Source: Dimorphilus gyrociliatus (taxonomy: Eukaryota > Animalia > Annelida). Taken from it: 64,000 nucleotides of DNA. The stretch covers positions 5,410,408 to 5,474,407 of the forward strand of contig CAJFCJ010000006.1 of NCBI GenBank assembly GCA_904063045.1, in the 5' to 3' direction. Positions 1 to 64,000 of this stretch are shown piece after piece; position 1 is the stretch's first letter; each line of letters begins with the position of its first letter. The notes below the pieces were generated by a model that was not told the origin of the DNA, searched no databases, and saw only the letters and a list, made by a program, of their open reading frames with translations. A program made the translations under genes and the position numbers.

Positions 1-578
1 ATTCAATTCTTCTTCTTGTTTCCTTTCAATTTTCTATTTTGCTTAAACGTCTATACTGTATATCAACTTAAAATAAAAAAATAGAGAAATATAGTTTTCC
101 ATATAGAAAACTTTAAAAGAAACATCACAAACACTAAGCAAGTATATGTACTATTATTCTAAATAAGGTTATAAGAAACAAACAAAGAAAAGGGAAGAAG
201 GTAAAGTTAAGCATGCGTTAATAGTTTCTTTTTATATTCTATTTTTATATTCATATTTGTATTGAAAATACTTCTCTGTTTTTCTCTTTATCTATTTATC
301 TGTTTTTTATTATCATTCTACTTATTTCCTTTATAATAGGGAAAATTCAGATTTTTTATTAATTTAACTAACTTCTACTTATATAGACAGCTTACTGCAT
401 ACAATATGCATCTAAGCTATATACTTATATATTTTTTTATCTTGAAACTTTCCTTTTGTCAATGTCTTGTTTAATTCAAATCAAGATGAAACATTAAAGA
501 AATCGACTCATTTTATTAATATACAATCAAATTGGTATCCCTTATCATAGTAATTTGTTTTCTATTTTAAATTATTAG

Positions 579-3500
579 AAAAGTGGTCGATCTATGAGTC
601 ATTCGGCATCAACTGGAGATGATTCAACAGCCTCTGATAGTCCCGATTTGGAGATGGTGGAAGCTCCGAAGACTGTCTCTATGGTTACGGGTAAAATTCT
701 TGTTTAATTATTTTCATTTAAAGTTAAAACAAAAGTTTTATTTTATTGCTTTTTCTTTATTGTTCGTCTTCATCTAACGTCTTTAGGAGATGAACTAGAT
801 ATTCGTTCCTGTGTCCAATTACTTTTGGATTTATTTACTCAGTTTGTTTCTCCATCACCGGAGATAGCCACACCTCCAGCTCTTCTATGTCAAGTTATGC
901 GATCGGTTAGTAGCATCGACTAAATAGGATAAAACTATATCCTTTAAGCCATAAAATACATATGTTTGTTTTCTTATCCCTTTTTTAGATGGTTGCTGTT
1001 ACGGACGTTTTAGATCAAGCACCCCATTATGAATGGTTATTGCATAATTTATTACAAGTTGATAAATTAAGACCAGTTGATGATGAGCTTGTTAGGCAAT
1101 ATTTAGCAATTGGAGCTTGTAAAGCTGCCTGTTTTTCGGGACAGGTGACTAGATAACATTTATATAAAATACTGTTTATTTATTTATCTATAAAATTATA
1201 ATCTTTAATTAACAGTTTGAAATGAGACAAGAAAAACTGATATCTCTTATTGATAATGGTCTACAATCGAGTCATGTTCCAAGTAGAGCTGCAGCTCTTC
1301 ACGCCTCTGTTTTTCTATTACAATCTGCCCCCAACAACAGCGTAAATTCAATAGTACTAAATTACCTAAAATCTTTACTTCAACGCCATTTATTACCTTT
1401 AACTTCTTGTCAATTTTGGTATATAATATTATTATTACATAACTATTATTTAAAAAATTATTAATGATTTATTGTTTTCAATTCAAGTACGTCTAACGAA
1501 CAATACTGGTTAACCGTTTGGTCGGTTGCATTCTATTTATTAGAGAATCACGCAGAAGAACTAGCTGATAATGAATTCTGTTCAAAGATATTGCAGGTAT
1601 AATATGTCTAATACGTATTTACATAATAAAATATATATACAGTATATATATATAAACTGAATAGATTGTTTATAATAATAATGGAGAGATTCTTGACCAT
1701 CCTTTTAATTCGTTTTTCTTTATAGGCTGCTATCGATAAGACGTACGAAGATAAAACGGCCTTGGGTCTATACTTATGTCTTATAAATGGCTTTGAACGT
1801 CTTATTTTATCCGGTTGCTTATCAACTAGTCAGATTACTGCTGTTGTCAAGTTATCCATAAACAAGTAGATACAATCGTCTTATATTTTTACCTTAACTG
1901 ATACCTTTTAAGATAAATTCTATAACCATAATATTTAGTCATTTATAATTTTCTATACAATTTATATATTTAAAAAATAATTACAGACTTCTAATGCAAA
2001 ATGTTCAAAGAAGTTTGCACGCGGTAAGACTATTATTAGCATGTATGCATTTCGGTACGAGAGGAGCGGAATCATCAATTACGGAAATAGATGTAGAAAT
2101 GTCTATTGTAACTATGGAACGTATTACAGTAATATTTGACAGGTGTGTATTATATTAAAATTCATATATTAATCTATATAATATTAAAAGATTAAATAAA
2201 TAAATATTCTTGTATTTTTTATCTTTTAGAATCCGTAAAAGCGCTTTTGCAGAGGCTAAAGTTCTTTGCAGAATTCTACCAAGATTATTAATCGAATTCT
2301 GTTCGCCAGATGACGTTATGAATAAGGTCTATATTAATAATTCTCATTTTTTTGTTTTTGCTTGTATATAATAACACATAGTGTGTGTATATACACCATT
2401 TATATCTCTATATAATATAATGAATTTGCAAAATTTAACATTTTTCAAATAGGTAATCGGTGAATTTATATCCAATCAACAACCACATCCACAATTATTG
2501 GCAAAAGTTCTATCGGAAGTATTTAGTAAATTGATAAATGATGAAAAGGCTGACGTTGTTGTTAATTGGTTAATGTTATCGTTGAGTAATTTGGCGCAAA
2601 GAACCCCATTATCAATGGCAATTTGGAGTTTAACTGTATGCTTCGTTAGTGCCAGCCAGAGTAATCAATTAAGAGCTCTGTAAGTAACTCTATGTATATG
2701 AATATCGTAGTAAATTTTTAAAGATAGTACTTTTTAACGTCTTTAAAATCATTTTTCGCTATTTTATAAAGGAAAGGGAGGAAATTTTATTTTATTGTCT
2801 ATTCATTCTTTTTCTATTCCTTTATTCTTTTTAGTCGTTTTATTTAGTCGTAATAAGAATTTTATTAGTGTCTTAACACAATATTTCAAATGTTTGAAAG
2901 CCTTCACATTTGTTGTTGCTACTATTCAACATAAAAAAAAATAAGAGGTATCTTTTAAAAAGGAGAAGGTGACAAGGATAAAAAAAGAAAGAAAAAAAAA
3001 GCCTATTAAGCAGAGGCTTTTTATAAAAATGATTACGTACGTTCAAGCATTCAAAAGGAGTTTTTTTTTTCTATTCAATTTTTACTTTCTCCTTATTTTC
3101 CAAAATAGATTGAATTTATTATTGTTTAAGAATGGAAATGGAAAACCAGTTTAAATAATCTTTGATCAAATAATTGAAGATCTAATTTAAATACCGATTC
3201 AGACAAGGAATACCTTAAGTAAATTGTTATTAAGTATAAAATAACAACGCCCTAACAACTACTCCATTATGCTATCATACCTTTCCGTAAAAAATTAGGC
3301 CTAAGAGCAAAGGAATAATATATATTTATATATATTCATTTCATTTCTATATACGCCATCTACTGGTATACTCTTACATTGTTTTATTGTTACAGACTAC
3401 CTCATATGATATCCAGAATGAATCAATCAAACGATGTCACAGAAAAGTTCTTCCTGTTATCGGCAATCGATTTTTATAAACAGTTGGACAATGAGACAAA

Positions 3501-3597
3501 GATAAGCTTTAAGAAGACATTCGAAATAGCAATGCAGGGTGAAATTATAGATTTATATGACAGATTATTGACCATTATTAACTGTGATGAATGTTGA
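579..3597 (+). CDS. HTT: Huntingtin, C-terminal HEAT region (3' exons; gene starts upstream of the window)
   Basis: About 10 spliced exons read [107 protein letters not shown] and LPHMISRM...IINCDEC*. These match the human HTT C-terminus in order (e.g. [50 protein letters not shown]). Introns are GT-AG and in phase. Confidence 0.95.
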
Positions 3598-3959
3598 TAA
3601 CTGTTTCTTCTTTATATCCAAAAAAAACATAGTCATTCCAATAATATTAATATTTCCTGCAAAAGAGAAAATACAATACGAATATTTTCTTTTTTTATGA
3701 TTTATGTTCACTATATTTAATTGTTAATCTATTGTCTTTTTTTTCACTTTATTTATCTTCATAAAGTAATCAATGTCAACTTTAATTCCTTTTCTTTTTC
3801 TGCCATTTAAAGCTGTTTGATTAATAAAGAATTTATTTTGAGTTGCGTCATCAATGCTGCACTAATTAAAAATATATGAAGTTTATTATAAAAAAAAAAC
3901 AGACAAACACAATTTCTACGAATCAATTGTTTCTTTTCCATATTTCAGTAAAAATGTTA

Positions 3960-9878
<5,919 letters not shown>

Positions 9879-11689
9879 CTTCAGACGAATTTTTGTTTAG
9901 AATACGAATCGGACCTTATATGAATAAGTTGAAAGCGGATCCACTACGGGGGGACTGTCTATCTGATATAACATACTGATGTACTAGATTTAACGTAAAC
10001 TAAATAAATTTTAAAGTGTTGCATATTAATTATTAATAATAAATTATTTACCTAACTTAATTAAGAGTTTGCATACTAATTAAATAAATTGATAGATTTA
10101 ACGAATAACAATCAAAATTTTAAGAAACCGTAATAATTAAGCCTATTAAAATTTTTGTCTACCATGCGGAGGCGTAGTATCACTAACAATAGTATAATCA
10201 ATAACCAATAAGTATTTTTCAAGCGTCGCCGGCTAGAAATGATTAGATAACAGAGATTGTTAACTTTTATTCGTTTTCGTCCTAATGATTTTTTTCAGCT
10301 GATAAAAACAAATATTAACCATAAATATCAAAGTGACTTTGATTTATATTTTTTAATTAAAGAGAATATAAAAAATAAAGAAAAAAATTGGAAAAACATT
10401 CGCCTACGCATTTCAATTATCTTTTAAATAGAAAACTTCTTTTAATTTATTTGTTACCAGTTTATTAATTTAATTTTTTTTTTGTATTATCATTACAGCG
10501 ATAGGTATTAAGTATTATAATAATTTATTATATAATATACTGTATATAGAGGGAGACTAGGCTTATATACTATTAAGATAAATAATATATATATCGTATG
10601 TAAAATCTGCTTTAGTAAGCAAAAATAAAATATTTTGAATATTTCGATTAATTATTTATGTTTATAAGTAATATTATTGAAATAGATAATATAAACATAT
10701 ATATTTCTTTTAATAAACTTAATTATCACCTAGAATTCATTTCGTAATAGAATATTTTATATTCTGTTCCTTTTTTAAAAATGTTCTATATTCTATATTC
10801 TTTCGTTCCATTTTCTAAACTGTACTTTTCTTTCTCTTTTTATATCCTTGTTATAAATTATACTATTATTTGCTCTAAATCTAAAATAAAAAAGACAAGT
10901 CTAATTAGTTTAACTATCTTATCTTATAGATGAAATATTTAGAATTATTTTGCTTGTGTCGTAATAATCCTATAATCTCTTCTTTCTGTTGATTATAAAT
11001 TAAAAAGATCTTTGATTGATAACGAACAATTTGTTAGAAAAATTGTGATTTCTTTCATATACTTCTTATCTATATTGATGTGTACATATATATCCATTTA
11101 TTTAATTTGATAGTCTATTTACCTTTATATTTATTCTGTATGTATATATCTAATAATCATAGATTACATCGATTTACTATTAATTAATTATCATATGTAT
11201 TTATATATGTTTGAATACTTTTAATTTAATAAATAAATACTTTAAGCGTTAATTAAATAGAGAAAAAATATACACGTTACTCTACTTAGAAATATATAGA
11301 TATTTTGTTTTAGAATATGATTTAAAACATTATTAAATATCATTTGTTGAATAAAATAACAGCTTGTGCTTCTTCTTTAATAACTTTATTCAAAATTGTT
11401 CTTTATTCGTCTCTGAAACATTTGCGTGATTTAGAACTACCACAGCGGAAGTTGTTGTCTGCTAAAGTCCAAATTTTTACAGTTTTCTCACCAGTATTAA
11501 GTGTGTATTTATGTGTATTCTTTGCACATAATAGAAAGAAATCATCACTTTTTTCTTCATGAACTTCATCCTGAGGAAATGTAAAATATTCAAAGGTAGT
11601 ATTTAGCAGATTTCTGGACAAAAACACACTAGAAACTTATACTGACACGTGCAAAAACCTGGCAATGCAAGTAGTGCAAATCAACTAAT

Positions 11690-13037
11690 ATGTTTTTGAA
11701 TATTGAAAAATGGAGTAAACTTACCAAACTAGTCGGATTATTAATAATACTATTCGTCTTTAATGAATTCATTATCTACTATATTTTCTTGTTGCAATGT
11801 CAATGGCCTCTTTTACAACAGTCAAAGTCAGCCGAAGACGTGAAAGTGATGTTTCTAGCTGATACCCATATTTTAGGTAATAGAGAAGGACATTGGTTTG
11901 ATAAACTTCGAAGAGAATGGCAGATGGAAAGATCATTTCAAACAGCAATGGCTATACATAGTCCAGAAGTTGTTTTCATACTAGGAGATTTATTCGACGA
12001 AGGAAAATGGAGCAATGACGTGGAGTTCAAAACCTACGTTAATCGCTTTAATAAAATGTTTCGTCATTCATCTAGTACAAAATTATATACTACAGTTGGA
12101 AATCATGATATAGGCTTTCATTACATGGTCAATCCGCACAATAGAAAGAGATTTGAGAGTGCATTCGATGCTCCATCAATGCGAATGATTCGATTGAAAA
12201 AGACTATTTTTGTCTTAGCAAATAGTATGGCTTTCGAGGGAGATGGCTGTGATATGTGTGCTGAATCGGAAAAACTCTTGAATGAAATAGGAAGAAAGCT
12301 TGATTGTGCTCAAGTTAGTAGTCAGATAATATCTTCCCTTAAAATAAACGACAATATTTAATTATTCTTCTTATTATTTGCAAATACAGAACGGAAACAA
12401 ATATTTAGATTGCCATGACATAACAGAATCCTTTCAGTATTCAAGACCTATCTTATTGCAGGTACAGAAGAATATTTTATATATATTTACATTATTCCAT
12501 CTAATCTTTCTCTTCTTTGTACAGCACTTTCCCATGTTTAGAAAATCAGATTGGAATTGTAGTGGAGTAGACGCCGCCCCTGTAGAAGAGAGGCATAAAT
12601 CATTTAGGCCGAAGTATGACTGTTTGTCAAAAGAGGCTTCTAACCAACTATTTAATATTTTAAAACCTCGTCTTGTTGTAAGTGGTCATACACATCATGG
12701 CTGCTTAACTTATCATTTAGATGGAACACCTGAATATACAGTAGCTTCATTTAATTGGAGAAATAAAGCAAACAGTCCTTCGTTTCTATTGGTAAGTTAA
12801 AGAATCAATACGTTTTACACAGTTTTATATTTAATTTATCTGCTGTCATTATTATTATTTTCTTATATACTTTAGGCAAGAATTAATCAAAAGGACTTTG
12901 CTATTTCAAAATGTCAAATACCTTCTGAAATTCTAGTTATATGGATTTATTCAGTCTCAGCAGTTATATTAAGTTGTTGGATACTTTGGCCATTAATTTA
13001 TTATATAATCTATAGAAGAAGACGAAAATTCTTGTAA
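11690..13037 (+). CDS. MPPE1: Metallophosphoesterase 1 (PGAP5/Cdc1-like GPI-remodelling enzyme), 4 exons
   Basis: N-terminal TM (FNEFIIYYIFLLQCQWP) and motifs ADTH, ILGDLFDEG, VGNHDIGFH, LLQHFP, SGHTH, plus a C-terminal TM ending RRRRKFL*. The last exon is 12876-13037. Confidence 0.93.
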
Positions 13038-13451
13038 GAACGGAGAATAAAGAAACATAATTAATAGTAATCAAAAAAGAAAGAGGTTGAGAAATAGTTA
13101 TGGATAATTTTTTTGCGCTGTTTGTATCTTCTAGAAATAATTTTCTTAATCTTTTATACATTCCTTTGCTGTTTCTTTTTTGTTTATTCTACACATAAGA
13201 CAATTTTTTACTGCGAACTATGACTTTTAATGTCGTTTTGCAGAAATTGAGAAACTATTATCTAGAGAGTAACAAAACATCTGTAATATTTCTTACAATG
13301 TTTATATATTGGAAAAAAAATAAATAACGTGGCTATATACATAGATATAGTATATAATTTATATATATAAAGTATATATATATACGTATATATATATTAA
13401 GTTTTTATAATATACAACATGTTGTTCAAATTATTTGTTTAATCATACTAT

Positions 13452-15132
13452 TTAAGATATAGAATTTCTCTTATCGTTGATAATAAAAGAATCTTTATCT
13501 TCAGGAGTTAGGATTCCACCAAAGTATTGTTGATTAGTTTCTAAATACAGTGAGCTAACGCATACTCTAGCAACATTTTGAATTTTAAATACATCCGCTT
13601 TCCATCTCCTTACTATTATTATTGGAATGATAAGTAGACTTAATAATATAGTATTTACTATCCCGGCTATTGTATATACATAGGATATATTGGACAGACT
13701 ACCGAGTAGGCTGTATTTTTCGGCAGCCGCGTAATGATATTGAGTATCTTCACCTAGACAGCGAAAGCTCTTTCTTTGAAGATGAAATTCTTTTATATTT
13801 CTCTTTAAGGGTAGTTTCTCAATCTATTAAAGATTTTATAGAAACAGACGAATATATCAATAGTTTTATAATTAAATTTTAAATGTTAATAATACTATTA
13901 GAAAAGTACCGATTTTGGTCTTGGTTCGTTACATCGTCTCGTCCTTATCATAGTCTTTTCAAGTTTTCTACTACAAACGTTCGTTGGGCATTTATCAGTT
14001 AAAGTCCATCTATTCCAAGGAGACCAATCTCCCCTCAAAGGTCTATAGCAGATAGAATTAAATGTCTTTTTTTGACAATTCTCAACTAATATCCATAGAG
14101 GTTTTCTTCTTTTAACAGATAGTTTAGCGTAAAGACAAATATCATTTGAATTATTTGTCTAAAGATAAATAAACTTTAATTATCAATCAACCACAAAATT
14201 GTTCCACTTAACTAACCGTATTGTTATTAGTCTCTAGATATCTGTTAATTGCCACTTCTTGTGTATCTGTCCAAGATTTATTATCGTATACAAATTTACC
14301 AAATTCGTTTGTTACGATTGGTAATAATATCTTAAAATCTTGTAATTTTCCCATCATTTCCGGTAATCGCTTAGAAAATAGTATACTCTCTTGATGTCTA
14401 TCCATTTTTAATAACTTACAAAGTAAATTAATTAATTAATGATATTAAAATATTATAATTAAATTTTTAAATTAGATCTTTTACTTTAAATTTCCTTTTC
14501 CAGCATTCTTTATTAGCATTTTCTCTTGATTTTTCACCAATCATTAATAAACAATAACCAGTAGGTTCATCATAAAAATAACGTAGAGAATCATTGAATT
14601 TACTACGATTATGTTTGTTATTATTATTGTTATTAATATTACAAAATGTAGCGGTTTTCAAATAGACTACATAATTGTTTTTTACTTTATTCCTGTCTAT
14701 ATCGATAGAGTGAAAAACATTCATATTCATATTTATATATATATTCAATATTAATTTTTCTTTCCTCTTGTATAAGATGTGTTTTTAAGTTTTTCCCTCA
14801 TTCTTACCTTTATCTTTAATACAGTATTTACTTGATAATACGCATTCGTCTCCCTTTATCGCTATTGCAACGCATAAAGGCCAATTAATGCAATATTCTC
14901 CGCATCTCTTCTTACTGGAAAGTTTTATTCTCAAATCCTCGTAATTATCCGGTTTCCATACTATTGAATTTTGTTGACATGGTACATAATTATCTTCTGA
15001 TCGATATTCAATAAATTCGAATTGCGGTCGACTTTCAAATAGTTCAGTTACAATACTGTCAATTCGAAATGTATCCTGACTAGCCACGCAATAAAATAAA
15101 CTCGTATGGATAATAATTAGAACTTTATTCAT
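13452..15132 (-). CDS. Type I membrane protein: signal peptide, PAN/apple-like, C-type-lectin-like, TSP1, TM, short tail (5 exons)
   Basis: ATG at 15132 (MNKVLIIIHTSLFYCVA). PAN-like CGEYCINWPLCVAIAIKGDECVLS. CTLD-like 4-Cys pattern KECW...DICLY...ENCQ...SICY. TSP1 GDWSPWNRW...RTRRCNEP. TM YTIAGIVNTILLSLLIIPIIIVRRWK. All introns I traced are GT-AG and frame-consistent. Confidence 0.65.
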
Positions 15133-15611
15133 TGTCAAGTCTTATTTCAAACTATGGTGACGTCATAGAAAAGTATTTATTAAAACTTTCGATTACGGAT
15201 AATTAGAGTATGTAATCAATATAAAAGTAGTTTAATGAATAATTCATAAGCATTAATTTCTTATTAAATAAGGGCGTTAATATGAAAAAATATTCAATAT
15301 GTTGAAATATATTGCATAATAGTCGACAATTTATTATGTGGCTTTCTATTTTGTTTGTAATGTCCTTTTTTTTATTCACTTAAAAAAAAAGGCGTCGAAT
15401 TTTTAAATAAAGGTTTGTGCAAGAGAAATTGAATTATAATAATAGAATTTATATAAAATATCTTTGGTTTCTCAAGATAGATAGATAGTTAAACAAGTGT
15501 TTTCCACCACAAGTATAGAAATTAGTTACAACATCTATTACATAAACATATATTATGTATATTATATAATCATATTTAATTATTTTTATGAATATTTTAT
15601 CTTCATCTCGT

Positions 15612-16222
15612 TCAAGCGGTATTTAATTTAATATTACAGATATTTAACGATGTTAATTCCATATCAGTACTTTCAATAGTTAAATAACGACCAGTTCGTG
15701 TTGTTCCACAATTTACTGTTATTTCGTTAGTATATGGCGGTAATCTTGGTGAGGCGCAAATAGGATTATATTTAAAACCTTTACGATATTCTAGATTTTC
15801 GAGTTCGTCACCAATTCTTACTCTCAAGTGAGGAATATTTCTGCCTACATTCAGTGAAAAAAGGAAAACTATCAGGTCGTTTCAATAATTATTAATGTTA
15901 AATAATTACTCACCTAAAATGGTCAAACTGGAAATTGTAACATTTGTATTGTAATCGACGGTCAACCATGGATAAGCTTCAAAACCAGTTTCAGCGCACG
16001 TATCACCTGAACCATCTATAGCTAAATTAGCTGTAAAGGTATTTTTCGTACTGCTCTGAAAAGTATCTATCGCTAATGAAGCTGTTCAAATAAATTGTTG
16101 AATTAATATTTCTAAACAAACACTTTCTAAGAGTTTTAATATTAAAATATATTAGATTATTAATGAAACAAACCTGCGATTAGAACAGTCAAAATCAGGC
16201 AAAATAATCCACCGTTATACAT
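15612..16222 (-). CDS. Secreted F-type lectin (fucolectin / F5/8C-like) single-domain protein, 3 exons
   Basis: Signal peptide MYNGGLFCLILTVLIA. Fucolectin-fold motifs QSST...ANLAIDG...TCAET...PWLTVD, LRVRIGD, NPIC, ITVNC, GRYLTI, LNICNI. Confidence 0.7.
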
Positions 16223-16582
16223 ATTTAATGAAACGTCTGTTCAAGACTAGGAAAATGTCTTTCGATTTATATGATAAAATCAATTTTTCGCCATGACAAT
16301 GAGTTTGACGTCAAAAGCGTCAATAACACCATCTACTTTCATTCTTTTCAAACTTTTGTTTTTTTTATATAAAAGATAGACTTTAAAGAAAAAGTTTAAG
16401 TTAATCGACTAATATATTTACTTCTTCATCAACATAAAAAACACCTTCACCGTTACTCTATTCTTCATTTCATTTAAAGTGGAATTTTTGATTGAAACTA
16501 AATTCATTTAACAATTCAAATGCATATATTGATTAAAGATTAAGATTGTTAATCGCCTTTTTTTAATGCATAATTGATAAGA

Positions 16583-17981
16583 CTATTTTCTAAAAGCTTC
16601 TGTAAATCTTCTGGTATTCGATCCCCTTGGAAAAGGCTCTAAGGAAGATACGGCGTCTATCCAATTTTCAAAATTTTTCCCATCTTTATACCAGTTAACT
16701 AATTAAAATTCAAAATGAATAGATTAATAATATGTACAGTAATTATAATTGTTATTACTTGTTTCTTCTATACCATCTTCCCATTGAACTTCTTCCTTCC
16801 ATCCTAATTCTTTAAGTTTACTCGAATCCATTGGATATCTTGGATCGTCGTAAGGCCTGTCTTCTGTATAGTTAATAAACTTATTCGCTTCCTCTCCCTC
16901 AAGTCCTTTAAGCTGTTATACACGAATAAAAAAACGTTTTCTATTATGTTTACACTGAATATAAAGAAATTTCATAACGAACTTTTTTGATGAGTAATCT
17001 TGCTAATTCGATTATAGATATGCTAAAGTCGCTGCCAATGTTATACACTTCTCCAGGTTCGCCAGAATGAAGTATAAGATCAAAAGCATTGCATAGATCT
17101 TGAGCATGAATAAAGTTCCTAATTGCTTCTCCCTTACCATATATACAACACTGTCTATCTCTTTCTAAGAGGGATATAAACTTAGGGATGACTTTTTCTG
17201 GATATTGTCTTGGACCGTAGACGTTGTGGGATCTAGTTATTATTACAGGAAATCTAAATGATTCCCAGTATGAGTAGACCATAAATTCAGCAGCAGCTTT
17301 ACTAGCAGCGTATGGATTTGTTGGCTGCAATCTTGATTTCTCGTGCAAAGCAGTTTTAGAAGATCCACCGTAAACTTCATCGGTACTCACGTGGATGAAA
17401 AGTTTCACATTAGCCTCAAATGCAGCATTGACAAGCACGTGACTGCCGTACACATTTGTCATTGTAAAATCAATAGAAGACCAAAAAGAATAATCTATAA
17501 AATAGTTTACATTTCAGAATCTTCGGTAAAATAGAATGGAATCGATCTTTTCGGTCAATGAACTAAAATTAACTTACCAACATGAGATTGTGCTGCAAAA
17601 TGTATTATGGTATCAATCTTTTCTTCTTTAAGAATATATCTAGTGAAGCTTTCTTCACAAATGTCCCCGTGAATGAATTTATAATTTTCTTCATCTTCTA
17701 TATCTTTAAGATTCTTTAGACTAGCACAATAATCTAACTAGATTAATAAAGACGTATATTATAAATAATATTCTAATTATTTATTTTATAATCGTATACT
17801 TTATCCAAGTTAATTATCCGATAATTCTTGTATTTATTAACTAATTGAAGAACAACATGAGAGCCACTAAATAAAATATATTTAGTTCATTTAAAATGTA
17901 TCATATTTAATTTAAATATGTATTAACTAACATGAAGCCGGCTCCGCCCGTTATCAAGATGTTTTTATCAAATTTAGGCAT
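16583..17981 (-). CDS. TGDS: dTDP-D-glucose 4,6-dehydratase
   Basis: [16 protein letters not shown] (Rossmann), [30 protein letters not shown] (YxxxK), [34 protein letters not shown]-like motif. Confidence 0.93.
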
Positions 17982-18340
17982 GAAATTACAAAAAAAAGAA
18001 ACACCCAGCAAAATATCGTCTGCTAATCGAAAACGGAAGTTAGGCTTACGTCAATAAGTTCAACAAGAAATTGTCTATTTAAACAATGATAATTCTAAAT
18101 AAAATTAAACTTTTCTTAGGAAAATAGAACGAGAATTAAATACATAAAAAATATTTTAAATTAAATCATCTAGCTAAATATTGATTTAACCTTCTTTTTT
18201 TTTTAAATTAAATGCTGTATTACTCTCTCTTTTCTCTTAAAACATTCACGTATAATTAGTATTATTTATAGAATATAATAAAATGTTCACAAACAAAGAG
18301 ATAGAACTTGAAAAAAGAGAAATAGGGGAAATATACTCTT

Positions 18341-19678
18341 CTATGGATTTATCACGTTAAGAATACGTAATCCAAAAAATAAAGATATTATGAGCAAAGT
18401 TAGATTTGGGAATGAATTTGAAGCATTTCCAAGAAAATTAAAAGGCATCGCGGTTGGTCCTACTTGAACTGGTCCATTAGACATATTTCTAACTCTTAAG
18501 TAGGCTGATGTAACATCTTCGCAATTACGTAAAGTTGTTAGAGCTGGAGGAGTAACAACTTCCGTAAATTGTGCTGCAGCCCTCGACACAAGAATTTTAG
18601 AAGTCGTATAGCTATCCTCGAACTGTTTGATAATAGCAGTATTGTTCGCTCTTGGAACGCAAGGAATACCAGGACCCATCCAATAATAAAAATAATTTGG
18701 GGGATCAGTAACAGGCCACAAGTACATTCCATTGTAATAAGTTCCACCTGAATAGGAATTGCCAATTCTCTCTTCAGTTTTCTTTTTATTTAGAGCGGGC
18801 AATAATCCTAAAAGTAATCCCAAAAGGAGTCCAAGTAAAGCCAAACCTAACAAAATTCCTGTAATAGCAGCACACATTCTTTTGCATCCACTTCCAGCAA
18901 CACCGTATTTTCCATGGCTTGCTGCATTCTGTATTAAAGTATAAAGTAAACATAAGTTTATTCATTTCATATGTATTACACAATCATTCAAAATTTAATT
19001 AACCTTTCCAGCATATCTTGAACCTGCATTGCAACAGGTTGGTCCAGAATCGTAATTAGTTCCATTTCTGTAGTAATTTCCATCTTTAGGTGCGTTTCCT
19101 CCGAAGCAACCCGATCCTCTATTCTGAGGAGCCTCTCTAGCATAAGTATACTTATCATTTGGACCATTACTGTAGTGACGAGGAGTGTAGTTATCGTGTG
19201 GGGGTCTATTTCCGCCATGTTCGTAGACATGCTTTTCAATTGGTCTAGGACTTCTTCCATTAGGATTTCCATTATCGTAGACATGTCTCTCTACAGGTCT
19301 AGAACTTCTCCCGTTAGGACTTCCATTTTCGTAAATGTGTTTTTCAACTGGTCTTGGATTCCTGCCATTAGGACTTCCATTTTCATAAATATGTCTCTCT
19401 ACAGGTCTGTTCGGTGGATCATCTACTACGTAGCGCTTTTCTGGTGTAGATGGCCTGCTTCTTCTCTGTGGACTATAACTTCTAGACCTTGGTCGGCCAT
19501 CTTTGTAGATGTGCTCTTCAATAACCTGTGGTCTCTGAGGAGATTCATCCCTATGAACAATAGTCTTTGTAGGTGGTCGCGACTCAAGAACAACAACTTT
19601 AGGTTTTTGCTCTGGTTGAACAACCGGCCATCTTCTGTATTGATTTGGCCAGCCGTTAGCTCCTGATGAGATCGGCAT
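18341..19678 (-). CDS. Orphan membrane protein A (~420 aa): Arg/Pro/His-rich N-terminus, Cys cluster, TM, 2-Cys ectodomain, C-terminal hydrophobic GPI-like signal
   Basis: Exon 1 19678-19004 and exon 2 18928-18341 join in phase 0. TM AITGILLGLALLGLLLGLLLGLL. C-terminus GNASNSFPNLTLLIISLFFGLRILNVINP*. No N-terminal signal peptide. Confidence 0.75.
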
Positions 19679-19955
19679 GATAGAATGAAATTCAAGGTTC
19701 AATTGTGGCCTGTTGGGAAATTGAACCTCAACAAAATATTTTCTCTAACCTCATAAATATTTGCCTAAAACCGTGTCGTTGTTTGGACAAATATAGATTT
19801 CAGAATGACGTCGGACTCATTTCTTAATCTCAATATTTTCAAACAACGTCAGGTTCGTTTATGTACCCATAAATCGTTTTTGAGTACATAATTTTAGAAA
19901 GTGGTTGTTGATTGAGAAAAAATTGGTCAGTCCGCAGTTCGACACAAGACCAGCG

Positions 19956-21872
19956 ATGCGACATATCAAAGATCCTTTAACAGGTAGATGTGTAATCTGC
20001 GATAAAGGAGGAGTTCATCAGACTTCATCACCAGATGCAAAATGGAATCAGGTTTATAGAAAGATAATGTTTTATTATATAACTATTCTGTGAATTTCAT
20101 TCTTTTTCAGGCAAGAAAAGTAATCTATGTAAATGGAATGAGACCGAACACAGGTCAATCAAGGGCTGCATCTCCAACTGTTCGCCACATTCATGAAGCT
20201 GCTCCTCAGCCTCGTGATGTGACAATAGTTCACCATGATTCTCCAAGAAGACCCGAGGTCACTCACATTCATAGAAGTCCCTCGCCGAGGTCCAGAACAA
20301 TCATTCATCGAGCTCCGGACGAAATGAGCGATGTAAGTGCTAGGCAAGTGAAACCGAGGATAATAAAGGAAACTCACATTCACGAGAAATCGAGAGCTGC
20401 CTCTCCTCCTCCGAGGTAAATCTAAATTCATTTAATTTATTGATATACATTTTCGGGAGTATGTATTATATAGATACACTCGCACCATACGGCATAGAGA
20501 CGTCTCTCCAGAACCAGGATGCTGTGGTAAATCAAAACCAAAGAACAGAACTATTTATCATAAGAATGGACAGAATGTTGAGCACATTCATAGGAATGGA
20601 TCGTATGATTCCAAAACAACCCACATCCATGAAGTGATTATCAACAAATGCACACATTTCACTTAAATAATTTTTTCAATAACTTAAAGGGAGAAAGAGG
20701 CACATCAAAATCCTATTACAATAGGGGAGGATCACCCGATAGTAAATGCGGTAAAAGACAGTGCTGTGCCGTCTTATTGACACTGCTATTCCTCCTTCTT
20801 CTGGCTGGTTTGATACTCGGCCTCTATTTCGGTATTAAAGGTAAGAGATATGTATATGTTTCTTTTTATCAAGTCCAATGAACAGAGGGCTCTGACGGTT
20901 GTCGCTTTTTTTTTTCCAAAATTTCTCCTTTATTTGTCTGGGATTAATTCATAAAACAAACTTTAAAAGAATTATAATAATCATAAACCAAGCATTTATC
21001 CCTGATAACTTTTATGAATTAATTCGGATGAGTGGGATTATTGACTTTTATAAAATTATCTAGAAAAGGCGCATCTCACAGCCATCTGTTTTATATGGAG
21101 TACGAGGTAAAATATTAATGTAGAGTTATATCAAATATTTTACTTCATTTATTAAGAATATGAAAGTAAAATTCATTCAAGTTTGCGCTTTCGAGACTCT
21201 CTCGTCTAGATAATTTTTATAGAAATCAATTCCCAACAGCCGCAAAAGACAAAGAAGAACGTAATGATCCTGCCAACCGTTATCCAGGAGGGTATTACGT
21301 TGACGGTGTCTACGTGTACCCAGTTACCCGGAGACCCAGCCGTCCATACTTTGTTCTTGGTAAAGACCAGCCTTGCAACCCTTTTAACAATGGAACGGAT
21401 GCGACAACAGCTGTTCCTAATTGCGCTGAAACAACAACAAGGGTTGTCCTGGCCAATTTTACTTTAGAACCTTTACCGAGCTTTCGCCCGGTATATCTGA
21501 ATTCTGGCCATAACATCTCTCCTTTATCAGCCATGTTATATCTCAGTGTTGTATTATTTGTTCAATTTACAAAAATGACTTCCTTCTTTAGCTGCTTTGG
21601 ACAAAAAGGAGAGGGACAATACCGTAAGTAATCTACTGGAGAACAACAATCAGAATATGGTAATTTATGGGGCAGACCAACCATGCAATAGAGTTCCACA
21701 AAATAACGGGCTACCTCTTTGCTCCGAAATTACTACAAGAATTGGACCTCCCCCAGGAGGATTCATCCCACCTACTAATCAATCAATACCTTTCAGTCGA
21801 TCTTCTTCTCTATCTCCTTTCAGACTTCTAGTATGTCTCTTAATAACAAGTCTTGTACTACTTATGCAATAA
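19956..21872 (+). CDS. Orphan membrane protein B, paralogue of A, with two alternative last exons
   Basis: Exons 19956-20051, 20111-20415, 20474-20633 and 20690-20840 (TM AVLLTLLFLLLLAGLILGLYFGI, ends phase 1). These are followed by either 21240-21631 or 21592-21872, both phase-1 in-frame acceptors. The ectodomain is similar to that of gene A. Confidence 0.75.
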
Positions 21873-22095
21873 AAATATTCAAAAAAATTGAGTTAAGAAA
21901 ATCCTTAACCAACTTAAAATATGCAAAATTATTAATATACAAGTATCATTTAATCTATAAATGAAATCCTAACTGACTGTTGTTTATTTATTTTATGATA
22001 ATTAAATGTAGACATTTCTGTTTGGTTGTGTATTTGCACAAAATCAGAAACTACTTTCAATTCGCATTTGATACAACACGTTAAGTTCTAACAGT

Positions 22096-23080
22096 TCAAG
22101 CCTTAACAGCCAGACCTTTAAGCGTACCAATGCACTGTTTGATGCTATCTTTCTCCTGTGTTTTTATAAATATTATTAAAAAATGATTTATACAGCAAAT
22201 TAAATAAAAAATATACCTGTTGGGGGGTGATGCTTTTAACTACATTATTAACGATCCAAGAAACCATGTGGTCTTGTTCAAAGCGCCTTTGAGCGTTTTG
22301 CTTCTCTATTTGGTAGTCCAATCGCTTCTTAACTTTTTGTTGAACTTCGTGTAATCGTTGCCTATAAATTGCTTCTAATTGCAGTTGGACATTTTCCTTC
22401 TTGGCTTCGAATAACATTTTCTGTGCATCTTGCTGCCAAATTGCCTTCTCGGCTTCAGCAATAACTTCTTTTGCTTCTGTTTTTGCTTGTGCAATTGGAT
22501 CAGTCCTAAACAATTAAAAATCAAAAATAAGAATTTTACAATTAATTAACTTTATAAGGTATACCAATTTGCTTTTTCGTAATCAGTCATATATTTCTCA
22601 GCTGCTGGTTTGTACAAAGGTCCAACTTTCTTGATTAAATATGCCATAGCAAGCCAGAAAGAAAGAAATTCAACGTATCCGTGATCCATAACCCAGTACT
22701 CTTTAGAAAGGAGGAAGGTTAAGGCTCCAACACCGAAAACATAGGGTCCGGTTACACCAGTTTTCTCATAAAAGGCTTGAAACCAGCTATCGGGGATGAA
22801 TCCAAGTCGGACGGGGGGGTGACGTTCAGGTTGAACTGGGTCGGGAAAATTAACACGATCTCTTTCTGGGCTGTTGTAAAGAGCATTAGCTTTTTCCCAG
22901 TTTTCAAAATGTTTCTTCCATGGCACAGCCTTAAAAGAAACTGGTCGAACTGATTGCAAACTCCATTCGGAATTGCTAAGTAACAAACGAGTCGATCGTG
23001 CTGAAATGAATAATATTATTATTTCAAATTATAACTGAGAATAATGTTTCACCTGCTGAAGAGCTTAAACGGGAAAACAT
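22096..23080 (-). CDS. ATP5PB: Mitochondrial ATP synthase peripheral stalk subunit b
   Basis: [94 protein letters not shown]. The N-terminus resembles a mitochondrial presequence. Confidence 0.95.
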
Positions 23081-23468
23081 AATTTCTTCGGTCTCCTATC
23101 GACGACCTTTCCGAACGGAAATGTTTAAACCGGAAATACAAAACAGTATCGACTTAGCAAAATTGTACTCAGTATTTAATACTCTCTTATAGTTTGAAGT
23201 TGTACTACATATATTTTAAAATAAGCAAAATGGCGGATAAAAATGAAAAATGGAAACCATTTTAATAATCTGTAAACCTCTTCAAGTATACTACTTCTTT
23301 ATTCTAAGAGAAAGAAAACTGGTAAATATTACAGCGCAAAAAGAACATACGTTTGACGTCCAGAATTCATTCGAACGTCGAATAAGTAATTCTACTTAAG
23401 GAAAATTTTTTAAAAAAGAATAGTTATAATAAAGTTAACTTTCTCTGAAAAGTCAACCACTGTCATAA

Positions 23469-24825
23469 ATGAATAGCAGTCAGGAAGTTAACATAGCCGG
23501 TGGCACAAAAACTTTTTCAGAACTGCTGAAAGATTTGTATAAAGTTTACAAGAGTGATAAAGAAGGTAATAATTTAACTAAGAAACCTGATTTATTCTAT
23601 TTAACAATATGAATTGTTTAAAAGAAATATCAGGAATTATCAAGAATCTTCGAAAAACTTTAGAGGATTACAAAGTAAAATTACGGACGGTTCAAAAAGA
23701 TAGAGATGTATTTCGTTCGCGTTCGAAAAAAGAATCTGACAAAAATAAAATATCATCAATGGATATCAAGTCTTTGAAAAATAAAATTGAAATCTTAATG
23801 AATCAGTTATTTCATCTCTTTTATTCTAAAACATTGATTTAAACAAATTTTTTTAACAGAGTTAATCATTGCCCGAATTGCATTATTCTAAAGGATCAAA
23901 TTGAAGATATGAAAAAAACTAATGATGTATATAAGCAACTTCTGATTAGAGATAAAAGTTGTCTTTTACTCTTATTTATTTACAACTAATTTTTATTTTG
24001 TATTTTGAAGTTGATATTCCAGATGTGTTCGAAACTATTCCCGATACATGTGATATTAATAGTAACTATGAACATATAAAGAAAAATTCAAATACCAACC
24101 AAGCACTCCGTGAAGTTAATTTTCTTGATGACGAAAATGGGTATAATTATTATTGTTGTGTAATTGTAATTTGACTCTCAATTCCATAAATGTGTAGAGA
24201 TGAAAATGAAAATCAAATTCAAAGAGCCGATACATCGACTCCCTATGAAGAATTGAACAGTGATTGTCACTCTGTAGAAGAATTTCAAATAGTTTCGTCG
24301 TCAGATTCAAATAATGCAAGAAGTAAGAAAAGAAAAAGTGAATCGGAAGTTGAGCTTAAAGTTGTCCATAAAGACAAATCACCTCCAAAGCGGAAGAAGG
24401 TTATTTTAAAGGGATTAATTGATTTCTCACAGGAGTTGTTGGACGACAATTTGCCAACTAAGGGTAATAGTAAGAATTCTTCAAACTTCAGTACATCTAC
24501 AAAAGTTAATAAAGCTGGAAATTTGTCGAGGAGCTCAAGCAAAAATTTAAAACTTAATCAGAAACTAGAATGCCAAAGAATACTTTTCAAAGTGGAGAAA
24601 AATGAGGCAAAATCATATACTATTGATGAAAAATCTGATGATGTTATAAAAAGTTCACACAGTTCTGTTGATCAAGTGGTACCAACTTCTGGGACAAATG
24701 AATGGGATCTGATGAGCTCTAGCAGCTCTATTATTCCCTCTTGGACTCATCCTCACAAAAGAAAGAAAAAAATATCGGAAAAGAGAAAAATTTTTCACAA
24801 GAAATATAAAAGAAGACAAATATAA
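23469..24825 (+). CDS. Coiled-coil + CxxC + long disordered protein, possibly CtIP/RBBP8 N-terminal-like (5 exons, ~380 aa)
   Basis: Five frame-consistent exons. FSELLKDLYKVYKSDKE is followed by a heptad region and CPNCIILKDQIE, then an S/K-rich tail with basic NLS-like clusters. The gene model is solid; the family identity is tentative. Confidence 0.45.
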
Positions 24826-25378
24826 GAATTTCAAATATAAGACTTCTATGATTATGAATCACTACCCAACTATCAATAAAAATAAATTTATTATCTATAA
24901 TTTTAATTACTGTTATATTAATATGTTACACAAAATATAATATATTATAATCGATTAATACACTTAATAAAGCATATGTTATATTCTATAATGGTTGTTT
25001 AATAAAATAAAACATTTGAGGTGTAAGCTTTTAATAGAATTTGTCATTTCAAAAATCTGATAATTTGAAAGGGCACTGTTGAATAAAATTCTAGGAAACA
25101 TTTTTTTCACAAAGGAATGGTGTAATAGGCGAACGCTAGGTGTTTTTAAGTGTTTAAACGTTCTCGAATTTTCGAAAGATTCCATGAGGACCGCATTTAT
25201 TTTATCGAACAATATTGTCGCGAGTTTTTTATTGTGTTAATCAATAAACGACAAAAATTTTCTAATTATTTTCTAGCAAAATAAAATAAATTTTACTATT
25301 TCTTTAAAATAATTTTCGGCCATTTTGAAATACTTTACCGGTATCATATACTCCATAAGACTCCTGTCGACTATGAAA

Positions 25379-26206
25379 ATGGCGTCTACAACCGGCAAGT
25401 ATGGAGAATAATACAATTTTCTACTTGACTAATTAAGTTTTTGCTAGCATATTTAAACTGTAGCTATATATTGTATAGTAGTCTTGCAAATGCACGTTAT
25501 TTTTTTTTCGAAACTTGTACAAATTAGCGTACTATTACTGTAAAGAGATACCACGCCACCTGACAATTTCAATACAAATTTTCTCTTTCAGACTTATACC
25601 CCCTATGATGTGGGCTCAAAGAAAAGATAAACTGTTCTTAACTATCAATCTCGAAGATGTTAAAAGTCCAGAAATAAAACTGGACGAAAAAAAACTATAC
25701 TTCAGGTAGGCCATAATGACTTGCGAAATTGACCAATAACCATGCATTTTTCTCACAGTGGCACCAAAGGAGCAAATTCAGCTGATCAAGTAAACTACGA
25801 ATATACTGTCGAATTTTTCGAAGATATAGATCCAGCTGAGTCAAAATATGGTGTACTACCACGCCACATTCCCATGGTTCTGATGAAGAAATCTAGTGAC
25901 GGACCTTTCTGGCCTCGTCTAACCAAGGAAAAAACGCGCATGCCACAACTGAAAACTGATTTTGATAAATGGAAAGAAGAGGATGACTCTGATGTTGACG
26001 ATAACAATGATATGAAGATAGAAGATATGATGAGCCAAATGGGTAATTTCGGTGGAGCAGCAGATATGGGTGCGGATATAGAAGGAGTTGAAGTAAGATA
26101 AATATAAATTGAATTTATGAATTAAAATTATTTGAAATTTCTCAATTCTTTACAGGCTGATGATGAGGATAGTGACGACGAGAAGTTGCCTGATTTGGAG
26201 TCATAA
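25379..26206 (+). CDS. PTGES3: Hsp90 co-chaperone p23 / prostaglandin E synthase 3
   Basis: PPMMWAQRKDKLFLTINLED, FWPRLTKEK, LKTDFDKWKEEDDSD, acidic tail DSDDEKLPDLES*; 4 exons. Confidence 0.95.
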
Positions 26207-26345
26207 GAAAACCTTTATTTGTTAGCAAGTTTGATACGTTGTAACGAAAGTCCGTGTATTAATAAATACTTCAGTTAAATTTAAGAGATGAAAACAAAAT
26301 GATAAAAGAAAAAAAATACTATAAATGTGTGAACACAGCATTTTG

Positions 26346-29300
26346 CTAAGATTTACTCTTTCGAATTGTCCTATCAGTTTTCGTTCGGTCGGTAACAACG
26401 CTCGTGTACTGTACAACTCCAACAGGGTTGAATAAATTATTAAGCCCTAAAGGATACCCAGGTATATTATACAAACGATTTACCCCGGAACCATTTACGG
26501 ATTCATTGCTCCTCTCTGCCATTCTCTTATCTAGGTGTTTAGGTAACTTCCACTGGGGAAGTGACAAAATTGATCGCCATTTTGGATCGACATCAAAGGC
26601 TGGATTTTGCTCCAACCACGATGTCAGCTGTCTAAGAATGGGTGCTTTTGAGCCCGTAATTCTGCGTCCAGTTTCTCTATTAATGACTGCCACATTTTCT
26701 TGACCTGTTAAAGATTCAGCGTTTGCCTTCACTGGATCAAATCTAGGCTTTCGACTTTTCTTTGAAGCTGGCTCATTAACTTGTGCAACAGAGTAGTTGG
26801 GATGTTCAATCAACCAATCCTCCAGCTCAAATTGTCTGGGAGCGTCTTCCCCTTCTAACCTTGTACCATCCTCATCATTCACGACCGAAACATGGGTGTC
26901 GGGATCAACGAACAAGCGTTGATAATCATTTGTTTCGGCGAATGTTCGCTTTCTTGCTCTTAAACTTGGACTTGAACCGTTTACTTCTGGCACATCACTG
27001 TCGCTGAGGGCTACTTCTTCAATCCTCACTGATTTATTCGCGGGTCGTTTAATTGTTAGCTTCAATGAGTCATCCTGCATGGATAAGAGTATATTATTTG
27101 AAGCGAAAAGTATAAATGCAGGCTTGGTTCTATATTAGTTCTTATTTTGATATTCTTTTCATTAATCTAAAACATTATCTGTAAACTACAACAGTTTGCA
27201 ACCTACATAGATTAAGCCAGTCTAATTTACACATATGTTAGATAAAGCTTCTGATTTAAGAAAGCGACGACAAACCTCGGCCATCTGTACACATAAATCA
27301 CTACTGTTCACCTTGCTATAGAAAGCTAGCTCATCAGCATTTGATGAGGAAGGTGAGCTGCATCTTGAATCGGAGGGATTGTATTGCATGTAAGGCCCAA
27401 CTTTTCTAGTTGTGGGCCATTCTCCTGTTGTTACGCATTCACACACATCAAGTAACCGATTAAGAATGGTTCTATCTTTCGGCCACAATTCGTTATTATT
27501 TTGCATTGGATCGAGTGCAACAGAGTCATCTTCGGAATTTTTGTTATCCTCTTTGTCATTTTCAGCTTTCATCATTCTAGCTATAGTCTCTTGTCGTTCG
27601 TTAAGTATATTCTTAATAAGTTTAAAAAATCCTAATTCTTCGTCATACACTATATTATTTTCAGTTCGTGCTAGTCCATGTTTAGCTGCACCTCTTAATA
27701 GATCCTTATCATGGGTGCCTGGTTCATACCAAGAGGGGAGTTCATTGCTACCCATGCATAATTGTAATCGTTCGTCAAGATTTGGATTCATTAAGACTTC
27801 CTCTCTAATCTTGTGTAATAATTCTACTCTCATTAGAGTGCGTGAAGCTCTTTCTTCAGATATCGGTTCAACTGAGCACTGGTTAAATATTTCAGTATCT
27901 TGTGGTTGAACTGAACGACCACATATGCATCGGCACATGGCTAAAAATGCCGTTGCGTATTCAGACATAGTGTCGTCGTATTTCTTTTCAAGCCTAGCGA
28001 GAGCTTTAAATGAATCCCATCTATAAGATCCATCTGCATTATATTCTAGACCAAATGAAGATATTACGCGGTAAAAATCAGCTTCTTCCCTTCGTGACCA
28101 TTTTTGTTTTGCGTCTAATTTCTGTTTTTCTCGCTCTTTTATTACAGCTTCTAGCCTCTCTCTCTTTTCCATCTTCTTAGCAGATTTTTGTAATTTCTCT
28201 TGCACTCTTTTATAATCTCTTTGGTAACTTGTTATTAATCGCCGTAATCTAGTGTTGAGTTCTGAAGCTGAAGGAAAAGGTAAAAATCCATTTTCATCGG
28301 CTTCCCCGGAATTTGCTTGTTCATTTATAGCCTCCGTATCTTCTCCATCGTCACCTTCCCCCTCGTCATCGTCGTCATCCTTCAATTCAGCCGCCAATGC
28401 CTTACTGTCAGGTGGCCCACATCTTTGTAAAAAGCAGAGACAAGAGTCTTGACGGATTTGATTAAACCTCTCGTAACCTATTTTTGAAAATATTTTGTTA
28501 GCAATAATATTTTTAATAATCTCTTTTAAATCCTTCCTAATTACCATGTTTAAAAACTCCTATAATTAAGGAACGATCGGCATCTTCATCCCACCAAAAC
28601 GCTGGCTTATCTCCATCAGTGCAGGGCTGGGGAATGTTGATATCATTGGAATGGAAACTTTGGAATACTTTGCTAAACTCTTCTCCAATTACTTCTTGCT
28701 TTATGTAGAATAGGAGACGAACTCGGAGGAGAACCCTAAAGAGAATATTATCATCATTACGAAAAAATCTATAAGCAACAATTAAACGGTTAAAAACGAT
28801 TTGAAAAAACTAGATATTTTCAGTTAGTTAATTTAGATCAAAACTCTCTCAACCCGTTAAAGGGAAAAAGCTCTCATGAGTAAGGAAGATCATCATATAT
28901 ATACAATAAAAAACTTAAGTGTAACGTTATTACTTACTTATTGGCATGTCGGTGTAAATGTTTTCTGTAACCCTCGTCGACTAGAACTTTTACAGGATCT
29001 TCCAACGACGAAACGTCTATCTCTTCAGCCTCTATTCTTTTCTTTCCTTTTCTTCCCCTAGGCACTGGTGCTGATAAACCAGAGTGACCCTTCTGATCAG
29101 CTCTTCCTTGTATAAGATCGGCTATAAATACTTTAATTTTATCATCCCCATGATAATGATTTAAACTATAATTCAAAATAGCAGCTGAAACTCTCTCACA
29201 ATCCTTCGAGTTCAAAGATCTTTTGAATCTGCAATGTTCCAAAACTTCTTTCCATCTTCCCCAACCGTAGATCAAAAGATATTTTTCTATCTTAAAACAT

Positions 29301-32300
29301 TCATTTCTATAATACCCTCTCGTACTATCGTCACCACTATAAGCCCTATCATCTTCCGCAGCCCTTCTTCGTGCTCTTCTAGTTGCCGCAGCCCTAGCAG
29401 CCTTTCTTCCCCTCTTACCCCTGAAGCTTATCTCGATAGCTCCATCATCCAATTCAGATTCATCACTGGTTTCTAGTTCGCTAACATCTTCAGCTCCTTC
29501 GTCGTTACCATACCTAGTCGTTTGCTTCCTACTCCGAGGTTGCTCAATAATCAATTCATTCTGTTAAAAAAAATTAAAAATAACAATTGACATGAATTTT
29601 CGTAAGAAGATTTGTCTTTTCTAAAGGTATAGATATACTCAGATCTCCAAGGTGTTAAATTGCGTCGATAAATCATACTCGACGCTTTATCATATGGAAA
29701 AATATTCTCATCATTCTTTTAGAATTTACATGGAAGATATATTTTCTTAACAAAGAAACCAACCTTATTATTTAATCCGTCAACGTCCAAATCAGCTTTC
29801 TTTGCCCATTTCTGCCAAAAGTTCGGATCATCGATTGCAATGTCACTTCTATTTCCAGATGCACTAAAAGAAGCTTTCGCAAACGTTGAATTCTTTTCAC
29901 CGCCGTCAAATTGAATAACCTGAGTTCTTCTTTGTAAAATTTGATCGATATCCTCTTCACAAAACTGATCTGCTGCTGAATCGTCATCCATAATAGCTCC
30001 GTAGGCTCCTCTTTTGAGCAGATCTTCTATTTCCTTTTTTGACAAAGTGTTAGAGTCCTTGACATTTTCCTTCATAGATTGAAGTACAGCCTTATCCAAT
30101 CCTAATTTAATTGATGCTCTATCAAACATTTCCCTTTCGTAAGAGTTTCTGGTAACAAGACGATAGACTTTCACCATTTTATTTTGACCAATTCGATGAC
30201 ATCTTGCCTGAGCTTGTAAATCGTTTTGAGGATTCCAATCAGAGTCAAAAATGATAACAGTATCGGCAGCAGTCAAGTTAATACCTAAACCTCCAGCCCT
30301 TGTACAGAGAAGAAAGACAAACCTATCCGATTCAGGTTTGCTAAATCTATCGATAGCCTCTTGCCGTAAATTCCCCCTGATTCTACCGTCTAATCTCTCA
30401 TACAAATATTTCTCATGAATTAAATAATCTTCTAAAATGTCTAAAACTCGAATCATTTGTGAGAAAATTAACACTTTGTGATTTCCTGCTTTCAATTTTG
30501 GTAGTAACTTGTCAATAAGAACAAGTTTACCGGAAGCATGCACAAGAGCTTGAAAAGCTTCGCTTGTACAATGTAAGTGCTTCCAATCCATAACTATTTG
30601 CTCTTCGGCTCCGTTGATTAAAAAAGGGTGATTACAACATTTGCGCAATTCCATCATAGTATTCATTAAATTAGGGACATTAGACGATGAAGTGCTTCCT
30701 TTGGAAAGAAATGAAAAGTTCCTCTCTAATATGGCTCGGTAGTATTTCTTTTGTATATTTGTTAATTCAACTTCTATGACAGTTTCCTCCTTAGCAGCTA
30801 AGGTCTTCTCGACATCCTCTTTAAGACGACGTAACATCATTGGTTTCAGAAGGGCTTTAAGTTTAGATACTTGACTTTCAGTCTTTAAATCACCGAAATC
30901 ATTAAGGAATGTTCCAACGTGAAAGAATCGCTGAGGTTCCAAAAAATTTAATAAGGCAAACAATTCTTCAACATTATTCTGAAGTGGAGTTCCCGTAAGT
31001 AAAACTTTATGCTCCAAACCAAAATGCTTTAAACCCTCTGACAATTTACAATTTTTGTTCTTTAATCTATGAGCTTCGTCAATCACACAAACTCTCCAAT
31101 CAAATTGTGCTAATAATTCAACATCTTGTAAAATGACTTCGTAGGTCGTTATCATCACATTAAATTTATATGCATCTGGTATTCTTTTTCCAGTAGCTGG
31201 ATCTTTATAAAACAATTCATGCTCTTGTATAATATTACGACTAACTTGTGTGCCGTGATAGACGACTGCATTTAAATCTGTCCAAGATTCAAATTCCCTT
31301 GACCAATTTCCTATTGTTGAGAGTGGGACGATAATGAGAAACGGACCTCTTATACCGTAATTAACAACTTCCTGCACGAAAGCAATACTTTGGACTGTTT
31401 TTCCCAAACCCATTTCATCGGCTAGAATGCAATTTTGGCGATTGTAATAGCAATATAGTAACCAATTAACTCCCTCAACTTGATATTCTCTTAATTCATT
31501 TCCATCCTTATATTTTGGTGAGTCTGCAATTTCAGCCCACTCATCGGAAGATGGTCTTTCTAAAGTCATTAAATCATTGGCCGGAGGTAATTCTGATAGA
31601 CGTTTATAGTCTTCAATTTTTGCAGGATCAACATCTTCGATTAATTCCCAAGTTGACTCTTCGTAAGGTAGACCACGCCATTTGACCAGATAATGTAGAA
31701 TGTCTTCACCATCGTCGCCCTTTGTTAAAGATTCATCGAGAACACGATCGACCTCAACATAATCAGGATTAAATAGTTCATCTTCATCAAGTTGCAAAAG
31801 AGCTTGGTAGTTCTGCTTCATTTTAAAACGACGGATTTTTTGACCAATGCGTTTATCAGTTATCTCTAATTCTTCCATACTTTTCCACTGGCAATGTAGG
31901 TAGGATAAATTTTTGTATTTAGCAAAATATTCCTCAACTTCAACCTCGACTGTTTCACACTCAGTTTGTTGATCACAATTGTCCCCATCAACATCAACTT
32001 CATCATCTTTCCTATCATTGTCTTCATAGGATGAGAATTTCTTTTTCAGTATTTTTCGTTTCTTTTTACGATAGCCTAAAATCTTATCAACAATAGGCGT
32101 GTCATTATCGGCTGGATTTTCGACCACCGACGTAGGATTCACATCATCTTCTTCTTCTTCCTCATCATTTTCTTCAGATAGATCAAGCTCTAATTCATCA
32201 GTATATTTTTGACGGCGCTTGTTTCGGCCCGATCTACGTTTCTACGATATAAAAATGACATTTTACTGAGTTATTTAGTCTATTTAATTGGTGTACATAC

Positions 32301-33038
32301 CTCTACATGTTCGTCGTCGTACTTTATATCTGGTTGTCCAATTACGGCAGCTACTTCTGTCTCTGAGTCAGAGTCCTGTTTCTTTCTTCTTTTCTTCGTT
32401 TTGAATACGGGGGCTATGACTTTTCTGTTTCGAAATAACAGGGAGGATACTAAACACGTTAGATGTCGCTTACTAAAACCTATCAAAGGGAGTGTAAAAA
32501 CCGCATAAATTCTCTTCTTTATAATTTTCTGAACACTTTAGTGAATATATTTATCTTCTAAGTACGCTAGTTTTTGTTAAATTAAAGAAACAATTAGGAA
32601 CTATTTGTTAACAACCCAAAATGGCGGGCAATGACCTTCACCTTTCCGTAGATGAATGCGTTGTTCTTTAGCCTACGTAGGCCAGTAGGATGGTAATGGA
32701 TTTAAAACAACCCGAAATTAGCGGAGGAAGCTCTAAACGAGCAAAAAGTGTAACAGAAATACGTGCAACAGGCAATATGAGCGCGAAACGCAAACGACGC
32801 CATTGTAACAAGATGGCTGAAGAGAAATTAGCAACGGAAAATTGTAGAGCGCAGACGATAATTGGACTTACGAGCGTCTTTGATATTTCTTGGATTTATG
32901 ATGAGTCGAGGACATAATTTTAAGAGTCTTATCCTGATCCGTAACATCCTCTTCTTCTTCTTTGTTCGAGCAATAATTATGTTCTAGTTTGATGATTTTA
33001 GCGAGCAATATTTCTTTGCCTTTTCCACGAGTTGCCAT
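26346..33038 (-). CDS. CHD7: Chromodomain-helicase-DNA-binding protein, CHD6-9 / kismet subfamily (7 exons, ~1,850 aa)
   Basis: Tandem chromodomains, SNF2 ATPase ([35 protein letters not shown]), CR/SANT-like blocks ([37 protein letters not shown]) and a BRK domain ([24 protein letters not shown]...WLEQNP). It represents the single invertebrate pro-orthologue of CHD6/7/8/9. Exon 1 (33038-32872) is inferred from a phase-2 GTAAGT donor. Confidence 0.9.
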
Positions 33039-34951
33039 AATGCTGAGGGTCTTCTTCATACCCTTCCAAAATCCAATGAAAGATAATCGTTAATATACGA
33101 CCCTATCTTGATAGATCGAATAGTCTTAAAATGTACTATATGGCCGTATTTTGCGATTTAGTACGTAGTGCCACGACGTATTAATACGTTTCGATAGTCG
33201 CCGGTTTTCGCGCGCTGGATTGTACTCATAAATATTCATCACTGTCGTTAGAAAGATTGCTGATTGGCTAAGACTAAAGTTGGAAATTCTATTTTCAAAC
33301 ACTTATCCCTAGCGTTTTCTTTGTTGAAGTTTTACCTTAATTCACCTTTATAATAAATATTGTAGGATAATCATATGAATTAACTTATTATTGGAGCAAT
33401 TTATGATAAAAATTTATAAATATGTCTATAAGATTTATTCACAAAGTTCAACAAAAAAATATCATATAGAGTTCTTCTACTTATCATCGATTCAAAATAA
33501 GTACAGAAAATAATCACATTTATATATATGCCACACGTCATATCATTTAATCACAGTATCCTCAATATGTTAATGAAATAATTTTCAATTGATATAGCTT
33601 TGAGTTAGTGTTCAATAGTTTATTAGATATCTCCCTTTGGCAGTCGACAAGAGAAATAGAAGAACAATAAGAAAATAAAAAATTCATATTGTCTAGTACA
33701 TATATAAAAAAGAACGAAAAAATTGTATACAGAAACAATGCTTATTAATAATTAATATATAAGTTTTTAGAACGAATTCATAAAGACAAAAGTAAAAAGA
33801 AAGTAGGAGAAGTAGTAAAAGAAAAAAAAGAGAAACAAATTAATTAACTAATTAGAGCTTTCTAATATTAAAAATTCATTTCTGTTAAACTAATTAAATG
33901 CCTGTATAAAATAACTTATTATAATACGTTTCCACATCTAATTTTCTCTTGAGAAAGGAATAGTTTTTCCTTTATTATTCAGTAGAATATGTATAATAAG
34001 TGTTGGATTATTTAAATTATCTTAAGTATTCTTTCCAATTGATATAAACATAAAACCATGTATCATTAGTTAAAGTTAACTATTGAGTTTTTCTAAAAGT
34101 TCATGGTCATTTGTGCAAATCTAGGGTTTGTTTATTTATTTACTGGGTGTATTTTTTCTGTATCAGTTTATGATAAAATATGTAGCAAACAATAACTAGG
34201 TGGGATACGGGGGAAAGTAGCTCGTTTCCTTATGCTTTGTCACCATTCATTTACATGTTATTCACCCATCTCTCGAATGTCTTGATAACAACAGAATAAT
34301 AACAATAAAAAGTCATTATATAAAAGGCGGATTGTAAGAAAACTACTCCTCTTTCTTTTCCCCAAACCTATCTATATTAGTATAAGCCCATCATCTTTCA
34401 TTTTGTTTAGAGTATATAGTTATGTACTACTTTTAAGTTTTATCTTTAAAATATTGATAACAGCCTTTTATATTTGTTTTTTTTTTTACATCTAGAACAA
34501 TTTTAGCAATACTTAAATACTATTTTAGCGGATTATTTTCTCCCATTTACTCCTTTGATGCATGTAACAACTGCAGAAGTGTCTGCAATTAGTTTATATT
34601 CGGAAACAACTAACTAATGTCTAAATCTAATGACAAAACTATTATCTCTACTTACGCAATAGGCTTAATATTATAACCATAAGCATGTGATATTTTTATC
34701 TAATGCTGTTTTTCACACATATACTAATATATTTATATATATATACAGTATATAGGCCATTTAATTATTATAACGTAGTTTAAAGATACAATTTAACATT
34801 TAAATTTCTTAGACTTATCATTTACGAAACTTGAAATTTGCAATTGTTATATTCGTATTCACCTATTATAATATGTTAATGTTGGCAAAATTGTTCGCCA
34901 TTTTGAAACTAATTTGCTCTTCGAACGGTCGAAAGGTTTTATGTCATAATA

Positions 34952-37589
34952 ATGTGGCAAAGAAATCTGTCTCATATTTTAGGTATAATATAAAATCTAT
35001 TATTCTTTAAATAAATTTGCAACATCCAATAGATTCTTTCTTTTCGGGAGTCAGTGTAAACACTGGGATTTCCAAGGAGCAGAACAATTTAAATTTAAAC
35101 TCCTTCGCAACGGCAAACTTTTCAAAAAATGTAAGTCTCTTTAATAAAGTTTTTTATGGGAATATATTTTAGAATTTTTTTCCTAGAATTTCGATACCCA
35201 TTCTTGTAGAATAAGTAGTTCGTCTGAAAACGAGACTGATGATTCAGACTGTTGCCCGAGCGAATGTGAAAGTACAGTGGAATCAATTGGATTCGAGGTC
35301 GAAAACACAGATGACCGCTATGTTACCATTGCTGAAAAGATATTTCACAAAATCCTAACTGAGCATAAAGGAAAATGTTCAATTACAGAGATGTATCAGT
35401 TATTTGATGGTGTATCGCAAACTGAAGTTTATTCTACACTAAAAAAATTACCTTATATACGATTGGTACATCAAGGTGAAAAAATCTGGGTTGTTACATT
35501 TAGACGATCTATGGTAATATGCTCTAATTATGTTGGTACATCACCATGTAATCTTCAGAATTGTCAATATCTTCATATATGCAAAAATATTATTATGGAC
35601 TTTTGTCCGTTTGGTCAAAAATGCAAACTAAATCATAACATTTTCTCTGTACATAATAAAAGAATATTTGACCGAGAAAGTCTGGGATCTTTCAATGCAG
35701 CTAATATAAAGCTTCTGATTAGAAATTCCATGCCGAAAGTCTGTGAAAACTACGTGCAGAAATCGTGTGACCATATTGAATGTATGGATATTCACATATG
35801 CCCTGACCTTATAGCGCGAGGTAACAATCACAAAACTGATGGTTGTAAATTCGATCACAATCTATATAGTTCTAACATTGGAAATATCTTTGAATCCTAT
35901 AAATTAAGAATTCCGCCAAAATATAGGAGAAGGTATATTCTAGCTAAAGCAACTGCAAGAAGAGAAAAGGGAACAAAAAAAGTCACGAAACGAACACGTT
36001 CTGCATCTAAAGGCTGTAAATCCGCAATGGAGTTAAGTAGTGGGAAATTTTTAGAATGGCTGATAGTAGAAAAGAAAGGGATATGCTCTTTAGAAGCAGT
36101 TAAAACCTGTCCCTACGTTAATATACAGAAGATAGAAGAGCTCTTCAGACAGTGCCATACTCGTTTATTGCTACTACCTTTGGAGTTTAAAGATAATTGC
36201 AAAGATGTCATCGTTAAAATATATTATCCAGAATTAAAGTTATGCGCAGACTATTGCAAATCAGAGTGTTCTAGTTCAAATTGTCTAAAGATTCATGTTT
36301 GTCAAGCGTGGCTAAATGGGGCCTGTGATGTGCAAAACTGCCCTAAAAGTCACAACTTTGAAGAGCCGAGCACTTTAAAGTTAACAAGCAGGCTTGGTTT
36401 GGACAAAAATTACAAAATATCTCATATGATTTGCATTATTCAAAATACTTTTCCTGCTGTTTGTGTATCATATAATTCTGGTGCCTGTATCGCGGGTGAA
36501 AATTGTCCTTATCTTCATATTTGTGCAGATTACATGTTGAGGAGAAGACATTCTAGCTGTCAAAAGGATCACACAAACTCGTCTACTTCAACAAAGAGAA
36601 TACTTGATTATTATCGTTTATCAACATCTATTCCTCTGAATGATTCTGGATCTGTTATGATTCCCAAGTCTCTTTGGAAACAGAATGGTACAACAGAAAA
36701 CGCTGTGCTAACTAAATCACAAGAAAATATGGATAAAAACTTCTCTCATATGCTTAAACTTATAGCTACTGAAAGTGGTTTTGCTCAAGGGGTTTCCAAT
36801 ACGAAAAAGAAAAAGGCTACATTTATACCAAACATTTCTAAGGAACATGTGTCATTACCGAAGACTGGTAGTTTAGAAGAGTTAGCCCGAGCTCAAGAGG
36901 GCCACGCTTCCAAATATGGATCTACAGATAAAAATATTGAAGATGCTATTATTGATTGGCTTATAAATGACTGCGATGGTAAAGCCAAAGTTTATGAAGT
37001 TCTGCGGCAGTCATTTTGTTCCAACCTGAAGGAACCCATGGAATGGCTAAGAACAAGAAAAAGTCTGTTACTAATTGATGGTCGTGACCATATGGATAAT
37101 ACACTACAAGTTATGATGATAGGATGTCGCTTATGTATTAACCATCTAAATCCAAAAAAAGTATGCAGACATAAAGAATGTGTGTTTTTGCATCTCTGCC
37201 GGGATTTTGTTATGGATAACTGCAAGCGAAGAGTTTGTAAGATGTCTCACAATTTGTCAGATTCGCACAACAGCAATGTACTAAACAGTTTAAACTTGTC
37301 GAAGTATGGCGATAGCAAAATTAAAATGATTATTCGAAATTCGATGCCTCAATTGTGTGTCCGATATTGTATAGACAAATGTGACAGGGGCAGTTTATGT
37401 CCCTTTATTCATTATTGCCCTGAAGCCTTTAACAGTCAGCAAAATGATTGCAAGTGTAAACGCAATCATTGCTTAGAAAACAAACACAACTCTAAATTAT
37501 TTGAATTTTATAGAATTAATGAATCCTACAATGAATCAATGAAAAGAAGAATGATATTGTATGCCAGTGTCCTTACAAAAACATCTTAA
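34952..37589 (+). CDS. Protein with three tandem ZAP/PARP12-type N-terminal modules (helical subdomain + 4 CCCH fingers each), no WWE/PARP
   Basis: Exons 34952-34982, 35033-35130 and 35187-37589 splice in frame (MWQRNLSHILD...). Each module has the spacing C..C..C..HxC..C..C..H-linker-(RNS/QNT)xPxxC..C..C..HxC..H typical of the ZC3HAV1 RNA-binding domain. Confidence 0.8.
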
Positions 37590-37790
37590 GACTGCTAATA
37601 AAGTCGTTTGGAATATACTTTTGTAGAATTCTTTTCGTGTGTTAATTATACTTGATATGAATTAAAGATACACATTTTGTATTTCAATCTTTGACTTTAT
37701 CAGAAAACTATACGCCATGCATCCAATGTAGTTTGTTTAACGTAACAAAACTAAATTAACTAATATACGCCATTACGGTCAAATAAAACC

Positions 37791-38269
37791 TTATTCAAAT
37801 CGTCCCAAAATATCTCCATCTCGGAACAGAAAGTAATCCTACAGGGAAAGAGATATTAATGGCAATCTGTTTGGATGATTTAACTTTATCTTACCTTATC
37901 ATCCATAACAACCTTAGTCCCACCGTACTCTGGTAGCAAGACTTTGTCACCAATTTTTACTGTAGTAGGGATAATTTCTCCAGACTGTCAAAACAACTTG
38001 GTTTTGGACAAAATATTTAAAAACTCGAATGACTTACATCAGTTCTGAGGCCATTACCAACAGCAACAACAGTTGCTTCATTGACTTTTGCTACAGCGTT
38101 TTCTGGCAACATGATACCGCCTTTCGTTGTTGTCTCTTGCGCAAATCTTTGGACAAGGACTCTGTCGAAGAGGGGAATGAAACGCTTCAAAGCAGACTGA
38201 AAATAATAGAAAAATATATAAAGATTTACATAGCTGATTTACCACTTTAATAGAAAAAGTACTTACCAT
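37791..38269 (-). CDS. HSPE1: Mitochondrial 10 kDa co-chaperonin Hsp10
   Basis: Exon 1 is the ATG alone. Then SALKRFIPLFDRVLVQRFAQETTTKGGIMLPE, VVAVGNG, GDKVLLPEYGGTKV, DYFLFRDGDILGRFE*. Confidence 0.96.
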
Positions 38270-38775
38270 GTTTGTAGTGATTTTTACTTTGACCTCAGAT
38301 GCACGTGTTTCTCCTATAGAATGCTCGAGAAGTGACGCATGCGCATTAGCTAAGTTTGGGAGTGATCGCAATTTTTTTTCTGAAAATTCCCTTCCCCAAG
38401 CACTTATATCAACTTTTTCAACTTTTAACATAAATGTATCAATTCTTTAAAAAAGTAAATATTTTTAGTATTTGTGAAAAGTTAAAAATTCGCTATGATA
38501 ATTGTAATGTTGAAACCAACCACAGCTTCTAGAAATAATATTCTTCAGATGGATTGTACATGAAACTTATTTTGTAAAGTTAATAAACATCAGTAATCTT
38601 GCTTTATTTTACTTCAATGCAATCTTTCATTGAATAAAAAGTCATGTTTCATAACTTTTAAATGTTACATTCAAACAATATCTTTATAAAGTAGCTATCA
38701 ATTGGTATATACTGATTCGGGGCCGTATTTCTCTAATTTGCATCATGTTTCGACCTTGAACTAGAGTTTATTTCC

Positions 38776-38790
38776 GTTCGCGAACATTCG
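38776..38790. promoter_or_regulatory. Heat-shock element in the HSPE1/HSPD1 bidirectional promoter
   Basis: gTTCgcGAAcaTTCg is a perfect three-unit nTTCnnGAAnnTTCn. A second, imperfect element aGAAtgCTCgaGAAg lies at 38318-38332. Confidence 0.75.
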
Positions 38791-39032
38791 TCCGCCGGCT
38801 CTACAACTGAGAATTAATTGCTTCTTTCAGCAAGTTAAAACAGCTCTTCTCCTTACAATAGTAATCAACTAAGGTAAAAATCGAATCATAACGTTATTTT
38901 GGAATAACTTATTTAATTTGAATAAAATATCTCAGTTTTTAAATTAACCACGTGCTTTTAAGGCGAACACACTAGTTCGACATCCGCGACCTTGTTCTTG
39001 CAAAGAGAAAATTAAGTTATTTAAGCTTATAA

Positions 39033-40850
<1,818 letters not shown>

Positions 40851-41582
40851 ATAACGAATTTTGTTAGAAAAGATTTTTGTATGTTGTAGGGCTTTTTTAT
40901 AATAGGTCGAATAAAAATTTTGTTACCTAGTAAGAACATCTAATTAGAAATCTACGCCTAAACTATCTAAAAGTTCTGACGGAGGAAAATATTGTTGATG
41001 TTATATTAATAAACTTATGAAATATATTTGGATTAGTTTTTCCATTCATTCAAATAAATTTAATCGTTAAAAGGTCGTTCCCTCATCAGTATTTATTTAT
41101 CTTTACTCTTAAAGACATTATCAATTCTGCAAGGTTAATAGTGCATTTGTTATCTTCTAAAATCTACGCTTTTTTTTAGATAATAATAGTCATTACTATT
41201 TACTGTACTTTATAATGCGGTGACGAACAGGGTTTTTTACTTTCTTCAATTTGCTTCTGAACTAGAAAATATAATAAAAATTATTTACTTAGATAAAAAA
41301 AACAACAAATAAACAAACATTGACGTCTAACAGAACAGCGTTCCCTCGTCTTCTTATTAAGAAACTTTTCAAATTTATCATCGTAATATCCGCAGTTTCT
41401 ATTATACAAAGTAAATAGTATAATTGATGGTTTTTATTGAAAATGTTAAATGTTTACTGCGGTCCTCCCATCTGTTCTCTTACTTCTCTAACACAGTCAA
41501 AATGTTTTTTAAATTTTTTCTTATAATTCCTGAAAACAGTGAACAAATGATTACGTATAGTATGTAGGTCATTTTTTATATT

Positions 41583-42756
41583 TCATAATAACCGTTTATC
41601 GCAAACATCAGATTCGTAAACAAAAGGATAGGAGCATCTATATTGTTGGAAATTATAGTTGATTAAACAACCGCCTAAAAAGGCTTTCCAAGATGCTTTA
41701 TTAGTATTCCAGACATTAGGTTTAAATATATATCTATCGTAGACGCAACCTTCTAGTAGTTTATTATTCATTTTTGAATTGTACTTCTCCATACAACGAA
41801 TTGTTTTTTTCATTTCTTGCCTATGTGAAAAACATAGGATGTTATTATTATTTAACTATTGTAAGAGAAAAGAATAATACTCTAATTCTACGAGTCCATC
41901 ATCAGTAAAATTGTTTGGATGTAGTTTAAGGTAGCTTCTTATTCTCTTGTATCTAGCCACGCATATAGCCAGATCCTCATTTTTACATTGGGATTCGTGT
42001 TCAGTCAATTCGTTTAAAGCTAACTCTTTCTTATATTTTCGACTTCTCTTTCTATCCCAATTCAAACCTTACATATTAATTAATACATTATTGGCCTTAA
42101 GTTCAGTAAATAATCAAATATTCAACTAACAATGGTCAAGTCTCACTGGTAGCATGTTTTCTTTATATCTTTTTATTTCGATCAATTCGCTTAGTTGACT
42201 AGAGCAGAATGGAAATTGAAAGGTAGCGTTCAAGCTATATCTTATTTGACCAAGATTTTGTATTAAACTGTAATAAAAAATGTCGGAAGTTTGACTTAGA
42301 AAGTTAGATTTATAGAAATAATAAAATGTTATTGTTAATGTCAAAAGAAGCCGACGAAGAGTTAAAAGAAATCGTTCTTATTCACACAAATAAAAGTATT
42401 ATATGTGAATGTATAATAACTCTAATTATCATAATTTTTCTTATACTCATAACTTACAATATTCGTTACCTTTCACATTGCCTCTTAGTTAAATCTTTTA
42501 AGGGTAATGGTTCTCTGTAATTACCTACTTCCGTTCCCCTTATGAAAAAAGGTTCCAAGAGTAGTTTTGCCATTCCAGCTGGTGAAAAGGGTGGAGCAGG
42601 AGGGAACGGAGAAGCAGGAAAGGGACGCTCACCTCTGCTGTTCAGTTGATCGTCATCAACCGTTGCAACGAGCATTTCTTGAGTTTTTCCATAGCAAACG
42701 TCCATATAGAATACGAGTAAAAGGAAAAAAGGAAGAGCATGTTTAAAACAAAGCAT
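41583..42756 (-). CDS. Orphan secreted Cys-rich preproprotein (282 aa, 4 exons)
   Basis: Exons 42756-42470, 42267-42131, 42067-41881 and 41820-41583 join in frame (849 nt). Signal peptide MLCFKHALPFFLLLVFYMDVCYG, a Pro-rich pro-segment, a KR|Q site and 10 Cys downstream. Confidence 0.7.
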
Positions 42757-43077
42757 TTTCCCAAAGAATGACAAACATTTTTCTACTTTTAGAAAAATAT
42801 AAAAAGTTTAATCTGCTTCTCATTAAAATTAGCATAAAAGCCTTAGAGTTTGTTTTTGAAAACCCAGATAAAAACTATTAACACGTGCAAGCATTCCTTA
42901 ACAGCCAATACCTATCACCTAGATATTTAATGAATGCAATTTTCAGCTAGTTCGTAGCTATGTCAATATTTTCTGGTATCAAACATAATCTTTTATTTCT
43001 AATTCGAATAATATCCGGCAATAGAGCAGATCACCAGTCCAGTCTGATTGTCCTCTCAAGAAGGATCTCTACCAAAT

Positions 43078-46015
43078 ATGGTTAGATTAATTAGCTAATT
43101 GATTAATTTATTTTGAAAATATATATCTATTTGAATAAATATATAATTTAATTCCCACAGTATGGACATTTAAACGTCATAATTAAGAAATTCGTCACAG
43201 AAAGGTTCAGCAAACAGCAATGGGAAACTATTTTGTATGATTTTATTATTTGTATTATCTAAAACAATCATTAATTACAAACTATCTTATATTATTTAGT
43301 AAGAAATGCTCATTTTCTACTGATTTCAATGACAAAGAAATCTATTCTGATGAAGATACGACAAAACTGCTTGAGGAAACCACAAATGTATTGGGTAAAT
43401 TAAAAATTCAATCATTTCTCTTACTTTTTACTTTGAAGCTTTAATTCATAAGTCTAACTGTATTTCAAACCATATTAACAGGTTTCAAGAGAGAAGCTTT
43501 GATGGTCTTGTTGGGTGAATTTTATTTCGACTATATAAGAAAATTAGGCCACGATGAATTATTAAGAAACCTTGGAGCGACTTTTAAAGATTTTCTTGAA
43601 AATCTTGACTATGTTCACACTTATATGATGTCGGAATATCCTGAAATGAATAGTCCTTCTTTCAGATTGGAAGAGGATGAAAAAAATGAAAAACTTTATC
43701 TTCATTATTATTCATTTCGAAAAGGCTTTCACCCTTTAGTCATTGGTTTGTGTATGCTTATTCATGTTTATATAGCAACATAATCAATCCATTATTTTCT
43801 ATTCAGGTATTCTAAAGTCTGTCTCAAGAGTTTATTACAAACAAGATTTACTTTTTGAATTGATTTCTATTGAGAATGAGACAGTTTGTAAAAAAGCTGG
43901 CTCTACTCAGAGGGAACACGTTGTTCTTTGTATTACAACTGTTAAAGTTGAGCAAAAACCCTCAGAACCTCCACCTACCTTTGTAGCTCAAACGAGAAAA
44001 CATGGAGAAAAACAAATTTTGAAACAACATGTTGATGAAGTTGCTATTAAAATTGACAAGATTAGAAGAGAGCAGGGAGAACACGCTCTTCCTGTTAACA
44101 AAGCCAGAGCGGCTAAGGCGAAATGGAAAAGTCTTGCTCGAATGACTATGCTTTCTGGAGATTTTACTCCAGCTTTTCCCACCAACCTTGCACTAGATCC
44201 AAGTTCATTTTGCTCTACTTTCCCATACCATATGGTATTTAATAAAGATATGCATGTTGTTCACAGTGGAATAAAGATTCAAGAATGTATGCCGGGAATA
44301 AGAAGTTTGTTGGCTCGTGGTGACTTTTATTTCGATCTTCTGCACCCGCCCCAAGTTGATTTCACTTTTGTAAATATAAAAAAGTTCATTAATACTCCAT
44401 TCGTTGTACGATGCAAGAAGGCTAAGATGAAGAAAGATTGGGGATTCAGACCTCTCCTTATTCTGCGAGGTCAGATGGTACCTTTAAAGGATGAAAATTT
44501 TGTAATCTATTTGTGTTCGCCTTTTGTAAGGAGTCTAAGAGATCTTGAGTGTAGAAGAATGCACCTTGCCGATATTCCAATTCACGATGTGACAAGAGAT
44601 ATGTTATGGATGGAGCTAATAGCTCGCTATAAATTTGGTAATTTGCAAGATACTCCTCCACCGCCCGTAGAATATCCTGAAGGGGATCAACAACCTCCTA
44701 TAAAGGAACAAGACGATAAAATGATTATGCGAGAGGTTCTTGTAGCTCCTGCAATTGTCGGATCAACTGGAATAAACGAAAACCATTTAGCAGCTGAAAT
44801 GGCTAGATTACGTAACGGTTGGGACACGGAAAAGAAAAGAAATGCCGATTTGTACAGAACGTTTCTGCCTCCAAAATGTCTTGCTCAATGGGAATCTGGA
44901 CAAAATCTTGAAGCAGGCTATTACGATTCAACTACTGTACTCTTCTCAGATGTTGTTTGTTTTTCAGATATAATGGCACGGTAAGTGCAGAGGAATGATA
45001 TAAATTATATCTTTTCATTAAAAGTAACTTGTACAGGTGTAAAGCAAACGATATTGTAAATCTGTTGACGAAATTACACTGCAAATTTCGAGAAGCCTGT
45101 GAAGTGCATGAAACATTCCGAGTTGAAACTATTGGAGATGCTTATATGGTAGTTTGCGGTGTTCCAGAGCCTTTACAGTCACACGCCGAAAGAATTTGTA
45201 ATACTTCTTTAGCTATGATGCATATCGCTAAAGAATTATCTTCTCCTTACGACTACGGTGACAAATCAAAAAGTGTCAAAATAAGAATTGGCATAAATAG
45301 TGGACCAGTTACTTCCGGTGTTATTGGCGACAGAGTTCCGAGGTGAACTTTTTTTATTTAGATCTCCTTTCACTCTTCCTTTCATATTTTTTTATATAAC
45401 ACCTATATTTGTATTTAATCTTCTTCCTTTAATAGATTTACTGTTATGGGGGATACGGTAAACCTAGCCTCTAGAATGGAAAGCCATGGATTACCAAACA
45501 AAATACAATTATCTCCAAGCACATATAATCTAATTAAAGAGAAAGGATTCCGAATAGAAAAGAGGGGAGATATTGCTGTTCGAGGAGTAAAGAAGAGAAT
45601 AACAACTCATTGGTTAATGGCTAACGATAATGTTGGTCTAGCAGATGTTTTAGGAAGAAGGGTAAAGCCAAGATTAACTGGCGGGGTGGAAGTTACCTTT
45701 ATAAATGAAGGAAAACACGAACATCCACCTAATACTGCTAATTCAATAACAACTCCAGGATCAGCAGATAGTTATGACCTGATTCCTATGAGGTAATACG
45801 CCCTTGTTAATAAACATGACGTTTTTATATACAAGAAACAATTTAACAGATATAGCGACAACCCGAGATATCCTTTAAAGCCTGGAGCAAATGTTCGTCC
45901 TACTGATCTACCTAGAGCGAGATCAATGTCCACTCCTAGACCGAGAAGTGGTTCCGGTTCAAGCACCCCTAGAATCGGGACACCTAAAACCAATAGAGTC
46001 ACCCCGCATAAATAA
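43078..46015 (+). CDS. Soluble guanylyl-cyclase-like protein, beta-type (H-NOX, HNOBA/PAS, coiled coil, class III cyclase, basic S/T-rich tail)
   Basis: Exon 1 is the ATG alone, then YGHLNVII. Heme His in LDYVHTY, YxSxR in HYYSFRKG, PAS region FPYHMVFNKDM...LRGQM...YLCSP...MHLADIPIHDVTRD. Cyclase motifs LFSDVV, VETIGDAYM, IRIGINSGPV, GDTVNLASRMESHG. Confidence 0.9.
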
Positions 46016-46564
46016 ATGAACAAAATTGATGAGATTTCCATCTTTCTGCCTTCAATTATATATTTGAAGATGTCAAATGATATTCAATTAATTAAAATAC
46101 CAAGACTATTTATCTATTTGCGACAGAAAACTTTGTATATTTATTCAGTATTACGATTATAATATATTTAAATTAACTGCAAATAAACTATGAATTATTC
46201 AACTCTTTAGTAATAGGCAATGTTTATTGAGTAAGTTAACTTAGTCATGATAAAGAGAATTTTTCTAAAAGAGACTAGATGGCGCAACTTGTGTATTAGA
46301 GAAGTAAAATTTCTACAAAATATTACATAATACCAGTTTATTCTTGCGATATCTCTTAAATTCTTTAAGAAATTTCGATTTTCTAAAACAATTTAGTAGA
46401 TATTTTGATTCTAGAAAATGTAAGTTAGATAGTTTTATTAAAGAAATATCATTTTCTGTTAAATCACTAAAAAACAGACATAAAAAAGTAACATCTAAAT
46501 GATGAATACTATAATTTCGCTCTTTGTTGCAGATTACCGATATTCACTGAGAAATTAATACAAA

Positions 46565-47533
46565 ATGTCTGATAACTCTGAAGATAAGAAATTGACAATT
46601 GCCATAAAAATCCAAAAACGAGACGAGGAAAGAAAAGCCGAAGTCACTCGTCGAAAGGATGAGATTTTGTCTAAAAAGCCGGAAAATGAAAAGATTGACG
46701 TATTCGATTCTAATTTCCAGCTTTTAAAGGTAGAGATTGAAGAAAAATTGGCATTGACAGTTGAACCAAGTGATGCTAAAGAACATATTGATGATATCCT
46801 TCAGAGTATTCGAAAAGCGCAGAAACTCTTAACAGATTCAATAAAATTTGTTCCTCCTGTTAGAATTGCTTTCATACAGAATTTAATCAATAAATTTGAA
46901 AGAAACTTGTTAGTTAAGGAGGAGACTTTAAAGCCAAAGAAGAAGTTTGCGTTTAAAAAAGCTAAAAAAGTCCAAGGGCCTATTCAATCCACAATGAAAA
47001 TAGCCAAGAGCGAAGAAACAAGGGACGAAACGAAAAATTTCGGTTTTTCTATAGAAGGGAAAATGGACGAAAACATTACTATTGAAGAGAATCAAACTAA
47101 CCAAAAAGATATCCTTATATCAAATATGAACAATTGTACTATAAGAATTATTGGTAGTCCTGGCACATTACATATGGTCAATATCGATAATTGCACTATT
47201 CTTTCTGGCCCTTCTTCAACGTCTGTCTTTATTGAATTATCGAAAAATAGTCGATTCGTAATGGCAGGACAACAATTTCGTATTCACAAAACCGAGTCGT
47301 CAGATTTCTACATTCACGTTACAAGTCGAGCCATAATAGAAGATTGTAATAGTGTTAGATTTGCTCCATATGTCTTTAATTACGAAAAACTAGATGAACA
47401 TTACAAATTATCTGGCTTAGATAAAAGTGTTAATAATTGGGAACTTGTAAACGATTTTAATTGGTTAACTACAACGAAGAAATCACCAAATTGGGATATA
47501 ATACCTGAAGCGGATAGGCAAACCTTTATATAG
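46565..47533 (+). CDS. TBCC: Tubulin-specific chaperone C
   Basis: N-terminal spectrin-like helical bundle with LKPKKKFAFKK. C-terminal CARP domain AGQQFRIH...HVTSRAIIEDCNSVRFAPY...NNWELVNDFNWL. Single coding exon. Confidence 0.93.
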   Translation: MSDNSEDKKLTIAIKIQKRDEERKAEVTRRKDEILSKKPENEKIDVFDSNFQLLKVEIEEKLALTVEPSDAKEHIDDILQSIRKAQKLLTDSIKFVPPVRIAFIQNLINKFERNLLVKEETLKPKKKFAFKKAKKVQGPIQSTMKIAKSEETRDETKNFGFSIEGKMDENITIEENQTNQKDILISNMNNCTIRIIGSPGTLHMVNIDNCTILSGPSSTSVFIELSKNSRFVMAGQQFRIHKTESSDFYIHVTSRAIIEDCNSVRFAPYVFNYEKLDEHYKLSGLDKSVNNWELVNDFNWLTTTKKSPNWDIIPEADRQTFI

Positions 47534-47841
47534 CATGAAAGATTTTATTTTTATTTTGAAATGAATAGATTTCTAACATTGAAACTTGTCTCTATTCCAT
47601 AAATAACTAAATAAGAAATACTAGAAAAAGGAGAGCATTCTTGTAGAAAGAGATAGAATACTTTAAATAGTATTGTACTATGTTAAACTAGGATTCTAAG
47701 AATACTAATAAAAAGGAAAGAAAAATATCTTACTTCTTTCAATTAGCAACGCAAATATTACAATTCTATTTCTCAAAATATTTAGATAGTAGAGAATGAA
47801 GTGTTAAGGGAAACTTTTGCATTTCTTCTTAGCGCTATAGA

Positions 47842-48332
47842 ATGAAAGCTAATCTAACGTTAATAAACTTTACAGGTACACGTAGTTAATTACTAAATAA
47901 GTGAATAGTAAAAATAATAAGACATTTTTGTGATGTTCTAAAGCCTTATTTACAATTGGAAGCTGTTTGGTATGTTATCAATGCGATAAACGATGGCATT
48001 ATGACTGCGTTACTTCAGACTATTTGGTTACTTGTCCGTCTTTTGAGGGAAAGGCGGCATGTATGTCGAGAGCACAAATTTATGTTAAAAATAGGCGTCT
48101 CTACTGGAAAGAGTGTTCCTCTATGGATGCTTGTCTTTCGATAGAAAAGGATTATAATAAATCTAAATCATGTTCTAAAGATGACGGATCTATGTGCATT
48201 CATTGTTGTAATACAAACGCTTGTAATAAAGTTGATCCGATTGAAGTATATGAAAAAAACAATGGCGATTATTCTCATCTAAATGTTTTAGTGTCAACTT
48301 GGCCTGTTTTTTTGACAGGTTTAATAAAATGA
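47842..48332 (+). CDS. Ly6/uPAR (three-finger) GPI-anchored protein
   Basis: Exon 1 MKANLTLINFT splices in phase 1 to ALFTIGSCLVCYQC. The 10-Cys LU domain ends CIHCCNTNACN, followed by a hydrophobic C-terminal tail. Confidence 0.8.
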
Positions 48333-49977
48333 AATTGAGTCTTGTTTTTTGTTGGTAATACGTTAAATTTGTTTATTTCAAAGGACTGTCGGGATTGAAT
48401 TGATCATATATATATTAATATTTGATGTATATAAAAAATGTATGAATCTTTATATAAATGAATTAATACATCAAAGCTTGTTGTTTAAATTTTTAGTTAA
48501 CATTCCTTTTCATATACTTCATCAAATATCAAATACAACTTAATACTACCTAATGGACATTACTCTTGCGATTGAAGGCTCTTAAACAATATTAGGGAAA
48601 TTTATACAGGTCTATAAATAGATAGAGTAGACGTATAACAGTTATTAGGTACTACGTAGTATGAATGAAACACTGAAGCGACACCTGTCGTCCACACAAA
48701 TAATCAAGCGCGGATCGTGGACTTTGTAAACTATCGAAACATATTCGAACAAAACCGGAAAACGATCTGCACGCTAGCTGCGCATGCTCGCCAATGTTCT
48801 GCCGCAATTAGGAAAAAAAACTGTTTTCAACACTTATTATTGAATTCTCGAGAACTAAATCGATTTCGGCGGATTTTTAACAATTATAATTACAAGCGAT
48901 CTTATTTAAGAAATAACCTGTACCTTGGGCATGTTTTGATTTAATCATTGAATTGGGTACAATACGCTGAAGAAGTTGTTATCACAGGTTGGTTACATTG
49001 TTTATTACTAGAACATATCTCATGGGTAATCAGTCCCTTGCAGAAATGATTGATTTTGCATTAAAGTAAAAATCTGTATATACGCGTTCCTGAGATTAAA
49101 CGATAACTGACAAAAGGATTGACCTAAATATTTCTTGTCAAGCCCATGACACAAGCATCAGACCTTTAACGTTTACCTATTTCTTATTAACATTTTCAAA
49201 AATTATAACACGATCTTCTATAAATGATATATTTCGAGTACGAGAGTCACGAGTTACCGTGACCTGATTTCATTGAACTGGGGAATAAAGCGTTAAGCCA
49301 GATGATAAATATAGCGTAATTAATAAACGATATACCTATGGAATAATAAATATGGAAACAATACTTGACTGTGGTTTTTAAAGAATTAAACATATTAAAT
49401 AGTAGAAATTAGGCTCATTCACCTGTTGTCTTAAATTCTATACTTTTTAAATATTAAAGGTGATATTTATTTATAGTATTGTAAACCCTAAATGAACAAA
49501 AATAAAAGTCCACATATTTGTAGCTGGATAATATGTTTCCTCTTGCTAGGTTATTGTTGCTATCGTTCTACTTAGAAGTGGTTGGTAAAGGGTTAATAAA
49601 AGTAATTGCCTTTCGTATGGTTACTTGATACGTTCTTTACGTAATAATGCATTAAAAAATGACAAGTCTTTAAATGTGCATCTAAAACAGGATCTCCAAA
49701 ATACTAAAAACGAGAAATTTAGAATATGAGATAGTCAAATAACCACTACGCTGTCTATTCATAAGGTGAGTCATCGTATTTCGACAATCTTAGAATAACT
49801 AAAAAACGTATGGTAAACTCATAACCGACTTCAGTATAATGTATTGAGATAGTTTTAATCTATTTTACTCGTGTGCTTTACGATAACTTGTTTAAAGTAG
49901 GTCAATATAGTTTCAGATAAGCGACTTGAAGTAAAAAGGATAATAAAGCGGAAATATAATAAAAAAGAAGGGAAATA

Positions 49978-51800
<1,823 letters not shown>

Positions 51801-52106
51801 GACTGGTTTCTGACTCATCTGGTCTCTAACCCCCAACCATAAAGCCGCGAATAGGATCTCAAGCGAAAAAAAACGACTGTGCATAATGAGAAACTGTAGG
51901 TTTATTGACGAGCTTAATTGATTACAGAACCAAACGTTTGTGATTCATACGTGTGCGAAAAACGAAAAAAATTATTAAAATCGTCTTGTCTATTCTGTAT
52001 ATGTGTTTAATAAAAAAAAACAGTAACAAAAACTTTGGCAAAGTTGTAACGGCTTTGCAAAAGTCAAGCAATAAAATGAAACGTGACTAGCAAACGGAGG
52101 CTTTTC

Positions 52107-52607
52107 TTAGCCGTCATTTCCGTGAAGTCTATTAAGAACATCAATGTCTAAATTGTCATCGAATTCATCGTCGCCAAAATCGCTTTTGTTGATAGACCGC
52201 AGCATCTGACGTTTTTCTTCTGGATCTTTGCATGCTCTAACGATTTTCGCCAATTCCTGCTGATTATATTCTACTAAAAATTTCTGACAAGATCTCATGG
52301 AACCGGCACAATGTAAAGTTCGAAATATTGCTGGAACGTTTTCAACTTTTTTAATAAAAAACATTGCCGCTTGCACCATATCCTTCATATCTCTCTTACA
52401 TCTAATCTTAGCTATTCGTGTGTAAGGATTGACATACTTTACTCTTAAATTCGTTTTTATCGATCCATACCCGTAGTCACCGAAATTCTCTTTTAAGGCT
52501 TCTAATAGGCATTTATATATCATTTTACCATTTAAATTTTGGTCATATAATCTGCCATCGGCAAAATTAACTTCAGCCACAAGATATCTGTGCTTGAAGC
52601 GAACCAT
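52107..52607 (-). CDS. POP5: RNase P/MRP protein subunit POP5
   Basis: MVRFKHRYL, FGDYGYGS, VKYVNPYTRIAKIRC, TLHCAGSMRSCQKFLVEYN; single exon. Confidence 0.93.
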   Translation of the reverse strand: MVRFKHRYLVAEVNFADGRLYDQNLNGKMIYKCLLEALKENFGDYGYGSIKTNLRVKYVNPYTRIAKIRCKRDMKDMVQAAMFFIKKVENVPAIFRTLHCAGSMRSCQKFLVEYNQQELAKIVRACKDPEEKRQMLRSINKSDFGDDEFDDNLDIDVLNRLHGNDG

Positions 52608-53825
52608 GTTTATAAAAAAAATAGGAAACAGATGTCGCTAGGTGTTTCCGTCGTCGACAAATTTTACGGCTGTTCTTTTTATTTTTCACAATCCCTTAGT
52701 TAATTTAATAAGATAACCCTCAAAATATTTGGCGTAAAAATCAGTAAGAATTATTTGTAAATAAATAGTATGCTTCTTGTAATATTAATGGTTAAAATAT
52801 TAAAATTACTAATTACTTAAAAATATACAAGGGGAGTAATAGCGCCATTCATAACGGCAGAAATTGGCCGACCAGCGGAGGTCGGTGCTGTGCGCTATCG
52901 GATAAACTTCGATTTTTAATGGATTACGTACTCTATTTTAGCGGTTTATGGTCGGCAAAGTTTTTTTTACTCGTGTAAGTATACTATCGAGATACAAAAA
53001 TAAAATAATATGCATTGGTCATTTTGGTATAAGAGCGATTTACTTGAGTGTATGGTGCAGTATTCATTTGAAAGGTTTCGGCAACTTGCAGATAAGACAA
53101 AAAGAAAAACAAACCTCAAAAAGAGCATTCGCGTACTGTTTTTATCGTTAGAAAAATGCTATGACAGAACTTAATAGCGCTCAGAGTACAAGTTTTTTTG
53201 TATTTACGTAAGGAAACCCAAAAATCTTATCCCAGTTAAATGAAAAACGTTCGATTTTGGTAGCGACATCTGCTTTGAACGTGATGAAAATTGAGAGGAG
53301 AAGGGAATTCAATAAAAACATCTGCTTGAGACTGCATAGACACAGGAAACTAGCTATTTCACCTTTACTTAATGAAAAAAACTTGGAAGTTTAATGAGAG
53401 TCTTGTAAGAAAATTTACTCGTTTTAAGTGTATCTGTATCCGTAAAAAACTATCAATTTATAGTTGAAATGTGATTTATTGTTTACACAAGACCTTGCAC
53501 AGAGCGAAAAAACTGCAATGAATACTGCAGTAAGAGTGTTTATCCAGTCAATAATACTCGAAGGTATATATACTCGCTCACTTCAGTTCTTTCGTTTACA
53601 TTACTGATGAATATACATATTCAATTTACCCTTCGGAAGCTAGTGGAAAAAACAAACAAATTTCTCCGTTTGTACCTTAAGGCCTACATTTTATTTTGCC
53701 TTTTTTTTAAACGATTTGTGTGTTTGTGTTCCCCTGCAGATAATCGACAAGGCCGGTCAGGAATAAAGAGGACTCACTGTCATGCCGCTCTAAACTATTG
53801 AGGTAATGTTAGCCCATTGCTGAAA

Positions 53826-56800
53826 ATGTCTGGAAGAAAGGGCAAAACGTCTTTGGTGAAAGTTATCTTTCTGGACGATACCGTTCAAGTTTTTCAAGTT
53901 CCGGTAAGCTTACATTTTCTTATTTATTTCCTCGCTTTCCTACAATAATCCGTAAAACCTAAATGGTGCAGTTCTGTTTATTATCGGTAATCGGTTGCCA
54001 ATTGTTAAGACTACTGAGGTTTTGTTTGTCAATTATTCAATAAGACGGTCGGAAGAGGGGTGTATCACGCAGCGTAACGTTTTGTTGCGAAATAATTGAA
54101 AAAGATGAAGCGTGATTTACGAGCGACTTTTGTGACGGGAGAATATTTGGACAATTGATTTTCCGTTAGTTGAAGGCCAGTCGATAAGGCATATAGGGAA
54201 CATTCCTCTTTTCGATGGTATAGTGCATTAAGCGTTGTTTCTCCTGCTTAAAAATGATGATTAGAGAGGAAAATTATGCGAACGATCAATCGAAAGGATT
54301 TCTCTCTTTCTTTCCTTTCTACTCCTATATTTTTTTTTACAATCGTTCTTTAGTATTATTTTTCTATCGGCCTCTTCTCGCAAACGGGCAATTTTTTTTT
54401 CTTTTTATGCTCAACAGTCTTTATTATCGGCTACCGTTGGTTTTTATAACAGGGAATTAGCCGCCTATTGAAGGATTTTTTATTAGACAAACACCCTCCA
54501 ACGAGTCTAGCTAATGTTAACTATTCGTAGTTGTTTTGCGTACGTTTGTAATTGAAAAGAGAATTCTACACACGTGCGGGTTACTGACATTTGAAGGTGT
54601 TAAATAGGAAAAACACGAATGTCCAAGGTCCGATTTGCCTTTATCGATTGCTTTTTTGTATAGCTACATTTATACACACGTAGAATATCTATGCAAATAT
54701 ATATATTATGTACAAATGTTAACATAGATAACATTAAATGCTATAATCAATGTCAATTTTTCGATTAAATCAATGCGTGTTAAATCATTTTTACAACTCT
54801 GTTTTTTTGCTTTAAGGTCGAAGTTACAGATGTTTGTTTGTGTTTTAGACGTGTTGTCAGCAGTTGTTTTCCAATGAAGAAGTTCTCTTTGAAATTTGTT
54901 TATAGTCTTCATCTATTCTCACTATCAAAATGTAAATAGAGAAACGCGGCAGCAGCGGCAACACGAATAATTAATGCTACCCGACTAGCACTACTATTTC
55001 TCTCTATCTTTTCTCACTTTCCTCTTTCTGTATGTGTCCCTGTCTCTCTTTACCACTTATTCAGTCTATTATTTTGTATTTTTCTCTCCTTCGTTTTATC
55101 TCTCTCTCTCTCTCTCTCGAGCACTTAAGCTTTATACAGTATATCAAGATAGATACTGTATAATGAGGGGAGACAGAGAGGTTTCTATCTCCATTGTATT
55201 TTTTGTGAGAACGGTGATGAGCTAGTCACTCATTAATTCCCTTCCGGTAGCGTGATGACTTACGAGTCGTTTTTTTTTCTGTTATTGATCGACTAATGTA
55301 ATATCCGACCTTTTGACTTTATATCTCACTTGTAAAGAGAAATATGAGCAGACGAGCCTACTAGGCGTTACTTTTTTTTATCTTGTTGAGTTGGTGAAGA
55401 ATCTCTGGAGAGTGGTGACGCCCAATAAAAAATCGACCTTAATTAAACTAATCGACGAAGCAGTCTGCTGCTGGATTGACTTGTCACATCCAGTCGAGTC
55501 TGACGACGTACAATTGCCTATTGGATTACGTCGTTAGTGTACGTCGCAAAGAGAGGTGGGTGGGAGTGAGGGCGGCAATACTAGGTGTAAAATTTTAGGC
55601 TGTTTTTGGTGATTGACGAGGATCTGTAATTTCATTAACGAAATAAGGCGTGAGTTTAGATTATTGACAAGGGACAGGGAAAGATTTAATTTAGTTTCTG
55701 GATAATACTATAGTAGCAGGAGGCTATTTATTGGGTTATTAATTTATTAAAGCGGGAGGAAGGGATGAAAGAAATGCGAATCTCTCCTCGCTCTGTATGC
55801 ATGGTACAATCGATAGGATAAGTTTGTAAGAAAGCGAGTAACACATTTCGGTGAGGAGGGAATTCTATTGATGGGAGGGCGTCATTGCGAGTTGTGCGTT
55901 ATCGATCTGGGAATGGCGTAATTTTTTCTTTCTTCCAAATACATTTTCGTTTACTACAATTACAAATTTTTTTGACTGAGGGATTTAGTTTGCATGCAAA
56001 CTTGAGAATCTATCTGCTTTCGTCAGATAAAACCTATATAATGGGAAATATTCTACTGTACCACGGCAACGAATAGCTATATTTCAAATTATCTAGGCAT
56101 TTTTTACTTTTTATTAACGACGGCATAAAAAAAAAGAATGTTTATGTTATTTTTATTTTTCCTTCAGGCCAAGGCTTATGGTGCAACATTGTACACCGAA
56201 GTCGTAAAAAAATTAAAGCTAATTGAGGCGGACTATTTCGATTTGGAATTTACGGAAACCAGCGGTTGCAACGTTTGTAAATCCTTTTACATTTTAATCC
56301 ATAACCAATGATGGGATTATACCTTATACAGTGTTGGCTCGATAGAGAAAAACCAGTATTGAAACAGTTGAACCCAGCCGATTATACTTTGAGATTTGTT
56401 GTTAAGTTTTACACGCCTGATCCTGGTTTGTTAGAAGACGAATATACTAGGTAAGTTAGCTTTTTTTCTTGTAAATAACCGTAATAGAATATGCGGAAGA
56501 TCACTTTTTTTTTGTACTAGAATTCGTTCAGACCGTTTTTATATAGATTGTCAATGCTCTGAAGTAGTTTTACAAGTGTTATTATCGGATTCTCTATTCG
56601 TCTCTTGTTCTCGTAATATTTTGTTTAAGGAAAGAAAAAGTTTGAGTGAAAATAATTTAAACTAGAGAACACATTTCTGGGGTAATAGATATTTCTTTGG
56701 CGCCAAATCTTATTTATTATGGTATATGATAATAAATATAGCGTATCTAGGGGTTGGAGTATTCTCCAATTTTTTTGCCCTATACGAATTCGGAAGATTA

Positions 56801-59800
56801 CTGACCATGTCTTAAGAAAGAGCACAGAATGCAAATATTAACTGGGATCTGCTAACCGGAAACTTGCTTCTTGCTTTATCTCTTTAAAATATCTCATCTA
56901 TCCTGCGCAAAATGTCTGACCTCTTCTGTTAAGATTTTAACATTTTACGATTGAAAGGAAGTCAAGATACATTTAATCGTAATGAATTTATATTGATACC
57001 ATAAATGTTCGCAAGTATCTACGAAATGAAAATACTCTCACCTAGGGAATCAATAATATAATCTACACTGTATTTAGTAGACGAATTATTTCAGTCTAAT
57101 TCAAGGAAATCGAATAATTTGGAGCTCATTAAATATGAATAAGTTTAAGAGTACAAAAGAGCGGAATAAAATCCTAATAAAAGAATTAGCATTTCGGGAA
57201 AAATTAATTTTTTCTAAACAGGAATTTATTGTAATAGATTTTTTACTATTAAGATTAGATATATGAATTATTATAGAATGGCCTGATTTCGGGACCGTAG
57301 GAAATGGTTTGACCGAATTCCAAAAGTCTTATTTTGATAGATTCGTAAAGATTAATAATCGCTTCTTTACATTTTTCTATTGAATAAATGCTGCAATAAT
57401 TAATTTCGAAGATAAATACTATATAATAAAGGAATAGCTTGGTGGAAAATAACCTCTCTTGTCAAAACGCTTCGGTTATTTTTTTTAATCCTCATAATCA
57501 CTAGAGAATCTAGTACAATTGAGTTTTTTCGAGCGTTACACTTCCTGGCCGACTTCCTTCCAGCTTGATTGGCTAGACTGAGTTATATCTGTACCACCAT
57601 CTAGGATAAGAGGAGATTTTTAGTGTAACAGTCAGTCACGATTGCTTAATATTATTCCAAAACATTTGAAGTCAAGTCGAATCGGTCGAGTGGAAAAATC
57701 AGTCACCGCTTTATCTCAATTTCCTATCCCTCTTGACACAAGTCAAAGACAAATTTAGATTCTCAGGACGTGAAGAAAAAGTATGGTATTAAAAAAAAAA
57801 AAGAATAAGTGCCGAGAAATTTAAGCCGAGTCAGACGGATAATATATGTGTGCTTCGTTGATTACTAGTGAAGAAAGTTAGATAGTGCGCACCGATAAAA
57901 GCTGGTAGAAGAACGAATATCGTCAATGAGATGGAAAAGACATTCATGAACTCGGAAAGCAACATTTTATAGGCAACGTTCCTTCTTTTACGAGAACGTG
58001 TCTTCAGCAGCACAAGTAAATTGGATAGTGGCGGTCTTTTTAATGGCACCTCCTATACGGATATAAAAGGAGATTTTGTTCCAATTTAGAAAATCTGAGA
58101 ATGTTGCCATTTTTTTCGATGATACCTGTGTCTACTGTAGAATGAAACCAGGAATAACTTTAATAAAAATTCGCCAATTTATCTATAAAACCCTTTAGGG
58201 CAAATAACCCATGATTATCACTTTTCCTTGCCAGTCTCGTCTTCTGTCCTATTATTTCTCCATGTCTTGGGCAAATCTTGCGGTTTGTTAGTCGTCTCAA
58301 ATTCCTACAGATCTCATTTATGTTGAAATAAGGACTGATCGATAGATTGCAGTAGCATTAGATTGGAGATAGATAATAGATATAGAAAAGAGTTGTGTAT
58401 TTCCTGCCTACAATTTACATAGTTTAAATATTTTAATATTGAAAAAATATTTTCATATGCACTCCTTATCGGGAACTACTATTAGCACAAGTTAAACAAA
58501 CCTAGTTTTTTAGAGGAAATTTAGAAATTAAAACTCCTTGAGATCAAGTCACAATAGAAGATAAAATAGATATAGGTATCTACTTTATAAAGCACTTTGT
58601 ACTAAGATTTAGTCAATAAAAATTACTTTACCTTGATAAATTTTTTGAACATTTGATTCTTACTCAATAATTATAAATCGAAAATTACTTTTTATTACTA
58701 CTTCCTGATGATTTCTCAAGTTCTGCATAAATATTAAAAATTGATTTTTATATGAATCATTTAAGACTTGAATAAGCTTTAACTAAAAATCGATCAACCA
58801 TTCAGACACTTTTTTATGTTGACTTGCACTTCAAGTACAATTTCTGCGACTAACTGATTAATAATATTTATTATTCAAGGACATTTTAAAAAAAAACTAG
58901 CCAATCGTAGGGACTATTTTGGCTCGGTTGCGTGCAGGCTGAATTTACTCATATTAAACGATTATTATAGTTTTATTGCTGACGACATTTCATGGTGAAC
59001 GGTATAAGACTTATTATATGAGCAGTTAAGAAAGATAACAGCCATTCAGCTGGGGAGAAAGAATATATTCAATTTTTTCAAAAGAAAATATTATATTGAG
59101 AGAGATTCTATTTTATATTCGGTGAAAAGGATTCTCAGATGGCGTGCATTTCGAGTATTAGAGAGCAGAAATCAACAAAAATCAATAACAATTTGCCGCC
59201 TGAATCAACTAATCGATCACAAAATAAATTATCAGTTACTGAAAGGTTAAAGAAACTCGTAATATTTAAATCGAGAAAACGTGGTCAGGAGAAAGGACGT
59301 CGTTTAGCCTCAATTCAGGAATTGGGTGAAAAAGTAGATATTAATATCTTTTTTGGGAGATTAGAAGAAAAGGGAGTGTTGGCAAAGTAGGTGGCAATAT
59401 GTAATATTTTCTTGTCACACATTTTATGTGTGCACAACGAAATATTTTTCTCTTTTATATACAAGTGTATAAACCATATATATATATATTATATACGTAT
59501 TCACGTATGTATTATAGATTGAGGCATGAGGGAACAATAATTATGTATGGAGTAAGGAGCAATCAATTGCAAATAATTTTAACCAGAAGTGTCGAGTCCT
59601 CTGTGCGCAATACACTTTTGGAGTCTAGCGGGTATTCTCAGGCGTGTTTGGATTACTTTATACGCTATGACTTTGTAAAATCTTTTAAATTCGAACAAGA
59701 CTCTGGTTTCCTTTGTTCCAATGGTCATGGACTTGCGACAATTGGTTTTGTAATATATGATGGGAAACGCCACTACGGAGTCACAGTTAATCATGGTGCT

Positions 59801-62800
59801 CATATAAATCCGTCCCAAGCATTTTACGATCAAACTAGCAAATTTTGCAATAAACAGATTGGAGGTCACTTTTTCTCAGCTTTTAGGGTTTCACCTTTAG
59901 CTAATAATAATAATAATTATAATAATAATATATCGCTGCTCAATGATATTGAATCAGATCACCGTTCTAGAAATATATCTTCCGCATCAATCAGGACAAA
60001 GTCTTTACCATTAGTTAGTTTTACAACAGCTCCCGGTTACGTGCCTGTTCCAATGATTGAACAAGAAGTTTTCAGATCAATTAGTCAAGAGCATAGCATG
60101 GATTTTACAGTAATAGAACTAACAGAGTCATTAGTCGATTATAAGGAATCAACAATTCACTTTGAACCTATATCAGAAGGAACAAGTCTTTGGATTGATA
60201 CATGGAACGGTCCTCACGAGTGTGTTGTTCATAGTGTGTCAGTGGCTGTTCAAATTGATAATAATAGTTGCTTTACTGACATGGTATTACTAAGGAATAA
60301 TAATTCAGTGCAAAGAGGGGATTCGGGTTGTGTTTATATTCGCCAGAATCGTTTGTATTTAATACACCTGGGCAGAATAACCTACGAATTGGAAGAGAGA
60401 TCGAAAAAATTTAGCTTTAATGTAGCTGTTCCTTTGAAGAACGAATGGGACTTGATGAAAAAAGCAATTATTTGTAGGAAAATTAAACTGGGGTTAGACT
60501 AAACAAAAAAAAAAACGAATTCATTCACTATAGAAAATGAAGACTCTCTAAGTACATTATAGGTCCTGCTGCTGCGTTTAGTTATTTTTTTATTTTTTAT
60601 CAAAACACAACCAACTTTTTTTAATTTCTTACAAGTTTACATTTGTTTTTTTATTTTATTTTATATCCGTATATCTTACGTCATTCTAGTGCTTACCTCT
60701 CGTTACTAGTCGAATGACTGATAGTATTACACCGATAGCAGACTTACTTAGAAGAAGTTATCTGATCTTTCAATGGGCTTTATAATTTTTTTCTGGCTGC
60801 TTTATAGTATTTAATCTTTTCTTTGTATTTAGTAAATAAAATTTGTGATAAGATATTATTTTGTATTGATAAATGTACGTTGTAAAGGGGAGGAAATAAG
60901 AAAAAATTGTATGACTAAGAGAAATGTTGGCTATATAGAAGAGTTATCCATGAGGCAATATTTCACACTCTTTAGGTTCGTTTTGAGGCTTGGCTAAGTG
61001 GGGTTAAAAGTTCTCTTGTAAGTCGGCACGTAAAAGGTGGTGGGGTACGAATTGATTTCAGAGCTAACGAATATTTCATTTATAGACCTTAATAAGACGT
61101 ATAGTGTAAACAAGTAAGAATATTGGAATTTATTCTTACTGAACTTGGAACTTTGTTCGAATTCTAATTAGTATCATTTGTTTGTTGAAGTGGAAATAAA
61201 ATTCGAATCTTAATGAGTAAACAACTGCAAATGATTTTTCTTAATTTACAAGGTATCTATTCGCGCTGCAAATACGAAGAGATCTACTTACTGGCGTCAT
61301 ACCGTGCCAAGACCATACTGCCGTTCTCCTTGCTTCCTACATTGCACAAGGTTAGTGAAATTTAAAAACTTTAAATGCGTGCGGATGATCAAAAGAAGGA
61401 AAATGTTATTGACTAATGATAATATCATTCCAGCTGAATTGGGAGATTTCATTGAGGATGAATATGTCGATCATACGTACTTGAAAACGTTAAGGCTCCT
61501 TCCAAATCAAACGGATGATTTAGAAATTAAAATAATGGAACATCATAGAGAACATATGTTAGTAGTGTTTTTTATTTAAAAGCTTCTTGTTTAGTTAAGT
61601 GATTTCTATAAAAACTGATTGTTTACTTAAATAGAGGACAAACCCCACCTGATGCAGAATTCAATCTACTCGATACCGCCCGGAAAGTAGAGCTGTACGG
61701 AATTAAAATGCACCCCGCAAAGGTACTGGTAAGGCACACTTTATCGTGCATGCTGCAATTAATTTATCTATTGTTATTTTTCTTTCAATTGTCATACTTC
61801 TGTTGGCTTCTTTATTTTTCTCATAAAAACGAAATTTCCTTCAGAACATTTAGTACTACATTATCTCTATTTTCAGGACCACGAAGGAGTGTCACTTAAC
61901 TTAGCCGTCGCTCATATGGGCGTTTTAGTCTTTCAAGGATATACGAAAATCAATACATTTTCATGGGCTAAAATCAGGAAATTGTCGTTCAAGCGCAAGA
62001 AGTTCTTAACTAAACTTCATCCCGAAGGCTACGTAAGTTCCTATTAGTGTCAAATTCTATTGTGGTTACTCTTTCTTCAATTTAACAAGGTTTTTCTCTC
62101 TCTTACACATGCGTACACTCTCTTTCTCTCACATCCCTATCTCTATCTGTCTATCTCATTTATGCGTTTATCTGTCAATCTATCTATCTATCTATCTTTT
62201 TCCTATTCTTAAAGCATGCATTACTTATTATTATTTGGTAAAGAAGAGAGTTTTTTATTTTAGAGTTTTTATCATTGAATATTTATCTAAAAAAAAATTG
62301 TCAATTTCCTGTTTATTATTCATATTCTCTATTTAAATATGACTTTCTTTACGTGACGATAGGCCGAGGTAACAAGGATGAGCATAAATGTTCTTATTAT
62401 TTTATTCTTATTGGTGTTATATTTTTACCCATTAGAAAGAGCTTATTAAGCATGAAAATAAATTTGCTTATTATCTTATACCCCGAAGACACCTACAAAT
62501 AATAATAGTTGCTATTATTAAGTTATACAGTATAGTCTTTTTTAGTAAGATTTAGCGTACACTCTTATTTAATTTGTCGTAGTTGTGTCAGTATTTCCCT
62601 ACGAATTCATTATGGAAAAGATTGAAAAGAGAAATGCTTTTTTTGTTCGTTAAATAGGGTTATTATAAGGATACAGTCGAATTTTACTTTGACACAAGAA
62701 ACGAATGTAAAAACTTCTGGAAGAAATGTATTGAACATCACGCCTTTTTCCGTTGTCATTCTGTAAAAAGATTAGCTAGAAATAAGACAAGAGTCGTCAG

Positions 62801-64000
62801 CAAAGGATCATCATTCAGGTAATGTTAACAGCAAAAATAATATATTAAGAATTATAAATAATAATAAAATATATTTTTAATAGATACTGCGGAAGGACTC
62901 AAAAACAATTGACAGAATTTGTCAGGGATCATTTTGTTAAGAGGTCAACATTTGAAAGGTGAATAAAATTTTTTTTCCATATAGATGTTAAGTAACTTAA
63001 ATAGCGTTCTAGTTAAATATTATAAAAAGAAATAAATCGAAAAGCAACTGTATTTTGGTCGTTTATTGTAATTTAGTAAAAAAAAACAGAGTAAAAGCAT
63101 CTAAATTTACGATATCAATATTTTTTGCATGCTATCTTTTGTCGAATGCACAGAAAGTAAGCATTATGTTGTAGTTGACTGAGTAATTGTTCACTTAAAT
63201 GCTTTTATATGTACAGTATAGACATACAACTAATAGTATATATCTGATTATCTGATTCTCTTTTTCGTGCACTCTTGGTTTTCTGATTCGATACTATTTA
63301 ATTTGCTAGTAGATGAGATGGCTTCCTAATCTTAGCTTAGTAGTTGTAAATTGTATCGGATTGTAGCTTTCAGAAAACAGTATTCATTCTTAGTTGATCA
63401 ATTAATTATGAAGATTACAGGGCTGTTTGTTTGTTAAAACTGTTTTATTCATCGAGTGTTTTTACTTATTTAGATCAGCATCGCAGAGAACTATGGCTTC
63501 CGTTGGCAAAACGCCAACACCAAATACGGGAACATTGAACTCGAAGCATGAATTCCTTATGCATAATACGTCAAGTGGTTCACATACTCTTGAACGGGCA
63601 CACACGATCGAAGATGACGGTTCTCCCAAACGATCTGACCGAGCTAGAAGCACGGAAAGACCGAATGAAAAAAAGAAGTCAGCTTTGGAGCAGCTAGAGA
63701 GGACAACAAAAGGTGCTTCGGACGATTTCAATTATGAGTATTATCGGTTAAGTTATGACGATAAAATAGCTAATAGTAATCGCGTTAACGGTGTGCGTAA
63801 AATTTGTGCCGGTACAAATGACAATGATGACGGCGTTTCGCGTGGTTCGTATCATTTGAGTGTTGAGTGTTCGTTGGATAAGAGGGACTCTTCCTTAGAC
63901 GCACTTGACGATCATGCGCGATCCGAAAGTGACGTTGAGGAGTTGACTGTCGAAAAATCCGATTCCAATGAAAACGTAAAAAAGGTACAAGTTGTCTTAG
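53826..64000 (+). CDS. FARP1: FERM/RhoGEF/PH protein FARP1/2 (CDEP), 5' part: FERM + FERM-adjacent + linker; continues beyond the window
   Basis: Exons read [175 protein letters not shown] and GYYKDT are characteristic of FARP. FARP1 versus FARP2 cannot be distinguished. Confidence 0.88.
55099..55118. repeat. (TC)10 microsatellite in FARP intron
   Basis: Direct inspection. A short (ATCT)n run also occurs near 62178-62197. Confidence 0.8.
59139..60502 (+). CDS. Nested 2-exon gene in a FARP intron: signal-less trypsin/chymotrypsin-fold serine protease (~410 aa)
   Basis: Exon 59139-59386 (phase-2 donor GTAGGT) joins exon 59518-60502 in frame. Triad motifs: GLATIGFV...YGVTVNH (His 59792), MDFTVIEL (Asp 60101), QRGDSG (Ser 60323). 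No signal peptide and no S1A disulfide pattern. Confidence 0.75.

What the first reader, a model, noticed from the sequence alone, without database searches (positions are those of the whole stretch)
18341..21872. Head-to-head paralogue pair with tetherin-like double-anchor topology
Seen in sequence: two divergently transcribed genes have ATGs only 278 bp apart (19678 minus, 19956 plus) and share one layout. Each has no signal peptide, a long Arg/Pro/His/Ser-rich N-terminus, Cys clusters before a single TM (GSGCKRMCAA; SKCGKRQCCAV), a short ectodomain with two Cys and N-glycan sequons, and a C-terminal hydrophobic stretch. The ectodomains align: KKTEERIGNSYSGGTYYNGMYLWPVT...GIPCVP..NNT...NCEDVT versus KDKEERNDPANRYPGGYYVDGVYVYPVT...DQPCNP.NNGT...NCAETT. 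Established: an N-terminal TM plus C-terminal GPI is a rare topology typified by BST-2/tetherin, which links membranes or bridges raft and non-raft domains. Inference: an undescribed family of membrane-tethering or membrane-shaping proteins (microvilli, cilia, vesicles or virions) co-expressed from one bidirectional promoter. There is no sequence homology to BST-2; the analogy is topological only.
Basis: partly seen in the sequence, partly recalled or inferred. Interest (0 to 1): 0.8.

Follow-up and report, generated by a model that had tools for sequence, protein, structure and literature searches.

The report
Unnamed annelid double-anchor membrane protein pair
Two neighbouring, back-to-back genes of the small marine worm Dimorphilus belong to an old, unnamed annelid family of surface glycoproteins. 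They have one membrane-spanning helix and a tail that looks like a lipid-anchor signal, which is a rare layout, but nothing shows that they tether membranes as tetherin does.

Summary
Two divergent genes have ATGs at 19678 (minus) and 19956 (plus). They encode paralogous proteins with no signal peptide, a long Arg/Pro/Ser/His-rich N-terminus, cysteines next to the membrane, one strong TM, a small two-Cys glycosylated ectodomain and a hydrophobic C-tail. The ectodomains match at BLASTP E=4e-10.

A profile search of 1.8 billion proteins found about 30 relatives. The plus gene is DgyrCDS5604 of Dimorphilus gyrociliatus. The named relatives are hypothetical proteins of Capitella and Paralvinella. 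There is no Pfam family, no PDB relative and no paper.

The family has three ectodomain types:
- Type A is plus exon 5.
- Type B is the minus gene.
- Type C is plus exon 6, a duplicated alternative last exon.

The A/B pair is also head-to-head in Capitella and in tandem in Paralvinella. The type C exon also lies downstream of Paralvinella's A gene.

Across the family the C-tail is short, poorly conserved and nearly terminal, which fits a GPI signal better than a second TM. This rests on heuristics only. The exon-5 tail is atypical.

Tetherin's coiled-coil rod is absent, so the tethering function is unsupported. The public annotation fuses the minus gene to the neighbouring dehydratase gene, probably wrongly.

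The parts
19004..19678 (-). Minus gene (type B), exon 1. It encodes a 225-aa cytosolic, disordered N-terminal region that starts MPISSGANGWP.
   Evidence: The ORF and the splice donor AAG|GTTAAT are in the sequence. The N-terminal peptide and the EEHIY-x-[DN]G motif are shared with the Capitella and Paralvinella type B genes.
19215..19408 (-). A 54-nt tandem repeat of about 3.6 copies inside exon 1. It encodes the 18-aa unit RPVE[KR]H[IV]Y[ED]NG[SN]PNGRxx.
   Evidence: Found by Tandem Repeats Finder and the repeat finder.
18929..19003 (-). Intron of the minus gene, 75 nt, with GT..AG ends.
   Evidence: Sequence context. Its size is typical of this genome, where the median intron is 66 bp (PMC7854359).
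18341..18928 (-). Minus gene exon 2 (195 aa plus stop). It encodes the juxtamembrane Cys residues, the TM, the type B ectodomain and the C-terminal hydrophobic tail.
   Evidence: Translation is and hydropathy. It is homologous to the Capitella type B exon at E=3.5e-15. The type B clade has 100/98 support.
18791..18877 (-). TM helix of the minus gene (MCAAITGILLGLALLGLLLGLLLGLLPAL).
   Evidence: Kyte-Doolittle 15-residue (KD15) windows reach 2.87. The apolar run is 26 aa.
18428..18790 (-). Type B ectodomain. It contains the YSGGTYYNGMYLWPVT motif, Cys90 and Cys136 of exon 2, and sequons that include NNT and NMS.
18344..18427 (-). C-terminal tail of the minus gene, which looks like a GPI signal. 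It has small residues (GNASNS), then the apolar run LTLLIISLFFGL, then 8 more residues.
19679..19955 (.). The 277-nt region between the two start codons, a putative shared promoter. It holds a perfect 10-bp inverted repeat (19695-19704 and 19719-19728). It also holds an imperfect 35-nt inverted repeat (19774-19851) around TGACGTCG.
   Evidence: Its function was not tested.
19956..20051 (+). Plus gene (type A, DgyrCDS5604), exon 1. It starts MRHIKDPLTG.
   Evidence: It matches P0001. The N-terminal peptide is shared with P0004 and P0019.
20111..20415 (+). Plus gene exon 2. It encodes part of the cytosolic Arg/Pro/Ser/His-rich region, with H-I-H motifs and the motif KVIYVNG.
20474..20633 (+). 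Plus gene exon 3. It encodes more of the cytosolic region, including GCCG and further H-I-H motifs.
20690..20840 (+). Plus gene exon 4. It encodes the juxtamembrane Cys residues (SKCGKRQCC) and the TM at about 20759-20833 (LLLAGLILGLYFGIK).
   Evidence: KD15 reaches 3.09. The TM motif is conserved across the family.
21240..21631 (+). Plus gene exon 5, the annotated last exon. It encodes the type A ectodomain (YPGGYYVDGVYVYPVT, DQPCNPFNNGT, PNCAETTTR) and an atypical tail.
21592..21872 (+). Duplicated alternative last exon (type C). It has the same phase-1 acceptor and the same opening residues (AALDKKERD against AAKDKEERN). It ends in a textbook GPI-like tail (SSS, then LLVCLLITSLVLLM, then Q) and AATAAA overlaps its stop codon.
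   Evidence: Orthologous type C exons exist in Paralvinella (L003 13088-13411) and on a TARA scaffold. It groups with them in the tree at 84/86. Its use in mRNA was not tested.

Best explanation
**Shown**
- The two genes are real, anciently duplicated paralogues of an unnamed protein family. The minus gene is type B and the plus gene is type A. All named members of the family come from annelids.
- Each protein has a long, low-complexity N-terminal region with no signal peptide. This region carries conserved short motifs. These are an N-terminal peptide (MPISSGANGWP in B, M-x-H-I-[KR]-D-P-x-T-G in A) and repeats of H-[IV]-[YH]-[ED].
- Next comes a basic and cysteine cluster, then one strongly hydrophobic and well-conserved TM (..LLLAGLIxGLYFGIK).
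- Next comes an ectodomain core of about 70 aa with one cysteine pair and the motifs GGYYxNGxYxxPVT, PCNPYNNN[ST] and PNCxxxTT. A Thr-rich stretch follows in many members.
- Each protein ends in a short, poorly conserved hydrophobic tail.
- The A/B pair lies head-to-head in Capitella as well.
- The A gene has a duplicated second last exon (type C) that Paralvinella also has.

**Inferred**
- The TM acts as a type II signal anchor, with the N-terminus in the cytosol.
- The juxtamembrane cysteines are palmitoylated.
- The ectodomain is N-glycosylated and has an internal disulfide.
- The C-tail is a GPI-attachment signal. The mature protein is then held in the same membrane at both ends, with its small domain close to the surface.
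- The most likely role is a surface recognition or scaffold protein that links a small extracellular module, probably in ordered lipid domains, to cytosolic partners that bind the repeated tail motifs.
- Choice of the last exon in the A gene would change the ectodomain and the quality of the second anchor.
For: - **Gene models and paralogy.**
- **A real family.** The profile search found 32 proteins at E<=1e-3 and 14 at E<=1e-10 among 1.84 billion.
- **Transcript support elsewhere.** Two relatives lie on mRNA-like contigs as complete ORFs with the same architecture.
- **Conserved linkage.** Capitella has a type B gene at L002 7693-8760 (-) opposite the type A gene at 10001-11753 (+). Paralvinella has the A gene, the type C exon and a B-like gene in a row.
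- **Tree.** The B clade has 100/98 support and includes the minus gene and the Capitella B gene. The C group has 84/86 support.
- **TM against tail.** The TM apolar run has a median of 25 aa and a column conservation of 0.68. The C-tail apolar run has a median of 14 aa (range 8-27), a conservation of 0.40 and a median of 6.5 residues after it. In most complete members, candidate triplets of small residues lie 17-32 residues from the end.
- **Orientation.** No N-terminal hydrophobic window exists. The basic residues before the TM come without acidic ones. The sequons lie only on the C-terminal side.
Against: - No GPI or topology predictor was available. The GPI reading rests on my own heuristics.
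- The tail of the annotated plus-gene isoform (exon 5) has 22 residues after its apolar run and no candidate attachment site by my rule. Several relatives (P0003, P0008, P0013, P0024) also have 15-18 residues after their apolar run.
- No expression or splice-junction data could be obtained.
- The structure models have only moderate confidence (pLDDT 77 and 68) and match no known fold. The ectodomain therefore gives no functional clue.
- The taxonomic range is known from only three named annelids. The other members come from unlabelled metagenome or read assemblies.
- Palmitoylation, glycosylation and partner binding are pure inference.
Confidence: 0.5

Rival explanations
1. Hairpin protein. 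The C-terminal hydrophobic stretch is a second TM, so both ends face the cytosol. The glycosylated module is then an extracellular loop, and there is no lipid anchor.
For: Some tails are followed by 10-22 residues that include basic ones. Examples are Dimorphilus exon 5 (..FTKMTSFFSCFGQKGEGQYRK), P0013 (..TKQFSSKMRHF), P0003 (..GRRSAWI) and P0008. AlphaFold models the exon-5 tail as one 26-residue helix.
Against: The apolar run has a median of only 14 aa, against 25 for the first TM. It is poorly conserved. In most members it ends within a few residues of the C-terminus and is preceded by small residues. That is the usual pattern of GPI signals.
Confidence: 0.2
2. Tetherin-like tether. One anchor stays in the cell membrane and the other enters a budding vesicle, virion or neighbouring membrane domain, holding them together.
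For: The predicted layout of TM plus GPI is the one that tetherin uses. An artificial tetherin built from unrelated parts works, so configuration matters more than sequence (PMC3235769). The layout is conserved in the family.
Against: [quoted passage not shown] Here the ectodomain is modelled as short beta strands and loops with no helix outside the membrane-proximal segments. Its two conserved Cys are 15 to about 45 residues apart within one small module, which suggests an internal bond. The cytosolic tail of 230-240 aa is unlike tetherin's 21 aa. There are no functional data.
Confidence: 0.07
3. Pro-protein. The TM serves only as an uncleaved signal anchor. Cleavage at the conserved basic cluster just outside the membrane (ALNKKKTEER, AAKDKEER, RDEKRR, ARRR in relatives) then frees an ordinary GPI-anchored glycoprotein from a TM and cytosolic stub.
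For: A Lys/Arg cluster follows the TM on the extracellular side in nearly all members. A few of them fit R-x-[KR]-R.
Against: Most clusters are Lys-rich and mixed with acidic residues, so they do not match a convertase consensus. The well-conserved cytosolic motifs argue that the N-terminal part works together with the rest. There are no data.
Confidence: 0.08
4. Annotation reading. The minus gene is not a separate gene but the 5' part of a 693-aa fusion with the downstream dTDP-glucose-4,6-dehydratase-like gene, as in the public annotation.
For: The public gene call spans window 16583-19678 and gives 693 aa. Only one splice combination reproduces that length. It is exon 1, then exon 2 up to 18464, then dehydratase exon 3 onward.
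Against: That model drops the family's conserved tail and stop codon. It also drops the dehydratase's own ATG (17981) and its first two exons, which hold the GGAGF nucleotide-binding motif. The Capitella orthologue is a stand-alone 318-aa gene ending in the same kind of tail.
Confidence: 0.1

Closest known systems
BST-2 / tetherin (CD317)
   Same: The predicted topology is the same: N-terminus in the cytosol, one TM, a glycosylated ectodomain with cysteines, and a C-terminal GPI-type signal. This topology is described as extremely unusual (PMC3235769).
   Different: There is no sequence similarity. The ectodomain is a small beta-rich module rather than a coiled-coil rod of about 90 angstroms. 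The cytosolic region is 230-240 aa and not 21 aa. Dimer formation is unknown. The family is found in annelids and has no known link to interferon or viruses.
CtmPrP, the transmembrane isoform of prion protein
   Same: It is the only other protein the review names with both a TM and a GPI anchor.
   Different: In PrP this form is a minor alternative topology of a protein that is normally GPI-anchored only and has a cleaved signal peptide. Here the TM is the constitutive, conserved signal anchor. There is no sequence relation.
Palmitoylated transmembrane adaptor proteins (LAT, PAG/Cbp, NTAL); from my own knowledge, not tested
   Same: Both have one TM, cysteines at the cytosolic membrane boundary and a long disordered cytosolic region with repeated Tyr motifs. 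The motifs here include Y-x-N (YENG, YDNG, YVNG). Both are presumed to sit in ordered lipid domains.
   Different: Those adaptors have a tiny N-terminal ectodomain and a C-terminal cytosolic tail, which is the opposite orientation. In the plus gene and in Capitella, Tyr in the repeat is often replaced by His, which weakens a phosphotyrosine reading. There is no homology.
Uncharacterised proteins DgyrCDS5604 (Dimorphilus gyrociliatus), CAPTEDRAFT_228355 (Capitella teleta), and LSH36_366g01019 and LSH36_616g03034 (Paralvinella palmiformis)
   Same: These are true family members. The first is the plus gene itself.
   Different: None has a name, a domain assignment or a publication.

Membership tests
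BST-2/tetherin | Sequence or profile similarity to BST-2 | tested here: not met
   No Pfam family at all passed threshold for the window exons or for ten family members. The family profile found nothing in PDB sequences.
BST-2/tetherin | N-terminal cytosolic tail followed by a single type II TM | tested here: met
   By prediction only. There is no N-terminal hydrophobic segment. One apolar run of 24-28 aa follows the 230-240 aa N-terminal region of the two window genes, with basic residues before it and sequons after it.
BST-2/tetherin | C-terminal GPI attachment signal | tested here: inconclusive
   By heuristics only, the tail is short, terminal and poorly conserved, and is preceded by small residues in most members. 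The minus-gene tail is plausible, the exon-6 tail is textbook and the exon-5 tail is atypical. No dedicated predictor or experiment was available.
BST-2/tetherin | Extended parallel coiled-coil ectodomain acting as a spacer | tested here: not met
   AlphaFold models made with a 34-35 sequence alignment show four short strands and loops. Helices appear only next to the TM and in the tail. The requirement is stated in PMC3235769.
BST-2/tetherin | Disulfide-linked homodimer | not testable with these tools
   Two conserved Cys exist. Whether they pair within or between chains cannot be decided here.
Unnamed annelid family (DgyrCDS5604 / CAPTEDRAFT_228355 type) | Ectodomain core with G-x-[DG]-x-P-C-N-x-[YF]-N-N-x-[ST] and [PL]-x-C-x-x-x-T-T | tested here: met
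   Both window genes and exon 6 align to it. In the 35-row alignment, Gly43 and Cys48 are invariant, and Pro47, Asn53 and Cys64 are nearly invariant. The minus gene departs at some positions (PCVPRANNT, NCEDVTS).
Unnamed annelid family (DgyrCDS5604 / CAPTEDRAFT_228355 type) | Conserved TM preceded by a basic and Cys cluster | tested here: met
   Shown by alignment A2, where R169, L179, L184, L187, G190, Y192 and F193 are invariant.
Unnamed annelid family (DgyrCDS5604 / CAPTEDRAFT_228355 type) | Hydrophobic tail at the C-terminus | tested here: met
   All 28 complete C-termini examined have an apolar window with KD12 of at least 1.8 within the last 40 residues.
LAT/PAG-type transmembrane adaptors | Very short ectodomain, and a cytosolic tail that lies C-terminal to the TM | tested here: not met
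   The orientation is opposite and the ectodomain is about 100-150 aa.

The most novel reading that the evidence does not exclude
Annelids have a conserved family of surface glycoproteins that are truly anchored twice, by a TM and by GPI. This would be the third natural case of that topology, after tetherin and a prion-protein isoform, and the first outside vertebrates. The gene pair would share a promoter. In the A gene, the choice between two duplicated last exons would switch the ectodomain and the second anchor on or off.
Probability: 0.12. Interest if true: 0.8.

Novelty: new variant of a known kind. Interest (0 to 1): 0.5.

Why it matters
A protein held in the membrane by both a TM and a GPI anchor is a very rare design. 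The review I read names only tetherin and one prion-protein isoform. A whole family that keeps this predicted design across distant annelids would give an independent natural example. The family also has a conserved paired gene arrangement and a conserved alternative last exon that alters the second anchor. It would therefore be a tractable system for asking what double anchoring is for. If the tail proves to be an ordinary second TM, or is simply removed, the finding reduces to one more lineage-restricted membrane protein family of unknown function. Either way, the public annotation of the minus gene, a 693-aa fusion with a dehydratase, probably needs correcting.

Tried and rejected
- **Family scans.** Pfam and NCBIfam scans of every exon and of ten relatives gave only sub-threshold noise on the TM.
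- **Word-index searches.** With minus exon 2, with the full-length alignment and with P0001, these found nothing new. Leu-rich TM words flooded the candidate lists, and the length filter excluded the 420-aa product.
- **Other similarity searches.** The ESM Atlas feature search gave no usable hit in two tries. The PDB sequence profile gave none.
- **Fold searches.** For the core-only model, Foldseek and VIA-align found no match at all. The core model has only pLDDT 68, so I do not claim a new fold.
- **Type C exon in other loci.** None was found within 10 kb downstream of the Capitella A gene or of the second Paralvinella paralogue.
- **Promoter ideas.**
  - An RFX X-box did not match the consensus.
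  - The ACGTTGTTTG element is no more frequent in the window than chance predicts.
  - An 11-mer shared with the Capitella upstream region is within chance expectation.
- **Phosphotyrosine or Grb2-type reading of the Y-x-N motifs.** I kept this only as a weak idea. Three of the five motifs in the minus gene come from one tandem repeat, and Tyr is replaced by His in the plus gene and in Capitella.
- **Literature.** Searches for the locus tags, motif strings and a run accession found nothing.
Full report
**What is in the sequence**

The region holds two divergently oriented genes.

The minus gene starts at ATG 19678.
- Exon 1 (19004-19678) ends at a donor AAG|GTTAAT. A 75-nt intron ends in ..TTAATACAG at 18929.
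- Exon 2 (18341-18928) runs to a stop codon. The product is 225 + 195 = 420 aa.

The plus gene starts at ATG 19956.
- My exons are 19956-20051, 20111-20415, 20474-20633, 20690-20840 and 21240-21631.
- They give exactly the 367-aa database protein P0001, which is DgyrCDS5604 of Dimorphilus gyrociliatus (CAD5116749.1).
- That match also confirms the organism that earlier notes of this scan had named.

Window exons were searched one by one by reference, and the full-length sequences I used were database proteins. The one join I made was inside a script, to find which exon combination reproduces the length of the public gene call.

**The shared layout**

Both products have these features:
- There is no hydrophobic window in the N-terminal exons, so no signal peptide.
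- The N-terminal regions are rich in Arg, Pro and Ser, plus His in the plus gene and Asn, Gly and Tyr in the minus gene.
- Cysteines lie next to basic residues directly before the only strong hydrophobic segment, an apolar run of 25-26 aa.
- The ectodomain has two cysteines and three or four N-x-[ST] sequons.
- There is a hydrophobic stretch near the C-terminus.

The ectodomains are significantly alike. BLASTP gave E=4e-10, with 43% identity over 51 residues. tblastn within the window gave 3.6e-9 and 2.5e-7. The N-terminal regions share weaker, collinear similarity, for example IVHRDESPQRPQV..HIY against IVHHDSPRRPEVTHIH, and GCFGG against GCCGK. The minus gene carries a 54-nt tandem repeat of about 3.6 copies, which encodes RPVE[KR]H[IV]Y[ED]NG[SN]PNGR.

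**A real but unnamed family**

- Pfam and NCBIfam gave nothing.
- A profile of the three window ectodomains was scored against 1.84 billion representative proteins. It found 32 proteins at E<=1e-3 and 14 at E<=1e-10.
- The named relatives are hypothetical proteins of Capitella teleta (CAPTEDRAFT_228355, 550 aa) and Paralvinella palmiformis (two paralogues of 313 and 287 aa).
- The other members come from JGI metagenomes or metatranscriptomes, a TARA metagenome and Logan read assemblies.
- Two of these (L007, L008) are mRNA-like contigs. Each carries a complete ORF with an upstream in-frame stop and the full architecture.
- Ten relatives have no Pfam domain. The family profile finds nothing in PDB sequences. 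No paper mentions the locus tags or the motifs.

Full-length alignment shows a conserved TM (..LLLAGLIxGLYFGIK). It also shows an ectodomain core reading GGYYVNGVYVVPVT..P...YLIxGxDxPCNPYNNNT.....PNC..VTT.IV.ANWTTTT. A tail follows that is hydrophobic but not conserved in sequence.

**Three ectodomain types and old linkage**

The alignment of 35 ectodomains and a maximum-likelihood tree separate three types.
- **Type A** includes plus exon 5.
- **Type B** has a long insert between the two cysteines. Its clade has 100/98 support and holds the minus gene, the Capitella neighbour gene and several fragments.
- **Type C** lacks the GGYY hairpin motif. Its group has 84/86 support and holds plus exon 6, a Paralvinella exon and others.

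The arrangement in the other two annelids is as follows.
- In Capitella, a 318-aa type B gene (L002 7693-8760, minus) lies head-to-head with the type A gene (10001-11753, plus). Its N-terminus (MPTSSG..EEHIYENG) and its tail match the Dimorphilus minus gene.
- In Paralvinella, the A gene (L003 10001-11833) comes first and a type C exon (13088-13411, equal to P0025) follows. Then comes a B-like gene that starts MPISSGANGWP (15753-17824). All three are on the same strand.

The A/B duplication and their adjacency therefore predate the split of these annelids. The head-to-head orientation is shared by two of the three.

**The second last exon**

- Exon 6 (21592-21872) has an acceptor in the same phase as exon 5 and opens with the same residues (AALDKKERD against AAKDKEERN).
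- It aligns with exon 5 along its whole length (E=2e-6).
- Its stop codon overlaps an AATAAA.
- Its acceptor lies inside the 3' end of the exon-5 reading frame.
- I saw no AATAAA between the exon-5 stop and that signal. Both forms may therefore use one 3' end and differ only in acceptor choice. This is inference.
- An orthologous exon lies downstream of the Paralvinella A gene, and another lies behind a phase-1 acceptor on a TARA scaffold.
- None was found within 10 kb in Capitella.

**Is the tail a GPI signal?**

No dedicated predictor was available, so I compared the first TM with the tail across the family.

| Feature | First TM | C-tail |
|---|---|---|
| Apolar run, median | 25 aa | 14 aa |
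| Apolar run, range | 24-28 aa | 8-27 aa |
| Mean majority-residue fraction | 0.68 | 0.40 |
| Residues after the run | not applicable | median 6.5 |

Most complete members also have triplets of small residues 17-32 residues from the end. This is the usual picture of a GPI-attachment signal and is unlike a membrane-spanning helix.

Within the window the three tails differ.
- The exon-6 tail is textbook: ..SRSSSLSPFR, then LLVCLLITSLVLLM, then Q.
- The minus-gene tail is plausible: GNASNS, FPN, LTLLIISLFFGL, RILNVINP.
- The exon-5 tail is atypical, with 22 residues including GQKGEGQYRK after the apolar run.

A few relatives also have 15-18 residues after the apolar run. I therefore rate GPI anchoring as the best reading at about one half, and a second TM (hairpin) as the main rival.

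The first hydrophobic segment cannot be a cleaved signal peptide, because it begins about 230-240 residues into each protein.

**Structure**

- AlphaFold with the 35-row alignment gave pLDDT 77 for P0001 residues 236-367. The model has a short membrane-proximal helix, four short strands and a tail helix.
- A core-only model reached pLDDT 68.
The Atlas search gave TM-scores of 0.40 or less. VIA-align matched only the tail helix.
- For the core-only model, Foldseek and VIA-align found no match at all.

At this confidence I claim neither a new fold nor a known one. What the models do show is the absence of a long helical or coiled-coil ectodomain.

**Comparison with tetherin**

[quoted passage not shown] It calls this double-anchor topology extremely unusual, shared only with a prion-protein isoform. 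It lists both anchors and disulfide-linked dimers as required for function, with the coiled coil acting as a molecular ruler (PMC3235769).

The present family matches the predicted topology only. It has no sequence relation, no coiled coil, a cytosolic region ten times longer and unknown oligomeric state. It may therefore be built like tetherin at the level of anchors. It is not a member of that family, and the tethering mechanism has no support here.

**What it most likely does**

My best reading is a cell-surface recognition or scaffold protein, and this is inference. Its small glycosylated module would be held close to the membrane between a TM and a lipid anchor. Its long disordered cytosolic region would recruit partners through conserved short motifs:
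- the N-terminal peptides;
- a Tyr motif near the start of type A (KVIYVNG in Dimorphilus, KVVYVNMG in Paralvinella);
- the repeated H-[IV]-[YH]-[ED] units, of which EEHIY-x-[DN]G is shared by the Dimorphilus and Capitella B genes.

A phosphotyrosine reading of the Y-x-N motifs is possible but weak, because His replaces Tyr in many repeats.

**Annotation problem**

The public gene call for the minus gene spans window 16583-19678 and gives 693 aa. Only one combination reproduces that length. It is exon 1, then exon 2 up to 18464, then exon 3 onward of the downstream dTDP-glucose-4,6-dehydratase-like gene.

That model discards the family's tail and stop codon. It also discards the dehydratase's own ATG at 17981 and its first two exons, which carry the GGAGF nucleotide-binding motif. 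The Capitella orthologue stands alone. I take the fusion for an annotation chimera or a minor read-through form, but RNA reads are needed to settle it.

**Limits**

- No RNA evidence could be obtained.
- GPI attachment, palmitoylation, glycosylation and co-expression are all untested.
- The taxonomic range beyond three named annelids is unknown.

**Verdict**

The 'undescribed family with a conserved double-anchor-like layout' is supported. The tetherin-like function is not.

Noticed in passing
window 16583-19678 (-): The public annotation (GCA_904063045.1) merges the minus gene with the downstream dTDP-glucose-4,6-dehydratase-like gene into one 693-aa product. The only combination that fits skips the family tail and the dehydratase's first two exons, so it is probably a chimeric model.
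   Followed up: partly
window 21240-21631 and 21592-21872 (+); L003 13088-13411: The last exon is duplicated, and the second copy's acceptor lies inside the first copy's coding end. A matching type C exon lies 1.3 kb downstream of the Paralvinella orthologue. There it overlaps a call annotated as a separate 52-aa gene (L003 12696-13294).
   Followed up: partly
window 19695-19704 / 19719-19728 and 19774-19851: A perfect 10-bp inverted repeat (AGGTTCAATT and AATTGAACCT) lies 17-50 bp upstream of the minus ATG. A 35-nt imperfect inverted repeat centred on TGACGTCG lies in the middle of the 277-nt intergenic region. One 11-mer of the first repeat also occurs 133 bp upstream of the Capitella A gene (L002 9868), which is within chance expectation.
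   Followed up: partly
window 19215-19408 (-): A 54-nt coding tandem repeat (3.6 copies, 77% matches) has multiplied an 18-aa motif. A single copy of its core (EEHIYENG) is present in Capitella.
   Followed up: partly
window 22096-23080 (-) (L001 7141-8125): The next gene downstream of the plus gene is the mitochondrial ATP synthase subunit b (Pfam Mt_ATP-synt_B on the annotated 270-aa product).
   Followed up: no
L002 7693-8760 (-): The Capitella type B gene has an intron between the TM and the ectodomain. Dimorphilus lacks that intron in its B gene but keeps one at the same place in its A gene. This fits the intron loss reported for Dimorphilus.
   Followed up: no
L003 15753-17824 (+): The Paralvinella B-like gene keeps the N-terminal peptide MPISSGANGWP and GCFGG. 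Its ectodomain is very divergent, with the longest branch in the tree, and it lies in tandem rather than head-to-head.
   Followed up: no

Follow-up and report, generated by a model that had tools for sequence, protein, structure and literature searches.

ZAP and PARP12 have been studied almost only in vertebrates, where one RNA-binding module is joined to a WWE/PARP effector. In vertebrate ZAP (ZC3HAV1/PARP13), this single module forms the N-terminal domain (NTD; PDB 6uei, 6uej, 6l1w and 3u9g), in which a winged helix is followed by four fingers, and the protein then continues with finger 5, WWE-WWE and a PARP-like domain. The NTD of ZAP binds RNA and is by itself sufficient for antiviral activity; for human PARP12, which is the closer type of paralogue, one study detected no RNA binding (PMC8102003). 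Recognition of CpG by ZAP depends on a pocket formed with Y108 and F144 and on the contacts K107, E148 and K151 (PMC9253567).

A module without the effector half has been described in mammalian ZC3HAV1L (ZAP-like), which has a four-finger N-terminal module with neither WWE nor PARP, and thus gives a precedent for the loss of that half (PMC8102003). It has one module, arose by a recent mammalian duplication (PMC8102003) and is not orthologous to the gene reported here, and its function is putative. The window, which is the whole 64-kb stretch of DNA that was analysed, came from the tiny marine annelid Dimorphilus gyrociliatus and contained the gene DgyrCDS5610 (NCBI, 843 aa), a variant of the PARP12/ZAP family with a triplicated module and no PARP. 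Its modules had the same winged helix and four-finger order as the ZAP NTD, but there were three of them and they stood alone.

Gene structure and transcription

DgyrCDS5610 was a real, expressed gene with three exons, for which spliced transcript contigs were found from two studies. The annotated protein was 100% identical to the ORF at 35277-37589 (+ strand) of the window, and its translation equalled three exons joined as 34952-34982 + 35033-35130 + 35187-37589. The parts of the gene and its boundaries were as follows.

34952..34982, + strand: exon 1, the start codon plus 10 codons
35033..35130, + strand: exon 2, low-complexity N-terminal residues
35187..37589, + strand: exon 3 (terminal), with an acidic Ser-rich stretch, the three modules and the stop codon at 37587-37589
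37597..37602, + strand: AATAAA polyadenylation signal, 8 nt past the stop, read from the sequence
37791..38270, - strand: HSP10/HSPE1, a convergent neighbour outside the gene but bounding it, its joints seen in a merged contig

The two introns were 50 nt and 56 nt long, both GT..AG. The first joint (34982/35033; 34979/35030, cut +3) was present in a transcript contig (X2, record 9), and the second (35130/35187) was present in the X2 contig and also in an RNA run (X1). The start at 34952 proposed by the sequence-only reading, made earlier from the letters of this DNA, was the annotated ATG, but the frame was closed from there, with two small 5' exons intervening. The three peptide strings quoted in that reading were all found in the ORF and the protein. 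The transcript contig started at 34917, giving a 5'UTR of ~35 nt, which carried a 2-codon uORF at 34941.

From 35187 to 37837 the X2 contig was unbroken and no plus-strand splice donor was used. It was merged with HSP10, whose joints showed CT..AC (37837/37894, 37984/38038 and 38196/38267) and whose stop codon was located at 37791-37793 on the minus strand, ~200 nt downstream of the DgyrCDS5610 stop, so the 3' ends of the two genes overlapped or abutted. Both the stop at 37589 and the nearby 3' end of HSPE1 (HSP10), noted earlier at about 200 bp, were confirmed from the sequence and the contig.

Three modules of the ZAP/PARP12 type

DgyrCDS5610 held three complete ZAP/PARP12-type modules, each with a winged helix and four CCCH-type fingers, joined by two linkers.

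35325..35987, + strand: module 1, residues 90-310, winged helix and fingers 1-4, net charge +17
35988..36041, + strand: linker 1, basic, Lys/Arg-rich and NLS-like, basic in the orthologue too
36042..36701, + strand: module 2, residues 329-548, net charge +6
36702..36929, + strand: linker 2, 76 aa with a KKKK run, poorly conserved (31% identity between species)
36930..37583, + strand: module 3, residues 625-842, net charge +12

All three modules were basic, and linker 1 might serve as an NLS, judging from its composition. The modules were mutually just 22-25% identical, so self-BLASTP was blind to them and found no internal repeat in the protein, and profile methods were needed. Pfam PF25261 (zf-CCCH_PARP12) matched DgyrCDS5610 with 53.6 bits (cut-off 27 bits) in 4 stretches. 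A profile of 226 positions, for which 110 modules from other organisms were used and the query was left out, matched it three times over 210-218 of the 226 positions, with i-E values of 2e-40 (module 1), 6.8e-37 (module 2) and 2.1e-39 (module 3). Thus the three complete repeats within one large exon, as claimed from the sequence, were recovered at full length; the ranges then given were close to the profile bounds, except that modules 1 and 2 had been ended about 80 nt too early.

A module profile matched the ZAP NTD (6l1w) at E 1.4e-19, and phmmer reached 6l1w from module 1 (E 1.2e-7) and module 3 (E 6.5e-5). AF2 (AlphaFold) models covered modules 1 and 2 (pLDDT 92.6 and 92.3), and the Foldseek comparison suggested by the earlier reading placed both in the ZAP NTD fold: the top 5 PDB matches were all ZAP NTD for module 1 (E 5.5e-9, prob 1.00) and for module 2 (E 1e-7, prob 1.00). 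In VIA, the ZAP NTD aligned with module 1 at Z 12.2 (132 aa at 3.1 A) and with module 2 at Z 10.5 (130 aa at 3.1 A). It was the sole PDB fold match for these two modules, the next matches being worse by at least 5 orders of magnitude, and the only significant PDB match to DgyrCDS5610 modules by fold and sequence. The fold of module 3 was assigned from its sequence and an ESM Atlas model of residues 622-843, which matched a PF25261 cluster with TM 0.79.

In an alignment of all six modules from both species with this gene, the Cys/His columns were invariant, and fingers 1-3 had complete, invariant Cys3His sets in every module of both species. Finger 2 had the PARP12-type C-x5-C spacing. Finger 4 was different, since its second Cys, which 106 of the 116 family modules have, was absent from all three modules in both species. 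In modules 1 and 2 a conserved His nearby could substitute as a ligand, while finger 4 of module 3 was variable, and just three ligands were evident in the orthologue's module 3. The count of four CCCH fingers per repeat, about 12 in total, therefore stood for fingers 1-3, but twelve canonical fingers were not assured.

Absence of the WWE and PARP half

Neither WWE (Pfam) nor PARP (PF00644) matched DgyrCDS5610, and it had no fifth finger. Seven WWE+PARP queries used in tblastn against the 64-kb window and two further loci, L001 (the orthologous locus) and L002, returned nothing (best E 0.8), whereas the same seven queries detected WWE/PARP exons in the control loci L003 (1e-33) and L004 (1e-17). 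The transcript contig ended coding after module 3 with no onward splicing. The earlier claim that WWE and PARP domains are lacking was therefore borne out.

An incomplete gene model, with transcripts that splice onward to WWE/PARP exons, has largely been refuted already and is hardly tenable. In its favour, the ORFs P0008 and P0028, which also end without a C-terminal extension, were first exons with WWE/PARP downstream, and rare isoforms can escape contigs. Against it, AATAAA followed immediately after the stop, the contig ran continuously through the stop into convergent HSP10, the orthologue terminated at the same point, and there was no WWE/PARP similarity in the 7 kb downstream at the orthologous locus any more than in the 64 kb here, with positive controls working.

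Comparison with ZAP and CpG recognition

The match to the ZAP NTD had limits. Global TM for modules 1 and 2 was only 0.43-0.50, with ~130 residues superposed at 3.1 A, so the arrangement of the subdomains differs from that of ZAP. The position of Y108 was occupied by L, K or M, the four-residue DPFF loop with F144 was deleted, E148 and K151 were not retained, and only modules 1 and 3 retained K107. ZAP's long C-x9-C finger 2 was absent as well.

The host also offers little contrast in CpG. CpG o/e was 0.94 for the whole window and 0.62-0.90 for four coding exons nearby, and the genome of Dimorphilus gyrociliatus has a CpG o/e of 0.9 with negligible 5mC (0.16%) (PMC11292947). CpG binding carried over from ZAP was dropped as unsupported, since the CpG-pocket residues are missing and the host is unmethylated and not CpG-depleted, with CpG o/e near 0.9. 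From these residues, the motif recognised by DgyrCDS5610 is probably not CpG.

Tandem modules in other animals

One module per protein, stated earlier for ZAP and PARP12, holds for vertebrates, but three full modules together with WWE and PARP were found in RefSeq proteins of Montipora (M. foliosa, XP_068694758-61), Acropora millepora (XP_029187541.2) and Nematostella (N. vectensis, XP_001636351.2 / XP_032241892.1). Ptychodera flava (XP_070560801.1) had two tandem modules of ~220 aa. These proteins shared the Cys/His pattern of DgyrCDS5610 at an identity of only about 20-25%. The finger-4 Cys of the family has been lost in the dinophilids, and the cnidarian and hemichordate proteins all ran on into WWE and the PARP catalytic domain, both of which the dinophilid protein is without. 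Nematostella XP_001636351.2 is one of the genes with the strongest induction by cGAMP (PMC11784840).

Multivalent arrays are thus already sequenced and widespread. Tandem module arrays are common in invertebrates, corals and anemones among them, module multiplication occurred repeatedly among animals, and what is unusual is only that the enzyme half was lost; of the invertebrate architecture once proposed as undescribed, that loss alone stands apart. In the literature searched, no explicit description of tandem whole-module arrays was found, the wording in PMC11784840 being only "additional zinc-finger domains".

Among lophotrochozoans, two proteins of Pomacea canaliculata (XP_025082025.1 and XP_025083436.1; RefSeq "PARP12-like" and "uncharacterized") had two modules against three in DgyrCDS5610 and, like it, no WWE/PARP Pfam match in these models. 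Their PARP-less state may be an annotation artefact, since PVD35532.1 from the same 90% cluster includes a PARP domain. Multi-module ORFs without C-terminal extension were considered as other PARP-less proteins, which was wrong for the two that could be followed, P0008 and P0028; most cluster look-ups gave ENA/Logan ORFs, and as a class the extension-less ORFs probably represent exon fragments.

In the module tree, modules 1 and 3 were sisters (support 83), and there was no 1:1 pairing between dinophilid and cnidarian modules. AU tests rejected neither the grouping of all six dinophilid modules as one clade (p 0.48) nor that of module 1 with cnidarian first modules (p 0.31). The finger-4 Cys loss common to the dinophilid modules favours a lineage-specific triplication.

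Orthologue and evolutionary rate

A word-index protein search returned only the query and one orthologue, a search with a 14-sequence alignment gave 7 proteins, and in an exhaustive search no relative exceeded about 25%. The orthologue (P0002, 803 aa), from a second species, also stopped after module 3. Both species shared the gene order CHD / module gene / Cpn10 / HSP60 / HNOB, with Cpn10 called at the matching place in the orthologous locus. Neither a horizontal origin nor contamination from coral was accepted, because the gene has the very small GT..AG introns of its host genome and its synteny is conserved in the two species.

The two proteins were 43% identical, compared with 91-98.5% for the neighbouring CHD and HSP60 exons, and dN was 0.49 against 0.011-0.043 for the neighbours, so that DgyrCDS5610 changed at protein level more than 10 times faster. 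Synonymous sites were saturated in the module gene and neighbours alike (pS 0.57-0.75), for which reason a between-species dN/dS was not computable. Both 2.4-kb ORFs were intact and colinear. The modules were 39-53% identical between species, module 3 being the best conserved (53%), compared with 18-31% for the linkers. Against a ~99% identical strain, 16 nonsynonymous and 5 synonymous differences were observed in DgyrCDS5610; the contrast of 16:5 with 1:3 in HSP60 came from low-depth contigs and was not significant (Fisher p = 0.08). Reproductive genes, too, typically evolve fast, as do genes under relaxed constraint.

Possible function

On this evidence DgyrCDS5610 would, with somewhat better than even probability, be a module-only PARP12-like derivative, a multivalent RNA binder without catalysis that is possibly in conflict with viral or foreign RNA. 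An ancestral PARP12-like gene would have multiplied its front module and lost the PAR-binding and catalytic half, leaving a product with an acidic N-terminal tail and, after it, three ~220-residue modules in tandem. With three basic finger modules joined by basic linkers that are flexible, the protein could make multivalent contact with single-stranded RNA and would then act free of catalysis, by sequestering RNA or recruiting partners; the decay factors named in the sequence-only reading are putative partners of this kind. Extreme protein change beside near-invariant neighbours would fit a conflict with foreign RNA, viral or otherwise, and an antiviral role is suggested by this fast evolution and by the cGAMP induction of the Nematostella relative (PMC11784840).

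A bolder form, which is speculative and unlikely as it stands, is an autonomous, catalysis-free pattern-recognition receptor, whose three fast-diversifying modules would clamp a non-CpG feature of viral or foreign RNA in an unmethylated animal. If that were true, the module would be a self-sufficient, multipliable antiviral unit outside vertebrates, and ZnF-PARP genes could shed the PARP half yet remain in the arms race. One annelid lineage keeps a transcribed, intact module-only protein; should it bind RNA and restrict viruses, it would be a natural test of the module without ADP-ribosylation, PAR binding or CpG logic, and should it do neither, it would be an ordinary lineage-specific domain rearrangement in a gene that is already annotated.

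The same fold and basic charge could also belong to an endogenous RNA regulator acting on host transcripts (stress granules, translational control, germline or maternal mRNA), the speed then being reproductive or lineage-specific adaptation; this is possible, if rather unlikely. PARP12 and PARP13 act in stress-granule assembly and microRNA silencing (PMC4245714), the gene was present in a general transcriptome with no known challenge, and with no CpG pocket and a host that is not CpG-depleted the ZAP-type self/non-self logic would be unavailable (PMC11292947). However, housekeeping RNA regulators are usually conserved, which agrees poorly with 43% identity against 91-98% for the neighbours, and the closest well-studied relatives are induced by interferon or cGAMP (PMC11784840).

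Improbable, by comparison, is a non-RNA scaffold, a decoy or adaptor from a former PARP12-like gene whose modules bind protein, poly(ADP-ribose) or another ligand. Finger 4 is non-canonical throughout, and the ZAP NTD also binds the C-terminal domain of KHNYN (PDB 9bgl was among the top fold matches); but PAR binding in zinc-finger PARPs belongs to a unit of the fifth finger and WWE (PMC11784840), which is absent here, and net charges of +17, +6 and +12 speak for a polyanion, for example RNA. Very improbable is a decaying remnant that lost its effector half and drifts under relaxed constraint, to which the missing WWE and PARP, the lost finger 4 ligands and the 16:5 differences from the near-identical strain, a ratio near 1, would all be agreeable. 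Despite the saturated synonymous sites (pS 0.57-0.75), however, both 2.4-kb frames have stayed intact and colinear, the Cys/His columns are invariant across six modules, the modules (39-53%) are better conserved than the linkers (18-31%), and the gene is transcribed and spliced.

Gene structure and transcript

The ORF at 35277-37589 (+) was 100% identical to the NCBI protein DgyrCDS5610 (P0001, 843 aa) of Dimorphilus gyrociliatus. The start given by the sequence-only reading, 34952, is the annotated ATG, and the ORF does not extend to it uninterrupted. Logan contigs of two public RNA runs, X2 and X1 (a coral-tank metatranscriptome with a Dimorphilus strain ~99% identical), were aligned to window 33900-39800. 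One 3114-nt spliced X2 contig spanned 34917-34979, 35030-35130 and 35187-37837. Both introns (50 and 56 nt) were GT..AG, the 35130/35187 joint was seen independently in X1, and P0001 was exactly reproduced by translating the three joined exons.

ZAP-like gene and neighbours in the window (exons from the X2 contig, cut offsets applied; stop codons and AATAAA from the sequence)
27222-32142, minus strand, CHD6-9-like helicase
34952-34982, plus strand, exon 1 of the ZAP-like gene
35033-35130, plus strand, exon 2 of the ZAP-like gene
35187-37589, plus strand, exon 3 of the ZAP-like gene
37587-37589, plus strand, stop codon of the ZAP-like gene
37597-37602, plus strand, AATAAA, 3' of the stop
37791-37793, minus strand, stop codon of the convergent HSP10
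37791-38270, minus strand, HSP10
39057-40850, plus strand, HSP60
43499-45796, plus strand, HNOB guanylate cyclase

The X2 contig continued past the ZAP-like stop into spliced HSP10 exons (CT..AC joints), merging plus-strand ZAP-like mRNA with minus-strand HSP10 mRNA (37589-37837). Since one contig joins both in a compact genome, the 3' ends or 3' UTRs of the two genes overlap or abut.

Three ZAP/PARP12-type modules

No internal repeats were found in P0001 by self-BLAST. A module HMM was built solely from 110 modules of other organisms to avoid circularity, and it matched P0001 three times over 210-218 of its 226 positions (i-E 2e-40, 7e-37 and 2e-39), which confirmed the three repeats proposed for one large exon. 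Pfam PF25261 (zf-CCCH_PARP12) scored 53.6 bits on P0001 vs a cut-off of 27 bits. In an alignment of three segments each of P0001 and its orthologue P0002, 17 of the 19 invariant columns were Cys or His. The four CCCH fingers proposed for each module stood in part, with finger 4 deviating: its second Cys, which 106 of the 116 family modules have, was missing from all three modules of both species. Modules 1 and 2 share a conserved His 2-3 residues off, and module 3 varied between species.

Against the PDB, the ZAP N-terminal domain (NTD) was the only truly significant match of the module profile (6l1w, E 1.4e-19), and single modules 1, 2 and 3 gave E 1e-7, 6e-3 and 6e-5 by sequence. The AlphaFold2 model of module 1 (pLDDT 92.6, 116-row alignment) put five ZAP NTD entries on top in Foldseek (E 5.5e-9 to 5e-7, prob 1.00, ~214 aligned columns), followed by winged-helix proteins with E of at least 0.06 covering only the first ~65 residues. 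The module 2 model (pLDDT 92.3) again matched ZAP NTD (E 1e-7), so the proposed fold was borne out for both. Superposed on ZAP NTD with VIA-align, modules 1 and 2 scored Z 12.2 and 10.5, respectively (~130 residues, 3.1 A), vs 7-8 for winged-helix matches. Global TM of the two models to ZAP NTD was only 0.43-0.50, so the subdomain arrangement is somewhat unlike that of ZAP; this agrees with the differing finger arrangements of PARP12 type and ZAP type (PMC12204182). For module 3, the ESM Atlas model of residues 622-843 gave TM 0.79 to a PF25261 cluster.

Absence of WWE and PARP domains

Neither WWE nor PARP was found in P0001 by Pfam. The WWE and PARP parts of seven relatives were used as tblastn queries against the window and every fetched locus; in the 64 kb of the window and in the orthologous loci L001 and L002, nothing rose above noise (best E 0.8). 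The same queries matched PARP or WWE exons 3' of multi-module ORFs in two control loci (L003 E 1e-33, L004 E 1e-17), so the absence at the ZAP-like locus, as originally noted, is real. No plus-strand splice donor after the ZAP-like stop was used in the X2 contig.

Control loci
L003, 1269-4505, multi-module ORF (three modules)
L003, 6949-7551, WWE/PARP exons
L004, 8001-11309, multi-module ORF (four modules)
L004, 15165-18851, WWE/PARP exons

Because these exons lie 2.5-7 kb downstream of the long ORFs, database entries resembling module-only proteins can be exon fragments. The control ORFs, ENA/Logan entries that stop after the last module, are first exons and were accordingly rejected as PARP-less proteins; others of this kind are probably fragments as well. 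L004 also had a reverse-transcriptase ORF immediately upstream.

Orthologue, synteny and rate of change

At 43% identity, P0002 (803 aa, SRR23372228) was colinear with P0001 over the full length, and it also stopped after module 3. The order CHD, ZAP-like gene, Cpn10 (HSP10), HSP60 and HNOB guanylate cyclase was common to the window and L001. Neighbour proteins were 91-98.5% identical between the species vs 43% for the ZAP-like protein, and dN (Nei-Gojobori) was 0.49 for the ZAP-like gene vs 0.011-0.043 for CHD and HSP60; dN/dS cannot be given because synonymous sites were saturated in all genes (pS 0.57-0.75). Identity was 39, 50 and 53% in the three modules, and 18 and 31% in the linkers, and 54 of the 82 Cys/His of P0001 were kept in the orthologue, including the ligand columns invariant in the six-module alignment. 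The comparison argues for selection that would retain the fold while the surfaces change fast. Against the X1 strain, the ZAP-like gene had 16 nonsynonymous and 5 synonymous differences and HSP60 had 1 and 3, a contrast that gives no more than a hint (Fisher p 0.08).

Module arrays in other animals and origin of the triplication

An exhaustive profile search over 1.84 billion representatives (E <= 0.001) gave 1088 matches, many with several matched stretches. Among the retrieved matches and cluster members, two full modules were counted in 38 proteins, three in 28, four in 6 and five in 2.

Named proteins with module arrays
Montipora foliosa and M. capricornis, 'ZAP-like', 3 modules, WWE and PARP both present
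Acropora millepora, XP_029187541.2, 3 modules, WWE and PARP both present
Nematostella vectensis, LOC5516216, 3 modules, WWE and PARP both present
Ptychodera flava, XP_070560801.1, 2 modules, WWE and PARP both present
Pomacea canaliculata, XP_025082025.1 and XP_025083436.1, 2 modules, no WWE/PARP in these two models, present in a rival model

Multivalent arrays are therefore recurrent and already sequenced in invertebrate ZnF-PARPs. DgyrCDS5610 is a PARP-less triple array within a known family: cnidarian relatives carry similar arrays, and mammalian ZC3HAV1L is comparable in principle as a PARP-less protein. The dinophilid gene is set apart by complete loss of the finger-5/WWE/PARP half, with transcript and synteny support. 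Besides the one orthologue, the exhaustive search found no relative of P0001 closer than ~25% identity.

In the module tree, most top matches lacking protein names fell among coral sequences. Each of modules 1, 2 and 3 grouped with its counterpart in the other dinophilid (support 99-100), modules 1 and 3 were weak sisters (support 83), and no matching to cnidarian module positions was seen. Two constrained arrangements were both left unrejected by AU tests: a single clade of all six dinophilid modules (p 0.48), and module 1 grouped with the first modules of cnidarians (p 0.31). The finger-4 Cys loss common to all three modules favours a scenario in which the module would have multiplied inside the annelid lineage.

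Arrays of a different kind were observed in P0006, P0017, P0022, P0034 and P0046, with half-modules as units: 6-13 copies of the finger-1/2 pair only (profile positions ~66-140), without the winged helix.

Possible function

Fold, ligand pattern, charge, expression and rapid evolution are direct results for the dinophilid protein; the remainder is drawn from the family. The ZAP NTD binds single-stranded RNA and is alone enough for antiviral activity (PMC8102003), and an ancestral antiviral role common to ZnF-PARPs was proposed (PMC11784840). Nematostella XP_001636351.2, identified here as a triple-module member, was among the genes with the strongest cGAMP induction (PMC11784840). The best reading, on balance probable, is a putative non-catalytic multivalent RNA binder, probably pitted against viruses or other foreign RNA. 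RNA binding by human PARP12 was not detected in one study (PMC8102003), so binding of RNA by the dinophilid protein is itself only putative. Endogenous RNA regulation, the main alternative for a protein of this fold, is considered rather unlikely beside the fast change and the induced Nematostella relative. A non-RNA scaffold is improbable; the net charges of modules 1, 2 and 3 were +17, +6 and +12, which would suit RNA or another polyanion, and the N-terminal tail was acidic. Decay of a fast-changing gene is still less probable, both species' ORFs being intact despite synonymous saturation. An incomplete gene model, the situation of the control ORFs, is hardly credible for a transcript and an orthologue that both end after module 3.

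The interpretation given by the sequence-only reading is partly supported, and its CpG component falls away. ZAP Y108 and F144 are required for CpG discrimination (PMC9253567); in dinophilid modules L, K or M occupies the former position and the loop that would hold the latter is deleted, neither E148 nor K151 is retained, and the spacing in finger 2 is short and of PARP12 type. In D. gyrociliatus, 5mC is negligible and CpG o/e is ~0.9 (PMC11292947; 0.94 in the window), so CpG cannot mark non-self there. Since pocket residues, finger 2 spacing and host genome all differ, CpG recognition is not transferable to the dinophilid protein.

Other observations at the locus

HSP10 and HSP60 were head-to-head at the locus, as in most animals. 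The 5' UTR of HSP60 contained an intron of 174 nt (window 38871-39046), just 5' of the ATG at 39057, and both runs showed the splice. Spliced transcripts 98-99% identical to the locus at 35187-37536 and 39046-39796 came from X1, a metatranscriptome of 2024 filed as 'coral metagenome', so a Dimorphilus-like worm lived in that coral sample. A tandem repeat at window 4097-5413 was marked by long ORFs of low complexity, present on both strands, with repeats of LKDQEK type and FQ/FL type.
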